Of a DNA stretch of 64,000 bases, positions 1 through 64,000 are shown one piece after another. Positions within the stretch are counted from its first letter, which is position 1. Every line of letters begins with the position of its first letter. Position numbers and translations under genes: made by a program. Under the pieces are notes generated by a model. It was given only the letters and a program-made list of their open reading frames with translations, had not been told where the DNA came from and did not search any database. This DNA is from an uncultured Alphaproteobacteria bacterium (GTDB taxonomy: Bacteria > Pseudomonadota > Alphaproteobacteria > Rhizobiales > CAWCWK01): NCBI GenBank assembly GCA_963842125.1, contig CAWJFE010000001.1, positions 1,475,592-1,539,591 on the forward strand, written 5' to 3'.

Positions 1-2619
1 GCCGACAGCCTTTTCGCGGAGGAGGGCGTGCCGCGTCTCGAAGGACAGCAGTCCACGATGACCCAGCTTCTCGCCAACGGTCAGGGCATCGCCGAGCGGG
101 CGACGTCGATCCTCGACCGCGCCGATAACCTCCTGGGTGCGACGGCACCCGACATCACCGCGACGGTCGCCAACGCCTCCGTCATCAGCGGCAACCTCGC
201 GACGGCATCGCAGGACGTTGCGACCGTGCTCGATGCCGCCGGCGACGTCGCATCGAGTTTCCAGGCCCTCTCAGGGCAAGTGGGATCACTGGCGGACGAG
301 GTCGGCCAGACGGTCGGGCGGATCGATATCGACGAGATCAACACCGCGCTCGCCAATGTCGCCTCCGTCACCGGTACCCTGGCCGCCAACGAGGTCGAGA
401 TCGGCCAGCTTCTCGCCAATGCCGAGACGGCCTCGATGCAGCTGACCGAATTGTTGACCCAGGCCGGCTCCTTCGCGGCCGAGGCGCGCCAGGCCGTTTC
501 GTCCACCCGCACGGTCATCTCCACCGTCGAGCAACTGGCCGCCGCGATCGAGCCGGAACGTGTCACCAGCATCCTCGCCAATGTCGATGCGGCCACCGAC
601 CTCGTTCAGGCCAATGGTGCCGACATCACGCGGATCGCGCGGAACGCCGGGGAGGCGACGGAGCGGCTGAACACGATCCTCGGCGACGCGAGCGGCATCG
701 GGGCACGGATCAGCGAAGTCACCGCCGCGATCGATCCGGAAGCCTTGGGTGACGCGGTCTTCAATGTGCGCAGTCTTACGGAAACCCTGGCCGCGAGCGG
801 GGAGCAAGTCGCATCCACGATCGCATCGGCTCGTACCGCCGTCGATCGCGTATCGAGCGCCCTCGAGGGCACCGACGGCATCGGCACACGGGTGAACGCC
901 ATCGTGGAAGGCATCGACCCGGTCGCCCTGGGCGAGACGGTAGCCTCCGTTCGCGACGCGACGGCGAGCGCGGAGCGCACCGCCGCCGCCGCCGAGCGAG
1001 CCGTCGCGGCCATCGACGCCGAAGCGCTTGGCGATACTGTCTTCAACGTACGCAGCTTGACCGAAACGCTGGCTGGCAGTGCAGAGGGCGTCTCGCGCAG
1101 CATCGCCTCCGTCGAGACCGCATCGCAACGCGCGGCTGCGGCTCTTGAGGGGACCGAGACGCTCGGTACGCAAGTCCAGGCCATCGTGGCGGGGATCGAT
1201 CCCGTCGCCTTAGGCGAGACCGTCGCATCCGTTCGCGACGCAACCGCCAGCGCGGAACGCACCGCCGCAGCCGCCGAGCGGGCCGTTGCGTCCATCGACG
1301 CGGAAGTGCTCGGCGATACGGTGTTCAACGTGCGCAGCCTGACGGAGACACTGGCCGGTAGCGCCGAGGGCGTCTCCCGTACGATCGCCTCGGCTGAGAC
1401 CGCGGCGCAGCGTGCAGCCGCCGCGCTGGAAGGCACGGAGACGCTCGGCACGCAGGTTGAGGCCATCGTGGCGGGGATCGACCCTGTCGCCTTGGGCGAG
1501 ACGGTCGCGTCCGTTCGCGCCGCGACGGCGAGCGCGGAACAGGCGGCTGCCGCCATCGACGCGGAAGCGCTCGGCGATACGGTGTTCAACGTCCGCAGCC
1601 TGACCGAGACGCTGGCGGGGAGTGCGGAGGGTGTTTCCCGCACCATTGCATCAGCCGAAACCGTAGCCGCTCGTGCCGCGTCCGCGCTCGAAGGCACGGA
1701 AGGACTGGGGCCGCGCATCGACGGGATCGTCGGCACCGCGTCCTCGGCCGCCACGCGCATCGACGAAGTTCTGGCGGGTGTCGAGCCCGAAGCCGTCGGC
1801 CGCGTGCTCGACAACGTCGCCGCCGCGAGCGAGAGCGCCAACACGCTCCTCACCGAGGCGCAAGGCCTTCCGGCCTCGCTCGACTCGACGCTCCTGACGG
1901 CACGCGGCGCCGTTCGCGACGTGCGCGGCGTGGTCGAGGCCATCGATCCGGAGCGGGTCCGCGCTTCCATCGCCGACGTGAACACGCTGACGGCGTCGCT
2001 CGCGGCACAGACGCCCGACATCGAGGCGGCGGTCGACAACATCCGTATCGCCAGCGAGCGCGCCAATGCCGTGCTCGGCGAAGCGTCGGAGTTCAGTGCA
2101 TCGCTCAACGACGTGAGCGCATCGGCGCAGACCCTCGTCGCGCGGCTGGATACGATCCTGGCGGAGGTCGAGCCGGAGGCCGTCGGTGCGACGGTGGGTA
2201 ACCTTCGGGACTTCACCGGCACCCTGGCCGAGAACAGGGACGCGGTCGGGCAGACCTTGCAGGACGTATCGGGCCTCGCGGCGCGCCTGCGGGAATCGGC
2301 CGACAAGGTCGATGGCCTCATCGGCTCCGCGCAAGGGCTGGTGGACGAGCAGGCCGAGACGCTTCTCGCCGACGCGTCCGCGGCGGCCCGCAGCCTGCGC
2401 GATCTCTCCACCGATCTCGGCGCCCGCGTGCCGCAGATCGCGGAGAACCTCAACAGCTTCACCGGCCGCGGGCTGGAGGGGCTGACGGACCTCATCCAGG
2501 AGGGCAAGCGAACGGTGGGCACGCTCGATCGGGTCATCGGCTCGGTGGAGAGCAATCCCGAGCAATTCCTCTTCGGGCGGAGCGGCGGGTCCGACTACCA
2601 GCCGCGTGGGCGGCAGTAA
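1..2619 (+). CDS. MCE/MlaD-family protein, C-terminal part (5-prime end lies outside the window) with expanded helical tandem repeats
   Basis: Frame 1 is open from nt 1, so the gene starts upstream. Ala/Thr/Glu-rich helical repeats. C-terminal tail ...SVESNPEQFLFGR as in MlaD/MCE proteins. Followed by the usual PqiC-type lipoprotein partner gene. Confidence 0.65.
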   Translation, partial: ADSLFAEEGVPRLEGQQSTMTQLLANGQGIAERATSILDRADNLLGATAPDITATVANASVISGNLATASQDVATVLDAAGDVASSFQALSGQVGSLADEVGQTVGRIDIDEINTALANVASVTGTLAANEVEIGQLLANAETASMQLTELLTQAGSFAAEARQAVSSTRTVISTVEQLAAAIEPERVTSILANVDAATDLVQANGADITRIARNAGEATERLNTILGDASGIGARISEVTAAIDPEALGDAVFNVRSLTETLAASGEQVASTIASARTAVDRVSSALEGTDGIGTRVNAIVEGIDPVALGETVASVRDATASAERTAAAAERAVAAIDAEALGDTVFNVRSLTETLAGSAEGVSRSIASVETASQRAAAALEGTETLGTQVQAIVAGIDPVALGETVASVRDATASAERTAAAAERAVASIDAEVLGDTVFNVRSLTETLAGSAEGVSRTIASAETAAQRAAAALEGTETLGTQVEAIVAGIDPVALGETVASVRAATASAEQAAAAIDAEALGDTVFNVRSLTETLAGSAEGVSRTIASAETVAARAASALEGTEGLGPRIDGIVGTASSAATRIDEVLAGVEPEAVGRVLDNVAAASESANTLLTEAQGLPASLDSTLLTARGAVRDVRGVVEAIDPERVRASIADVNTLTASLAAQTPDIEAAVDNIRIASERANAVLGEASEFSASLNDVSASAQTLVARLDTILAEVEPEAVGATVGNLRDFTGTLAENRDAVGQTLQDVSGLAARLRESADKVDGLIGSAQGLVDEQAETLLADASAAARSLRDLSTDLGARVPQIAENLNSFTGRGLEGLTDLIQEGKRTVGTLDRVIGSVESNPEQFLFGRSGGSDYQPRGRQ
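727..1740 (+). repeat. In-frame 282-bp (94-aa) tandem repeat, about 3.5 copies, inside the MlaD-like gene
   Basis: AID(P/A)EALGD(A/T)VFNVRSLTETLA...GIDPVALGETVASVRDATASAERTAAAAERAVA recurs starting at nt 727, 1009 and about 1288 and 1549. Period 282 nt for the first copies. Confidence 0.85.
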
Positions 2620-2765
2620 GCCGACGATAGGCCGGCGTTTGTGTCCCCCATGACACGGCGCTTCGCCATCATCCCGCTATAGTGAACCGCGCTTTGCGAA
2701 GGCGAGGCCGCGAGTCGAAAGGGTATCTGGTGGCGAAAGCTTCCTCTCACGCAGTCGAGCGCCGC

Positions 2766-3347
2766 GTGCGCCGCGCCGCGATGGCGGTCTGCCTCGCGCT
2801 CGGCGTGAGCGGTTGCGCGTCGGTGCTGGGGACCGAGGCGACCACCATCATCTACGATCTCGATATTCCGGATGTGGGCCGCACCGGCATCGCGACCGTC
2901 GTCGCGGTCCCGAGCGCCACCGCCATCCGGGTCCTGGAGACGGACCGCATCGCGGTGCGCCCGACGCCCGCCACCTATGCCTTCTACCCCGATGCAACCT
3001 GGACCGATGCGCTGCCGGCGCTGGTGCAGGCGAGGGCGGTGCAGGCCTTCGAGAATGCTTCGGCCCTCCAATCCATTGGCCGCTCCAGCGACGGTCTCGC
3101 CGCGCGCTATCAATTGCTTCTCGACATCCGCGCGTTCGAGCTGCGATCGGGTCCGCCCGAGATCGCGCGGGTCGCGATCTCCGCCAAGCTCTTGAGCCTG
3201 TCGTCCGGCCGCGTCGTCGCCGCACGCATCGTCGAATCGGACGTGCCTGCGCTCAGCGACGAGGCGAACGACGCCGTGGCGGCGCTCAACGGCGCCTTCG
3301 AGGACGCCATGCGCGACGTCGTCGCCTGGGCCGGCCGGCAGATCTAG
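2766..3347 (+). CDS. ABC-type transport auxiliary lipoprotein (PqiC/YmbA-like, DUF330 family)
   Basis: Lipobox LALGVSGC near the N-terminus and family-like body (TIIYDLD..., ...YQLLLDIRAFEL...). Start uncertain: GTG 2766 or ATG 2781. The ORF is open from 2682. Confidence 0.7.
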   Translation: MRRAAMAVCLALGVSGCASVLGTEATTIIYDLDIPDVGRTGIATVVAVPSATAIRVLETDRIAVRPTPATYAFYPDATWTDALPALVQARAVQAFENASALQSIGRSSDGLAARYQLLLDIRAFELRSGPPEIARVAISAKLLSLSSGRVVAARIVESDVPALSDEANDAVAALNGAFEDAMRDVVAWAGRQI

Positions 3348-3403
3348 CCGGGCGATCGCGTTAAATCCGGCCCAGAACCGACCCCTCATCAGATTCGCTT
3401 GAA

Positions 3404-3586
3404 CCTTCGCCCTTCTCCCCTCCGTCATCCTCGGACACCGATCCGAGGAGCCAGAGCGGCAATCGCATTGCCCTGATCGTGGGCGAGCCGTCGCAGAGCG
3501 TTGAGTGTTCGGGACGCCGAATGCGGTCCCGGCTATGGCCCCCTCGATTCTCGGGTAGCCAAACGGGAATGACGGCGGAGGGTTAC
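3404..3586. repeat. RIME/MITE-like intergenic mosaic element, copy 1 (partner at 32941-33125)
   Basis: About 75 nt (ccttcgc..ttctcc.cccgtcatcctcgg.caccga.ccgagga.ccagagcggcaatcgcat) are shared with 32941-33015. The ends are inverted (ctccgtcatcctcgg / cgggaatgacggcggag). Confidence 0.7.
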
Positions 3587-3627
3587 GCGACCTTCCGGAC
3601 CAAGCCGAAGCCCTTTACGAGATCGAA

Positions 3628-3655
3628 CGAAGGGCGCCTCGCCGAGCGCCCTTCG
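3628..3655. terminator. GC-rich hairpin between convergent genes, candidate bidirectional terminator
   Basis: Perfect 10-bp stem cgaagggcgc / gcgcccttcg with an 8-nt loop, 10 nt from the stop of the giant minus-strand gene. The T-tract is weak. Confidence 0.5.
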
Positions 3656-3665
3656 TAATTGCCTC

Positions 3666-6600
3666 CTACGAAAGGCGGCCGCTCGTGTGGGCGAGCATGG
3701 TGTAGACCTTGCCCGTCTCCGACATCAGGTAGTCCTGCGCCGCGTTACCGTTCGGGTCGTCCTTCGCGACCTGCCGCAGCAGGTTCTCGAAGTCCTCGAG
3801 ATAGCGCTCGACCGACGTGCGGAACTCCTTGTCGCGCGCATAGCGACGGCGGATGTCGTCATAGGTCTTCTGGCCCTGCAGCGTGTAAAGGCGGCGGGTG
3901 AAGACGTTGCGTTCGCCGTCCTTGTAGCGGTCCCAGAGGCTCATGAACGCGTCGTGGTCGATGGCGCGGGCGATGTCGACCGAGAGCGAGTTCAGCGATT
4001 CGACCATATGGATCGGGGTCCGCGCGCTCGGGATCGGCTGGCGTGTGCGGGGCTGAGGCTCGGGCGCAGGCTCGGCCCGAGCGGGTTCGGTGCTGCGAAC
4101 GCTGGGCGCTGGCCGCTCGATCGCCTCTTGAAGGGCCGTTTCGAGGTCACGCGAAAGCGCAGGGTCCTCAACGCTCCTCGACGGCTCGGCAAAGCTCCGC
4201 TCGGCTGGCTTCACCGGCTCGGCCTGCGGCGTCTCCCGGGCCGGGGTGCTGGCCGTCACGACGGTCTCGCGCTCGTCACGGCGCGGGGTCGTCTCGCCGC
4301 GCGTGGCGGCCGCGAAGGACGGCACGCTGACATCGAGTTGACCGGCCTGCCGGCTGGCGATCTCGGAAAGCTCGCGCAGCGCCTTGATCTGGTCCGACAC
4401 GACGCGGCGCATCGACTGTGCGCCTTCCTCGGCCTCCTTCGGAATCTGGATGGCGCCGTCGCGCAGGAGGGAGCGCGTGCTGTCGATCTCGCGGCGGATC
4501 GTCTCGCTCATCCCGCGCATCTCACCAGCCGAGTCGGCGAAGCGCGCCATGGCTTCGTCGAGCGCACCCGAGATCGAGGCGACGGATTGCTCGTAGGTCC
4601 TCGCGATTGCGGCCGAGACGTCCTGTCCTTTCGCGGTGGCCTCGTCGCGCATGGCCTCGATACGGCCTTCGAAAGCCGCCTCGATCGACCGTGCGGCGGA
4701 GGCGAGGGCTGCGGCGGCTTCCTGTGAGCGGGTCTGTGCGTTCGCGAGCGAGCCTTCAAGGCACTGCGCGAGCGCCTGAACGCGGCCCTCGATCGCCTCG
4801 ACCTCCGCGCCGACCGAACTCGACAGCGCGCCGATCCGGGCCTCGCGCTCGGCGAGCCCCTGGTCGATGCGCCGGTTTACGGCATCGACCGCCCGGGCCG
4901 CCGTAGCCAGACCGTCGGACTGAGCCTCGAAGCGCTCGGTAAGTTGCGCGACATCGGCGACGATATGTCCCGCCGTCTCGCGCATCGTATCGACGCGCTC
5001 GCCCAAGAGACCGCTCGTTTCGCTGGCATCCCGAACGACACGCTCGAGAAGATCGCGAAGGGCGGCGGCCTGATCGCCGAGCTGGAGCTCGACGCGGGCG
5101 AGATCGCGGGTCGCGCTCTCCGACGTCTCTGTGACGAGCTGTGCGGCCGCTTCGATGCGGCCGGTCACATCGGTCATCCGAACGCGCAGCCGCTCGCCGC
5201 TTTCGTCCATCGCTGCGAGGAGGGCGCCACCCTTGCCGTCGAGCGTCTCGTTGATCTCACCCGCTCGGCTGGAGACGACGTCCGCGATGGTGTTCGAGAG
5301 GGCTTCGAGGCGTGACAGCATCTCGCCGCCCCGGGTGTCGAGCACAGTCGACAGCTCGGTTGTTCGGCCCTCCAGCGTGGTCGCGAGTTCGTCGGAGAGG
5401 CGGGCCGTTCGGCCGTCGAACATCGCAGAGAGGGCGCCTACGGCATCCTGCATTCGCCCCGCCGCCGCATCGCCGCGCGCGCCGAGTGTTTCGGCCAGCG
5501 TTTCGCCGCTCGCCAACACATCGCGGATCATGCCGCTGCGCTCGTCGAGCATCGTGCCGATAACCCGGGCGACCGAGCCGCTGCGGGTGTCGAGCTCGTT
5601 GCGAAGCGTCGCGATGGCGTCCTCGACATCGGACGCGATCTTGTCGCCGCGTTCGCCAAGGGCCGCGACGAGATCGCCGCCCTTGTCGTCGAGGAGGGCG
5701 TTGATCGCGCCGCTCTGCTTCTCGAGCACCTCGTGGAGGGCGTCGGCCAGAGCCTCGCTGCGGGCGGCGACGCCACTCGCCGCTTCCTCGGTGCGGCTCA
5801 CCTGCGCATCGAGCGCTTCTTCAAGTCGGGCCGCCCGGGCGTCCGCTATGTCGACGACCTTACCGGTCCCATCCTCGAAGGCGCCGGAGATCCGAGCGAG
5901 TTCCGATCCGATGGAGGCGGCGGCGCGGGTGGCGCTCTCCTCGATCGCGGCTTCGGCCGCGACCTTGGCCGAGCTCAGGACGGTCTCCAATTCTGCGCCC
6001 TGACGCTGCAGCGCCTCGGCGGTCTCCGCGATCGCGTTGCGAAGCGCGCCCTCGATGGCCGCGACCTGGTTCTCGCTGTCGTTGCGCACCGCCTCGGCCC
6101 GGTCCGCGACGAGTGCATCGACGTCTCCCGCGCGCTTCTCGAGCACATCGAGCACGATCTGCGTGCGGCGGTTGAAAGCCTCCGTGCTCTCGGCAAGCCG
6201 CGAGACGATATGCGCGGCGCGGCCCTCGACAGACTCGTCGAGGCCCTTGCTCGCTGCCGAGAAGGTCTCGGCCGCGGCCTCGGCCTGCTGCGTGATCTCG
6301 GTTGCGCTTCGTGTGATCGCCCCGTCTATCGTCCGGCGCAGCGCCTCGATGCGGCCGGCCGCTTCGCTGCTCAGCGTCTCGCTGCCGGAGGCGAGGATGG
6401 TCTGGAGACGTTCGGTCTCGCTCGCCAGCGTCTCCGCGACGGTCGCCGCATTCTTCGCCAGACGGCCCTGCGCGGCCTCGATGGTCTCGGTGAAGGCGGT
6501 GAGGAGCGTATCGGTCGTCGTCTTCGTACTGCTGGCGAGGTTCGCGTCCGCGTCGCGCGTTGCGGCCTCGATCCGATGCGTCACCGTCTCGATGTTGCCG

Positions 6601-9600
6601 ACCACGAGATCGACACGCTGCGCCAGCGCGTTCTCCGCCTCCGCAATGCGCGACGCGATCTGCGCGGCCGCTGCGGCTGACGTCTGGCCGGAGATGGAGC
6701 CCGCCTGGGCGCCCGCCTCTTCGATCGCTCGGGTGACAGCCTCGATCTGATCCGTCAGCAACGTGGAGACGCCTTCCGTCTCCTGTCGCAAGGCGCCGAC
6801 GCCGCCATCGAGCGCGCGTGCGATCTCGGTCGCGCGACCGCCCATCTCGTCCCCAAGACGGGTCACGCCCGTCGCGATGGCGTCGGACAAGGCCGAGACA
6901 TGGTCGGTCATCAGCGTCGTCAGACCGCCGGTATCGTCCTTGATGGTACGCAGGCCGTCGCCGAGCGTGCGGGAGACCTCCGCCGCCCGGATGCCCATCT
7001 GCTCGTCGATGCGCGCAAGGCTCGTCTCGATCGTCTCGTCCAGGGAATAGGCCCGGGTCGCCATGACCTCTTCGGCCCGGACGGACGCCCGCGATAGACT
7101 GTCGTCGATCGCATCCGCGCTCCGGCTCAACGTCGCCTCGATCTGAGCGACCTGCGCCGCCAGACGCGACGTCGCCCCCGCGACCTGTTCCGCGATGGCG
7201 ACGGTCAGCGTCTCTGTCTCGCCGGAGAGGACGATCGCGGCGGCGTCGCCAGATTTCGCGACGGCCGCCCGGAGGTTCTCCGTCTGTCCGTGCGTCAGGG
7301 CCTCCATGCGGGTCAGGCCGTCTTCGAGAGCCTCGCCGATCCGCCGGGCACCCGTCTCGCTCTGCGCGACGACTCCCTCGAAGGCGTTGGTATTGGCGGC
7401 GAAGCTGGCCGAGATGCGGGCGGCACCCTCTTCGAGGACCTGATCGAGATCGGCCCGGCCTTCCGTCGTCGCGCGCTCCAGCACGCGGGCCGATGCGGTC
7501 AGGACGTCGGCGATGCGCGAGACGCTGGTCTCCATCTCGACGCCGAAGCGCGACTGGCCCCGCTCCAAGGCGGCCCCGACGGCGCCGACCCGCTGGTCGA
7601 TGACCTTGTGGATGCCGCTGATCGTTTCCTGAAGGTCGCCAAGGCGGCCGGTCAACTCGCCGCGCGACTGCTCGAACTGCTGCGCCACCTGCGGCGCGCG
7701 CGTCTCCAGCACCTCGCGGATCGCATCGGCCTGGGTAGCGAAGGCATCGGCCGCCGACGAGATGTCGCGGGTCAAGGCCTCCGTCGTGCCGACCATGCGG
7801 CTTTCCACGAGTTCGCGCAGGCTCGCCTCGTGCGCGACGAGCGCGGCGTTGAGCGCACCGCCGTCCTGGCCGACGATGTCCTGAAGCGTCGTGATGTGGC
7901 CGCGCAAGCCGTCCTGGAGGCCGCTGGCACGGTCCGTGATCGTGGCATAGGCGCGTGTGAGCGCATCGTCCGCGCCCGTCTCGACCGTGCGGGCGATGTT
8001 GCGCACGGCTTCCGAGATCCGCGCTTCGACCGCGCTGGTCTGGCTGGCGATCCGGGCGGTCGTCTCCGCGACGTTCTGATCGACGGCGCGACTGAGCGAC
8101 GCGACACCGGCGATCTGTGCGGCGGCGACGGTTTCCATGGCTCCGTCGAGCGTGCGGGTCGTCGTGTCGGTCGCGTCTCCAACGCTGGCGATGCTGGCCG
8201 CGAGGCGCGCCTCGACGGCGCTGGCCTGGGCCGCGATGCGCGCCGAGGTTTCCGCGACAGCCGCGTCGAGCTCGGCGCGAACGCCGCTCAGGCCTGCATC
8301 CTGCGCTTGGCCGACCCTGTCGAGGGCGGCGTCGATCGTCTCGACGAAGGCCTGACCGGTCGCGAGTGCGCGTCGGTTCGTATCGTCGGTGCGCTCTTCG
8401 AGATAGCGCGTCGTCTCGTCTGTGGCTTGCCGGGCGCTCGTTACGCCGGCGACGAGCCGAGCCTCGACGGCGCTGGCCTGGGCCTCGATCCGGGCCGAGG
8501 TCTCCGCGACGGTCTCGTCGAGCTTGGTACGAACGCCGCTTAGGCCGGCATCCTGCGCCCGGCCGACCGTGTCGAGGGCCGCATCCATGGTCTCGACGAA
8601 GGCCTGACCGGTCGCGAGTACGCGTCGGTTCGTATCGTCGGTGCGCTCTTCGAGATAGCGCGTCGTCTCGTCCGTGGCCTGCCGTGCGCTCATGACGCCG
8701 GCAACGAGCCGGGCCTCGACGGCGCTGGCCTGGGCCTCGATCCGGGCGGTCGCTTCGGCGACATTCGTATCGAGCGCTATCTGCAGGTCGGTGAGATTGT
8801 GCGCCTGGGCATTGCCGACATGGTCCAGCGCCGCGTCGAGCGAGCCGACTGCGGATTCGCTGGCCGCGATGACCCGGCGCGTCGTCTCGGCAGCGCTCGT
8901 ATCGAGAAGCCGCGTTGTCTCGTCGGTCACATCCGTCACCGAGCGCAAGCCGGATTGGAGGCGGGCCTCGATCGCGGCCGTGTGGCCGGCCACGCGGGCG
9001 ACCGTTTCCTCGACGTCCCGATCCAGCGTGTCCCGCATGGTGACGAGACGGGTGGTCTGCGCCTCGTTCACCTGGTCGAGCGCCTCGTTGAGCGCCCTCA
9101 CGGCCGCTTCGCTCGCGTTCGCGACGCTGGCGGTGCTGCGGGTCAGCGCGTTCTCGACGGCAAGCTTGGCCGCCTCCGACGTGATGGTAGCCTGTGTGGC
9201 CTGGGCATTGCCGGCTTCACGAAGCGCCTCTTCCTGACGGCGCACGGCATTCTCGATCTCCGCGCGACTGGCGGCGAGGGTCGCGGACAGGGCGGCGGAT
9301 GTCGTCGTGATGTGCTCTACGAGGCTGTCGGACGCGATCCCGAACTGGTCGAGCGTTTCGGCCGATGCGCCGAGAACGGCATCGCTCGAAACGCGGGCCG
9401 CGCTTTGAAGGGCGACCGACTGTTCCTCGGTCGCACTCTCGAGACGGCCACGCTCGCCGGTCAGCTGGACGACGAGGTCGTCTCCGACCGCGCGCAGAAC
9501 CTCGTTCGTCTCCTCGCCCACGACGCGAAGACCCAACGAGACATCCTCGCCCGAGGCCCTGAAGAGCTGCACGACTTCGGCAGAGCGTGCCGCGATGGTC

Positions 9601-11666
9601 TCGCCGATACGCTCGACGCCGTCGCCGATGCTCGTCTCGTGGCGGGTGCGAGTGCTGTCCAGCATCGTCTCGAGGTCGGATGTGCGAGCCGAAAGATTGG
9701 CGGCGATGAGGCCGGCCTGCTCGCCGAGCGACTGGGTGAGGACGCCGCCCTTGTCGGACACGACCTCGTCGAGGGAGGCGATATGGCGGCCGAGTTCGGT
9801 CGTCAGGCGCGTCGTCTCGCCGTCGATGCTGGCGCGCAGGAGTTCGCTGATCTCTTCCACTTCGCGAATGGCGGCGCCGCTGCGATCGGCGAGCGCGTTG
9901 AACGCGACGTCCGCTGCGGCGCGCACGGCTTCGGCCGCCGTCTCGCCGGCACCGACGAAGCGGGTCTCGATGGTAGCGGTCGCGTCTGCGATCCGGGTTT
10001 CGGCCTCGAAGGTGCGGCTCTCGATCGCGTCGACCTGCGCCTCGGCGGCGGCGGCCAGCGTCTCCGCTGCACCGGCGACCTTCTCTTCCATGCTCGGCCC
10101 GTAGATGCTCAGCGTGTCGTGGAGCTTCTGGCCGGACAGATCGAGCGTGCCGATGAGCGCGTCGGTCTTCGCAAGCACCGTTTCTGCCAGGTAGCCACGG
10201 GTCTCGTTGAGGCTCTGGTCGAGCGTCTCGTTCTGGGCGGCGAGGCCCGCGCTGAAGGCGGCGCGTTCGCTCGCGAGTGCGTTGCTGGCCAGGCGCGCGG
10301 CCTCGCTCATGGCGGCCGAGACGGTCACGCTGACCTCGTCGAGCTGACGCGCGACGTCCTGCGCCCGCAGCGACACGTCGACCTGCACGCTTTCGCCGGC
10401 GTCCATGAGCGCCCGGGTGGCGCTCTCGGCGCGGGCCACGATGGCATCGGTGATCATGCCGCCCTGCTCGACGACCTGTCCGGCCAGAGCCTGGGAGCGC
10501 TCGCCGAAGACGGCCGAGAGATCGTCGCTGGCAATGGCGAGCCGCTCTCCGATGGTCGTCGTCTGGCGGTCGAGGATCTCGCCGAAGAGGGTGGTCGAGT
10601 CGGCGATCTTGACGTCGAACTCGTGCTCGCGCTTGCGCATGGTGGATTCGAGACGTGCGGACGCCTCGTCGATGCGGGAGGCGAGGGAGTCGGCGGTCTC
10701 GGCCAGCTTCTCGTTGGCAAGGCGGCCGTGCTCCTCCAACTGCGCGATAAGCGCGCCGCTCGCGTCGCTAAGGCTGGACGTCACGTCCTCGCCGCGGGCC
10801 GAGAGCACGGCGGCCGCCCGGGCGCTGGCATCCGCGACATTGACTTCTATGGTGTTGCTGACGGCACCCAGCTCGTCTCCAAGCGAGGACTGCGCGACGG
10901 AGATCGCGGCGCGCACCCGCTCGGCATTGCCGACAATGGATTCGCGCTCGTTGACCAGCTCGTCGATGATCCGGCGGATGCGGTTCTCGTTCTCGCCATA
11001 GGCGCGGTCGAGCGTGGCGACCTCGTTGTGGACGAGCGCTTCGAGCTCGCCCGCGCGACCGAGGGCCCGCTCGATCGCCTCGCCCATCGCGTCGACTTCC
11101 TTGCGGATCGCCTGACCGGCCGTGATCGCGCCTTCCTTGGAGGACTGCGCGGGATCGGAGATGCGCACGGCGATATGCGTCATGACGTCCGCGACGTTGC
11201 GGATCTCGGCCGAGCGCCGGATGAGGGACGCGACGCCGAAGAACACGACGATGGGAAGGATCGTTCCGACGATCAGGGCCAGAGCCGGCAGTTCGCGCAG
11301 CAAGGTCTGAACGGGCACGCCGTCCATGACGCGCTCGCCGAACATGCCCCAGCCGACGGCCGCCCCCATCAACACCCAAAGGAGGGAGAGGCAGAAGGCC
11401 ACCCAGAAAGGCGTCGAGGAGGGCTTGGTCTGCAATTGCGCGTAGAGGGCGCCGAAATCGGTCTTGTCGTCGTTGGCGGGGCTACGCGGCGCGCTCGTCT
11501 GACGGCGACGCTGCGCGGGGGATGGCGCCCGGCCCGAGGCGGTCTTCGCGTCCCCGGCAGGCTTCGATCCGGCATCGCCCTCGAGCGCCGCTTCGATGGC
11601 CGCACCGCTGGTGTCGTCGAACTCGGACGAAGCGTTTGCCTTGGTCGGCGTCGTGTTATTGGCCAT
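3666..11666 (-). CDS. Giant membrane-anchored coiled-coil protein, GPR/RgsE-like (growth pole ring protein family candidate)
   Basis: Single ORF (open to 11753). Preferred start is ATG 11666 (MANNTTPTK) preceded by GGGGAG. Two N-terminal TM helices, then about 2,300 residues of Ala/Glu/Thr/Arg helical repeats. Distinct C-terminal domain (...LWDRYKDGERNVFTRRLYTLQGQKTYDDIRRRYARDKEF...). Confidence 0.85.
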   Translation of the reverse strand: MANNTTPTKANASSEFDDTSGAAIEAALEGDAGSKPAGDAKTASGRAPSPAQRRRQTSAPRSPANDDKTDFGALYAQLQTKPSSTPFWVAFCLSLLWVLMGAAVGWGMFGERVMDGVPVQTLLRELPALALIVGTILPIVVFFGVASLIRRSAEIRNVADVMTHIAVRISDPAQSSKEGAITAGQAIRKEVDAMGEAIERALGRAGELEALVHNEVATLDRAYGENENRIRRIIDELVNERESIVGNAERVRAAISVAQSSLGDELGAVSNTIEVNVADASARAAAVLSARGEDVTSSLSDASGALIAQLEEHGRLANEKLAETADSLASRIDEASARLESTMRKREHEFDVKIADSTTLFGEILDRQTTTIGERLAIASDDLSAVFGERSQALAGQVVEQGGMITDAIVARAESATRALMDAGESVQVDVSLRAQDVARQLDEVSVTVSAAMSEAARLASNALASERAAFSAGLAAQNETLDQSLNETRGYLAETVLAKTDALIGTLDLSGQKLHDTLSIYGPSMEEKVAGAAETLAAAAEAQVDAIESRTFEAETRIADATATIETRFVGAGETAAEAVRAAADVAFNALADRSGAAIREVEEISELLRASIDGETTRLTTELGRHIASLDEVVSDKGGVLTQSLGEQAGLIAANLSARTSDLETMLDSTRTRHETSIGDGVERIGETIAARSAEVVQLFRASGEDVSLGLRVVGEETNEVLRAVGDDLVVQLTGERGRLESATEEQSVALQSAARVSSDAVLGASAETLDQFGIASDSLVEHITTTSAALSATLAASRAEIENAVRRQEEALREAGNAQATQATITSEAAKLAVENALTRSTASVANASEAAVRALNEALDQVNEAQTTRLVTMRDTLDRDVEETVARVAGHTAAIEARLQSGLRSVTDVTDETTRLLDTSAAETTRRVIAASESAVGSLDAALDHVGNAQAHNLTDLQIALDTNVAEATARIEAQASAVEARLVAGVMSARQATDETTRYLEERTDDTNRRVLATGQAFVETMDAALDTVGRAQDAGLSGVRTKLDETVAETSARIEAQASAVEARLVAGVTSARQATDETTRYLEERTDDTNRRALATGQAFVETIDAALDRVGQAQDAGLSGVRAELDAAVAETSARIAAQASAVEARLAASIASVGDATDTTTRTLDGAMETVAAAQIAGVASLSRAVDQNVAETTARIASQTSAVEARISEAVRNIARTVETGADDALTRAYATITDRASGLQDGLRGHITTLQDIVGQDGGALNAALVAHEASLRELVESRMVGTTEALTRDISSAADAFATQADAIREVLETRAPQVAQQFEQSRGELTGRLGDLQETISGIHKVIDQRVGAVGAALERGQSRFGVEMETSVSRIADVLTASARVLERATTEGRADLDQVLEEGAARISASFAANTNAFEGVVAQSETGARRIGEALEDGLTRMEALTHGQTENLRAAVAKSGDAAAIVLSGETETLTVAIAEQVAGATSRLAAQVAQIEATLSRSADAIDDSLSRASVRAEEVMATRAYSLDETIETSLARIDEQMGIRAAEVSRTLGDGLRTIKDDTGGLTTLMTDHVSALSDAIATGVTRLGDEMGGRATEIARALDGGVGALRQETEGVSTLLTDQIEAVTRAIEEAGAQAGSISGQTSAAAAAQIASRIAEAENALAQRVDLVVGNIETVTHRIEAATRDADANLASSTKTTTDTLLTAFTETIEAAQGRLAKNAATVAETLASETERLQTILASGSETLSSEAAGRIEALRRTIDGAITRSATEITQQAEAAAETFSAASKGLDESVEGRAAHIVSRLAESTEAFNRRTQIVLDVLEKRAGDVDALVADRAEAVRNDSENQVAAIEGALRNAIAETAEALQRQGAELETVLSSAKVAAEAAIEESATRAAASIGSELARISGAFEDGTGKVVDIADARAARLEEALDAQVSRTEEAASGVAARSEALADALHEVLEKQSGAINALLDDKGGDLVAALGERGDKIASDVEDAIATLRNELDTRSGSVARVIGTMLDERSGMIRDVLASGETLAETLGARGDAAAGRMQDAVGALSAMFDGRTARLSDELATTLEGRTTELSTVLDTRGGEMLSRLEALSNTIADVVSSRAGEINETLDGKGGALLAAMDESGERLRVRMTDVTGRIEAAAQLVTETSESATRDLARVELQLGDQAAALRDLLERVVRDASETSGLLGERVDTMRETAGHIVADVAQLTERFEAQSDGLATAARAVDAVNRRIDQGLAEREARIGALSSSVGAEVEAIEGRVQALAQCLEGSLANAQTRSQEAAAALASAARSIEAAFEGRIEAMRDEATAKGQDVSAAIARTYEQSVASISGALDEAMARFADSAGEMRGMSETIRREIDSTRSLLRDGAIQIPKEAEEGAQSMRRVVSDQIKALRELSEIASRQAGQLDVSVPSFAAATRGETTPRRDERETVVTASTPARETPQAEPVKPAERSFAEPSRSVEDPALSRDLETALQEAIERPAPSVRSTEPARAEPAPEPQPRTRQPIPSARTPIHMVESLNSLSVDIARAIDHDAFMSLWDRYKDGERNVFTRRLYTLQGQKTYDDIRRRYARDKEFRTSVERYLEDFENLLRQVAKDDPNGNAAQDYLMSETGKVYTMLAHTSGRLS
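7980..9060 (-). repeat. In-frame 252-bp (84-aa) tandem repeats inside the giant gene; the two central copies are nearly identical
   Basis: The motif cctcgacggcgctggcctggg recurs at 8210, 8462 and 8714 (period 252). The protein unit is ARIEAQASAVEARLVAGV.SARQATDETTRYLEERTDDTNRR.LATGQAFVET.DAALD.VG.AQDAGLSGVR..LD..VAETS. Confidence 0.85.
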
Positions 11667-11960
11667 CGGTCCCGATACTCCCCGTGACGGGTCCCGCACA
11701 CTCCGGCCCTGAAGATTGGGCGGAGGGAGGACGCACGTCTCCGATACGAGCACTTATGCTAGACGAATTGGGCCGAAACCATAACCGCCGCCGCCGACCA
11801 TCTCAGGTTATCCTAAGATATCGTTAACGGGCTGGCGCATCGGGCGTCGCCGCGTGGTCGTTTGCCTTGGGAACCTGTTTACCCGGCCGTGGCACAATGA
11901 ACGGACGCCGATCACTAGGCGAGAGAATGCGACAATGCATCGGCATATGAGGTCGGTATC

Positions 11961-12756
<796 letters not shown>

Positions 12757-12766
12757 GGCGACACCG

Positions 12767-13960
12767 TCAGGACGCGCTGCGCAGTCCGGAGAGTATTCTG
12801 GTCGCCGCGGCCTTGGCCGGCGCGGGGAGGGCGGTGTGAACGGCCTTGGCCAGGCGCCTCGCATCCCTGATGAGCGGCAGGCTGATGCGCCCGAGAGGGC
12901 TGAGCGGGATCGCCGCTTCGCAGACGGGCATCGTCGTGCTCGTCCAGTCTCGCTTGAAGGCCGTGTCGGGGCCGAGCATGTCGTAGGTCTCGATTCCGGC
13001 GTCGATGCACCAGCCGATGACATCGAGGGTCAGGAGCGCGCCGACGCCGGCCTTCATGAGGCCGGGATCGAACGCGCCGATATGCGACTGGTAGGTCGAC
13101 CCGGCGACGAACCCGATCTCGACCGCGACCGTCCGGCCATCGACGGTGAGTGCGAAGACCTTCATGGCCTCACCGCAAGCCGGATCGGCAGCGATGTCGC
13201 GGAACGATGTCTCGAAATAGTCCGACGCATAGGCCGATCCGACGGCCTGCTGCGCCTCTAACCAGGCACGTTTGAACGCCATGGCGTCGGCCACCGCCTG
13301 CTGGCGCGCATCACCGTCCTCAAGGCTGACGAAGGCAACGTCGTGGGACGCGCGAAGCGACCTCAACCGCCGGCGAAGCGAGCTTCTCCGGTTCTTGGAC
13401 AAGGTCGCGCGATAGGCATCGAGGTCGGCGAACCCGCGAAGGTCTATGGCGGGCGCGTCGTCGGAGAGCCGCGAGGCGTCGTAGATCGCAGGCACCGTCA
13501 ACAGCGGCGAGCAGGGCCTGATCTGGGAGAGACCGACGCAATCGACGTCGTCCCACCCCTCGATCTGCGCCCAGGCGAGCGCAACCGCATCCGGGCCGCC
13601 GGAGGGCACGAGAAGGGGATCGTCATAGCATTGGACGGCGCGGCCGAGCCGCACGGCATGGCGCAACGGCCCGATCTTCGAGATCGCGAAGGCCCAGGCG
13701 AGGACGAGCCGTCCGGCATCCCGAACGCAGACGATCCGGGTCTGGTCCGCCGGGGCGGCTTCGGCGATGGCTTCGAGTGCCGCAGGGGGAAGCTGGAAGG
13801 ACGGCGCGTCCGAAACGAGCGCCGTCCAATCCTCGCGGATGGTGTCGAACCCATCGAGCGTCGTCGCGTCCAGTGTGCGGGGGAGGGCGACCCGTTGATG
13901 CACCCCCCGCTGAGAGGGCGTCGTCCCGCCGATCACTGCGTTCGTCGCCGTGGTCATCAT
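12767..13960 (-). CDS. GNAT-fold acyltransferase, CelD/BioF2/FemAB-like
   Basis: 397 aa. C-terminal half (KRAWLEAQ..., FALTVDGRTVAVEIGFV..., DMLGPDTAFKRDW) resembles the Acetyltransf_6 / cellulose-biosynthesis CelD-like family. Confidence 0.6.
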   Translation of the reverse strand: MMTTATNAVIGGTTPSQRGVHQRVALPRTLDATTLDGFDTIREDWTALVSDAPSFQLPPAALEAIAEAAPADQTRIVCVRDAGRLVLAWAFAISKIGPLRHAVRLGRAVQCYDDPLLVPSGGPDAVALAWAQIEGWDDVDCVGLSQIRPCSPLLTVPAIYDASRLSDDAPAIDLRGFADLDAYRATLSKNRRSSLRRRLRSLRASHDVAFVSLEDGDARQQAVADAMAFKRAWLEAQQAVGSAYASDYFETSFRDIAADPACGEAMKVFALTVDGRTVAVEIGFVAGSTYQSHIGAFDPGLMKAGVGALLTLDVIGWCIDAGIETYDMLGPDTAFKRDWTSTTMPVCEAAIPLSPLGRISLPLIRDARRLAKAVHTALPAPAKAAATRILSGLRSAS

Positions 13961-13981
13961 GCTTCGCCTCCGGTCGGGTCG

Positions 13982-14932
13982 TCAGCGCTGCAGGCGGTAG
14001 CTCGGAATGTCGACATAACCGCCCGGCGCATCGGGATCGACGCGGAAGTTGATGTCGAAGGTCATCTCGTTCATCCGCTGCAGGCCCGACGCCTTGTAGA
14101 CCGCCGCAAGAGCCGTCTTCCCGACGACGCTCGGGCCTTGCAGACGGTATTCCGGGTTCATGCCGAACTTGCGCATCACGCCGTTCGCATAGTTCACCGC
14201 GTAGGAATTGCGGATCGCCTTCGTGAAGTGCGATGTCGTGAACGAGACGTTGAGGCAATCCTCGTTGGCGACACGGTGCGGACCGTTGAGCGGCCAGTGC
14301 GCCATCATGCCGGGCTCGAGATCGATCACCTCGGCGTAATCGTCATACCAGGGCTCGTAGGTGGTGTCCTGCTCGTCCGCCTCGCCGAGAATGATACGCT
14401 CCATGGACGGGCGCTCGAGGAATGGCTCGGTGTTCGGGTAGATGAAGACGCGCTTGCGCCCCCGCACCTGCCACAGCATCTGCCCCGGGATATCGCAGTG
14501 GTAGTAGACCTGCACGCGCGGCGACGAAATGAGGATGCTCTTCTTGCGCTTGTAGAACGCGGAGCCGGGCATCCGGGCCTCGAACTCGTCGTAGATCTCG
14601 TTGAGGAGCTTGCCGTAGACCGGATGGCTTTCCAACTTCTGGATGAGGATCCAGATGGTGCCCTTCCGAACGGCTTCGAGCGCCTGCGCACCGGAGCAGC
14701 GGCCGAGCTCGCCCTCGCGCCACGTGTTCTGCTCGTGCGCATCGGGGTTCATCGTGTTGACGTGATAGCTGCCGCGCGGCGTCGTCTCGATCAGCTCGGC
14801 CAGCGCGTCGTCGGTGAAGAGGTCGGACATGTGCAGCCCGTGCTGCAACCCGATGGTGTGCTTGCTGAAGAGTTTGGCGTGCTTGTCCTGCCAGTTCGTG
14901 ATGACGTCCTGACGGCTCGAATGAAAGCTCAT
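13982..14932 (-). CDS. Cupin-like / JmjC-type Fe(II)-2-oxoglutarate oxygenase family protein
   Basis: VYYHCDIPGQMLWQVRGRKRVFIYP (HxD facial-triad motif) and a distal His (NGPHRV). Start ATG 14932 (MSFHSS). Visibly lower G+C than its neighbours. Confidence 0.65.
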   Translation of the reverse strand: MSFHSSRQDVITNWQDKHAKLFSKHTIGLQHGLHMSDLFTDDALAELIETTPRGSYHVNTMNPDAHEQNTWREGELGRCSGAQALEAVRKGTIWILIQKLESHPVYGKLLNEIYDEFEARMPGSAFYKRKKSILISSPRVQVYYHCDIPGQMLWQVRGRKRVFIYPNTEPFLERPSMERIILGEADEQDTTYEPWYDDYAEVIDLEPGMMAHWPLNGPHRVANEDCLNVSFTTSHFTKAIRNSYAVNYANGVMRKFGMNPEYRLQGPSVVGKTALAAVYKASGLQRMNEMTFDINFRVDPDAPGGYVDIPSYRLQR

Positions 14933-15107
14933 GATGTACGGTCCCCGTGACTCTCGTTGGGACCGTCCTATCATGAATCAGGTCTTCCGTCAGAAGACTC
15001 GCGTGATGTACTTAAGCAAACGCTGCCATGCGTTAAAGCCTGAACAGTTAAATTAAGACCTCGTAAGTGTTAACGTGGTGTCGTCTCGTTCGCCGGCCGG
15101 ACTATGC

Positions 15108-15536
15108 TCAAGCCGTCACCGGCTCGCGCGCCGCCGCGATGATGCGGTCGAGCTCGGGCGTCGTGGCCAGGGTCTTGCGCTCCTCATCGGTGAAGAAGCC
15201 CGCGTCGGCGGCATCATCGGCCGCGATCGGTTCGGCCGCGTCGGTGATGACGACCGCGAAGATCAGCAGCACGACATGTGCATCCGTCAGACGGATCTCG
15301 TGATGGGTCAGGAAGCGGGGCGGGGGAATGACGAGCCCCGTTTCCTCGCGAACCTCGCGGCGGGCCGCATCCTCGGCCGGCTCGCCCCATTCGAGCGCCC
15401 CGCCGGGGAGGCTCCAAGCGCCGGCGAATGGCGGCTTGGAGCGCTTGATGAGAAGGACTTCGTCGCCGCGCAGGACCGCCGTGCTGACGCCGAGCGCGGG
15501 GCGACGCGTCACCCGAGGCGGACGGCCGTTCCGCAA
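15108..15536 (-). CDS. NUDIX hydrolase
   Basis: Nudix box [24 protein letters not shown]. Confidence 0.85.
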
Positions 15537-15853
15537 GCCGTGACCATGAGCATGCCACCCTCCTTGCCGACCGTCTCGTAGTCGAGGTCGACGCCGATGA
15601 CGGCGTTGGCGCCGCGCGCCTCAGCCTCCTCGCACATCTCCCGGACCGCGATGTCGCGCGCCTCGCGCAGGCTCTTCTCATAGGCGCCGGAGCGGCCGCC
15701 GACGATGTCGCGAACGCCGGCGAAGAAGTCGCGGAAGATGTTCGCGCCGAGGATCGCCTCACCGGAGACGAGGCCGTGATATTCGGCGATCCGGTGACCC
15801 TCGACGGTCGGCGTCGTCGTCACCACGACGCTGGACTTGCTCGTTCCCCACAT
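15509..15853 (-). CDS. YbjQ/UPF0145 family protein
   Basis: 114 aa: ...[43 protein letters not shown]...[10 protein letters not shown]... is typical of YbjQ. Confidence 0.85.
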
Positions 15854-15865
15854 GGCCTTCTCTCC

Positions 15866-17287
15866 TCAATTGCCGGTTAGCGGCAGGACCTTGCCCGGAT
15901 TGAGCAGGCCCTGCGGGTCGAGCGCGCGTTTGATGGCACGCATCATGTCCATCGCGACGGGCCCCTCGACGCCCGCCAACATATGGCGCTTGGCTCGCCC
16001 GATGCCATGCTCGGCCGAGATCGAGCCCTCGAAGCGCGAGACGACGGCGTGGACGGCGTCGTTCATCGCGTCGTAGCCGGCCAGGAAGGCCGCCTCGTCG
16101 GCGCCCACGGGCTGCGAGACATTGTAGTGGATGTTACCGTCGCCGACATGGCCGAAGGGTACGGGCCGCGCGCCGGGCATCAGAGCCTCGACGGCCGCGC
16201 CCGCCTCTCGAAAGAAGTCCGGGATCGCGTGGATCGGTACGGACACGTCGTGCTTGATCGAGCCGCCTTCGGGCTTTTGCGCCTCCGACAGGCTCTCGCG
16301 CATGTGCCAGAAGGCGCGTGCCTGAACGAGCGATTGCGCGATGGCCGCATCCTCGATCAGGCCGTCCGCGTCGCCTCGTAGGAAGATCGCCTCCATGACG
16401 GCCGATAGGTCCGCGCCCTCGCGCGGCGAGGAAAGCTCCATGAGGACGTACCAGTCGTGCGGGCCGGCGAGAGGGTCGCGCGCGCCCATGTGGTCGCGCG
16501 ACATCTCCAATCCGAGCCGTGGCATCAGCTCGAAGCTCGTCAGCTCCGCGCCCGCGAGGCCGCGCGCGATGCCGAAGAGCGTGACGGCGTCGTCGGCACT
16601 GCCGAGACCGAGGAACACCGTCTCCCGCACCCGTGGCTTCGGAAAGAGCTTGAGGACGGCCGCCGTGATGAGCCCGAGCGTGCCCTCGCCGCCGACGAAG
16701 AGGTGCTTGAGATCGTAGCCGGTATTGTCCTTGCGAAGGCGGTTGAGCCCGCTCCAGACGCGCCCGTCCGCCAGCACGACCTCAAGCCCCAATACGAGGT
16801 CGCGCGCATTGCCATAGGCGAGGACGGCCGTGCCGCCGGCATTCGTAGAGAGGATGCCGCCGATCTGCGCGGTCCCTTCGGACGCGATGCTCAAGGGGAA
16901 GAAGAGCTCCGCCTCGTCCGCCGCCGCCTGCACCTCGGCCAGCGTCACCCCGGCCTCGACGGTCATCGTCGCGCCCAAGGGGTCGAGCGCGCGGATGCGG
17001 TTCATCCGGCCGAGCGAGACGACGATCTCGTCGCCCGCCTCTGGGATCTGCCCGCCGACGAGCCCGGTATTGCCGCCTTGCGGAACGACCGACACTCCGC
17101 GCTCGGACGCGATGCGCAGAACGCTCGACACTTCCTCCGTCGTCGCCGGCCGGGCGACGAGCGGCGAGTGGCCGATATAGCGATCACGCCATTCTCGTAG
17201 GTAAGGCGCCTGGTCTTCGGGCTCGGTCAGCGCCGCGCCGCGGACGGCGTCGCGGAGCCGACCAAGCGTTTCGGCATCGAGCGTCAT
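15866..17287 (-). CDS. FAD-linked oxidase (GlcD / D-2-hydroxyacid dehydrogenase family)
   Basis: 473 aa with an FAD-binding PCMH-type N-terminal half (VVPQGGNTGLVGG) and a C-terminal FAD-oxidase domain (GSISAEHGIG). Confidence 0.85.
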   Translation of the reverse strand: MTLDAETLGRLRDAVRGAALTEPEDQAPYLREWRDRYIGHSPLVARPATTEEVSSVLRIASERGVSVVPQGGNTGLVGGQIPEAGDEIVVSLGRMNRIRALDPLGATMTVEAGVTLAEVQAAADEAELFFPLSIASEGTAQIGGILSTNAGGTAVLAYGNARDLVLGLEVVLADGRVWSGLNRLRKDNTGYDLKHLFVGGEGTLGLITAAVLKLFPKPRVRETVFLGLGSADDAVTLFGIARGLAGAELTSFELMPRLGLEMSRDHMGARDPLAGPHDWYVLMELSSPREGADLSAVMEAIFLRGDADGLIEDAAIAQSLVQARAFWHMRESLSEAQKPEGGSIKHDVSVPIHAIPDFFREAGAAVEALMPGARPVPFGHVGDGNIHYNVSQPVGADEAAFLAGYDAMNDAVHAVVSRFEGSISAEHGIGRAKRHMLAGVEGPVAMDMMRAIKRALDPQGLLNPGKVLPLTGN

Positions 17288-18243
17288 GTCCCGTCCTCCC
17301 GGTCGGCCGCCGCGCGGCGCAGGCGGTCGTTGATGGCGGCGCCGATGCCGTGCTGTGGAATGGGGCTGACAGCGATCGTATCCGCCCCCGTCGCATCGAG
17401 CCGCCGGAGCGCGGCGAAAAGGTTGTGCGCCGCCTCATCGAGATCGCCGGTCTGGGAGAGGTTCTCGGTAGCCGGCATATCGTCCGCTCCGAACCCCAAC
17501 CGGACCTCGTCCTGCCCGATCGCCGAAGCGTTTAGCCGGACACGCGCACGAGGCGCGTAATGCGAGGACAGTGCTCCCGGCGCGACGATCGGCCCATCCG
17601 GCCGCGCTGTATCGATCGCGCCCACGACGGCCTCCAACGTCTCCCGCGAGATGCCGCCAGGACGAAGCAGGCGAGGTCGTGCAGCGGAGCAATCGACGAT
17701 GGTCGATTCCAACCCGACCGTCGTCGCCCCACCTTCGAGAACGATGGGGAGGGCATCGCCGAACGCGGCCCGCACGTCTTCGGCCCGCGTCGGGCTCAGG
17801 CGCCCCGAGGGATTGGCCGAGGGTGCGACGATGGCTTTGTCGAACTGCTTCAGCACGGCCTGCGCCACCGGGTGCGACGGTATCCGTAAAGCCAATGTCG
17901 AGAGCCCGGCCCGCGCTGCATCACACACGCCGTTGCCGGTATAAGGCAGAACGAGGGAGAGCGGCCCCGGCCAGAACGCTTCGGCCAAGGCCTCCGCGGC
18001 CGTGTCGAAGACGCCGTATCGCCGGGCATGGTCGACCCTCGCCACGTGCGCGATGAGCGGGTTGATCGCCGGTCGGTTCTTGATCGCGAAGATGCGCGCC
18101 ACCGCCGCATCATCGTCCGCAGCGCCGGCGAGCCCATAGACCGTCTCCGTGGGCAGGCCGATCACGCCGCCACGACGCAGGAGGGCGACGGCGTCCTCAA
18201 TCTCTTCTACACTTGCAAACACGCGAACTCCGACCCCATCCAC
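17284..18243 (-). CDS. tsaC: L-threonylcarbamoyladenylate synthase (Sua5/YwlC/TsaC family, long form)
   Basis: GGVIGLPTETVYGLAGAADDDAAVARIFAIKNRPAINPLIAHV plus a C-terminal Sua5 domain. ATGA overlap with the downstream gene. Confidence 0.9.
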   Translation of the reverse strand: MDGVGVRVFASVEEIEDAVALLRRGGVIGLPTETVYGLAGAADDDAAVARIFAIKNRPAINPLIAHVARVDHARRYGVFDTAAEALAEAFWPGPLSLVLPYTGNGVCDAARAGLSTLALRIPSHPVAQAVLKQFDKAIVAPSANPSGRLSPTRAEDVRAAFGDALPIVLEGGATTVGLESTIVDCSAARPRLLRPGGISRETLEAVVGAIDTARPDGPIVAPGALSSHYAPRARVRLNASAIGQDEVRLGFGADDMPATENLSQTGDLDEAAHNLFAALRRLDATGADTIAVSPIPQHGIGAAINDRLRRAAADREDGT

Positions 18244-18319
18244 CCGATAGCTTACGTTGACGGAAGGTCTACTGCTGTGACAGAGATTGCGCCGACATGT
18301 CCAGCACCCGGTAGCCTCG

Positions 18320-20092
18320 ATGCCCTATAGCACGCCCGTCGCCGATATCCGCCACGCTCTGGCCGCCGCCGGGCTCGATCGCCTGATCGCCGACGGCCTG
18401 CTGCCGGACCTCTCCGACGATCTCCTCGACGCTATCCTCGAAGAGGGCGGCAAGTTCGCGACCGACGTCGTCGCGCCCCTCAACCGCATCGGAGACGTAG
18501 AAGGCCTTACCCTTGAGGACGGCGAGGTCACGACGCCCAAGGGCTGGGTCGAGGCCTACCGCCAATATGTCGAGGCCGGCTGGGGCAGCGTTACGGCCGA
18601 AGCCGATCACGGCGGCCAGGGCCTGCCGACGATGCTCGGCATGGCGCTCTCGGAGATGTGGAATGCGGCCAGCATCGCCTTCGGTCTCTGCCCCGTTCTC
18701 ACCGCCGGCGCCGTCGAAGCGCTCGAGGCGCACGGCTCCGATGCGCTGAAGGCGACCTATCTCGACAAGCTCGTCTCCGGCGAATGGACTGGCACGATGA
18801 ACCTGACCGAGCCGCAGGCCGGCTCCGATCTCTCGGCCCTGCGTAGCCGCGCCGTGCGCCAGGACGATGGCAGCTACAAGATCACGGGAACGAAGATCTA
18901 CATCACCTATGGCGAGCACGACATGGCGGAGAACATCTGCCATCTCGTCCTCGCCCGCCTGCCCGATGCACCGGAGGGCACGCGCGGCATCTCGCTCTTC
19001 CTCGTTCCGAAATTCCTCGTCGATGAGGATGGCAGTCTCGGCGCGCGCAACGACCTGCGTTGCTCCGGCCTCGAGCACAAGCTCGGCATCCACGCTTCAC
19101 CGACCTGCACCATGGTCTTCGGCGACGAGGGCGGCGCGACGGGCTGGCTCATCGGGGAAGAGAACAAGGGCCTGCGCTGCATGTTCACGATGATGAACAA
19201 CGCCCGCCTTCAAGTCGGTATCCAGGGCGTCGCCATCGCGGACCGGGCCACGCAGGGCGCGATCGACTACGCGGCCGAGCGCAGGCAGGGCCGCGCGGAC
19301 GGCCGGCGCGATGGGGAAATGTCCGCCATCGTCGAGCATCCCGACATCAAGCGCACCCTCCTCACGATGCGCGCCTATACGGCGGCATCGCGCGCCATCT
19401 GCCTTGCCTGCGCCGAGGCATTGGACCGCGCCGCTCTTGGCGACGACGATGCGGAGAAGGCCAAGGCCGCCATCCGCGCCAACATCCTCACGCCCATCGC
19501 GAAGGCGTTCTCGACCGATATCGGCGTCGATGTCGCCAACATGGGCGTTCAGGTCCATGGCGGCATGGGTTTCGTCGAAGAAACCGGCGCGGCGCAGCAT
19601 CTGCGGGATGCCCGCATCCTGCCGATCTACGAGGGTACCAACGGCATCCAGGCCATCGACCTCGTCACCCGCAAGCTGACGCTGGAGAACGGTGATGCCG
19701 TTCGCGAGCTCATCGCTGGCTACCGCGGGATCGCCGAGGAGCTTCGCGGCTCGAACAGCGAAACCTTCGGCCGCTCCGCCAAGCGCCTCACCGATGCGCT
19801 CGATGCGGTCGAGGGCGCGACCGAGTGGATGCTGGAAGCGCTCGCCCGCGATCCCAACGAGGCACTCGCGACCGCGACACCGTACCTCCGTCTCTTCGGC
19901 CTGGCCGCCGGCGGCGCCTATCTGGCTCGCGAGGCGCTGCGCGAAGGCGCCGACGGCAAGGACGACGTCCGCGCACGTACGCTGCGCCATTTCGCGGAAA
20001 TGCACCTCGCGGAGACGGCCAGCCTCCTCGATATCGTTACCGAAGGTGGGACTGTGGTACTAGAGACGGACCATATTCGTCTTGCGAGCTGA
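18320..20092 (+). CDS. Acyl-CoA dehydrogenase, long (about 590 aa) form with extra C-terminal domain
   Basis: Acyl-CoA dehydrogenase N, middle and C domains ([16 protein letters not shown], ...[31 protein letters not shown]). Start ATG 18320. Confidence 0.9.
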
Positions 20093-20097
20093 CTGCC

Positions 20098-20511
20098 ATG
20101 CCCTTTCCGACATTCGCGCTGTGGCAGATCCTCGTCGCCGCGATCGCCAGCTTTGTCTTTGGCTCTGTCTGGTACGGGTCGCTCTCAAAGCCGTGAATGA
20201 CAGCGCTTGGGCGAACGCGCGAGGAGCTCGCGGCCAAGGGGTCGCCCGCCGTGCCGATGGTGATCGCGATCGTCGCGCAGTTCGTCATGGCCTACACGCT
20301 GGCGAGCATCCTCGCGCTATCGCGCGGCGAAACGCTATCGGTCGGCGCAGCTCTCGGGATCGCCTTTACCGTCTGGCTTGGCTTCGTGATGACGGCCATG
20401 GTGACCAACCATCGTTTCGGCGGCGCGAACTGGTCGCTCACGGTGATCGACGGAGCGCATTGGCTGGGCGTGCTCGCCGTCCAAGCAATCGTCCTGGCGC
20501 TCCTCGTATAG
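20098..20511 (+). pseudogene. DUF1761 membrane protein gene interrupted by an in-frame TGA (20194-20196)
   Basis: MPFPTFALWQILVAAIASFVFGSVWYGSLSKP-TGA-MTALGRTREEL... is one continuous frame. As I recall the family, the stop sits where it has Trp (GKAWMxALGK). Confidence 0.7.
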
Positions 20512-20713
20512 CTGGACATCGCCGCTACGGAGTCCCGAGTCACGGCAGCAGTCTTACGTATCTTGCTGATCGCGATGCTCTCGGCTGGCAATTCGACACG
20601 CTAGAGCCGCCTCGTCGAGCTAGCGTCACCTTCGACGACCGAGATGGTCATACTGCCCGCCGGGCTGCCGGCACACATGCACACGCCACTACCGAACATC
20701 AGAAGGCAGCCAC

Positions 20714-21574
20714 ATGACCGATCTCGCGAGCAAGACCCTCTTCATCACCGGCGCCAGCCGCGGCATCGGCCTGGCCATCGCCAAACGGGCGGCCAGGGAT
20801 GGCGCGAACGTCGTCGTCGCCGCCAAGACCGACAAGCCGCACCCCAAGCTCGAGGGCACCATCCACACCGCCGTCGAGGAGATTGAGCAAGCCGGCGGTA
20901 AGGGTCTCGCCGTCGTCTGCGACGTACGCGAGGAAGAGCAGGTCAAGACGGCCGTCGAGCAGGCCGTCGAGCGCTTCGGCGGCATCGACATCTGCATCAA
21001 CAACGCCTCCGCGATCCAGCTCACCAAGATCGGCGAGACCCCGATGCGCCGCTTCGACCTGATGCATCACGTCGGCCCGCGCGCGGCCTACATGGTCTCC
21101 AAGTATTGCATTCCCCACATGAAGGCCGAACGCAGCCCCCACATTCTCTTCCTGTCACCGCCGCTCGACATGCAGCCGAAATGGTTCGGCAATCACGCCG
21201 CCTATTCAATGGCCAAGTTCGGCATGTCGATGTGTTGCCTCGGCCTCTCCGGCGAATTGCGCAACCAGGGCATCGCCGTGAACGCGCTCTGGCCCCGCAC
21301 CACCATCGCGACAGCCGCCGTCCAGAACCTTTTGGGCGGCGACGCGATGGTGAAGGCCAGCCGCACGCCCGACATTCTCGCCGACGCCGCTCACGCGATT
21401 TTCCTGAAGGGCGCCGACTTCACCGGCAACTTCCTCATCGACGACACGTTCCTCGCGGCGGAGGGAGTCAACGATTTCAGCCACTATCGTGTCGATCCGA
21501 CACAGAAGCTCTTCGTTGATTTCTTCGTACCGGACGACATTCCCGCGCCTGAGAGTCTCGACGCGATCCGGTAG
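20714..21574 (+). CDS. SDR-family oxidoreductase
   Basis: TLFITGASRGIGLAIAKRAARDGANVVV (TGxxxGIG) plus a catalytic YxxxK region. Confidence 0.9.
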   Translation: MTDLASKTLFITGASRGIGLAIAKRAARDGANVVVAAKTDKPHPKLEGTIHTAVEEIEQAGGKGLAVVCDVREEEQVKTAVEQAVERFGGIDICINNASAIQLTKIGETPMRRFDLMHHVGPRAAYMVSKYCIPHMKAERSPHILFLSPPLDMQPKWFGNHAAYSMAKFGMSMCCLGLSGELRNQGIAVNALWPRTTIATAAVQNLLGGDAMVKASRTPDILADAAHAIFLKGADFTGNFLIDDTFLAAEGVNDFSHYRVDPTQKLFVDFFVPDDIPAPESLDAIR

Positions 21575-21667
21575 AAATTGGCATCTGCGAAATGGTTCCC
21601 GCCTGCCGCAATGCGATCACACTCGATTTGTAGATCGCGGCCTCATTAACTTGTTGAGGCGTACCTC

Positions 21668-22012
21668 ATGAACCGCATCGTCGTTGCCGTAGCCGCGCTC
21701 GCCATCTCCGCCTCCGCTGCATCGGCGGACGTCCTTCAGTCCGGCAAGGCGTCTTGGTACAAGATGGGGCACACAACGGCGAACGGCGAAGCCTACGATC
21801 CGGACGGTCTGACGGCCGCGCATCGCACGCTGCCCTTCGGCACGAAGGTCAAGATCCGCGATCGCAACTCGGGCGCCGAAGTCGTCGTTCGCATCAACGA
21901 TCGCGGCCCCTTCGTCGGCAACCGGGTCATCGATCTCTCCCGCGGCGCGGCGCGCTCGCTCGGCATGATCAACAAAGGTGTTACCAGCGTCGACATCATC
22001 GCGCTAAACTGA
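21668..22012 (+). CDS. RlpA-like double-psi beta-barrel (septal ring lytic transglycosylase family) protein
   Basis: Signal peptide, then GKASWY...TANGEAYDPDGLTAAHRTLPFGTKVKIRDRNSGAEVVVRINDRGPF. Confidence 0.85.
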   Translation: MNRIVVAVAALAISASAASADVLQSGKASWYKMGHTTANGEAYDPDGLTAAHRTLPFGTKVKIRDRNSGAEVVVRINDRGPFVGNRVIDLSRGAARSLGMINKGVTSVDIIALN

Positions 22013-22018
22013 GACAGC

Positions 22019-22999
22019 TTACTGTTTGACGACGATACAGGCGCCGCCGCTGCTGCGGACGGCGCCGCAGAGTGCCTCCGCTTTCTGGCGTGACGGTGCG
22101 CCGAGCGCGGCGCGATAGAGCGGTTTGGGGCCACGGGTCCGCACCGTTGCCCGGGTGACGTTCAACGGTCCGCCCGCGAAAGCCGACGGCGACTTCCGCT
22201 TCGCCCGCTCGAATGCTGCAACCGCGATATGTTGCTTGAAATGCGCGGAGATCTGCGCACCCCACGGAAGCGTCGGCGCGCCCTTCGGCGGCTTCTCCTT
22301 TCGCAGCAGCGCCGGTAGGCGTTCGCAGGCGGGTTGGAAGGGTAGGTTGGGGGCTAGGGCCAGGTCGGGGGTGGCCGCGTCCGTCTTGCGCCAGTGATCG
22401 GCGGGGTGGCGGGTGATGATGCGGACGTAGTTCTCGGTCTCGAGGGCGAGGGAGGCGCGGCCGGCTAGCCAGTTGGAGACGCGGTTGGGGCCTCCGTTGT
22501 AGGCGGCGGCGGCCAGGCCGAGGTTGCCGAAGCGGTTGTGGAGATGGCGCAGGAACTGGGCCGAGGCCGCGATGGCCTGGCGCGGATCGTCGGGGTCGTC
22601 GAGGCCGCGCTCCTTTGCCGTGTAGGGCATGAACTGGGCGATGCCTTGTGCGCCGACGGGCGAGCGGGCGTAGCGGTCGAAGCGGCTTTCCTGCCAGATG
22701 AGGCGGGCGAGGAACTCGGGCGGCAATGCGTGGGCTCGGGCGTTGAGCTCGATCATGCGGCAGATGCCGGCGGTGTAGATCTCGCGCTCGGTCTTCTCCT
22801 TGGGCGCGGCGGGCTTGCGCAGGCCTTCGGGCAACGCCATCGGCAGCATCGGCTTTGGTGGGATGAGGATCGCGACGGCTTCGGGCTGCGCCTCGACGAC
22901 GGGCGCGCGCTCCGGCTCTTCGGCGGACACGGCGATGATGCCGCCGATCGCGAGGCCTGCGGTGATCGCCAATAGGGGTGCAAGGCTTCGGGTCGACAT
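22019..22999 (-). CDS. Lytic transglycosylase (SLT domain) protein
   Basis: LIWQESRFDRYARSPVGAQGIAQFMPYTA...AAAYNGGPNRV, with an N-terminal signal/anchor. Confidence 0.85.
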   Translation of the reverse strand: MSTRSLAPLLAITAGLAIGGIIAVSAEEPERAPVVEAQPEAVAILIPPKPMLPMALPEGLRKPAAPKEKTEREIYTAGICRMIELNARAHALPPEFLARLIWQESRFDRYARSPVGAQGIAQFMPYTAKERGLDDPDDPRQAIAASAQFLRHLHNRFGNLGLAAAAYNGGPNRVSNWLAGRASLALETENYVRIITRHPADHWRKTDAATPDLALAPNLPFQPACERLPALLRKEKPPKGAPTLPWGAQISAHFKQHIAVAAFERAKRKSPSAFAGGPLNVTRATVRTRGPKPLYRAALGAPSRQKAEALCGAVRSSGGACIVVKQ

Positions 23000-23187
23000 C
23001 GCACCGCTCTTCGCTTCGGGACTTACATCAACCGATAGGCGAGGCTTGTGTCAGGCAAGCGTCGATCGCGCCATTGCCGACAGGCGATCGTAAGCTGTGG
23101 CGCGTCGGCATCATAAACATGCGGCTGATGCACAAATGTCGATGACGGGCGCCGCGCGGGCCGGGTGGGCCCGCGCGGGTGTCTGAT

Positions 23188-23210
23188 GGAGCCCCGGGTG
23201 GGGGGGCTCC
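23188..23210. terminator. GC-rich hairpin just downstream of cspA
   Basis: ggagcccc / ggggctcc stem 8-30 nt after the csp stop. A second hairpin (gcgcgggcc / ggcccgcgc) follows at about 23153-23180. No U-tract. Confidence 0.35.
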
Positions 23211-23217
23211 GGGGGGC

Positions 23218-23433
23218 TTAGCCCGCGCTCTGGAGGTTCACGGCCTGCGGGCCGCGGCCCCGGCGGTCGTCCTCGAGCTCGAAGGAGACCTTCTGGCCCT
23301 CGACGAGCGGGGGCAGGTTCGAGCGCTCGACGGCGGAGGCGTGGACGAAGACGTCCTTGCCGCCATCATCGGGCGCGATGAAGCCGAAGCCCTTGGTGGT
23401 GTTGAAGAACTTGACTGTTCCGGTCTGTGACAT
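23218..23433 (-). CDS. cspA: Cold-shock protein (CspA family)
   Basis: MSQTGTVKFFNTTKGFGFIAPDDGGKDVFVHASAV... Start ATG 23433, preceded by GGAGAGGAG. Confidence 0.95.
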   Translation of the reverse strand: MSQTGTVKFFNTTKGFGFIAPDDGGKDVFVHASAVERSNLPPLVEGQKVSFELEDDRRGRGPQAVNLQSAG

Positions 23434-23707
23434 GGGGGGAACTCCTCTCCCGGGTAAGTCGAAGGCTGGGAGGGTAGACGAAGCGCCCCGACCGTCCATG
23501 GGACATGCGAGACACCAGGCGAAAACTCAGGCCGGCGATCGAGTGCGCTGTGTGCGCGTCTACCATGTGGACGCGTTGCCGGCCGGGCGCAAGACCCGAC
23601 CGCGATCAAATCTCGCGCCGGCGCGAACCCCGCCAAGGTTCGGTTCAAGATTTCTCAAGGCAGAGTAAGGCTTCTGCCGACTTCCTCTAGGTAAGGACAT
23701 CTTGACG

Positions 23708-24241
23708 TTACCGCCGCCGCCGCGCCGTCCTCGACCTCGTCGCCCGTCCGGCTTCCCGTCTGGCCTCTCGTCTGGCCTCCTCCTTTGCCACCCTCTTCGC
23801 CTCCTCCTTCGCCTCCGCCTTCCGGGCCTTCTCCTCGGCCTCCCGCGCGGAGACGATGCGGTATTGCTCTTCGAGAATGGGCCGCCAGGGCGCCTTCTGG
23901 GCGAGGATGGCGGCGCGGTGGACCTGCCAGCAGAGGATGGGGAGGCCGGCGCAGGCGCGGGCGCGCCGGCAGGCGGGCATGTCGCAATCGGGCCAGAGGC
24001 CGAGCTCGTCGGAGCAGCGGCGCTCTATGCAGTGGATGTCGCGCCAGTCCATGGGGCGCGGATCGGGCGGCGTGCGCCAATGGGAGACATCGTGGCCGGC
24101 CGCGCGGGCGCTCGCCTTGGCGCGTTTGATGGCGCGGCGGACGGAGGCGCGGGCCGAGCGCTGGGCGGCCGGGCGGCCCTTGGGGCGGTTCTTGCGCACC
24201 CGCTCGCGTTCGGCGGGCGTCTCGTCGGGTCGGCGTGTCAT
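23708..24241 (-). CDS. Hypothetical protein with Cys-rich core and Lys/Glu/Arg-rich tail
   Basis: Only the last 177 codons of track ORF 23708..25252 look coding. ATG 24241 is preceded by GGAGAGGAG. Includes HCIERRCSDELGLWPDCDMPACRRARACAG... No family recognised. Confidence 0.45.
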   Translation of the reverse strand: MTRRPDETPAERERVRKNRPKGRPAAQRSARASVRRAIKRAKASARAAGHDVSHWRTPPDPRPMDWRDIHCIERRCSDELGLWPDCDMPACRRARACAGLPILCWQVHRAAILAQKAPWRPILEEQYRIVSAREAEEKARKAEAKEEAKRVAKEEARREARREAGRATRSRTARRRR

Positions 24242-24867
24242 GCGGGCTCCTCTCCTGACGAGGCGTCGGCGCATCGCTCGCGCGCCTCCTGCGCCAAAAG
24301 CTCCGCGCGCGCGAGCGGGCGGAGGTGGGGCGTCTCGGGTGCCCATCCGGCGGACCGGAGAGGCGCGGGGGCGACGGCCAGGCCGCAGGCCCTTTCGGAC
24401 CTCAAGTGGTGGGTGTGCGACGACCACGCGCCGCCCCCGCATAAGCGGCGACTTGATGATGGCTGAGCCACCCGTTCGCACGCCCCGCGCTTCGGCGGAT
24501 CGCGGCCGGCGCGCCCGATGGCCCGAGGGATGACCCAGGGGCGCCACGAGCGCGGACCGGCGGCGAGACCGCCTTAAGCCCCATGACCCCGCATCGGCGA
24601 AGCCGGGACGGCCGGGTCGTCTCCTTCGACGCGAGCAGGCGAGGTTGCCCTTGCCCACCCGCTCAGGTGCCCGACGGACGGATTGGCGCGCGACCCCTCG
24701 GGACCAGGGCGGACCGGACCACCCCGGGCGCGAGCGCCGCACCACCCCCCATGCGATCCCCGGTTCCGGATCACGGTGCCTCGTGGGAGGAGGTGACGCG
24801 ACCTTAACCGAGGCGAGGGGGGAGAAAACTCGCTTTTGTTGACCACCCCCGACCCGCCAACACGACG

Positions 24868-24950
24868 GCAGGGAGCGAAGGTCCCTTCCCATGAATGGGA
24901 AGGGATTTAGGGATGGGCTGATAGGCGCCGCAAGGCGCTGCGTCGCGACC
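24868..24950. repeat. About 80-nt repeat with palindromic core, copy 1
   Basis: ggcagggagcgaaggtcccttcccatgaatgggaagggatttagggatg plus a similar flank. The core ccttcccat-ga-atgggaagg is a perfect inverted repeat. Confidence 0.8.
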
Positions 24951-25378
24951 CCGTTGCACCCACCGCCGGGAGACCCGCTCGACCGCCACCGCCAACGCCA
25001 CCCCGCTATACGAGAGCTTTGATCATATCGCTCACGGCTAACGGCGCTGGCGCGCCGAACGCCTCCGCGAGGGCGGCCTGACCGGCCGACGCCCGGTCGG
25101 GCTTTGACAGGCTGGCTTCCAGCTTCGCGGCCGAAGACACGGTCGGCCGACACCGGTACTGCGCTTCCAGCGGACGGCGCCTTCCGCGAGAACTGCACGG
25201 TCGCCATCGGCAAACGCGTGGTGGGCTGCACCAAGCCGCTCTGGCTGCGCATCGGCGGCTACTGGTATCCGCGCGGCGGCATCCCGATCGACGTCTTCTG
25301 GCAGACGGGCACGCTACCGGACGGGGTGTGGGTGCCGGAGCAGGGGATGCCGAATTACCGAGGCCGCGGCTAGGCGCC

Positions 25379-25460
25379 GGCAGGGAGCGAAGGTTCCTTC
25401 CCATGAATGGGAAGGGATTTAGGGATGAGTTGAAACGCGCCGCTAGAGCGCTTGCCGCGC
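25379..25460. repeat. About 80-nt repeat with palindromic core, copy 2
   Basis: Differs from copy 1 at one position over the 49-nt core (ggtcc vs ggttc). Same orientation, 511 nt downstream. Confidence 0.8.
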
Positions 25461-25680
25461 TTAAAGCGTCATTCTGCGGTGTCGTCAGGGATGAGATGAG
25501 ATTGTAGGCGAAGCATGAATCCAATCTGACATATTCAGAAAACGGATTCGCTCGGCAGCACGGCCAGTCTCGATAGGTGGACGCCTTCGCTTCTTCCAAG
25601 CGATAACGCCTTAGAGACCTCTCTCCGAAACCGCTTCGTTGCGTCTGATAGTTCGCCAAACACATAATGCGCCGTGGCCG

Positions 25681-26568
25681 CTAATCCGCATCATCAGTTG
25701 TGCGAAGCCGAAGGAAAAGATCCGCAACACGCTCTACATTCTCAACCCAGCACCTGAGATCGTCTTTGTAAAGGGAGCGAACCTGCTTGTAAGTTGGTCC
25801 GGGCTCAACTGAGATCGTGTTGCCTATACGCTTCTCGACTAAAATTTCAGTTGCTTATCAGTCTGCTAGAAATGGAAACCAACTCCTTTGAGTAAGGCCC
25901 ATAGGAACCTCGCTCATATCGAAGTTTAGTAGGGACCCCAGTTGTGGTCAGGAAATAAGCGATTTTTTGAAACACTGTTCGGCCTACGGGGCGGTGATAT
26001 CGCTCCCGCATAATGCGGGAGGCAACCCCGACAAGTGCGGTCGCAGAAGCATCGATACTCGTAGACGGCTCGGGGGATGCGCTATCTTCTAAAAAGCTGA
26101 AATCAAGCTGCTCGTTAGGAGTGTCATAACGACATAGAGTTCAACATCGATATCATACCGTCTAGAATGCTCAGAAGAGAAGAGGTCCAACGACATTCCA
26201 CTCCAAGTGTCCATTGCCACAACCTAGTGGCGGTACAGCAATCGACTTAACGCCCCAATCTTTGTATGACTTCTCCAGTGAAGCCAAGCCTTCTTTTAGT
26301 CAGAAAGTCGTGACAAAGACCGCCAGTGATCTTTGGTAGGAAAGTTGATAATAGCATGCTTGCTGTCTCTGAAAATATATGGCTCTCCGAGACGCACATC
26401 GCCGCGTTTGCAACGCTGGACGTAGTCCGTATACATCTCCGGAAATTCTTTTTTGAAAGCGAGAGCAATACCTTTGCCCATCACTCCAACGCAGTTGACA
26501 GTGTTGACCAAGGCATCCGCTTTGGAGTCTAGGAGATTGCCAATTTTTGCATTGATGATAGCCGTCAC
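25681..26568 (-). pseudogene. darG: darG-like antitoxin gene (macrodomain ADP-ribosyl glycohydrolase + C-terminal domain), disrupted by four frameshifts
   Basis: Frame A (26568-26299): MTAIINAKIGNLLDSKADALVNTVNCVGVMGKGIALAFKK...INFPTKDHWR. Frame B (26299-26174): LKEGLASLEKSYKDWGVKSIAVPPLGCGNGHLEW. Frame A: DIDVELYVV. Frame B (26092-25850): FQKIAYFLTTTGVPTKLRYERGSYGPYSKEL. Frame A runs to TAG 25683-25681. Confidence 0.8.
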
Positions 26569-27158
26569 GCCCTGCCGAAAAATAGTTCGGTAGATACCTC
26601 TGTCGGTAGGCTACGCCACTGCGCTTGCACGCGCTCGACAGCCCGCTCGCCACATACATATGCCCCCCTAACCATCACGGGAGGCACAACATAAGGAACT
26701 AGGACTTCTGCGCATTTCGCCGATTTCTTCCGCCAATACTCAATTATATCATCATCGTTCCAATATGTTGCGAATGTTCTATCGCGATCCACGATCCCGA
26801 TGCCGTGTGGCAATTCTGAAATCGGACGTAGCTGGAAGCCGCGTTTTGATCCGTCACGACAGCGCCAGTCGTATGAATGACAGCGCGGATCGACGCGCAG
26901 AACGCAAATGTTTCCTCTCTGATTGATCCTTTTCCAAAGCATTGGATTTCGAGCGCATATATATAGGTTTACATACTCATGAAGGCGAAGCCCGTTCGGA
27001 ACTCTTTTAGCCCGCCTCTGCTGAATTTCGTCATCTGCTATCGACTGATGAGTAACGTTTGACACCCGTTCATGAGAAGGCAAACCGTGCTGTCGAACAG
27101 ATGCGAGGTTGGCGATCGGCAGGATGTAGCAGACCTCTGTCAGCTCAGCTTCAATCAT
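26565..27158 (-). CDS. darT: DarT-like (DUF4433) DNA ADP-ribosyltransferase toxin; ORF open but probably corrupted internally
   Basis: 197 aa with HEYVNLYICARNPMLW, IVDRDRTFATYWNDDD and SAKCAEVLVPYVVPP. ATGA overlap with darG. The conserved TD.NAAS-type segment is only readable in the +1 frame (26884-26819). Confidence 0.7.
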   Translation of the reverse strand: MIEAELTEVCYILPIANLASVRQHGLPSHERVSNVTHQSIADDEIQQRRAKRVPNGLRLHEYVNLYICARNPMLWKRINQRGNICVLRVDPRCHSYDWRCRDGSKRGFQLRPISELPHGIGIVDRDRTFATYWNDDDIIEYWRKKSAKCAEVLVPYVVPPVMVRGAYVCGERAVERVQAQWRSLPTEVSTELFFGRA

Positions 27159-27160
27159 GC

Positions 27161-29530
<2,370 letters not shown>

Positions 29531-29591
29531 GCCGGCGAATATAGGGTGAACATCGCGGCAAGGGGAGGGCGGACGAGCCCTCTTTCGAGCG

Positions 29592-31685
29592 CTACGCGGC
29601 CTGCACGCTCGGCGGCTCCTCGGCAGCATCCGACGCGCGGCCCCTCGCCGCCCGCATGGCCTCGGCCGCGAACTTCAGGAGGTGGAGGTTCGCGTCCTCT
29701 TCGTACATCGGCCGCCCGTAGAGGAAGCCCTGCAACTCGTCATAGCCCGCATCGCGCGCGAAGGTACGCTGCGCATCGGTCTCGATACCCTCCGCCGTCA
29801 CGCTCAGCTTCATCGCGCGGCTCATGGCGCCGATGGTCCGCAGCACCTCGGCCACGGTCTCGTCCTCGCCCAGCGACAGGAAGCACGAGCGGTCGACCTT
29901 CAGCTTGTCGAAGGGGAACATCCAGAGATAGCTGAGGCTCGAATAGCCGGTGCCGAAATCGTCCATGACGATGCGGGGCCCGAGCGCGCGCAGCTTGTGG
30001 AGCTCGGCCTGGACATGCTCCGGATCGCCGATGAAGAGCCCCTCGGTGATCTCAAGCTCCAAGCGCTCCGGGGCGAGGCCCGAGGTTTCCAACGCGCGGC
30101 TGACGTCGCTGACGATGTCACCGTCGAACTGCTGCGGCGAGAGGTTGACCGAGATGCGCACATCGGCCGGCCAGCCGGCGGCGACGCGGCAGGCCTCGTT
30201 CAGCACCCAGCGGCCGAGCTTTCCGGTCAGGTCCATCTCTTCGGCCAGCGGGATGAAGAGCACCGGCGAGATCAGCTCGCCATCGTCGCCCCGCAGCCGG
30301 ACGAGCGCCTCGAAGCTGCAGATCCGATCGTTCCTGCTGTCGTGGAGGGGCTGGAACTGAAGGACGAAATCGTCGGCCTCGACGGCATTGCGAAGGCGGG
30401 TGCGCAGTGCGTTGCGCAGGCGCAGCTCCTCGTACATGCCGGGGGCGAAGACGACATGCCGATCCTTGCCCAGCGCCTTGGCGCGATAGAGGGCGATGTC
30501 GGCGCATTTCAACAAGTCCTCCGGCGTCTGCGCGTGGGAGGGCGCCAGAGCGATGCCGACGCTTGCCGAGAGCGTGACGGGGATGCCTTCCACCTCGCGG
30601 ATCGCCCGGGTGGCATCCTCGATCCGGCAGGCGAGCGTCTGCGCTTCGTCCGTCGTCGTCACGCCGGTCTGAATGACCGCGAACTCGTCTCCGCCGAGCC
30701 GGGCCAACGTGTCCCCTTGGCGGATATGCTCCCCGATATCGAGCGCGAAGCGCGTCAGCACCGCATCGCCGGCATCGTGCCCGAGCGTGTCGTTGACGGC
30801 CTTGAAGCCATCGAGATCGATCATCAGCACCGCCGCCGTTCCGTCACCGCTCCGCCGCTGCCGCAGCATTCTGCGCAGGCGCTGCTGGAAGCTCGCCCGG
30901 TTCGGCAGGCCTGTGAGGACGTCGTGATGGGCGAGATGGCGGGCCTGCGCGTCGCTGCGCTCGCGGCGGCGAATGAGCCAGGCCGTATAGCCCGCATGAC
31001 CGAGAGCGATAAGGCCGAGCGCGACGACGAGCCAGTGAATGCTTCGAAGCCGCGTCTCGAAGAGCGCCCGCTTCGCCGTCTGATCGATGTAGACCTCCAT
31101 GACGCCGCGCATCTCGCCATCGACGAAGACGGGCACGTAGGCTTCCGCATAGTCGTCCGGCCGGTTCGGCTTGGCGCGGCCGTCGGCGGCCACCACGAAC
31201 GTCTTGCCGGCGAGAACGTGATGCGCGATATCGGGATTGTGCTCGTAGAGCGAGGCGTCCGTCGGCGCGGCGATCCCCTCGTCGGACACGTAGGTCAACC
31301 GGCCCTGGCGATCGAACATCTTCAGCCGAAAGACGTCTCCGGCCATGGCGCCCGTGATCGTTCGCAGCTCCATCGGGTCGGGCCGGCCATCGGTCAGCAG
31401 ACCGCCGTCCGAGGCGAGCTGCTCGGTCATCGCCATCGCCCAGGCCTCGGCCATCCAGGTCGCGTCCTTGTCGAGAAGACGGCGCGTCGTGTCGGAGACG
31501 AAGAACACGCTTCCCACGAATGCCGACAGGATCGCGGTCACGAGCAGCAGGTCGACGTAGCGCTTGCGACCGAGGCGGGGCAACGCCGCGGGCGGGCGCC
31601 TCTCGTCGGAGGCGCCGCGTCCGAACAATCGGCGGGCGCGATCTGCGATCCAACGGCCTTTGTCTTGCGATTGAACCGGAAGCAT
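29592..31685 (-). CDS. Membrane sensor diguanylate cyclase/phosphodiesterase (GGDEF-EAL)
   Basis: One TM helix after the N-terminal tail, a periplasmic domain and a second TM. GGDEF ([11 protein letters not shown]) and EAL (SFEALVRL, ...[10 protein letters not shown]). Start ATG 31685 or 31742; the track ORF extends to 32012. Confidence 0.85.
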
Positions 31686-32170
31686 CGTCACGTCCACATT
31701 ATCGTCGTCAGGTCTAGGCTTCCAGGGTAGAAACGCGCCCATTAACGACGAACTAACCGGATACCTTCGATCCGAGCGGCCTCTTCGCGGCGCCTCGTCC
31801 GCCGGGTGCTTCACGGCCAAGGCGGTGAACGATCCGACACGAGCCGCGTTTGTCCTCGGACGGTACGAGCCCGGCCATCGGTGCTCGGTCGGCAACGAGG
31901 AGATTTCCATGTTTCGCATCATCGCCAGCCTCATCAAGTATCGCGCACTTTTCGGCATAGCCCGGCGCTTTTTGCGGAACCGCCGCGCCGTGTGATCGGC
32001 CTTCGGGTTCACGAAGCGGTGATGCGCGCTGGCGCTTGAAGCCGGTCTCCGTCTAGCGTCGTATCTGATGGTGCGACCGCGAGCCTCGCTGGCTGGCGTG
32101 GGCTAAACCCCTGCCGGATTGCGGCTTTTGGTCGCCCCTGTTTTTGTCTGGACAATTCTCGGAGATTTTC

Positions 32171-32698
32171 ATGCGCGCAGCCTTTCTCGCCTCCGCCATC
32201 CTCGCCCTCGCCGCGACCCCGTCCGCCTTCGCAAAGGGCGGCGAGGAAACCAAGTCCGATTGCCCGCGCGGGCAGATCGCGGACACGAAGGGCAAGTGCG
32301 TCGACGCCGACGACAAGTCCGCCTCCGCCGACGCGCTCTACGAGCAGGGCCGCTACCTCGCCCGCAACGGCGCCTATACGGACGCGCTCAACATGCTGCG
32401 CTACGCCGACCAGGCCGATGCCGGCGTGCTGACCTATACCGGCTTCGCCACCCGCAAGCTCGGTGATGTGCGCGGCGGCATGCGCTACTATGCCAAGGCG
32501 CTCTCGATCGACCCCCGGAACACGATTGCGCGCTCCTATCTCGGTGAAGCCTTCCTGATGCAGGACATGCGAGAGAAGGCCGCCGCCGAGTTGGAGGCGA
32601 TTGCCGCCATCGAGGGCCGCATCAGCGAGCCCTATCTCGCCCTCGCCAAGGCCGTCTCGGCCTACGATGACGGCACGTGGGACGGACGCAGCTACTGA
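32171..32698 (+). CDS. Secreted TPR-repeat protein
   Basis: Signal peptide MRAAFLASAILALAATPSAFA and TPR-like repeats (ALYEQGRYLARNGAYTDALNML...). ATG 32171 is preceded by GGAG. Confidence 0.7.
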   Translation: MRAAFLASAILALAATPSAFAKGGEETKSDCPRGQIADTKGKCVDADDKSASADALYEQGRYLARNGAYTDALNMLRYADQADAGVLTYTGFATRKLGDVRGGMRYYAKALSIDPRNTIARSYLGEAFLMQDMREKAAAELEAIAAIEGRISEPYLALAKAVSAYDDGTWDGRSY

Positions 32699-32707
32699 TA
32701 TCGGGTG

Positions 32708-32729
32708 CCGGCGGCTGCAGAGCCGCCGG
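32708..32729 (+). terminator. Hairpin 10 nt after the TPR gene stop
   Basis: ccggcggct-gcag-agccgccgg, a 9-bp stem. The T-tract is weak. Confidence 0.4.
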
Positions 32730-32940
32730 GCCTGTTCTCGCCGATGGTCTTCCCGGCGAGCCTGCCCCTGCCGTCCCTCCCGACGCTTCGGCCCGACGAG
32801 GGGCGAAGGGGATGAGAGAACCTCTCCCACGTCGGCGGGAGCCGCTTGGTACGATACCGGCATAACGCGGGCCGGTTTGCGACCCTGCTTGGACCCTGCT
32901 TTTGGAACTCTTCCTGCATACGCAGGCTCGGCCCTTCGCG

Positions 32941-33125
32941 TTCTCCTCCCCGTCATCCTCGGGCACCGACCCGAGGATCCAGAGCGGCAATCGCATCGCT
33001 CCGATCGGAGACGAACTGTCGTAAAGCGTGTGCTCGGTCTGTCGTTCGTACAGAGGCTCCGCCTATTGCGCCCTGGGCTCTGCGATCGGTGCCCGGGAAT
33101 GGCGGCCGGAGGTAGGGGCGCCTCC
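32941..33125. repeat. RIME/MITE-like intergenic mosaic element, copy 2
   Basis: Collinear with 3404-3586, with the same inverted ends (ccccgtcatcctcggg ... cccgggaatggcggccggagg). Confidence 0.7.
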
Positions 33126-33212
33126 TGAACCATGCTTTGCCGGAGACGCTCTTCTCAGACACCTCCATAGACGCCGTCCCCGAAGCGCTTCTCTCAAAGC
33201 CGGACCGATCGC

Positions 33213-33605
33213 CTACGCCCGCCGCTTCACCCGCTTGCCGCGCATGGTGAGGCTGGCGGCGTCCAGCGCCCAGAGATCGGCTCGGCCCCGCCGGATGTCC
33301 TCGCCGAGTGCGAGGGCGCGGGCCAGCGTTCGGGCGTCCATGTTGCGCCAGGCGGGCGGAGGGATGGTGTCGCGCCAAGGGCCTTCGCAGACCGCATCGA
33401 GGATGATGCGCGCGAAGCAATGGTTGAGATGGACCGGCCAGTGGCGCTCTCGCGGACCCATGCGCCGACGCTCGGCCTCCAGGGGCAGGGTCTCGTCGAC
33501 GAGGCGTCGCCAGCGTTTGCGCTGCGGCCAGAGCGGATCGTCGGCGCCCCTGCGCGGCTGCGCGTCGGGGTCGAGGGCGCGATCGCCGGCCAGCGGCAGC
33601 GTCAT
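33213..33605 (-). CDS. Conserved hypothetical protein
   Basis: 130 aa, ...HWPVHLNHCFARIILDAVCEGPWRD... The ATG overlaps the stop of the upstream thioesterase gene (ATGA). Family not recognised. Confidence 0.5.
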   Translation of the reverse strand: MTLPLAGDRALDPDAQPRRGADDPLWPQRKRWRRLVDETLPLEAERRRMGPRERHWPVHLNHCFARIILDAVCEGPWRDTIPPPAWRNMDARTLARALALGEDIRRGRADLWALDAASLTMRGKRVKRRA

Positions 33606-34075
33606 GGCGCGTCGAAGATGAGGCACGTCGTCGTGCCGTGGGCGTAGAGCTTGCCGTCACGATCGATCAGCTTGCCCTCCGCCGTCGCCGTGCGTCGCCC
33701 GAATGTGAGGAGCGACCCTTCCGCGCGCATCTCGCCGCTCTCGGTGAAGATCGGCCGGGCATAGTTGATCTTGATCTCGACGGTCGTATAGGCTCGGCCC
33801 GCCGGCAGCATGGAATGCACCGCGCAGGCCATGCAGCTGTCGAGCAGCGTCGCCGTCCAGCCGCCATGGACCGAGCCGATGGGATTGTAGACGCGCGCGT
33901 CGGGCGTGCCGGCGAAGACGATCCGGCCCTCCTCGACCTCGACGGCCGAAAAGCCGAGAAGGTCCGCGATGGGCGGGCCGGGGTAGCGACCCTCGGCCAT
34001 GCCGCGCAGCCAGTCCAGACCGCTCATCGCGGCCCGCTCGGCCGGCGACGGCGGCCTCGGAGGGCTAGCGTCCAT
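33602..34075 (-). CDS. PaaI-family (hotdog fold) thioesterase
   Basis: ...YNPIGSVHGGWTATLLDSCMACAVHS... is a typical PaaI/4HBT motif. Confidence 0.85.
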   Translation of the reverse strand: MDASPPRPPSPAERAAMSGLDWLRGMAEGRYPGPPIADLLGFSAVEVEEGRIVFAGTPDARVYNPIGSVHGGWTATLLDSCMACAVHSMLPAGRAYTTVEIKINYARPIFTESGEMRAEGSLLTFGRRTATAEGKLIDRDGKLYAHGTTTCLIFDAP

Positions 34076-34559
34076 CGCCGCCGGCCGTCTTCTCGAACGT
34101 ATCGGGGATCATCTCCGCACCCGGCTTCGAGCGGTCGCCGCCGCGCATCTCCTCGACCTCCGAGCCGCCGCCGTCGATGCCGGCCGTGTTCAGCCCCTCG
34201 TCGAGAAGATCCCCCAGGAGCGGCATGCCGAGGAGGAAGCGCGCGATCGGCACGTCGATATTCTCCATCTCGGCGCGTGCGTCCGCGAATTCGAGAACGT
34301 CGTAGTCGCCGCGCCCGATGAGCGTGAGCGCCACGAGATCGGCTTGCTCGTCGACGTTCATGCCGGTGATGTAGCTTGCGATCTCCTGCCGGGTCGCGTC
34401 GTTCTCGGGGTCGATCTGGAGGACGGAGTACATGCCGTCATCGGCATCGTTCGAGCCCGGATCGGAGACGACCTCCGCCTCCTTGGCATTGATCTGCCGC
34501 GCCTTGACGATGAGGACGCGGACCGTGTCCGGATTGATGGTGAGGCTGATGTCGGGCAT
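34065..34559 (-). CDS. DUF3775 domain protein
   Basis: Acidic 164-aa protein: MPDISLTINPDTVRVLIVKAR...DEQADLVALTLIGRGDY... Confidence 0.7.
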   Translation of the reverse strand: MPDISLTINPDTVRVLIVKARQINAKEAEVVSDPGSNDADDGMYSVLQIDPENDATRQEIASYITGMNVDEQADLVALTLIGRGDYDVLEFADARAEMENIDVPIARFLLGMPLLGDLLDEGLNTAGIDGGGSEVEEMRGGDRSKPGAEMIPDTFEKTAGGDGR

Positions 34560-34610
34560 CGAGGACTTCCTTGTTGGATCGGTCCGACAACGCGGGTTCG
34601 CGATATCGGT

Positions 34611-35102
34611 TCAGCGGCCGGCAAAGCTCGTCACGACCGGCAGACGCGCCTCCAGCCGCCCGAGGATGCGGCGCACGCGCGCCCGGTTCGCGCCGAAGTC
34701 GGAATGGCCGACACGCGCGCGGCTGATCACGGCGAGCGTCGCGGCCTCGTCCGTCGGCATCCCCTCGAAGGGCGACGAGAGCGAGATGAACTCGGCCACC
34801 ACGCTGTCGGGAAAGCCGAGGGCGCGACTGCGCACGACATAACGGTCCTGGGCACCTTCGCTGGCGACGAACTGCGCGTTCGGCTCCGCGAAGATCGCCA
34901 CGCGGAACGCTTCGCGCAAGCCCTCGACGCCGATGCCGAAGGCGGGCGCCGGCTCGTCCACGTCGGCATCGGGCGAAAGGCCCGGCGGCGCGACCAGATA
35001 GCGGTTCGGCCGCGTCTTGGCGTGCAGGCGCGCGAAATCGACGGGGCCGGTATCGGCCGGACCGCCGAGCCGTTCCCAGAGCGGGGCGAGGGGATGTGTC
35101 AT
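34611..35102 (-). CDS. DUF1499 domain protein
   Basis: ...RSRALGFPDSVVAEF...VGHSDFGANRARV... is typical of DUF1499. Confidence 0.65.
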   Translation of the reverse strand: MTHPLAPLWERLGGPADTGPVDFARLHAKTRPNRYLVAPPGLSPDADVDEPAPAFGIGVEGLREAFRVAIFAEPNAQFVASEGAQDRYVVRSRALGFPDSVVAEFISLSSPFEGMPTDEAATLAVISRARVGHSDFGANRARVRRILGRLEARLPVVTSFAGR

Positions 35103-35154
35103 CGCATGAGAGGTAGTGTGCGCAACGAGCGCGACCAGAGCGGGGCGCGGCGGA

Positions 35155-35856
35155 TCAGGACTTCACCGTCTTTGCCGGCCTCAACGGTTCGCGCCCGTTG
35201 CGCGCGAAGGCGCGGCACATGTCGTTGGCGAGGCAGTCGTGGCACTTGGGCGCGCGGGCCGTGCAAATCCGTTTTGCCCAGGTGATGAGCCAGACATGCG
35301 CGTCCCACGCCGCCCAGTCCGGTATCCGGGGCTCCAGCGATTTCGCCGTCCGCTCCTCGGTCTTGCCGCGCGCGAGGCCGACGCGGTTGGCGACGCGGTG
35401 GACATGGGTGTCGACGGCGCAGATCGGCTCGTGAAAGGTGAAGTGGAGGACGATGTCGGCGCATTTGCGCCCGATGCCCGGCAGGCTCATCAACCCCTCG
35501 CGGGTGCGGGGCACGGTGCCGTCATGCTCGTCGAGGAGCGCGGCGCACAGCCGGCGCAGGTTGCGCGCCTTCATGTTGTAGAGCCCGGCCGGCCGGATGG
35601 CGGCGATGAGATCCTCCTCGTCGAGCGCGAGGATCGCCTGCGGCGTGTCGGCGATCGCGAAGAGCGCCTCGGACGCGGCCGCGGTGTTGCGATCGAGGCT
35701 CTGCGCGGAGAGGAGGCACGAGACGCAGGAGCGAAACGGATCCCGCACCGCCTTCACGCTCTCGGGGCGTAGCTCGCGCGCCGGATAGCCGTCCCGCAGG
35801 CGCTCGAACAGCGTCTCGATCTCGTCATCGTCCAAGAGCGTGACGGCTTCATCCAT
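35155..35856 (-). CDS. Endonuclease III-like HhH-GPD DNA glycosylase with 4Fe-4S cluster
   Basis: LLSAQSLD, HhH LPGIGRKCADIVL, and C-terminal CxxxxxxCxxCxxxxxC (CTARAPKCHDCLANDMC). ATG 35856 is preferred over TTG 35892. Confidence 0.8.
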   Translation of the reverse strand: MDEAVTLLDDDEIETLFERLRDGYPARELRPESVKAVRDPFRSCVSCLLSAQSLDRNTAAASEALFAIADTPQAILALDEEDLIAAIRPAGLYNMKARNLRRLCAALLDEHDGTVPRTREGLMSLPGIGRKCADIVLHFTFHEPICAVDTHVHRVANRVGLARGKTEERTAKSLEPRIPDWAAWDAHVWLITWAKRICTARAPKCHDCLANDMCRAFARNGREPLRPAKTVKS

Positions 35857-36094
35857 CGCGGATGAGGCGGGGTTCGTGTGCGTAGTCGCCAAGGTGCCCT
35901 CGTTGACGAGACATAAAAAATGTCGGCACCGCTCGGCGCCCGTCAGACCTCAACGGTGCGGCATCGGCGCGCGTTCCGGGAACCGATGTCGCGGATCGGC
36001 ACTCGTTCCGCCGTCGCATCTCGAATCGAGTTCACGGGTCGTTCACCTTGTCCGGATCGGGCACGAGGGCCTAGGTTGCGCTCGACCCCGATAG

Positions 36095-37333
<1,239 letters not shown>

Positions 37334-37336
37334 GCG

Positions 37337-37609
37337 GTGACGCTGGACGATCTGGGAGAGCGGCCGAGGCGGCGGCGCCGAGCGGCGAAGCAGACGAACG
37401 CCAAGCGCAGCGACGAGCGAACGAAGCTGACGGCTACCTATCTGAACGGTATCGCCGTGGCCATCGTTGCCGTGGGCGTACTCCGCTTCGCCTTCAACGA
37501 AAGCGGAGTCCTGACCGCCAGCGGAGCGCTCTGGCTTCCGATCGGGATCAGTGTTGGGCTACACATCGTGGCACTGCTATTCCTGCGGCGCTATCGAGGA
37601 GAGGAGTGA
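37337..37609 (+). CDS. Small membrane protein, hypothetical
   Basis: 90 aa with a basic N-terminus and two hydrophobic helices. GTG start. A further 30-codon hydrophobic ORF (37611-37703) follows immediately. Confidence 0.4.
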   Translation: MTLDDLGERPRRRRRAAKQTNAKRSDERTKLTATYLNGIAVAIVAVGVLRFAFNESGVLTASGALWLPIGISVGLHIVALLFLRRYRGEE

Positions 37610-37708
37610 CATGGTCGACGAGCTTATCGGCTGGGCGAACCTGCTCTGGCCCCTCATCTTCGTCATCCCGGTCTCGCTCTATCTGACGCGCCGGGAGCGA
37701 TAGGCCCC

Positions 37709-38920
37709 GTGGTCAACCCTTCGTCGGTCGACGGCGCATCTGGCCCTCGCGGCGCCCTCGACGGCATCCGCGTCCTCGACCTCTCGCGCATTCTCGCCGG
37801 GCCGACCTGCACGCAGCTCCTCGGCGACCTCGGCGCGGATATCGTCAAGGTCGAGAACCCCCATACGGGCGGCGACGACACCCGGTCCTGGGGGCCGCCC
37901 TTCGTCGAGGGCGCGGAGGGGCCGACGCGCGAGAGCGCCTACTATCTCTCGGCCAACCGCAACAAGCGCTCCGTCGCGCTCGACATCGCGACCGAGGAGG
38001 GCCGCGCCGCCATCGCCAAGCTCGCCGAGACGGCCGACGTCGTCATCGAGAACTTCAAGCCGGGCGGGCTGAAACGCTATCGCCTCGACTACGAGACCCT
38101 GTCGGCCGGTCGGCCCGACCTCGTCTACTGCTCGATCTCGGGCTTCGGCCAGACCGGGCCCAACGCCTCTAAGCCCGGCTACGACCTCCTCGCGCAGGGC
38201 TATGGCGGCATCATGAGCCTGACGGGCGATGCGGACGGGCCGCCGATGAAGGTCGGCGTCGGCATCGCGGACGTGATGTGCGGCATGTATGCCTGCGTCG
38301 GCATCCTCGCCGCGCTGCGCCACCGCGACCGGACGGGCGAGGGCCAGCATATCGACCTCGCCTTGGTCGATTCGCAGATCGCCTGGCTCATCAACGAGGG
38401 CACCAACACGCTCATGTCCGGCCGCGTGCCCCAGCGGCGCGGCAACGGGCACCCCAATATCGTGCCCTACAGCGTCTTTCCCTGCTGCGACGGGCATTTC
38501 ATCCTCGCCTGCGGCAATGACGGCCAGTTCAAGCGCCTCTGCGCGTGGCTGAACCGCCCGGAGCTCGTCGCCGACCCCCGCTTCGCGACCAATCCCGCCC
38601 GGATCGCGAACCGCGAGGCGATCGAGGCGGAGCTGACGGCCGAGTTCGCCGTCCGGGGCCTGGACGAGATCGTCGATGCGCTGACCGAGGCCGGCGTGCC
38701 CGCCGGCGCCGTCAACACGCTCGACCGCGTCTTCGCCTCCGATCAGGTCGCCGCGCGGGAGATGGTGGTGCAGGTGCCGCATCCCGGCGCCGCCTCGGGG
38801 CACGTCGACCTCATCGGCAACCCGCTCAAGTTCTCGAAGACGCCCGTAACGTATCGCCGCCATCCGCCGCGCTGCGGCGAACATGATGATGAGGTGCTGG
38901 GCGGGCCTGTCCGCAGCTGA
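37709..38920 (+). CDS. Family III CoA-transferase (CaiB/BaiF)
   Basis: GIRVLDLSRILAGPTCTQLLGDLGADIVKVE... plus full-length similarity to the family pattern. Confidence 0.9.
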   Translation: MVNPSSVDGASGPRGALDGIRVLDLSRILAGPTCTQLLGDLGADIVKVENPHTGGDDTRSWGPPFVEGAEGPTRESAYYLSANRNKRSVALDIATEEGRAAIAKLAETADVVIENFKPGGLKRYRLDYETLSAGRPDLVYCSISGFGQTGPNASKPGYDLLAQGYGGIMSLTGDADGPPMKVGVGIADVMCGMYACVGILAALRHRDRTGEGQHIDLALVDSQIAWLINEGTNTLMSGRVPQRRGNGHPNIVPYSVFPCCDGHFILACGNDGQFKRLCAWLNRPELVADPRFATNPARIANREAIEAELTAEFAVRGLDEIVDALTEAGVPAGAVNTLDRVFASDQVAAREMVVQVPHPGAASGHVDLIGNPLKFSKTPVTYRRHPPRCGEHDDEVLGGPVRS

Positions 38921-40582
38921 TCAGATCTTTCCGTCATAGGCGCGGCGGCCGATGCGGCAGGCCAGGACGGTGAAGGTGTCGCGTTCGAGCGCCGCGTGGG
39001 CCTCCGCCTTCAGCGTCTCCGCGTCGTCGATCCAGACGCCGTGCCCGCCGAGCGCCGCGGCGACGGCGGGGAAGTCGGAGCCGTCGAAGTCGACGCCGAG
39101 ATTCGGGCGCCGCGAGGAGCGCTGCTTTCGCTCGATGAGGGCGAGGCTCTCGTCGACGAGGACGCAGACGATGACGGGCAGCTCGAGGTCGCGCAGCGTC
39201 GCGAGTTCGCCGAGCCCCATCTCGAGCCCCGCATCGCCGACGAAGGCGATGACGGGCCGCTCGTCCACCAAGCGGTGCCCGGCGGCGAGGGGGACGGCGC
39301 AGCCCATGGTGCACAGGGCGGAGGATTGCAGCATCCCGCGCGGGCCTCTCGCGCGCCAGACATGGCTGGCAAGGATGCGGTGGGCGCCGCTATCGGCCGT
39401 CGCGATCGTGTCGTCGGGCAGGGCCTCGTCGAGCGTGTGGAAGACGGCGGCGGGGCCGAAGCCCTCGGCTTCGGTTGCGAAGGCCTCGGCGAGCGCCCCG
39501 CGGGCGGCGGATACCTCCCCGTCTGGCCAGCGATAGCCGCGCGCCATGCCGGCGTCGATCGCCTCGAGTGCCGGGGCGACGGTCGACCGCAGGGTAAGCG
39601 AGACGTCGTGCATGCCGTGATCGCGCAGGACCGGCGTGATGTCGATCACGGGCGTTTCGGCGCTCCACGGATGCCGCCAGCCGACGCGCATCTCGATCGG
39701 GTCGTAGCCGGCAAGGAGGACGGCGTCGGCCTCGGCGATCAGCGGCAGGAGGATCGCGTCGGCTTTGGGCGAGAGACCGGCCGCGCCGAGGCAGAGCGGG
39801 TGCGTCTCGTCGAGGAGGCCCTTGGCCTTGTAGCTCGTGACGAGCGGAACGGCGTGACGTTGGCAGAAATCGGCGAGCGCCTGGCCGGCGCCCGCGTTGA
39901 CGGCATCGACGCCGGCGATGACGAGCGGCCGGGTGGCGCGGGCAAAGGCGGCGAGCGCGGGGGCGTTCTCAGGGAGGGTCATGGTTGCCGGCGCCGTCGG
40001 GGCGACGGGGCGGACCTCGTCGCCGTCGCGCGCGGCGCCCTCCATCACGTCGATCGGCAGGTCGAGATGGACCGGGCCGGGCTGGCCGTCCAGGCTGAGC
40101 GCCAGCGCCTTTTGCACCACGAGACCGACCGTGCCCGGCCGCGCCTCGAAGCTGCCCTTCACGATGGGGCGCAGCAGGTCGCGGTGGTCGAAGACCTGAT
40201 GGGTGTAGCTCTCGGCCGTCGCGGCCGGCACGCGGCCCGTCAGGAAGAGGAGCGGGACACGGTCCTGATAGGCGTTGGCGACGACGTTGATCGCATTGGC
40301 GACGCCGGGGCCGAGCGTCGCGACGAGAAGGCCGGGGGCCGCCGAGCCGGAGGGTGCGTCGTGGCTTTGCGCATGCCAGACGCCTTCGGCCATGAAGCCG
40401 GCCGCGTTCTCGTGCTTGGTCAGGACGAAGCGGATGCCGGCCTTGTCGAGCCCCTCGATCAGCGCCAGCACCTCGCCGCCCGGAATGCCGAAGGCATGGG
40501 TGCAGCCGGCCTCGGCCAGCGCGCGGCCGAGAATGTCGGCGCCGGTGGTGCCCTCGGCGCTCGCGCCGGCGTCGGTGGTCAT
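38921..40582 (-). CDS. Thiamine-diphosphate-dependent enzyme (acetolactate synthase large-subunit-like)
   Basis: GADILGRALAEAGCTHAFGIPGGEVL... N-terminal Pyr domain and C-terminal GDAGLEM...ThDP motif. ATG 40582; the track ORF runs on to 40780. Confidence 0.85.
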   Translation of the reverse strand: MTTDAGASAEGTTGADILGRALAEAGCTHAFGIPGGEVLALIEGLDKAGIRFVLTKHENAAGFMAEGVWHAQSHDAPSGSAAPGLLVATLGPGVANAINVVANAYQDRVPLLFLTGRVPAATAESYTHQVFDHRDLLRPIVKGSFEARPGTVGLVVQKALALSLDGQPGPVHLDLPIDVMEGAARDGDEVRPVAPTAPATMTLPENAPALAAFARATRPLVIAGVDAVNAGAGQALADFCQRHAVPLVTSYKAKGLLDETHPLCLGAAGLSPKADAILLPLIAEADAVLLAGYDPIEMRVGWRHPWSAETPVIDITPVLRDHGMHDVSLTLRSTVAPALEAIDAGMARGYRWPDGEVSAARGALAEAFATEAEGFGPAAVFHTLDEALPDDTIATADSGAHRILASHVWRARGPRGMLQSSALCTMGCAVPLAAGHRLVDERPVIAFVGDAGLEMGLGELATLRDLELPVIVCVLVDESLALIERKQRSSRRPNLGVDFDGSDFPAVAAALGGHGVWIDDAETLKAEAHAALERDTFTVLACRIGRRAYDGKI

Positions 40583-41418
40583 TGTTCTGTCAAATCCAAT
40601 AGAAGAGCGAGCTGGTCCCAAGCAAGGGCAACCCACTCCGTTCGGATCGAGTGGCCCCCATCGTGCAGGCATATCGCGATGAGTTTGTCGCCTGTGGGTC
40701 CGCATACTTTGGTCTCGCAAGAAAGACCATCTGGGCGGGAATACAGGGTTTCCTGCGGGCACGAAGCCTGCTCGTACCACACGGCGAGGCTCTCGCGCAC
40801 ATCGCTCTGGTGCCAGCCGTCCCCAATCGGCCGGCCTTCCATCGGCACGACCGTGTCCGACGTCCCATGCACATGCACAAGGTTCGGCACCGGGCTCGGG
40901 CAGCTCTCGGGGATCGGGTCCCAGAAGGCGCCGGCGACGGGGGCGAAGCCGAGAAAGCCTTCGCCCCTATAGCAGGCGACGCTCCAGGCCATGGAGCCGC
41001 CCATGGAGAAGCCGGTGACCATGGTGCTCTCGCGGGTAATGCCGAAGCGGGCCTCTACGTCGTCCACCACGCTCTCGATGAAGGCGAAATCGTCCCGCGC
41101 CTGGCTGGGCGAGCCGGGATAGGCCCAGGTCTTGTTGCGCCCGTCCGGCGCGACGAGGAGGAGATCGCGCTCTCGCGCCACGCGGGCGAGGGCACCGTTG
41201 CGCATCACGCCCTCCGCCGTGCCCTGCCAGCCGTGAAAATAGAGGATGGCGCCTTTCGGCTCACCGTCGGGCGCCGCGATCCGGTAGGTCCCGTCCTCGA
41301 CGACGCAGTCGGTCTCGGGGCCGCAGGCGGAAGCGGGCGCGGCGGCGCCGAGCGATGCGAGCACGAGGCCTGCGAGCGCCGAGGGCAGGAATGGCGATGT
41401 CGTGCGCGGCGATGTCAT
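40579..41418 (-). CDS. Secreted esterase, PHB-depolymerase/LpqC family
   Basis: Signal peptide, HGWQGTAEG, and nucleophile elbow GFSMGG. Only the last 279 codons of track ORF 40579..42210 are coding. Confidence 0.75.
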   Translation of the reverse strand: MTSPRTTSPFLPSALAGLVLASLGAAAPASACGPETDCVVEDGTYRIAAPDGEPKGAILYFHGWQGTAEGVMRNGALARVARERDLLLVAPDGRNKTWAYPGSPSQARDDFAFIESVVDDVEARFGITRESTMVTGFSMGGSMAWSVACYRGEGFLGFAPVAGAFWDPIPESCPSPVPNLVHVHGTSDTVVPMEGRPIGDGWHQSDVRESLAVWYEQASCPQETLYSRPDGLSCETKVCGPTGDKLIAICLHDGGHSIRTEWVALAWDQLALLLDLTEQ

Positions 41419-43289
41419 GCGCGGCGTGGTCTCCAGAGGCGCGGTCGTAGCGCCGGGCGGGCGCGGGAGGGGCCGGGCGCATCGACGGGCCGATCGAGCG
41501 CGCGGTTCAACTCGGTATAGACGCCGGGCGGGGCGTAGGTCTCGGGCGTGCCGAGCCATCCGGCGAAGGCGTGCGTCTGCATGAGTGCGCTGATCGGCAC
41601 GGCAAGGGCGAGGCTGGCGGCGATCGGGGCGATCCAAGGCGAGATCTGCCCGGCGAGGAGCCCGGCGACGAGAAGGACGCCGAGCGCCGTCTCCAGCCAG
41701 TGAAAGGCGAGGAGCGTGCGCCAGCCGTCGCGCTCGCCGGCGCGACGCTGGGGCGCCCATCCGGCGTCGATGCCGGCAAAGGTTCGAAGGACGGCGCGGA
41801 CCTGCTGCACCATCATGATGGGCGCGAGTGCGATCGAGAGGGCGAGTTCGAGCAGCGCAGAGCCGAGAAAGCGCACCGGCCCGCCGACCGTGCGCAGGGC
41901 CGGATCGTCGATCAGCGTGCCGAGGATGCCGAGCATCTTGGGCGCCACCAGCATCGCGTAGACGAAGCAGAGGACGAGGACGCGGCTGACGAGGTCGATC
42001 TCCGGCCACATCGGAAAGAGCGGGTTCTCGGGCGAGAAATAGCGCACGAGCGGCGCCTCGCGGCTGCTGAAGGCCGCCCAGAGGAGGAGGAGCGTGAACC
42101 AGGCGAGCGAGGTCAGATACGCCATCGCGCCCTGAAGCAGGTGAAAGCGCGACAGGGGATGCAGGCCGGAGGCGAAGAGGAGCCGGAGGTGCTGGAGATT
42201 GCCCTGGCACCAGCGCCGGTCTCGCAGCACGTGGTCGATGAGGGTCGGCGGCGTCTCCTCGAAGCTGCCGCGCGGCTCGGGCAGGATATGCACCGACCAG
42301 CCGGCCCGGCGCAGCAGCGCAGCCTCGACGAAATCGTGACTGAGGATGAGGCCCGACAGCGGACCGCGGCCCGGCAGGTCGGGCAATCCGGCCGAGGCCG
42401 CAAAGGCGCGGGTGCGGATGATCGCGTTATGGCCCCAATAGTTGCCCGCGTCCCCCGTCCAACGCGCGAGGCCGGCGGCGAGAACGGGCCCGTAGACGTT
42501 GCAGGCGAATTGCTGGGCGCGGGCGAAGAGCGTGCGCGCCCCGATGATGCGCGGCACGCTTTGCACGAGCCCGGCGCTGGGGTCCCGCGCCATCGCATCG
42601 GCGAGCGCGGCGATGGTCTCCGGCGTCATCAGGCTGTCGGCGTCTAGGACGAGCATCGCGTCGGACGACGCACCGTCGCGCATCACCCATTCGGCGATGT
42701 TGCCGGCCTTCTTGCACGTGTTGTGTTCGCGGTTGCGATAGGTCGCCGCAATCTCGCTCACGCTGTCGGCGAGCCGTTCGGCGAAGACCGCGCGTTCGTG
42801 CGCGACGGCGTCCGGCGATCGCGTGTCGGACAGGACGTGGAGGGCGTAGTCGTGGCGCCTCTCCGTTCGCGCGAGGCCATCCAGCATCGCGCGGGCGCCG
42901 GCGAAGACACGGGTGGGATCCTCGGAATAGACCGGGAGGAGGATGGCGATGCGCAGACGCGGCGCCTCGATCGCGGACGCGCTCGCCCTGGCCGTTCGCC
43001 GCACGAGGATGCCGAGCGTCGCGGTGCTGACCGACAGCGCGATCCAGAAGAAGGTGAAGGCCATCAGGCCCGCCATGGCGATCTCTGCGACGGCGTATCC
43101 GCCGGCCTCGAACCAGTCGAGCACGGCGGCGAGCAGAAGACCGGTCGTGACGAGCGCGGGCAGGCCGACGGCGATGCGCGCCAGCGGCTTTCGCTCCAGC
43201 GTGGATGGAGGGGCGGCGGGATCGCGGTAGGGGCGCGAGAGGTCCTGCGCCGGCATGACCAGCGTGTCGTTGGATAAGGCGGGCGTCAT
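41415..43289 (-). CDS. opgH: Osmoregulated periplasmic glucan glucosyltransferase H
   Basis: GT2 core LLPVYSEDP...LSDT...CKKAGNIAEW...LVLDADSLM...QRRWCQGNLQH plus multiple TM helices. ATG 43289. Confidence 0.9.
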   Translation of the reverse strand: MTPALSNDTLVMPAQDLSRPYRDPAAPPSTLERKPLARIAVGLPALVTTGLLLAAVLDWFEAGGYAVAEIAMAGLMAFTFFWIALSVSTATLGILVRRTARASASAIEAPRLRIAILLPVYSEDPTRVFAGARAMLDGLARTERRHDYALHVLSDTRSPDAVAHERAVFAERLADSVSEIAATYRNREHNTCKKAGNIAEWVMRDGASSDAMLVLDADSLMTPETIAALADAMARDPSAGLVQSVPRIIGARTLFARAQQFACNVYGPVLAAGLARWTGDAGNYWGHNAIIRTRAFAASAGLPDLPGRGPLSGLILSHDFVEAALLRRAGWSVHILPEPRGSFEETPPTLIDHVLRDRRWCQGNLQHLRLLFASGLHPLSRFHLLQGAMAYLTSLAWFTLLLLWAAFSSREAPLVRYFSPENPLFPMWPEIDLVSRVLVLCFVYAMLVAPKMLGILGTLIDDPALRTVGGPVRFLGSALLELALSIALAPIMMVQQVRAVLRTFAGIDAGWAPQRRAGERDGWRTLLAFHWLETALGVLLVAGLLAGQISPWIAPIAASLALAVPISALMQTHAFAGWLGTPETYAPPGVYTELNRALDRPVDAPGPSRARPALRPRLWRPRRA

Positions 43290-43372
43290 GGATGCGAACG
43301 AGTCCTCGGCGGGGCGCCTCCCAGCGACGCAGTCTGTACCGTTTTGCTGCGCCGCAGCAAGCCCCCCTGACG

Positions 43373-44956
43373 TCACGTCGGCGCGATGCCTGCGCCGGGC
43401 GTCCAGCGGTAGAGCCAGACCTCGCTCGCCGGGCCGTCCGCATCGAGGATCTGAGCGCGCAATTCGACGGAGTCGCTGTCGCGCGGATCGAAGTAGAAGG
43501 CCAATCGCACGCCGCCCGTCTCCGGGTGGCGCTGCAGGATGGGCAGTGAAGCGGTGCCCCGGTTGGCACCGACGAAGGGGCGCAGCGCCTCGATATCGTC
43601 GAGCCGTGCGTGCGCCGCGAAATCGATGACGACGCGCCGGCCATCGGGGTCGAGGTTGGCGCCGGCCAGACGCTCGCCCATGAACGTGTCGTCGATCAAC
43701 GCGACGTCCGGTCCGGTGTTGGGCTCCTCGCCCCATTGCAGCGCGTAGTCGTAGCGATACTCCGCTCCGGCGATCAGCGGCTCGGCGGGGCGCCAGTAGG
43801 CGACGATGTTGTCGTAGATCTCGCGCTCGCTCGGGATCTCGACGAGCGCGACGCTGCCCCGCCCCCAATCGCCTTGCGGCGTCGTCCAGAGGCCGGGGCG
43901 GCGGTGGTAGAGGGCTTCGAAGTCCTCGAAATCCTCGAGCGAACGGGCGCGCTGGAGAAGGCCGAAACCGGTGGGGTTCTCGTCGACGAACTGGCTGACC
44001 TGGAGCTCGCGCGGATTGGCGAGCGGGCGCCAGAGCCGCTCTCCGGCGCCGTTGTCGACGAGGAGGCCATCCGAATCGTGGACGGCAGGGCGGAAGTCGT
44101 CGAAGCGGGCGCGATTGGTCTGGTCGAAGAGGAACATGCTCGTCTGCGCGCCGATGCCGACATGGGCGAGGTCGCGGCGCGGGAAGATGTGGGAGCGGAC
44201 GTCCATCGCGGTCGCATCGCCGAGCTTCGACGAAAAGGTGAAGGCGCCGGTGCAGGACGGCGAATCGAGAAGCGCGTGGACGGTGGTGAGACCGGACGCG
44301 GCCGGCGCCTCGATCCAGAAGCGGCGAAAGGCCGGGAACTCCTCGCCGCCCGGCTCGGCGGTGTCGATGGCGAGGCCGCGCGCGGAGAGACCGTAGACCT
44401 GGCCGAGGCTGCGCCCCCGGAAATAGCTCGCGCCCTGGAAGACGAGATACTCCTCGGGCCCGGCGCCCGACGCCCGCTCGTCCACGATGCGAAAGCCCGA
44501 ATAGCCGTGCGCGTTGGACGTCCGCAAGGCCGCGAGATCGTCCGGCACGGCGAAGGCGTCGGCCTCGAAGAGCAGCGTGCGGGCCTCGCCGTCCTCGACG
44601 AGGTTCACCTCGATCGGTTCGGTGAAATAGAGGCCGGGCGCGAAGAGTTCGACATGGCTCGCCCGCCCGCGCCACGGCGCACGATCGACCTTGAAGCCGA
44701 GCCGGCGATAGTCGTCATAGGAGAGCTCCGCCCAGACGTCCGGCACCCGCTGCGGCGCCTCGTAGTCTCGGGCGGCGAGGTCGCGGGCGAGCGCCACGAC
44801 GCCGTCGGCGGAGAATGCGGTGGCGGGGCCGAGCGGTAGGGGGCGCGTGTCCTTGACCGGCGAGGCCGAATCGAGAGCCAGGGCCGAGCCGGCGTTCGCT
44901 GCAAGGAGGCCTGCGGCGGCGAGGGTGCCGAACTGGCGACGCGTGACGGGGCTCAT
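43373..44956 (-). CDS. opgG: Periplasmic glucan biosynthesis protein OpgG/MdoG (Tat signal)
   Basis: MSPVTRRQFGTLAAAGLLA twin-arginine leader and an MdoG-like body (FRGRSLGQVYGLSARGLAIDT...). ATG 44956. Confidence 0.9.
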   Translation of the reverse strand: MSPVTRRQFGTLAAAGLLAANAGSALALDSASPVKDTRPLPLGPATAFSADGVVALARDLAARDYEAPQRVPDVWAELSYDDYRRLGFKVDRAPWRGRASHVELFAPGLYFTEPIEVNLVEDGEARTLLFEADAFAVPDDLAALRTSNAHGYSGFRIVDERASGAGPEEYLVFQGASYFRGRSLGQVYGLSARGLAIDTAEPGGEEFPAFRRFWIEAPAASGLTTVHALLDSPSCTGAFTFSSKLGDATAMDVRSHIFPRRDLAHVGIGAQTSMFLFDQTNRARFDDFRPAVHDSDGLLVDNGAGERLWRPLANPRELQVSQFVDENPTGFGLLQRARSLEDFEDFEALYHRRPGLWTTPQGDWGRGSVALVEIPSEREIYDNIVAYWRPAEPLIAGAEYRYDYALQWGEEPNTGPDVALIDDTFMGERLAGANLDPDGRRVVIDFAAHARLDDIEALRPFVGANRGTASLPILQRHPETGGVRLAFYFDPRDSDSVELRAQILDADGPASEVWLYRWTPGAGIAPT

Positions 44957-46155
44957 CGGGCGGCCGCTCCATGAAGGGTCGTGGGATCGTCGGCGGGCGC
45001 TTCCACCGGCTGCGGCGGGCGCTTCGCCTTCCACGGCTGCGCCTTGAACCAGCCGACGCCGTAGGCGACGCCGATGAGGATGGCGAAGCCGGCGAGGTTG
45101 ACCAGGGGCACCGTCAGCGCGTTCCGCCCGATCTGGTCGAGCGCGAAACCGGCCATCCGCGCGAGGAACATGCCGGTCATGAAGATCGCGAGCGATTGCT
45201 GGCCGACCTTTCGAATGACGTCGATCACCCGGCCGCGCCAATCGGTGTGGACGAGCCGCCTCCCCATCGGTCCGACCGCGACCCAGGCGAGATAGGCGAG
45301 GGCGAGGAAGTGGACGTAGCGCAGGATGCCGAAGCCGGTCTTCGTCGTCAGCGGGCCGAGTGCGATCGCGGTCTCGCGCAGTTCCGGCACGGCGCCGAGG
45401 ATGCGGAAATAGGCGAGGGGGATCGTCGCGACGACGATGACGGCGGCGATGACGACGAGGCGCGCCGTCACGGGTGGCGGCTTCAGCCAGCCACGCATGA
45501 AGGCAAAACCCGTGAAGAAGACGAGCTGCCAGGCGAAGGGGTTGAAGAACCAGTTGCGCTCCGACCAGGGCTCGGCCGGCAGCTCGGCGAGACCGGTCGT
45601 GCCGAGCGCCCAGAGGACCGTCACGAAGAGCGCCACCAGCCAGACATTCGCCTTCGCCAGCGCCATCACGAGCGGGATCATGGCCAGGATGACGAGATAC
45701 ATCGGCAGGATGTCGAAATAGTTCGGCACGTAGGTCAGCGTGACGAGGCCGACGAGGTTCTCCTCGGCGTTCTTGAAGAACGGGTGGAGGTTGAGCTGGC
45801 CGACATAGTCGCGCTCGAAGGCACCCGTCGCATCGAGTGCCGCCATCGTGGCCGCGATGGCGATGAAGAGGCCGATATGGGACCAGTAGACCTGCCAGAC
45901 GCGGTGGGCGATGCGGGCGGTCCCCATCCACCAGCCATGGCGCTGGAAGGCGCCGCCGAAGGCGATGGCCGAGGCCATGCCGGAGCAGAAGACGAAGATC
46001 TCGGTCGCGTCCGAAAAGCCGAACCGCGCCGGGATCCAGAGCGTCCAGGCGTTGCCCGGCACGTGGGCGACGAAGATGATGAACATCGCCAGTCCGCGAA
46101 AGACGTCGAGGCGGACGTCTCGCGGCGCGGGAGTGGCTGTCGGGGTGGGGATCAT
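44953..46155 (-). CDS. opgC: OpgC-family membrane acyltransferase
   Basis: RDVRLDVFRGLAMFIIFVAHVPGN... and about 10 TM helices. ATGA overlap with opgG. Confidence 0.85.
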   Translation of the reverse strand: MIPTPTATPAPRDVRLDVFRGLAMFIIFVAHVPGNAWTLWIPARFGFSDATEIFVFCSGMASAIAFGGAFQRHGWWMGTARIAHRVWQVYWSHIGLFIAIAATMAALDATGAFERDYVGQLNLHPFFKNAEENLVGLVTLTYVPNYFDILPMYLVILAMIPLVMALAKANVWLVALFVTVLWALGTTGLAELPAEPWSERNWFFNPFAWQLVFFTGFAFMRGWLKPPPVTARLVVIAAVIVVATIPLAYFRILGAVPELRETAIALGPLTTKTGFGILRYVHFLALAYLAWVAVGPMGRRLVHTDWRGRVIDVIRKVGQQSLAIFMTGMFLARMAGFALDQIGRNALTVPLVNLAGFAILIGVAYGVGWFKAQPWKAKRPPQPVEAPADDPTTLHGAAAR

Positions 46156-46166
46156 GGACGCGCGGC

Positions 46167-47540
46167 TCAGCTCGCGATCGCCAGGCGCGCGGCCTCCTCG
46201 CGGGCTTGCGCGATGAGGTCGTGCCGATCCCGCGCGAAGCGGTCGAGATGGCCGCCCCGCTGCCTCGTGCGGGCGTCGAGCAGCGCGGAGGCATCATTGA
46301 GCCGTCCGGCCCGCAAGGCCGCCTCGACGGTCAGCCGCTCGAAGACGTCGCGCTGCGCATGGCTGCCGCCGATGGTCTGGAGCGTCGGATGGGCGGCGGC
46401 GAGGTGTGCGTAGGCCATCTCGAACCGGCCCTCGCCAAAGGCTTCGAGCCCCGTCGCGGCGTCGAGGCCGGGGCGGGCCATGGTGCGGTCGATCTCCGTC
46501 TCCCGGCGCTGTGCATCGAGGTGGATGCGGGCGAGAAGACCGTGCGCGGCCTCGCGCCGGCCCCCGCCGACGAGGGCGAGCATGTAGTGGAGATCGGCGA
46601 AGGCGAGGCACCCGTCCTCGATTCGCCGGCTCGCGATCTCGGCCAACTCCTCCCAGCGCCGACCGACGGGCACGCCCTCGATCTGGAGCCGCATGAGGAG
46701 CGAGGCGGCGTTGGAGATGTCGCGGTAGTCGTCGGTGTGATCGGCCCGGATGGTCTCGTCATAGAGGCGCAGGACCTCGGCCATCTCACCCCGGTCGAGA
46801 TGCATCAGCGCGAGGTGCCACCAGACGTGGTAGCGGAAATTGTTGCAGTGCGCCCAGGCCTCGCGGCGCGGCAGCAGCCAGTCGAGGCCACGCTTCGAAT
46901 TGCCCGTCATGTCGTAGACATGGGCGACGGCGTGGAGGCCCCACGCATCGTCCGGCGCGCGCTCCAACGCCGCGCGGCCATGCGCTTCGGCAGCGTCGTA
47001 TTCGCCGGCTTCTTCCAACGCGAAGGCGGTGCAGCCGTCGAGATAGCCGCGCATCGGGTGATCATCGCCCCAGGCGGGCGCGATGCGCTCGAGCGAGCGG
47101 CGCATGCCGCCGGCATCGCCCAATACGAAGCGGATCGACTGGCCGAGCTTCATCGCCAGCGCGTCCTCGGGGTGGTGGGCGAGAACGTCCTCCATGCACC
47201 AGGCGGCGCCGGAAGGCTGGCCCTGCAGCCACATGTCGAGCGCCTTGACGTAGAGCGCCTCGCGCTGCGTGAGCGTCTCGACGCGGTCCTTGATCCGGTC
47301 CAGGCAGTCCTCGGCCGTCCCGACGAGTTCGCGGCGGGCGAGAAGGAGGCAGAAGAGGCCCTTGCAGGCGTGAGCGAGCGCGAAGTCGGGCGCGAGCGCC
47401 AGCGTCTCGGCCATCCGGTCGGGCGTCGTGGCGGCGTGCGAGAGGAAACCGCGAAGCGTGCCGTTCCAGGCCTCGATCGCGGCGGCGGGCGCATCGGTAT
47501 CACCGAGCGTGAGGGGCATTCCGCAGACATCTGTCGTCAT
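46167..47540 (-). CDS. TTC38-like tetratricopeptide repeat protein
   Basis: ...AWGLHAVAHVYDMTG...NNFRYHVWWHLALMHLDRGE... ATG 47540, 11 nt upstream of opgC. Confidence 0.7.
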   Translation of the reverse strand: MTTDVCGMPLTLGDTDAPAAAIEAWNGTLRGFLSHAATTPDRMAETLALAPDFALAHACKGLFCLLLARRELVGTAEDCLDRIKDRVETLTQREALYVKALDMWLQGQPSGAAWCMEDVLAHHPEDALAMKLGQSIRFVLGDAGGMRRSLERIAPAWGDDHPMRGYLDGCTAFALEEAGEYDAAEAHGRAALERAPDDAWGLHAVAHVYDMTGNSKRGLDWLLPRREAWAHCNNFRYHVWWHLALMHLDRGEMAEVLRLYDETIRADHTDDYRDISNAASLLMRLQIEGVPVGRRWEELAEIASRRIEDGCLAFADLHYMLALVGGGRREAAHGLLARIHLDAQRRETEIDRTMARPGLDAATGLEAFGEGRFEMAYAHLAAAHPTLQTIGGSHAQRDVFERLTVEAALRAGRLNDASALLDARTRQRGGHLDRFARDRHDLIAQAREEAARLAIAS

Positions 47541-47812
47541 CGTCGTCTTTCCAGATCTGGCCCCGAATGTGCATCCGGCCCCGAGCGGGTTCGCGAACGT
47601 CGCGCCCTCGCGAGGCCAGGCCCCCGGCCCTATCTTTCGCAGGTGCCGAGACGGGCTGCCGCCAACCCGTTCGCATTGTCGCTCGGGACGGCCTGCGGAC
47701 AAGCAACGCCTTTTCACATGCCTGTGATGGCCCCTTGATGTCCGGCCCTCGTGAATTCGCGGTAAGGTCGCACCCTTCGACGCGCGAAACCGGCAGCGAA
47801 ACGGGCGAGACC

Positions 47813-49009
47813 ATGAGAAGCACGATAGCGGCGGGCGTCCGCCCGGCTCTACTCCCGGTCCAGGGCACGGCTGCCGCAATAGCGGGCACGCTGGCGATTT
47901 GCGTGGCCGTGCTTGCCTTTGTCTATGGCGGGCAGCGGGCGGGTGCCGGCACGGTCATCGGTGTCTTCGCGGGCGTGGCGCTCTACCACGCCGCCTTCGG
48001 CTTTACCGGCGGCTGGCGTCGCATGGTGACGGAGCGGCGCGGGCGAGGTCTGCGGCTGCAACTGGCGTTGATCGCCTCGGTCAGCCTCGTCTCGCTGCCG
48101 CTCCTGGCCTTCGACGAGGCGCTTGGGCTGCGGATCGGCGGCTTCGTCTTTCCCTTCGGCGTCGGCGCGATGGTGGGGGCGACGCTGTTCGGGATCGGAA
48201 TGCAGCTCGGCGGTGGCTGCGGCTCGGGCACGCTCTTCACGGTCGGTGGCGGCAGTTCGCGCATGGTGGTGACGCTTGTCGCGTTCGTCGCAGGATCGCT
48301 GATCGGTACGGCGCACCTTCCGGCCTGGAACGCCTTGCCCCGCGCCTCCGCCATCTCGCTGCCCGCGGCGCTCGGTCTGCCGGCCGCGATGGCCGTGACG
48401 CTGGCCGGACTCGGGCTCGTCGCGCTCGTCTCGCTCCGGGTCGAGCGACGGGCGCACACCGAGCGCCCGCCCGTGCCGCCGGCCGGGGGCTGGATCAGGG
48501 GGCCGTGGTCACCGGCCATGGGCGTCGCCGCGCTCTTCCTCGTTTGCATCGCCTGCTTCGTGCTTCTCGGGCGGCCGTGGGGGATCACGTCCGGCTTCGC
48601 CCTCTGGGGCGCGAAGATCGCCTATGCGCTGGGCGTGCCGATCGAGACATGGCCCTATTGGCGCGGGCAGATGGGCGCGGTGGAGCGCTTCGTGCTGGCC
48701 GACACGACGTCGGCGATGAATGTCGGCATCGTCCTCGGCGCCCTTCTCGCCGCCGCGCTCGCCGGCCGCTTCGCCCCCAAGCGCGCGCTGACGGGTGCCG
48801 AGATCGCCACCGCCGTCGCGGGCGGCCTGCTGATGGGCTACGGCGCGCGCTTGTCCTATGGCTGCAATATCGGCGCCTATCTCGGCGGCATCACCTCGGG
48901 CAGCCTCCACGGCTGGCTCTGGTTCGCCTTCGCGTTTGCCGGCAGCACGGCGACGGTGCTGATGCGCGGGCGGATGGCGCGAGATTCGCGCACGGACCCG
49001 ATCGGCTAG
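47813..49009 (+). CDS. YeeE/YedE family (sulfur-compound transport) membrane protein
   Basis: Two repeats, each with the conserved Cys motif (GGGCGSGTL and LSYGCNIGAYLGG). ATG 47813. Confidence 0.8.
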   Translation: MRSTIAAGVRPALLPVQGTAAAIAGTLAICVAVLAFVYGGQRAGAGTVIGVFAGVALYHAAFGFTGGWRRMVTERRGRGLRLQLALIASVSLVSLPLLAFDEALGLRIGGFVFPFGVGAMVGATLFGIGMQLGGGCGSGTLFTVGGGSSRMVVTLVAFVAGSLIGTAHLPAWNALPRASAISLPAALGLPAAMAVTLAGLGLVALVSLRVERRAHTERPPVPPAGGWIRGPWSPAMGVAALFLVCIACFVLLGRPWGITSGFALWGAKIAYALGVPIETWPYWRGQMGAVERFVLADTTSAMNVGIVLGALLAAALAGRFAPKRALTGAEIATAVAGGLLMGYGARLSYGCNIGAYLGGITSGSLHGWLWFAFAFAGSTATVLMRGRMARDSRTDPIG

Positions 49010-49053
49010 AGAAGGCCCTGCGACTGTCGGGCGGGTCGCTATCCCACCTCCAG

Positions 49054-49086
49054 GCGTCATTCTCGGGCACCGCCCCAGAATGACGA
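49054..49086. repeat. REP-like hairpin related to the termini of the RIME-like elements
   Basis: gtcattctcggg-cacc-gccccagaatgac: both inverted ends of the 3404/32941 elements, joined head to head. Confidence 0.6.
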
Positions 49087-49401
49087 TCAGGTGAGGATTC
49101 GGTTTCGAATTGGCGGTTGAGGGCGCGGCGACAGGTCCTCGTCACCCGACCCGCTGGCCCGTTGCGGCACGTGCGACCGCTAGAGCGCGTCTGGTTCATA
49201 TCCATTCAACGAACGCCCTCTAGCGCATTGTTTCTGCGCGGTTCCCCACGCTGCGGTGCTATCGCCCCTCCGCTGGAACGGCTCTAGAGCGGCAACCTTG
49301 CCTGTGGAGGGCCGCATATAACCTCGCAACCGCAACGGCTCGGGCGCGTTGTCTGCCGTGGCCCTCGTCCACCTTTCGCTTCCTGACAAAGGCCGCCTCG
49401 C

Positions 49402-51297
49402 TTGGAAACCGCAACAGCTATTGCCGTCTTCTGCATCGTCTTCGGCGGCTTCGCCTCGCAATGGATCGCCTGGCGGATCGGCATTCCGGCCATCGCGCTC
49501 CTCCTCCTCGTCGGTCTCAGCGTCGGGCCGTTCTTCCAGTTGGTCGATCCGGGCACGGCGTTCGAATCGACGTTGCAGCCGATCATCAGCCTTTGTGTCG
49601 CGATCGTCCTCTTCGAGGGCGGCTTGGCGCTCAACTTCAAGGAGTTGCGGGCGGCAGGCTCCGGCATTCGGCGGCTCACGCTCGTCGCGCTGCCACTCAA
49701 CTGGCTGCTGGCCTTTCTTGCGGGCTATTACATCGCGGGCATGAGCGTCGGCATCGCGATCCTCTTCGGCGCCATCCTCACGGTGACGGGGCCGACGGTC
49801 ATCATCCCGCTCCTGCGGCAGGCGCGGCTGAAGCAGCGCCCGGCCTCCTTCCTCAAGTGGGAGGGCATCGTCAACGACCCCATCGGCGCGCTCGCCGCGG
49901 CCGTGACGCTCGAGATCCTCATCCTCGCGCAATACCCCGATCAGGGCGTCGGCAGCTTCTTCGGCGTGATGGTGCTCGGCATCGTGGTCGCGCTCGGCCT
50001 CGGGCTCGGCTCCGCCTTCCTCGTGCGCTGGTCCTTCGCGCGCGATGCCGTGCCCGAAATCCTCAAGATGCCGATGCTGCTGAGCTTCGTCCTCACCATG
50101 CATTCGCTCTCGAACGTGGTGCTGCACGAGGCCGGGCTCATCGCCGTCACGGTCTTCGGCGTCGCGCTCGCCAACATGAACATCGCCGGTCTGGCCGAGC
50201 TGACGCGTTTCAAGGAGACGCTCGTCGTGATGATCGTCTCGGCGCTCTTCATCATCCTCGGCTCCGATCTCGACCCGCAGGTGCTGAGCCAGGTCTCGCT
50301 GCCTTTGATCGGCGTCACGCTCGCCATCGTCTTCCTCGTCCGCCCGGCCGCGATCATGCTCGCGACGATCCGCTCGGGCATGACGTGGCAGGAGCGGGTG
50401 CTGGTCTCATGGATCGGCCCGCGTGGCATCGTCGCGGCGGCCATCTCCGGCCTCGCGGCGCTCAAGCTGATGGAATACGAGTACCCGACGAGCGAGCTCC
50501 TGCAGCCGGCCGTCTTCGCCGTCATCGCGGCGACGGTCCTCCTCCATGGCTTCTCGATGCGCCCGCTCGCGCGCTGGCTCGGCCTCACGACGACGGTGCG
50601 GCCCAGCCTCGCCATCATCGGGGCCTCGCCCTGGTCGACCGACCTCGCCACGACGCTGCACGGCATGGGCGTGCCCATCACGCTCGTCGACACGCACAAG
50701 AACGCACTCAAGGACGCCCGCCGCGAAGGCGTGACCGGGCTGCAGATCGAAGCGCTGGCCGAGAAGGGCGAGGAAGCGTTCCACAAGACGCCACACGACT
50801 ACGTCATCGCCGCGACGCCCGACGAGATCTACAACGCGCTCATCTGCGCCAACCTCGCGCCCGAGATCGGCCGCGAACGCGTCTTCCAGATCGCCGCCGG
50901 CGGCGGCCGCCTCATGGACGAGCGGCGCGGCCTCTCGCGCGATGTGCGCGGCAAGATCTGGGCCGATGGCGACATCAATTTCGAGGGCTTCGAGACGCGC
51001 CACAAGGATGGCTGGCGCTTCCTCGTCTCGGACGTCACCGAGGCGCTGGCCGTGGAGGACGTGCCGCGCTCCGAGCATGTCGTGCCCGTCCTCATCGTCC
51101 ACGCCAACGACATGCTCTCGCCCGTCTCGCCCGAGGGCACTGGCGGGCCGGGCCTCGCCGAGGGCGACAAGATCGTCAACTTCGCGGCGCCGCAATCGCT
51201 CCGCGCGGTGCGGGAGCCGGCAGACGATGCCGGCGAGGGCGCGCCCGTCGATCCGGGCGGCGATGTCGTGACCGTCGCCCGCGTGGCCGTGGACTGA
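49402..51297 (+). CDS. Cation:proton antiporter (NhaP/CPA1 type) with C-terminal regulatory domain
   Basis: 12-13 TM helices, ...TGPTVIIPLLR...WEGIVNDPIGA..., and a soluble C-terminal ~200 aa. TTG start at 49402, uncertain. Confidence 0.8.
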   Translation: METATAIAVFCIVFGGFASQWIAWRIGIPAIALLLLVGLSVGPFFQLVDPGTAFESTLQPIISLCVAIVLFEGGLALNFKELRAAGSGIRRLTLVALPLNWLLAFLAGYYIAGMSVGIAILFGAILTVTGPTVIIPLLRQARLKQRPASFLKWEGIVNDPIGALAAAVTLEILILAQYPDQGVGSFFGVMVLGIVVALGLGLGSAFLVRWSFARDAVPEILKMPMLLSFVLTMHSLSNVVLHEAGLIAVTVFGVALANMNIAGLAELTRFKETLVVMIVSALFIILGSDLDPQVLSQVSLPLIGVTLAIVFLVRPAAIMLATIRSGMTWQERVLVSWIGPRGIVAAAISGLAALKLMEYEYPTSELLQPAVFAVIAATVLLHGFSMRPLARWLGLTTTVRPSLAIIGASPWSTDLATTLHGMGVPITLVDTHKNALKDARREGVTGLQIEALAEKGEEAFHKTPHDYVIAATPDEIYNALICANLAPEIGRERVFQIAAGGGRLMDERRGLSRDVRGKIWADGDINFEGFETRHKDGWRFLVSDVTEALAVEDVPRSEHVVPVLIVHANDMLSPVSPEGTGGPGLAEGDKIVNFAAPQSLRAVREPADDAGEGAPVDPGGDVVTVARVAVD

Positions 51298-51454
51298 GGC
51301 GCGATCGGGCGCATTCCGGCTTGACGCCGCCGCACCCCATCGCGCATGGTCCGCGCCATGACGACGCGCGCCACCATTCGGATGATTTGCCGCTAGCTTT
51401 CATAAGCTGGCCGCAACCGCTCGCGTCTTTCTCCCTTCCTTGAGCGACCCGGCC

Positions 51455-51521
51455 AGCGGGTAGACCCTAAGCCGGGTAGACCCTTGGCCGGGTGGACCCT
51501 TGGCCGGGTTGACCCTTGGCC
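51455..51521. repeat. 16-bp tandem repeat x4 (GCCGGGTNGACCCTTG) upstream of cysS
   Basis: Units at 51456, 51471, 51487 and 51503. The variable base reads A, A, G, T. Ends 36 nt before the cysS ATG. Confidence 0.85.
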
Positions 51522-51557
51522 AGGATCGGGCGGCAGCGCCCCCTCGAGGACGGATAG

Positions 51558-52991
51558 ATGGATTTCACGCTCTACGACACGATGACCCGCCAGAAGCGGC
51601 GCTTCGACCCGATCGACCCCAGAAACGTCCGCCTCTACGCCTGCGGCCCGACGGTCTACGACTTCGCCCATATCGGCAATGCGCGCCCCGCCATCGTCTT
51701 CGACGTGCTCTTTCGCCTGCTGCGCCACACCTATGGCCCAGACCACGTCACCTATGTCCGCAACGTCACGGACGTGGACGACAAGATCAACGCGCGCGCC
51801 GCCGCCGAGGGCGTCTCGATCCGCGACCTGACCGAGCGCACGCTCGCGCAGTATCACGAGGACCTCGACGCCCTCGGCTGCCTGCGGCCCTCAGAGGAGC
51901 CGCGTGCGACCGAGTTCATCCCCGACATGCTCGCCATGATCGGCCAGCTCGTCGAGCGCGGCCATGCTTATGTCGGCGAAGGGGAGGGGGCCGGACACGT
52001 CCTCTTCGACGTTTCCTCCATGGCCGACTACGGCGCGCTCTCCAACCGGAGGCTCGACGAGATGGAGGCCGGAGCCCGCGTCGAGGTCTCCGGCTACAAG
52101 CGCAACCCCGGAGACTTCGTCCTCTGGAAGCCCTCCCTTGCCGGCGAGCCCGCCTGGGACAGCCCCTACGGCCCCGGCCGCCCCGGATGGCACATCGAAT
52201 GCTCCGCCATGTCGGCCAAGCTCCTCGGCGAGACCTTCGACATCCACGCCGGCGGCCTCGACCTCATCTTCCCCCACCACGAGAACGAGATCGCGCAGAG
52301 CCGCTGCGCCCACGGCACCGAGGTGATGGCCAACTACTGGCTGCACAACGGGTACTTGCAGGTCGAGGGGCGCAAGATGTCGAAGTCGGAGGGGAACTTC
52401 ACGACGATACGGGATGTGCTGAACGGCCATTCGAGACGGGACGTACGTCTCGCGATGCTGAAGACCCATTACCGCCAGCCCATCGACTGGACAGAGAAGG
52501 CGTTGCGCGAGGCAAACGCAAACAACTACGTCCTCGACCGTAAGATCGGAGGGGTAGTCTTCGGTTCGGCGCATGTCGACGAGCAGTGCCCCACGAGCGC
52601 TCGCGGTTCGAGCGCAGTGGGTTGCCTTTGCGACGACTTGAACACGCCGGCTGCCATCGCGGCGCTTCAGGCCATGCCGTCGTCGGGGCCCGACGTCGAA
52701 CTGCCGGCGATCGTCTTCGGCCTGGGTGTGCTGGGCATTCTGCCGAGCCGGACGCAGGCGGCGTTCGACGCGAACGATCTGCCGGTCGGGATCCGGATCG
52801 ACGATTTCGAGCGGGAGGCGCTGGCCGGCGACGTGGACGTCCCCGGCATCGAAGCCCTCATCGCGTCACGCACCGAAGCCCGCGCCGCCAAGGATTTCGC
52901 CCGCTCCGACGCTATCCGCGACGAGCTCGCCGCCATAGGCGTCTCCATCAAGGACGGCCCAAACGGCACCACCTGGGAGCTGGCACGATGA
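51558..52991 (+). CDS. cysS: Cysteine--tRNA ligase
   Basis: [16 protein letters not shown] (HIGH) and KMSKSEGNF (KMSKS). Confidence 0.95.
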
Positions 52992-53005
52992 CCGCGCCTC
53001 ATACG

Positions 53006-53133
53006 CCCCTTCTCCCCTCGCGGGAGAAGGTCCGGCAGGGGATGAGGGGGTGGAGCCGCCTTGCAGGCGCGTCGCCAGGACCGACACCCCGTCATCTGCC
53101 CTGCCGGGCACCTTCTTCCACGAGGGGAGAAGG
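53006..53133. repeat. Pair of inverted ~45-nt REP/RIME-like elements forming a large palindrome
   Basis: ccccttctcccctcgcgggagaaggtccggcaggggatgaggggg (53006-53050) versus the reverse complement of 53087-53133 (ccttctcccctcgtggaagaaggtgcccggcagggcagatgacgggg). Confidence 0.75.
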
Positions 53134-53163
53134 ACAGACTTGCGCTATCGCCGAGCTCCGCAC

Positions 53164-54759
53164 ATGACCCGCGCCCGCATCACCCTCTACGACACGACCC
53201 TGCGCGACGGGGCGCAGACGGATGGGGTCGACTTCTCGGTCGAGGACAAGCGCACCGTCATGGCGATGCTGGACGGGCTCGGCATCGACGTCGTCGAGGG
53301 CGGTTATCCGGGTGCGAATCCGGTCGATACCGAACTCTTCGCCGCCCTGCCCGAGACCCGCGCACGCCGCGCCGCCTTCGGCATGACGAAGCGGGCCGGG
53401 CGCTCGGTCTCCAACGATCCGGGGGTGCAGGACCTCGTCGCCGCGGGCGGCGAGATCGTCACGTTCGTCGCCAAGGCATGGGATTTCCACGTCCACGTCG
53501 CGCTCGGCTGCACGCTGGAGGAGAACCTCGAGGGCGTGTCGGATTCGGTTGCGGCCGTCGTCGCGGCGGGCAAGGTCGCGATGCTCGACGCGGAGCATTT
53601 CTTCGACGGCTACAAGGCGAATGAGGACTATGCGCTCTCGGTCGTCCGCACGGCCATTGCGGCCGGCGCCGAGACGGTCATCCTCTGCGATACGAATGGC
53701 GGCACGTTGCCAGACGAGATCGAGCGGATCGTCGGCGTCGTCGCCGCCGAAGTTGGCGGCGAACGTCTCGGCATCCACGCGCACGACGATACCGGCCACG
53801 CCGTCGCCAACTCGCTCGCCGGCATCCGTGCCGGGGCCTGCCAGATCCAGGGCACGCTCAACGGGCTTGGCGAGCGTTGCGGCAACGCGAACCTCATCAC
53901 CCTCATCCCGACACTGCTCTTGAAGCCCGCCTACGCCGAGCGCTTCGAGATCGGCACGACGCCAGACGCGCTCAGGACGCTGACGTCGGTCAGCCGCGCC
54001 TTCGACGAGCTCATCAACCGCGCGCCGGCCCGCCAGAACCCCTATGTGGGCGCCGCCGCCTTCGCGACGAAGGCCGGCATCCACGCCTCCGCGATCGTGA
54101 AGGCGCCCGAGAGCTACGAGCATGTCGAGCCCGGCAGCGTCGGCAATGCGCGCCGGCTGCTGGTCTCTGGGCAGGGTGGGCGCTCCAACGTGCTGGCCGT
54201 GCTGGAGCGGCTTGGCGTCGAGGTGCGCCGGGACGATCCGCGTATCGGCCGCCTGGTCGAGCAGGTGAAGGAGCGCGAGGCGCTCGGCTACGCCTATGAG
54301 GCGGCCGAGGCGAGCTTCGAGCTTCTCGCCCGGCGCGCGCTGGGCCAGGTGCCGCAATTCTTCTCGGTCGAGAGCTTCCGCGCCACGGTCGAGGGGCGGT
54401 TCAACGCGGTGGGCGAGAAGATCGCGGTCTCGGAAGCCGTCGTGAAGGTGACGATCGATGGCGAGACCTACATGTCGGTCGCCGAGGGCAACGGCCCCGT
54501 CAACGCGCTGGACGCCGCGCTTCGAAAGGACCTCGGCCGTTACCAGGCGCACATAGACGACCTTGCGCTGGCCGACTTCAAGGTCCGTATCCTCAACGGC
54601 GGCACGGGCGCGATCACGCGCGTCCTCATCGAATCGATGGACGGGGCTGGACATCGCTGGTGGACGGTCGGCGTCTCGCCCAACATCGTCGAGGCATCCT
54701 TCGACGCGCTGATGGACTCGATCACCTACAAGCTGCTGCGCGATGGGGTCGGGGTATGA
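53164..54759 (+). CDS. cimA: Citramalate synthase / 2-isopropylmalate synthase family enzyme (CimA-type, LeuA-dimer C-terminus)
   Basis: ITLYDTTLRDGAQTDGVDFSVEDK..., HAHDDTGHAVANSLAG. About 530 aa, the length typical of the citramalate synthase clade. ATG 53164. Confidence 0.8.
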   Translation: MTRARITLYDTTLRDGAQTDGVDFSVEDKRTVMAMLDGLGIDVVEGGYPGANPVDTELFAALPETRARRAAFGMTKRAGRSVSNDPGVQDLVAAGGEIVTFVAKAWDFHVHVALGCTLEENLEGVSDSVAAVVAAGKVAMLDAEHFFDGYKANEDYALSVVRTAIAAGAETVILCDTNGGTLPDEIERIVGVVAAEVGGERLGIHAHDDTGHAVANSLAGIRAGACQIQGTLNGLGERCGNANLITLIPTLLLKPAYAERFEIGTTPDALRTLTSVSRAFDELINRAPARQNPYVGAAAFATKAGIHASAIVKAPESYEHVEPGSVGNARRLLVSGQGGRSNVLAVLERLGVEVRRDDPRIGRLVEQVKEREALGYAYEAAEASFELLARRALGQVPQFFSVESFRATVEGRFNAVGEKIAVSEAVVKVTIDGETYMSVAEGNGPVNALDAALRKDLGRYQAHIDDLALADFKVRILNGGTGAITRVLIESMDGAGHRWWTVGVSPNIVEASFDALMDSITYKLLRDGVGV

Positions 54760-54775
54760 GGGCTTGGTCGGGTCG

Positions 54776-55387
54776 TTAGAGACTCCGCAGCGGCTCGGCC
54801 GACGTGTCGGCGTCGAGTTCCGTCTGGTCAAGCCGGGCGGCCTCGGCCTGGAGCGTCGGCACGACGGCGTCGGCGCTGGAGGCGACGAGGAAGGGAACCT
54901 CGTGGCCGGGCCGGATGAAGCCCTCTTCGGACATGTGGCCGAGGAGTTCGAGGAGCGGCGTCCAGAAGCCGTCTATGTCGGCGAGGAGGACGGGCTTCTT
55001 GTGCTGACCGAGCTGCGCCCAGGTCATCATCTCGACCGTCTCTTCGAGCGTGCCGATACCGCCCGGCAGCGCGACGAAGGCGTCGGCGCGCTCGAACATC
55101 AGGCGTTTGCGCTCGTGCATGTCGGCGGTGACGATCAGCTCGTCCACATCGTCGAGCATCACCTCGCGGCCGGTGAGGAAGCTCGGGATGATGCCCGTCA
55201 CCTGGCCGCCCGCCTCTATGACGGAGCGCGCGACCGTGCCCATCAGGCCCAGGCTTCCGCCGCCATAGACGAGGCGGATGCCCGCCGCCGCCATCGCCTG
55301 CCCGAGCGCCTTCGCGGTCGCCTCGTAGACGGGCTTCGCACCGATGCCGGTGCCGCAATAGACGCAGATGTTCTTGATCTCAGCCAT
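54776..55387 (-). CDS. LOG-family (TIGR00730) nucleotide phosphoribohydrolase
   Basis: ICVYCGTG..., LVYGGGSLGLMG, PGGIGTLEE. ATG 55387. Confidence 0.85.
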   Translation of the reverse strand: MAEIKNICVYCGTGIGAKPVYEATAKALGQAMAAAGIRLVYGGGSLGLMGTVARSVIEAGGQVTGIIPSFLTGREVMLDDVDELIVTADMHERKRLMFERADAFVALPGGIGTLEETVEMMTWAQLGQHKKPVLLADIDGFWTPLLELLGHMSEEGFIRPGHEVPFLVASSADAVVPTLQAEAARLDQTELDADTSAEPLRSL

Positions 55388-55552
55388 GGCCCATGTGGCA
55401 CTGCACAAAGCCGGCGGTCAACCACGTCCGAAGGCACGATTTGCCCGCGCCGGCGTTTGCCTTTAACGCTTTGGTAAGGCGCGTGGGCCGGGCGAGACCC
55501 CGGCCCCGAGAGCGCAAGCCGCTATACGCATGAAAGGATTCGATTTCCCGAG

Positions 55553-56545
55553 ATGGCCCCGCTACCGCTCATATGGCTTTTGGGAGCCCTCAGCGTGGGC
55601 GTCGCGGTGGTCGGCACGACGACCTACCGCTACTTGCGCGACGCGCCGCCGGAGGTCGTCGCCAGCGGCGAGGCTGTAGGCCGAGCGGGTGCGGTCGCTG
55701 CGGTCGGGGCGACTGTTGGCGCCGTGGAAACCTCCGTGCCGCTCGATGGCGCGATAGTGTCGGGCGGCGGGGACGGACGCCTCGCACCGTCGTCGACGCG
55801 GCCGATCGCGATCAGCGTGGCGGCGGGTGCCGTCGATATCGTCTCGAGCTTTTCAGCGGGTCCAGGCAGCTTCGCCGGTCTCTCCGCCGTTGCGGTCGAG
55901 GCGAGCCTGAACGGCGGCGCCTCGGTTCCCCTCACGATGCCGCCTCCGCCCAATGGCGCGGCTGGCCAGTCGGTGGACGCCGCCGACGCATCCGATGCGC
56001 CGACCGCGACCGTGGCGATCGGCAAACCCCCCGTCGTCAGCGCCGATGCGACCTGGGGTCTCGACGGCGAGGGCGATCTCGTCGGCCGGGCGGACCAGCC
56101 GATCGCATCCGTCACCGTGCCGGGGCCGCTTCGCGCGGCGCGGGTGGACGCGACTGCAGTGCCTCGCACCGTCACCGATATTCGAACCGGGGGCACCACG
56201 CTCCAGGGGGCTCCGCTGGCCGAGGGCCGCGTGGTTCCCGCGCCGTTGCCGGCGCCCGACAGGGCGCCTGGCGCGACGAGTGATGGTCCGCGCGACACCG
56301 TCCTCGCAGAGAGGGCAAGCGATGCGGAGGGTGTTGGCGGTCCTGTCGACGCGCCTCCGGTCAGGGTCGCTGCTGCGCCAAGGGCGGAGGAGACACCCAT
56401 CGAGCGCGTGGGACCGCGCGTCGGGACGAGCGCGTCGATGACGTCCCACGCCGGCAGCGGCCGCGCCGACTGCGCTGATCGCACCGCCCATCATCCCGCG
56501 GGTTTCGCCTCGAGCGAAGGCGGGAGCCGCGAAGACGGGCGCTGA
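55553..56545 (+). CDS. Hypothetical membrane-anchored Ala/Gly/Val/Pro-rich protein
   Basis: N-terminal TM helix (LPLIWLLGALSVGVAVVG), then low-complexity sequence. Coding status rests only on ORF length and position upstream of the LysM gene. Confidence 0.35.
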   Translation: MAPLPLIWLLGALSVGVAVVGTTTYRYLRDAPPEVVASGEAVGRAGAVAAVGATVGAVETSVPLDGAIVSGGGDGRLAPSSTRPIAISVAAGAVDIVSSFSAGPGSFAGLSAVAVEASLNGGASVPLTMPPPPNGAAGQSVDAADASDAPTATVAIGKPPVVSADATWGLDGEGDLVGRADQPIASVTVPGPLRAARVDATAVPRTVTDIRTGGTTLQGAPLAEGRVVPAPLPAPDRAPGATSDGPRDTVLAERASDAEGVGGPVDAPPVRVAAAPRAEETPIERVGPRVGTSASMTSHAGSGRADCADRTAHHPAGFASSEGGSREDGR

Positions 56546-56549
56546 TCCC

Positions 56550-57323
56550 GTGAGGATCGTGTCCGCGCGGCGCGCGACGGCCGAGGCGCCCGCCTCGCCG
56601 GGCTTCCTTCAAGTCACGGACTGGCGTGCGGGCGGCGCGAAGGTGATCTCCGTCGTCGCCTCGTCCTCGGAGACCGCCATCGATGCGGGCGCTCTCGCCT
56701 CCGGGGTCGGGGTGCTGCGGCCCGGACCGAAGGTCATGACGGTGTCGCGCGGCATCGACGTCGCGTCCCCCATCGAGGTGACCGGGCGAGGCGAGGTGAA
56801 GATCGAGGCGGTCCGCACCGGCGCATCGCGCATCGTCGTGCGGGGCCGGGGCGCCGCCGGAACGACGGTGCGCGCCAATCTCAACGGGACCGATATCGGC
56901 GAGGTCTCCGTCGGAGACGACGCCCGTTTCGCCTTCGATCTGCCGGCCCGCATGTTGCCCGGCGCCTACGAGTTGCGCATCGAGCCGCGGGGCGTCTCCG
57001 TCGATGCCGGCGGATCGGCGACGATCGGCTTCACCCTCGATCAGGGCCTGCGTCAGACGCGCACCCGGCGCGTGACGCCACTCAACGCGCGCATGCGGGC
57101 CGAGACGGTGGCCGTCGAGGCGCAGCCCCATGTCGTCGTCATCGCACGGGGCGACAATCTCTGGCGCATCGCGCGGCGCGTCTATGGCGACGGGATCAGC
57201 TTTCCGACCATCGTCAACGCCAATCGCGACCTCATTCGCAACCCCGATCTCATCTTCCCCGGCCAGGTCTTCGTGCTGCCGCTCCTGGAGACGCATCGGC
57301 TGGGCGATACGGCACGGGGGTAA
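56550..57323 (+). CDS. LysM peptidoglycan-binding domain protein
   Basis: C-terminal LysM: VVIARGDNLWRIARRVYGDGISFPTIVNANRDLIRNPDLIFPGQVFVLP. GTG start, uncertain. Confidence 0.7.
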   Translation: MRIVSARRATAEAPASPGFLQVTDWRAGGAKVISVVASSSETAIDAGALASGVGVLRPGPKVMTVSRGIDVASPIEVTGRGEVKIEAVRTGASRIVVRGRGAAGTTVRANLNGTDIGEVSVGDDARFAFDLPARMLPGAYELRIEPRGVSVDAGGSATIGFTLDQGLRQTRTRRVTPLNARMRAETVAVEAQPHVVVIARGDNLWRIARRVYGDGISFPTIVNANRDLIRNPDLIFPGQVFVLPLLETHRLGDTARG

Positions 57324-57396
57324 TCGGGCCCATCGCTCCGGACAGGGTATGAGGGCTTGCTAAAACCGCCCGTCTGGCCCATTTGCGCGGTCACGC

Positions 57397-59388
57397 ATGA
57401 CCGATGCCACCCTCCCAGACGACGCCCCCAAACCGGACGGCGCCCACGCCGCCAAGCCGGAGGACGCCTCCGTCCGTAAGGGCCGGCGCGTCAGCGCGGA
57501 GGACGGCGACACCTTCCAGACGCTGAAGGCGCTGTGGCCCTATCTCTGGCCGCACGACCGGAACGACCTCAAGGTCCGCGTCATCCTCGCGCTCTTCGTC
57601 CTGATCATCGCCAAGGTGATCAATGTCGGCGTGCCCTATCTCTACAAATGGGCCACCGACGCGCTGGCCGGCACGCCCGACCTGACGGGCCGCGAGGGCT
57701 GGACGCTGGCGCTTCTGGGCGCGCCCGTCCTCATCGTGATCGCCTACGGCGTCGCGCGCGTGGCCGTGATGGGCTTCCAGCAGCTTCGGGACGCGCTCTT
57801 CGCCAAGGTGTCGATGAACGTCGTGCGCAAGCTCGGGCAGGAGACGTTCGACCATCTCCACAAGCTCTCGCTGCGCTTTCACCTCGCGCGGCGCACGGGC
57901 GGTCTGAGCCGCATCATCGAGCGCGGCACCACGGGCATCGAATCGGTCGTGCGCTTCACCATCCTCTCGATCTTTCCGACGATGATCGAGTTCGTGCTGG
58001 CGGCCGCCGTCATCGCCTACCAGTTCGACTGGCGCTATCTCGTCGTGCTCCTCGGAATGATGGTCGGCTATGTCGGCTACACGGTCTGGCTCACGAACCT
58101 GCGCATCCAGATCCGCCGCAACATGAACGAGGCGAACAATGACGGGAACTCGAAGACCGTCGACAGCCTCCTCAACTACGAGACGGTCAAGTACTTCAAT
58201 AACGAAGGGCTGGAATCGAGCCGCTTCGGCGAGACGCTGGCGCGCTACGAGACGGCCGGCGTCCAGACGCTGACCTCGCTCGCCTGGCTCAATATCGGCC
58301 AGAACGTCATCTTCACCGCCGGCATGACGGCGACCATGGTGATGGCCGCGCAAGGCGTGATGGACGGCGAGAACACGGTCGGCGACTTCGTCCTCATCAA
58401 CGCGCTGATGATCCAGCTCTACCAGCCGCTCAACTTCATCGGCACCGTCTACCGCGAGATCAAGCAGGGGCTGACGGATATCGAAGCGCTCTTCATGCTC
58501 CTCGACGAGAACCCCGAGATCGTCGATGCGCCCGGCGCGAAGCCGCTCCGGGTGGACGAGGGCCGCATCGTCTTCGAGGACGTCCGCTTCGCCTACGACG
58601 CCGAGCGCCCGATCCTCAAGGGCCTCTCCTTCGAGGTGCCGGCCGGCAAGACATTCGCCATCGTCGGCCCTTCGGGCGCGGGCAAGTCGACGCTGTCGCG
58701 TCTCCTCTACCGGTTCTACGAGGTCGGCGAGGGCCGTATCCGGATCGACGATCAGGACATCACCGACGTTCAGCAGCTCAGCCTGCGCCGCCAGATCGGC
58801 ATGGTCCCGCAGGACACGGTGCTCTTCAACGACACGATCGCCTACAACATCCAGTACGGCCGGCCAGACGCCAGCCACGCCGAAGTCGTGCAGGCGGCCA
58901 AGCTGGCGCAGATCCACGACTTCATCCTCCAGCTGCCCGACGGCTACGAGACCGAGGTCGGCGAGCGCGGGCTCAAGCTCTCGGGCGGCGAGAAGCAGCG
59001 GGTCGCGATCGCGCGCACGATCCTCAAGGCGCCGCCCATCCTCATTCTCGACGAGGCGACCTCGGCGCTCGACAGCTACACCGAGCTCGAGATCCAGGAA
59101 GCGCTGCGCGCCGTCGCGGAAGGGCGCACGACGCTCGTGATCGCGCACCGCTTGACGACCATCGTCGATGCCGACCAGATTCTCGTCATCGAGGCGGGCC
59201 GGCTCGTGGAGCGCGGCACGCATGACGAGCTGCTGCGCGCCGGCGGCCTCTATGCCGGCATGTGGAACCGCCAACGCGAGGCCGAGGAGGCCCGCGAGGC
59301 CTATCAGCGCACGATGCGCGATGCGGAAGGGTTCCTACCCGGCCGCCGCCGCGAGGACGCGCTACCGATCGAAGGTGAGACGACATGA
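57397..59388 (+). CDS. ABC transporter, fused permease/ATPase, Atm1/HMT1-type exporter
   Basis: Six TM helices followed by the NBD (GPSGAGKST, LSGGEKQRVAIAR, ILILDEATS). Confidence 0.9.
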   Translation: MTDATLPDDAPKPDGAHAAKPEDASVRKGRRVSAEDGDTFQTLKALWPYLWPHDRNDLKVRVILALFVLIIAKVINVGVPYLYKWATDALAGTPDLTGREGWTLALLGAPVLIVIAYGVARVAVMGFQQLRDALFAKVSMNVVRKLGQETFDHLHKLSLRFHLARRTGGLSRIIERGTTGIESVVRFTILSIFPTMIEFVLAAAVIAYQFDWRYLVVLLGMMVGYVGYTVWLTNLRIQIRRNMNEANNDGNSKTVDSLLNYETVKYFNNEGLESSRFGETLARYETAGVQTLTSLAWLNIGQNVIFTAGMTATMVMAAQGVMDGENTVGDFVLINALMIQLYQPLNFIGTVYREIKQGLTDIEALFMLLDENPEIVDAPGAKPLRVDEGRIVFEDVRFAYDAERPILKGLSFEVPAGKTFAIVGPSGAGKSTLSRLLYRFYEVGEGRIRIDDQDITDVQQLSLRRQIGMVPQDTVLFNDTIAYNIQYGRPDASHAEVVQAAKLAQIHDFILQLPDGYETEVGERGLKLSGGEKQRVAIARTILKAPPILILDEATSALDSYTELEIQEALRAVAEGRTTLVIAHRLTTIVDADQILVIEAGRLVERGTHDELLRAGGLYAGMWNRQREAEEAREAYQRTMRDAEGFLPGRRREDALPIEGETT

Positions 59389-60083
59389 ACGGGCTGGCCG
59401 ACACCATCAAGAAGACGCTGCCGGCGATGCACCCGGCCGGCACGCCCTTCGTCCTCGTCTTCGCGGCCGTCACGGTCGTGCTCTTCCTCCTGTGGCAGCC
59501 GCTCGGTTGGCTCGGCGTGGCGCTCACGGTCTGGTGCTACACCTTCTTTCGCGATCCGAAGCGGGTCACGCGGCTCGACCCCGATCTCGTGATCGCAGGC
59601 GCGGACGGGCGGGTGTCCTGGGTCGGCTCGGCCATGCCGCCGCCCGAGCTCGGGCTCGGCGACGTGCCGCTGGTGCGGGTGTCGATCTTCATGTCGGTCT
59701 TCGACGTGCACATCAACCGCGCGCCCATCGCAGGCAAGATCGAGCGGATCGTCTATACGCCCGGCAAGTTCCTCAACGCCGAGCTCGACAAGGCATCGGA
59801 GCACAACGAGCGCAACGCCTTCATCGTCCGGTCGGGCGGGCGCACCTTCGCGCTCGTCCAGATCGCCGGCCTCGTGGCGCGCCGCATCCTGCCCTTCGTG
59901 CGGGAGGGCCAGGAGGTCGTCGCCGGAGAGCGGCTCGGTCTCATCCGCTTCGGCTCGCGCTTCGACATCTACCTGCCGGACGATATCGAGCCGCTCGTCG
60001 CCGAAGGGCAGCGCTGCGTGGCCGGCGAGACGGTGATCGCGCGGGCGGGCGAGGGCACGCGTCCGAAGTTCCGGACCGCCTGA
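59385..60083 (+). CDS. psd: Phosphatidylserine decarboxylase proenzyme (short type)
   Basis: ...MSVFDVHINRAPIAG...LIRFGSRFDIYLP (GS cleavage motif). ATGA overlap with the ABC gene. Confidence 0.9.
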   Translation: MNGLADTIKKTLPAMHPAGTPFVLVFAAVTVVLFLLWQPLGWLGVALTVWCYTFFRDPKRVTRLDPDLVIAGADGRVSWVGSAMPPPELGLGDVPLVRVSIFMSVFDVHINRAPIAGKIERIVYTPGKFLNAELDKASEHNERNAFIVRSGGRTFALVQIAGLVARRILPFVREGQEVVAGERLGLIRFGSRFDIYLPDDIEPLVAEGQRCVAGETVIARAGEGTRPKFRTA

Positions 60084-60084
60084 C

Positions 60085-60873
60085 GTGACGCTGGAACCCG
60101 CCCCGGAGAGCCGGCCGCGCCGCCTTTCCATCCGCACGCTTCTGCCGAGCATGGTCACGCTGCTCGCGCTCTGCATCGGCCTCACCGCCATCCGCTTCGG
60201 CGTCGAGGGGCGGTTCGACATGGCGGTCTATGCGATCGTCTTCGCCGCGATCCTGGATGCCGTGGACGGTCGCCTGGCCCGCGCGTTGAAATCGACGTCG
60301 AAGTTCGGCGCCGAGCTCGACAGCCTGGCCGACTTCGTCAACTTCATGGTCGTGCCGGCCGTGCTGCTCTTCATCTGGGTGCTGCACGAGTTGGGGAATA
60401 TCGGCTGGCTGGCCGCGCTTCTCTACGCCATCTGCGGCGCGCTGCGGCTCGCGCGGTTCAACGTCGCGCTCGATGTGGACAAGCCGGAATGGCAGGTCGA
60501 CTATTTCTCGGGCGTACCGGCGCCATCGGGCGCCTGTCTCGTGCTCTTCCCGCTCTACGTGAATCTGCTCGGATTCGAGGCGGCGCATTCGCCTTGGCTT
60601 GTTCTCGTCTTCACGCTCGTCGTCGGCGCGCTGATGGTCAGCAAGATTCCGACCTTCTCCATGAAGCGGGTCGGCCAGAGGGTCGATCGGGAAGCGGTCG
60701 TCTTGCTTCTTCTCGCGCTCGTCGCCTTTCTCGGGCTCCTCATCAGCTTCCCCTTCACGGTGCTGACGGTTTGCTCGCTGATCTACATCACCCTCGTTCC
60801 CATCGCCGCGCTGCGCTTCCGCAAGCGCGCGGCGCAGGATGGGTTGCCGGGCGGGCCGACCGCACCCAGCTAA
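60085..60873 (+). CDS. pssA: CDP-diacylglycerol--serine O-phosphatidyltransferase
   Basis: CDP-alcohol phosphatidyltransferase motif DAVDGRLARALKSTSKFGAELDSLAD. Confidence 0.9.
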   Translation: MTLEPAPESRPRRLSIRTLLPSMVTLLALCIGLTAIRFGVEGRFDMAVYAIVFAAILDAVDGRLARALKSTSKFGAELDSLADFVNFMVVPAVLLFIWVLHELGNIGWLAALLYAICGALRLARFNVALDVDKPEWQVDYFSGVPAPSGACLVLFPLYVNLLGFEAAHSPWLVLVFTLVVGALMVSKIPTFSMKRVGQRVDREAVVLLLLALVAFLGLLISFPFTVLTVCSLIYITLVPIAALRFRKRAAQDGLPGGPTAPS

Positions 60874-60918
60874 AGGGGATCGCACGGGGTGGGGCGCGTC
60901 AGACGAGATGCCGACATC

Positions 60919-62097
60919 ATGCTTCCACACCTCGCCCGCTGCCTCTTCCTATCCCTCTTCGTCACCTTGGCGCCGCTCGGCGTGATGGCCGAAGAGCGCC
61001 AGACCGCACTTCGCCAGCTCTTCGAAGCACCGGCGGCCGAAGCCGAGTGGTTCACCCAGGATTTTCTGAACGCCGTGCCGGCCGCGACGGTCGATCGGAT
61101 CGTCGCGGGTCTGCGCACGGACTTCGGCGACCTGCGCACCATCGCGCTCGATGGCGACGCCGGTACGCTCTCGCTCGAGCGGGCGGAGGTGCCGGTCAAC
61201 ATCACGCTCGATGCCGAGGGGCGGATCGCCGGCCTCTTCTTCGGCCCGCCCCGCGCGATGGAAACCGACCCTGCCCGGTTCGCCGACACGTTGAGGGCGG
61301 CGGCGCTTGGAGACGTCGCGCTCCTCGTTCGCGTCGGCGGTGTCGATCTCGTCGCCGAGAAGGCGGACGAGGCGTTGGCCGTCGGCTCGGCGTTCAAGCT
61401 CTTCGTCCTGCGGGCCTATGAGGATGCGATCGCGCGCGGCGACATCCAGCGCGCCGATGTCGTGATGCTGGAGGAAGCCGACGGCTCGCTGCCCTCCGGT
61501 ATCCTCCAGAACGCACCGGCGGGCCTGCCCGTCACGCTCGAGACGTTGGCGACGCTGATGATCCAGATCAGCGACAACACCGCCACCGACGCCCTCATCC
61601 GTGTCCTCGGGCGCGACACCATCGAGGCGATCTCACCGCGTAACGTCCCGTTTCTGACGACGGGTGAGGCGTTTCGGTTGAAGGCGAGGGCGGAGCGCTC
61701 GAATTTCGACGCCTTCGTCGGCGGCTCGGCCGAGGAACGCCGCGCCGTTCTCGACAACCTCATCGGAGCGCCGCTCCCCGCCATAGGCGATCTGCGGACC
61801 GAGACGACCTGGGAGGTCGAGTGGTTCGCGACCGCGCGCGAGCTTTGCGATCTCCTCGACACACTTGCCGACGCACCGGCCATGACGCTGCCGACGACGG
61901 CGCCCCTCAAGGCGGAAGACTGGGCGCAGGCCGCCTTCAAGGGCGGCTCGGAGCCCGGCGTTCTCAACCTGTCGGCCCGCGCCACCCGGCAGGACAGCAC
62001 GCCGGCTTGCGTCGTCTTCACGGCGAATGCCGACGAGGCGCAGCCCGACGAGCGGCTCGCCCTCCTCTTCGCCGCGCTCGCCAGCGCGCTTCGCTGA
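60919..62097 (+). CDS. Serine hydrolase, class A beta-lactamase-related
   Basis: Signal peptide, SxxK (GSAFKLF) and SDN (ISDNTATD). Start ATG 60919 or GTG 60889. Confidence 0.7.
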   Translation: MLPHLARCLFLSLFVTLAPLGVMAEERQTALRQLFEAPAAEAEWFTQDFLNAVPAATVDRIVAGLRTDFGDLRTIALDGDAGTLSLERAEVPVNITLDAEGRIAGLFFGPPRAMETDPARFADTLRAAALGDVALLVRVGGVDLVAEKADEALAVGSAFKLFVLRAYEDAIARGDIQRADVVMLEEADGSLPSGILQNAPAGLPVTLETLATLMIQISDNTATDALIRVLGRDTIEAISPRNVPFLTTGEAFRLKARAERSNFDAFVGGSAEERRAVLDNLIGAPLPAIGDLRTETTWEVEWFATARELCDLLDTLADAPAMTLPTTAPLKAEDWAQAAFKGGSEPGVLNLSARATRQDSTPACVVFTANADEAQPDERLALLFAALASALR

Positions 62098-62101
62098 GCG
62101 C

Positions 62102-64000
62102 CTACTCCGCCGCGTCGAGAACCGCGACGCGCGCCGGGCGCGGGGTTCCCATGGGCGGGAAGCTCGGCTCGGCCCGCTTCGGCCTGGTGATGTCCTTGTC
62201 GGCCGGGCGATGCGCGACGGCGTTGCCGGGGGTCGGCATCAGTTCGAGCTTCTCGGCCGCCGCCGGCTTGCGGCGGCGCACGAAGCTCCACACCCGGAGG
62301 ATGCGCGCCTTGTAGAGCGACGGCGCGACCAGCATCACCGGCACCACGACCAGCGTCAGGATGGTCGAGAAGCCGAGGCCGAAGATGATCGCGGTCGCGA
62401 GCTGCACCCACCATGTCGACGTTACGCCGCCGATGGTGATGGTCTGCGTGAAGACGTCCGGCGTGATCTGAAGCGCCATCGGCACCAGGCCGACGATCGT
62501 CGTGCCCGTCGTGAGGAGGATCGGGCGGATGCGCTGCCCGGCGGTCTTCAGCATGGCCTCGCGCGGCTCGATACCCTCGTCGCGCAGCTGGTTGAACGTG
62601 TCGATGAGGATGATCGCGTTGTTCACGACGATGCCCGCCAGCGCGATGACGCCCGTGCCGGTCATGATGATCGAGAACTTTTGGCCGGTCAGGTAGAGTC
62701 CCAGCAGCACGCCCATCACCGACATCACGACGGTGGAGAGCGTCACGAAGGCCTGCCAGAACGAGTTGAACTGCGTGACGAGGATGATGAACATCAAGAA
62801 GAGCGACGCGACCATGGCCTGCATGAGGAAGGCCTGGCTCTCGGCCTGATCCTCGTCGCCGCCGACGAAGCCGGCCGTGATGGTGGCCGGCAGGTTGCCC
62901 TCGTCGAGCCAGGCCTGGACCTCGGCGATCTTGTCGTTCTTGTCGACGCCGGTGATCGCGTTGGCCTTCACCGTCATCGCATAGCGCTGATCGATCCGGG
63001 TGATCGAGGAGACCTGGGGCTGCGCTTCCCGGGTGACGAAGTTGGCGATGGGCACGAGCCCGGAGGGCGTGCGGACCTTGAGCTGGTCGATCTGGTCGAT
63101 CGAGCGCTCCTCGACCGGCAGGCGCAGGCGAATGTCGACCTCGTCGTCGCTATCGTCGGGGCGATAGCTGCCCATAAGGACGCCGTTGGTCGCCAGCTGG
63201 ATCATCGAGCCGACGGTGACCGTGTCGGTGCCGTAGCGGCCCGCCTCGGCGCGGTCGACGTCGTACTGCCACTCGATGCCGGGGAGCGGGCGCGAATCCT
63301 CGATCTCCTGCAGCCCTTCGAGCGAGTTGATGAAGCGACGCGCGTCGGTCGTCGCGGTCCGGACCGCGTCGTAGTTGTTGCCCGTCAGCTGCAACTGGAC
63401 GTCCTTGCCCGTGGGCGGTCCGCCCTCGATCTGCTTGAGCTCGACCCGAATGCCGGCGATATCGGCGACGGAGGCGCGGATATCGGTGAAGATCTCCTCG
63501 GCGACGCGCCGGTCGTTGAAGTTCTCCAACTCGAGCGTGATCTGGCCGATCGTGTCGGCGGGCTTGTCCTGGCCGAGGCCGCCACCGCCGCCTCCGCCGC
63601 CGCCCTCGGTCTTCATCAGCACGTCCTCGACGCCATCGATGCGGAGGATCTCGTATTCGACCTCGGCAACGAGATCGCGCTTCTCGGTCGCCGAGAGGTT
63701 GCCGCGCGCCGAGATCTGCACGACGGCCTGCTCGGGCTCCTCGTCGACGAAGAATTGGACGCCGGCAGCGTTCGCGCCGAACTGCATCACGATGGCGTAG
63801 GCACCGAAGAGGGCAAGTGCGACGACGATGGCCGGCATGCCGATGAAGCCGTCGAGGAGGCGGATATAGCCGCCCGTCGCGCCCCTGAGATCGCGCGGGT
63901 CCATCTTGGAATCGCGGCCGAGCGCACGGGCTTCCTCGGAGACCTCGCCGGGCTTCACCCGCGGGCCGATGACGGCGCCGAGCGTGGGGAGGAAGATCAT
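62102..64000 (-). CDS. RND efflux transporter permease (AcrB/AcrD/AcrF family), C-terminal part; 5-prime end outside the window
   Basis: The ORF is open to the window edge. Periplasmic porter-like region plus the C-terminal TM bundle (...LVTQFNSFWQAFV..., ...GLVPMALQ...). Confidence 0.85.
   Translation of the reverse strand: MIFLPTLGAVIGPRVKPGEVSEEARALGRDSKMDPRDLRGATGGYIRLLDGFIGMPAIVVALALFGAYAIVMQFGANAAGVQFFVDEEPEQAVVQISARGNLSATEKRDLVAEVEYEILRIDGVEDVLMKTEGGGGGGGGGLGQDKPADTIGQITLELENFNDRRVAEEIFTDIRASVADIAGIRVELKQIEGGPPTGKDVQLQLTGNNYDAVRTATTDARRFINSLEGLQEIEDSRPLPGIEWQYDVDRAEAGRYGTDTVTVGSMIQLATNGVLMGSYRPDDSDDEVDIRLRLPVEERSIDQIDQLKVRTPSGLVPIANFVTREAQPQVSSITRIDQRYAMTVKANAITGVDKNDKIAEVQAWLDEGNLPATITAGFVGGDEDQAESQAFLMQAMVASLFLMFIILVTQFNSFWQAFVTLSTVVMSVMGVLLGLYLTGQKFSIIMTGTGVIALAGIVVNNAIILIDTFNQLRDEGIEPREAMLKTAGQRIRPILLTTGTTIVGLVPMALQITPDVFTQTITIGGVTSTWWVQLATAIIFGLGFSTILTLVVVPVMLVAPSLYKARILRVWSFVRRRKPAAAEKLELMPTPGNAVAHRPADKDITRPKRAEPSFPPMGTPRPARVAVLDAAE

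What the first reader, a model, noticed from the sequence alone, without database searches (positions are those of the whole stretch)
25681..26568. darG is readable end to end only by alternating between two frames (four +/-1 shifts)
Homology-like sequence continues through five segments:
- frame A 26568-26299, ending at stop TAA 26298-26296;
- frame B 26299-26174, ending at stop TGA 26173-26171;
- frame A 26172-26092, ending at stop TAG 26091-26089;
- frame B 26092-25850, ending at stop TGA 25849-25847;
- frame A 25854-25684, ending at TAG 25683-25681.

Points that bear on interpretation:
- Each segment carries DarG-like motifs in its own frame, so the ancestral gene was a single ORF of about 295 codons.
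- Only two of the three frames are ever used, meaning the indels alternate in sign.
- Two of the switch sites lie at A/T homopolymer runs (ctAAAAg, gcTTTTTag).
- An antitoxin this damaged next to an open toxin ORF is unexpected.
- Three explanations are possible: the cassette is a decaying relic, the toxin is dead (see next finding), or these are homopolymer-type assembly errors concentrated in the only AT-rich stretch of the window.
Basis: seen in the sequence. Interest (0 to 1): 0.65.

Follow-up and report, generated by a model that had tools for sequence, protein, structure and literature searches.

The report
Decayed darT-darG toxin-antitoxin remnant
A 1.7-kb foreign, low-GC islet just after uvrB holds a dead DarT-DarG toxin-antitoxin pair (antitoxin gene broken by six frame shifts, toxin gene by two), which is ordinary gene decay unless re-sequencing shows local assembly errors.

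Summary
On the minus strand, darG-like coding signal runs from 26568 to about 25490. It can be read only by changing frame six times, not four:
- at 26299
- at 26173
- at 26134-26125
- at about 25850
- at 25684
- somewhere in 25661-25598

The last shift enters the third frame.

The joined reading scores 274.6 bits on NCBIfam DarG (cut-off 250) and is 50-54% identical to intact 373-381-aa homologues.

The open 197-codon darT ORF hides two compensating shifts (about 26888 and 26819). These scramble 23 residues, including the TDxNA stretch that aligns with active-site H119 of Thermus DarT. This removes the paradox of a dead antitoxin beside an open toxin ORF.

The genome has no other DarT or DarG. 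The sister species carries a different two-gene cargo at the same site.

Homopolymer-type assembly error is disfavoured:
- No shift lies at any of the islet's seven runs of 5 bases or more.
- Long native genes and other low-GC islands are intact.

Verdict: ordinary decayed DarTG2 cassette (about 0.78); assembly artefact about 0.15.

The parts
27161..29629 (-). uvrB, 822-codon open ORF. It is the native high-GC gene directly upstream of the islet.
   Evidence: 95.5% nt identity to the sister species G001 over 27172-28492.
27205..27262 (-). uvrB 3' tail, after the UVR domain. It has two 1-nt length differences from G001, so the last ~37 codons are read out of the ancestral, GC3-rich frame.
   Evidence: DNA alignment. 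Translations.
25453..27171 (.). Low-GC islet (46-54% GC against 67% for the genome). It is absent from the sister species, which has another cargo here.
26565..27158 (-). darT, an open 197-codon ORF. Its stop overlaps the darG start as GTGA.
   Evidence: Pfam DarT 93.7 bits. PADLOC DarT 7.8e-28. Intact relatives in the same order score 198-213 bits.
26819..26888 (-). Stretch of darT between two compensating shifts (+1 then -1). The conserved AVIHTTGAVVTDQNAASSYVRF is encoded in the other frame.
   Evidence: Frameshift-aware alignment to P0121 and P0122. Consensus of 118 homologues. Alignment to the Thermus DarT H119 region.
26299..26568 (-). darG segment 1, frame A. First 90 residues of the macrodomain, including NTVNCVGVMGKGIA and FPTKDHW (equivalent of K80). 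Ends at TAA 26298-26296.
   Evidence: NCBIfam DarG 2.8e-41..
26174..26299 (-). darG segment 2, frame B. Second part of the macrodomain (AVPPLGCGNG loop). Ends at TGA 26173-26171.
   Evidence: NCBIfam DarG 2.2e-13..
26134..26172 (-). darG segment 3, frame A, 13 residues (EHSRRYDIDVELY). Frame B has four stops over this stretch.
   Evidence: Removing this shift costs 19.5 bits and adds 4 stops.
25850..26134 (-). darG segment 4, frame B. Linker and start of the C-terminal YwgA-like (DarT-binding) domain. Ends at TGA 25849-25847.
   Evidence: Removing the shift costs 143 bits.
25684..25848 (-). darG segment 5, frame A. Ends at TAG 25683-25681.
   Evidence: HMM 245-303, E 5e-18..
25640..25684 (-). 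darG segment 6, frame B (LAATAHYVFGELSDA...). Its 3' limit is uncertain and lies anywhere in 25661-25598.
   Evidence: Scan of junction positions.
25485..25640 (-). darG segment 7, third frame (…VIAWKKRRRPPIETGRAAERIRFLNMSDWIHA…). Stop at 25487-25485.
   Evidence: HMM 320-365, E 1.6e-10..
25611..25613 (-). TAA that is in frame only if the sixth shift lies upstream of it. This is a possible nonsense change, not an established one.
   Evidence: The pairwise alignment to P0063 favours it. The family HMM cannot decide: 505-511 bits for all placements.
25375..25452 (.). Copy of an ~80-nt repeat with a palindromic core (CCCTTCCCATTCATGGGAAGGG), at the islet's left edge. A second copy lies at about 24860-24940. 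More copies occur elsewhere in the genome and in G001.
25104..25373 (+). QueF-like ORF tail, convergent on the islet. It forms the native left flank.
   Evidence: Pfam QueF 1.8e-10..

Best explanation
This is a horizontally acquired DarTG2-type toxin-antitoxin (anti-phage) cassette. It inserted about 15 nt downstream of uvrB and has since been inactivated and is decaying.

What is shown:
- darT (ADP-ribosyltransferase acting on thymidine in single-stranded DNA) and darG (macrodomain glycohydrolase plus a C-terminal DarT-binding domain) lie in the canonical order, with an overlapping GTGA stop/start.
- darT carries two compensating frame shifts that scramble 23 residues of the catalytic core.
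- darG carries six frame shifts, so translation from its start stops after 90 residues.

What is inferred:
- The toxin was disabled first. Loss of DarG beside an active DarT is lethal or bacteriostatic.
- Once the toxin was dead, the antitoxin was released from selection and collected small indels at a neutral rate.
- Nothing functional is made today, apart from a possibly inert 197-aa DarT-derived protein and a 90-aa macrodomain fragment.
For: Identity of the genes:
- Pfam, NCBIfam and PADLOC hits.
- The joined darG reading scores 274.6 bits on the NCBIfam DarG equivalog (cut-off 250); an intact homologue scores 295.7.
- It is 50-54% identical over 98-99% of its length to 373-381-aa proteins.
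- Its macrodomain matches the M. tuberculosis and T. aquaticus DarG structures at 1e-36 and 2e-33.

Breaks:
- Six shifts in darG.
- Two in darT, which remove the motif that aligns with Thermus DarT H119, listed among the active-site residues in PMC9967889.

Foreign origin:
- 46-54% GC against 67% for the genome.
- Absent from the same-genus genome, which carries another cargo at the identical site.
- DarT is present in only 3 of 41 related genomes.

No back-up antitoxin: there is only one DarT locus and one DarG locus in the genome.

Relaxed constraint:
- The joined reading differs at 7 of 77 columns that are at least 98% conserved. Homologues differ at 0.37 on average and 2 at most.
- It has the longest terminal branch, 0.88 against a median of 0.22.

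Natural indels in this lineage: the unconstrained uvrB tail shows 2 indels and about 15 substitutions against G001 in about 100 nt.

Against artefact.

Biology: DarG neutralises DarT by hydrolysis and by binding (PMC5179494, PMC11543638). DarG depletion kills M. tuberculosis (PMC7689832).
Against: - Every disruption is a +/-1 frame shift. There is no large deletion and no secure nonsense codon.
- With about 8 indels, one would expect roughly 2-3 nonsense changes. Finding 0-1 has a probability of about 0.1-0.3.
- The family signal is almost undiminished: 274.6 against 295.7 bits for darG, and 101.6 against 110 bits for frame-followed darT.
- About half of the conserved-column mismatches sit at junctions. 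The long branch may also reflect the lack of close relatives in the databases.
- No reads and no second strain could be examined.
Confidence: 0.78

Rival explanations
1. Local assembly or consensus errors. On this view the cassette is intact in the organism, and the eight 1-nt indels are artefacts of an unpolished or poorly covered patch.
For: - Only +/-1 indels are seen. There is no secure nonsense codon and no larger deletion.
- Protein-family scores of the frame-followed readings are close to those of intact homologues.
- The density, about 0.5% per base, resembles raw long-read consensus error.
- Two further 1-nt differences lie in the adjacent uvrB tail.
Against: - 6 of 8 junction windows have no run of 4 or more bases. 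The islet's seven runs of 5-6 bases carry no shift.
- 112 of 138 long ORFs of the sister species (about 155 kb) are collinear with no frame change. The flagged remainder examined were shadow or intergenic cases.
- Other low-GC islands in the same assembly hold open ORFs of 345-583 aa.
- No heavy tail of phase-switch-dense patches appears genome-wide.
- The islet is unique in the genome and lies inside a 1.58-Mb contig.
- The uvrB-tail indels sit among about 15 substitutions, as expected of real divergence.
Confidence: 0.15
2. Selected remodelling rather than pure decay. The second darT shift was kept because it restores the frame. That would preserve a non-toxic DarT-derived protein, or preserve translational coupling into darG, for some time before darG decayed.
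For: - The two darT shifts are only 68 nt apart and of opposite sign, and the intervening out-of-frame stretch has no stop, so the ORF stays open.
- Outside that stretch, 44 of 49 columns that are at least 95% conserved are kept.
- The GTGA overlap with darG is intact.
Against: - Compensating pairs also occur in darG (shifts 1/2 and 3/4), where stops in between make them useless. Alternation is therefore not evidence of selection. Five of six 'return' transitions has p of about 0.11 by chance.
- No relative carries the same allele, so conservation cannot be tested.
Confidence: 0.05
3. Programmed recoding. On this view a functional DarG is made by ribosomal frameshifting or transcriptional slippage at the six sites.
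For: Only the alternation of frames within 26568-25681.
Against: - Six events would be needed, including one into a third frame.
- The junction windows show no shared slippery motif.
- No Rfam element is present.
- The partner toxin is itself scrambled.
- Homologues are single ORFs.
Confidence: 0.01

Closest known systems
DarTG2 toxin-antitoxin / anti-phage system (Thermus aquaticus DarTG, M. tuberculosis Rv0059/Rv0060, EPEC DarTG)
   Same: - Gene order darT then darG, with overlapping stop/start.
- DarT (PF14487) domain with equivalents of R51, H65, Y71, M78 and E160.
- DarG with an N-terminal macrodomain (FPTK catalytic lysine motif, G-rich loop) and a C-terminal YwgA-like DarT-binding domain.
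(PMC5179494, PMC11543638.)
   Different: - Neither gene is intact.
- Sequence is only about 30-37% identical to the characterised systems and 50-54% to the nearest database proteins.
- The NCBIfam DarT equivalog cut-off is not reached, but the intact nearest homologue does not reach it either.
Metagenomic and Inquilinus-type DarG/DarT pairs (P0001-P0120; P0003 and P0121 from GCA_042743185.1)
   Same: These are the nearest relatives. They share the same domain layout and length class (DarT 196-198 aa, DarG 373-381 aa) and the same adjacency.
   Different: They are single open ORFs. The window's copy needs 2 + 6 frame changes to follow them.
HD-domain (dNTPase-like) plus YwgA-like two-gene cargo at the same site in the sister species G001
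   Same: - Same insertion point, starting about 15 nt after the uvrB stop.
- Similar size (1.83 kb) and low GC.
- Its second gene shares a 38-aa stretch with the DarG C-terminal domain (E 4e-6).

   Different: - The first gene is different (HD phosphohydrolase, not an ADP-ribosyltransferase).
- There is no macrodomain.
- Both ORFs are open.
- Its left border cuts into the QueF-like ORF.

Membership tests
DarTG2 (DarT + macrodomain DarG) | A DarT (DUF4433 / PF14487) ADP-ribosyltransferase gene | tested here: met
   Pfam DarT 93.7 bits against a cut-off of 22.5. PADLOC DarT 7.8e-28. The NCBIfam equivalog cut-off of 150 is not reached (76.2 as the ORF stands, 101.6 frame-followed), but the intact homologue P0121 also scores only 110.
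DarTG2 (DarT + macrodomain DarG) | Adjacent downstream antitoxin with an N-terminal macrodomain (not NADAR) and a C-terminal DarT-binding domain | tested here: met
   Met only for the conceptual joined reading: NCBIfam DarG 274.6 bits against a cut-off of 250, covering 1-325 of 338. PADLOC DarG 1e-86. PDB DarG macrodomains 1e-36.
DarTG2 (DarT + macrodomain DarG) | Both genes are intact open reading frames able to give full-length proteins | tested here: not met
   darG has six frame shifts, and the longest piece from the start is 90 aa. darT is open, but 23 codons are read out of frame.
DarTG2 (DarT + macrodomain DarG) | DarT active-site residues (Thermus R51, H65, Y71, M78, H119, E160) | tested here: not met
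   Equivalents of R51, H65, Y71, M78 and E160 are present. The H119-equivalent position (N of TDQNA) is encoded only in the alternative frame and is lost from the ORF (PMC9967889).
DarTG2 (DarT + macrodomain DarG) | DarG catalytic lysine (Taq K80) and the ADP-ribose-binding glycine loop in one polypeptide | tested here: not met
   FPTKDHW lies in segment 1. The PPLGCGNG loop lies in segment 2, in another frame, after a TAA.
DarTG2 (DarT + macrodomain DarG) | Toxicity of DarT that is neutralised by DarG; reversible ADP-ribosylation of thymidine in ssDNA | not testable with these tools
   This needs expression and biochemistry.

The most novel reading that the evidence does not exclude
The 3' end of uvrB may be a dedicated docking site in this genus for tiny two-gene cassettes. 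Each cassette pairs an effector (DarT here, an HD phosphohydrolase in the sister species) with a protein carrying a YwgA-like domain. The cassettes start about 15 nt after the uvrB stop, so they would be read through from the DNA-damage-regulated uvrB transcript. The compensated shift in darT would then be a selected way of disarming the toxin while keeping translation flowing into the coupled downstream gene.
Probability: 0.06. Interest if true: 0.45.

Novelty: new member of a known kind. Interest (0 to 1): 0.2.

Why it matters
Mostly it matters for annotation.
- The locus should be annotated as a darTG pseudogene pair, not as an active toxin with a missing antitoxin.
- The open darT ORF should not be counted as a functional toxin or defence gene.

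It is also a clean small example of the expected order of decay in a toxin-antitoxin pair: toxin first, then antitoxin. It further shows that the intergenic spot after uvrB is a variable cargo site in this genus.

If re-sequencing showed the shifts to be artefacts, the finding would instead flag a local quality problem in an otherwise good assembly.

Tried and rejected
2. Same allele in other assemblies: exact look-ups of the 197-aa and 90-aa ORFs found nothing. A search of 5.8 billion protein clusters found only the window's own DarT at 100%, with the next hit at 52%. 'Same indels in sister strains' could therefore not be tested.
3. Counting 1-nt gaps in megablast alignments of G000 against G001 was uninformative. 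At 88.6% identity the aligner makes many spurious gap pairs.
4. A tblastn screen flagged 26 of 138 ORFs as split or containing stops. The cases examined were antisense shadow ORFs or intergenic junctions, not frameshifts.
5. An in-frame TAA at 25613-25611 looked like a nonsense substitution, which would argue against an artefact. The family HMM is flat (505-511 bits) for any placement of the sixth shift in 25661-25598, so the TAA is not established.
6. Alternation of shift sign as a signal: five of six transitions return to the previous frame, p about 0.11. This is not significant.
7. Rfam scan of 20-32 kb: nothing.
8. DarT-motif (TNTC/TTTW) enrichment at the junctions was considered but not tested. 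The junctions are located only to about +/-10 nt, which leaves no statistical power.
9. DarTG loci in two same-order genomes (G004, G021) are only 36-37% identical and give no help in placing the indels.

Full report
**Locus and context**

The window is G000:C1:1475592-1539591, part of a 4.12-Mb, six-contig, 67%-GC genome. On the minus strand the order is as follows:
- uvrB, 29629-27161, an open 822-codon ORF.
- A 197-codon darT ORF, 27158-26565.
- darG-like sequence, starting at GTG 26568. This start overlaps the darT stop as GTGA.

GC content falls from 67-70% to 46-54% between about 27150 and 25450.

**Check of the observation**

Each long segment matches DarG in its own frame:
- NCBIfam DarG positions 1-90 (2.8e-41), 92-131 (2.2e-13) and 165-229 (3.8e-9).
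- A profile I built from 120 homologues hits frame A at 26556-26257 and 25857-25681, frame B at 26299-25838, and the third frame at 25637-25503 (E 1.6e-10).

I wrote a frameshift-aware protein-to-DNA alignment and ran it against three intact homologues, P0002, P0003 and P0063. All three give the same map:

| Shift | Sign | Position |
|---|---|---|
| 1 | -1 | 26299 |
| 2 | +1 | 26173 |
| 3 | -1 | 26134-26125 |
| 4 | +1 (or -2) | about 25850 |
| 5 | -1 | 25684 |
| 6 | -1, into the third frame | 25640-25607 (25661-25598 by the HMM scan) |

Removing any one shift from the joined reading lowers the profile score (507.5 bits) by 19.5-143 bits and brings in 1-5 stops.

The observation therefore holds, with these corrections:
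- There are six shifts, not four.
- The third frame is used.
- The gene had about 360-380 codons.

**What it is**

- The joined reading is 50-54% identical over 98-99% of its length to 373-381-aa macrodomain/YwgA-like proteins.
- It passes the NCBIfam DarG equivalog cut-off, at 274.6 bits against 250. The intact P0003 scores 295.7.
- It matches PADLOC DarG at 1e-86.
- Its macrodomain matches the solved DarG macrodomains of M. tuberculosis and T. aquaticus at 1e-36 and 2e-33.
- The upstream ORF is DarT: Pfam 93.7 bits and PADLOC 7.8e-28.

A macrodomain antitoxin defines the DarTG2 class, which ADP-ribosylates thymidine. The NADAR class, DarTG1, acts on guanosine (PMC11543638).

**The toxin**

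I aligned intact DarTs (P0121 and P0122, taken from the loci of the two best DarG homologues) to the DNA. This shows a +1 shift at about 26888 and a -1 shift at about 26819.

- Between the shifts, the ORF reads RCHSYDWRCRDGSKRGFQLRPI.
- The other frame reads AVIHTTGAVVTDQNAASSYVRF, which is the family consensus (…tD.NAss.YvrF…).
- This stretch aligns with TDRH(119)GVLSHARF of Thermus DarT. H119 is listed among the active-site residues R51, H65, Y71, M78, H119 and E160 (PMC9967889).
- Equivalents of the other five residues are present.

The ORF scores 93 bits on Pfam DarT, against 198-213 bits for intact copies in two same-order genomes. The 'open toxin beside a dead antitoxin' is therefore only apparent.

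**Foreign origin and site**

- The only same-genus genome, G001 (88.6% nt identity), shares sequence up to window 27172 and again from 25261.
- In between it carries a different 1.83-kb low-GC cargo. This is a 423-aa HD-domain, dNTPase-like protein and a 176-aa protein with a 38-aa match to the DarG C-terminal domain.
- DarT occurs in 3 of 41 related genomes.
- G000 has no second DarT or DarG.

**Real decay or assembly artefact?**

No second assembly of this allele exists in the collections.

Indirect evidence against an artefact:
- Of eight junction windows, only two hold a run of four bases (AAAA at 26297, TTTT at 25844).
- The islet's seven runs of 5-6 bases (26668, 26582, 26548, 26454, 26095, 26076, 25968) carry no shift.
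- 112 of 138 long G001 ORFs are collinear in G000 without any frame change. The flagged ones I examined were shadow ORFs or intergenic junctions.
- Other low-GC islands of this assembly hold open ORFs of 345-583 aa.
- A GC3-phase scan shows no patches dense in frame switches.
- The joined reading departs from 7 of 77 columns that are at least 98% conserved. Homologues depart at 0.37 on average and 2 at most. It also has the longest terminal branch.

Evidence that keeps the artefact alive:
- All lesions are +/-1 indels.
- There is no secure nonsense codon. The TAA at 25613-25611 is in frame only for some equally scoring placements of shift 6.
- There are no larger deletions.
- Family scores are almost undiminished.

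The neighbouring uvrB tail differs from G001 by two 1-nt indels among about 15 substitutions in about 100 nt. That is an indel-to-substitution ratio near 1:7 in unconstrained DNA of this lineage. On that ratio, eight indels imply roughly 50-60 substitutions. That fits the modest excess of conserved-site changes. It would predict 2-3 nonsense codons, where 0-1 are seen (p about 0.1-0.3).

I put real decay at about 0.78 and artefact at about 0.15.

**Mechanism**

This section is inferred from established DarTG biology:
- DarT ADP-ribosylates thymidine in single-stranded DNA and blocks replication.
- DarG reverses the modification and also binds DarT (PMC5179494, PMC11543638).
- Loss of DarG with an active DarT is lethal (PMC7689832).

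The toxin must therefore have been disarmed first. The antitoxin then drifted. The alternation of shift signs is not significant (p about 0.11), and the compensated pairs in darG contain stops. I therefore see no evidence of selection or recoding.

**Verdict**

This is an ordinary, well-preserved pseudogene pair of a known family in a variable cargo site after uvrB. Interest is low. The one step that would change the reading is re-sequencing.

Noticed in passing
L009 3680-5511 (G001:C4, same site as window 25262-27171): The sister species carries a different low-GC two-gene cargo directly after uvrB. The first gene is a 423-aa HD-domain, dNTPase-like protein (Pfam HD 1.2e-9; weak anti-phage dGTPase hits). 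The second is a 176-aa protein with a 38-aa YwgA-like match to the DarG C-terminal domain. The uvrB 3' end is therefore a variable cargo site.
   Followed up: partly
window 27205-27262 (-): The uvrB tail after the UVR domain has two 1-nt length differences from G001. As a result, G000's last ~37 codons are out of the GC3-rich ancestral frame, and the ORF ends 13 nt later, at TAG 27163-27161, instead of at the shared ...WKKKAVEM* stop.
   Followed up: partly
window 25104-25373 (+): A QueF-like ORF tail (Pfam QueF 1.8e-10) converges on the islet. Upstream of it, the expected QueF N-terminal motifs are not readable in any single frame in either G000 or G001. In G001 the last ~37 codons are replaced by the cargo. 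This may be a queF remnant.
   Followed up: partly
window 25375-25452 and about 24860-24940; also G000:C1:715085-715143 and three places in G001: An ~80-nt repeat with a perfect palindromic core (CCCTTCCCATTCATGGGAAGGG). It is REP- or terminator-like. One copy forms the left edge of the islet. It has no Rfam match.
   Followed up: partly
G000 C5:2300805, C2:27240, C5:1065570, C5:279525, C2:35280, C1:478995: These six 2-kb stretches have the most GC3-phase switches in the genome (7-9 per 2 kb). I did not inspect them. They could be clusters of small genes or further pseudogenes.
   Followed up: no
window 26565-26568: The darT stop and the darG start overlap as GTGA. This translational coupling signal is still intact despite the decay.
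   Followed up: yes
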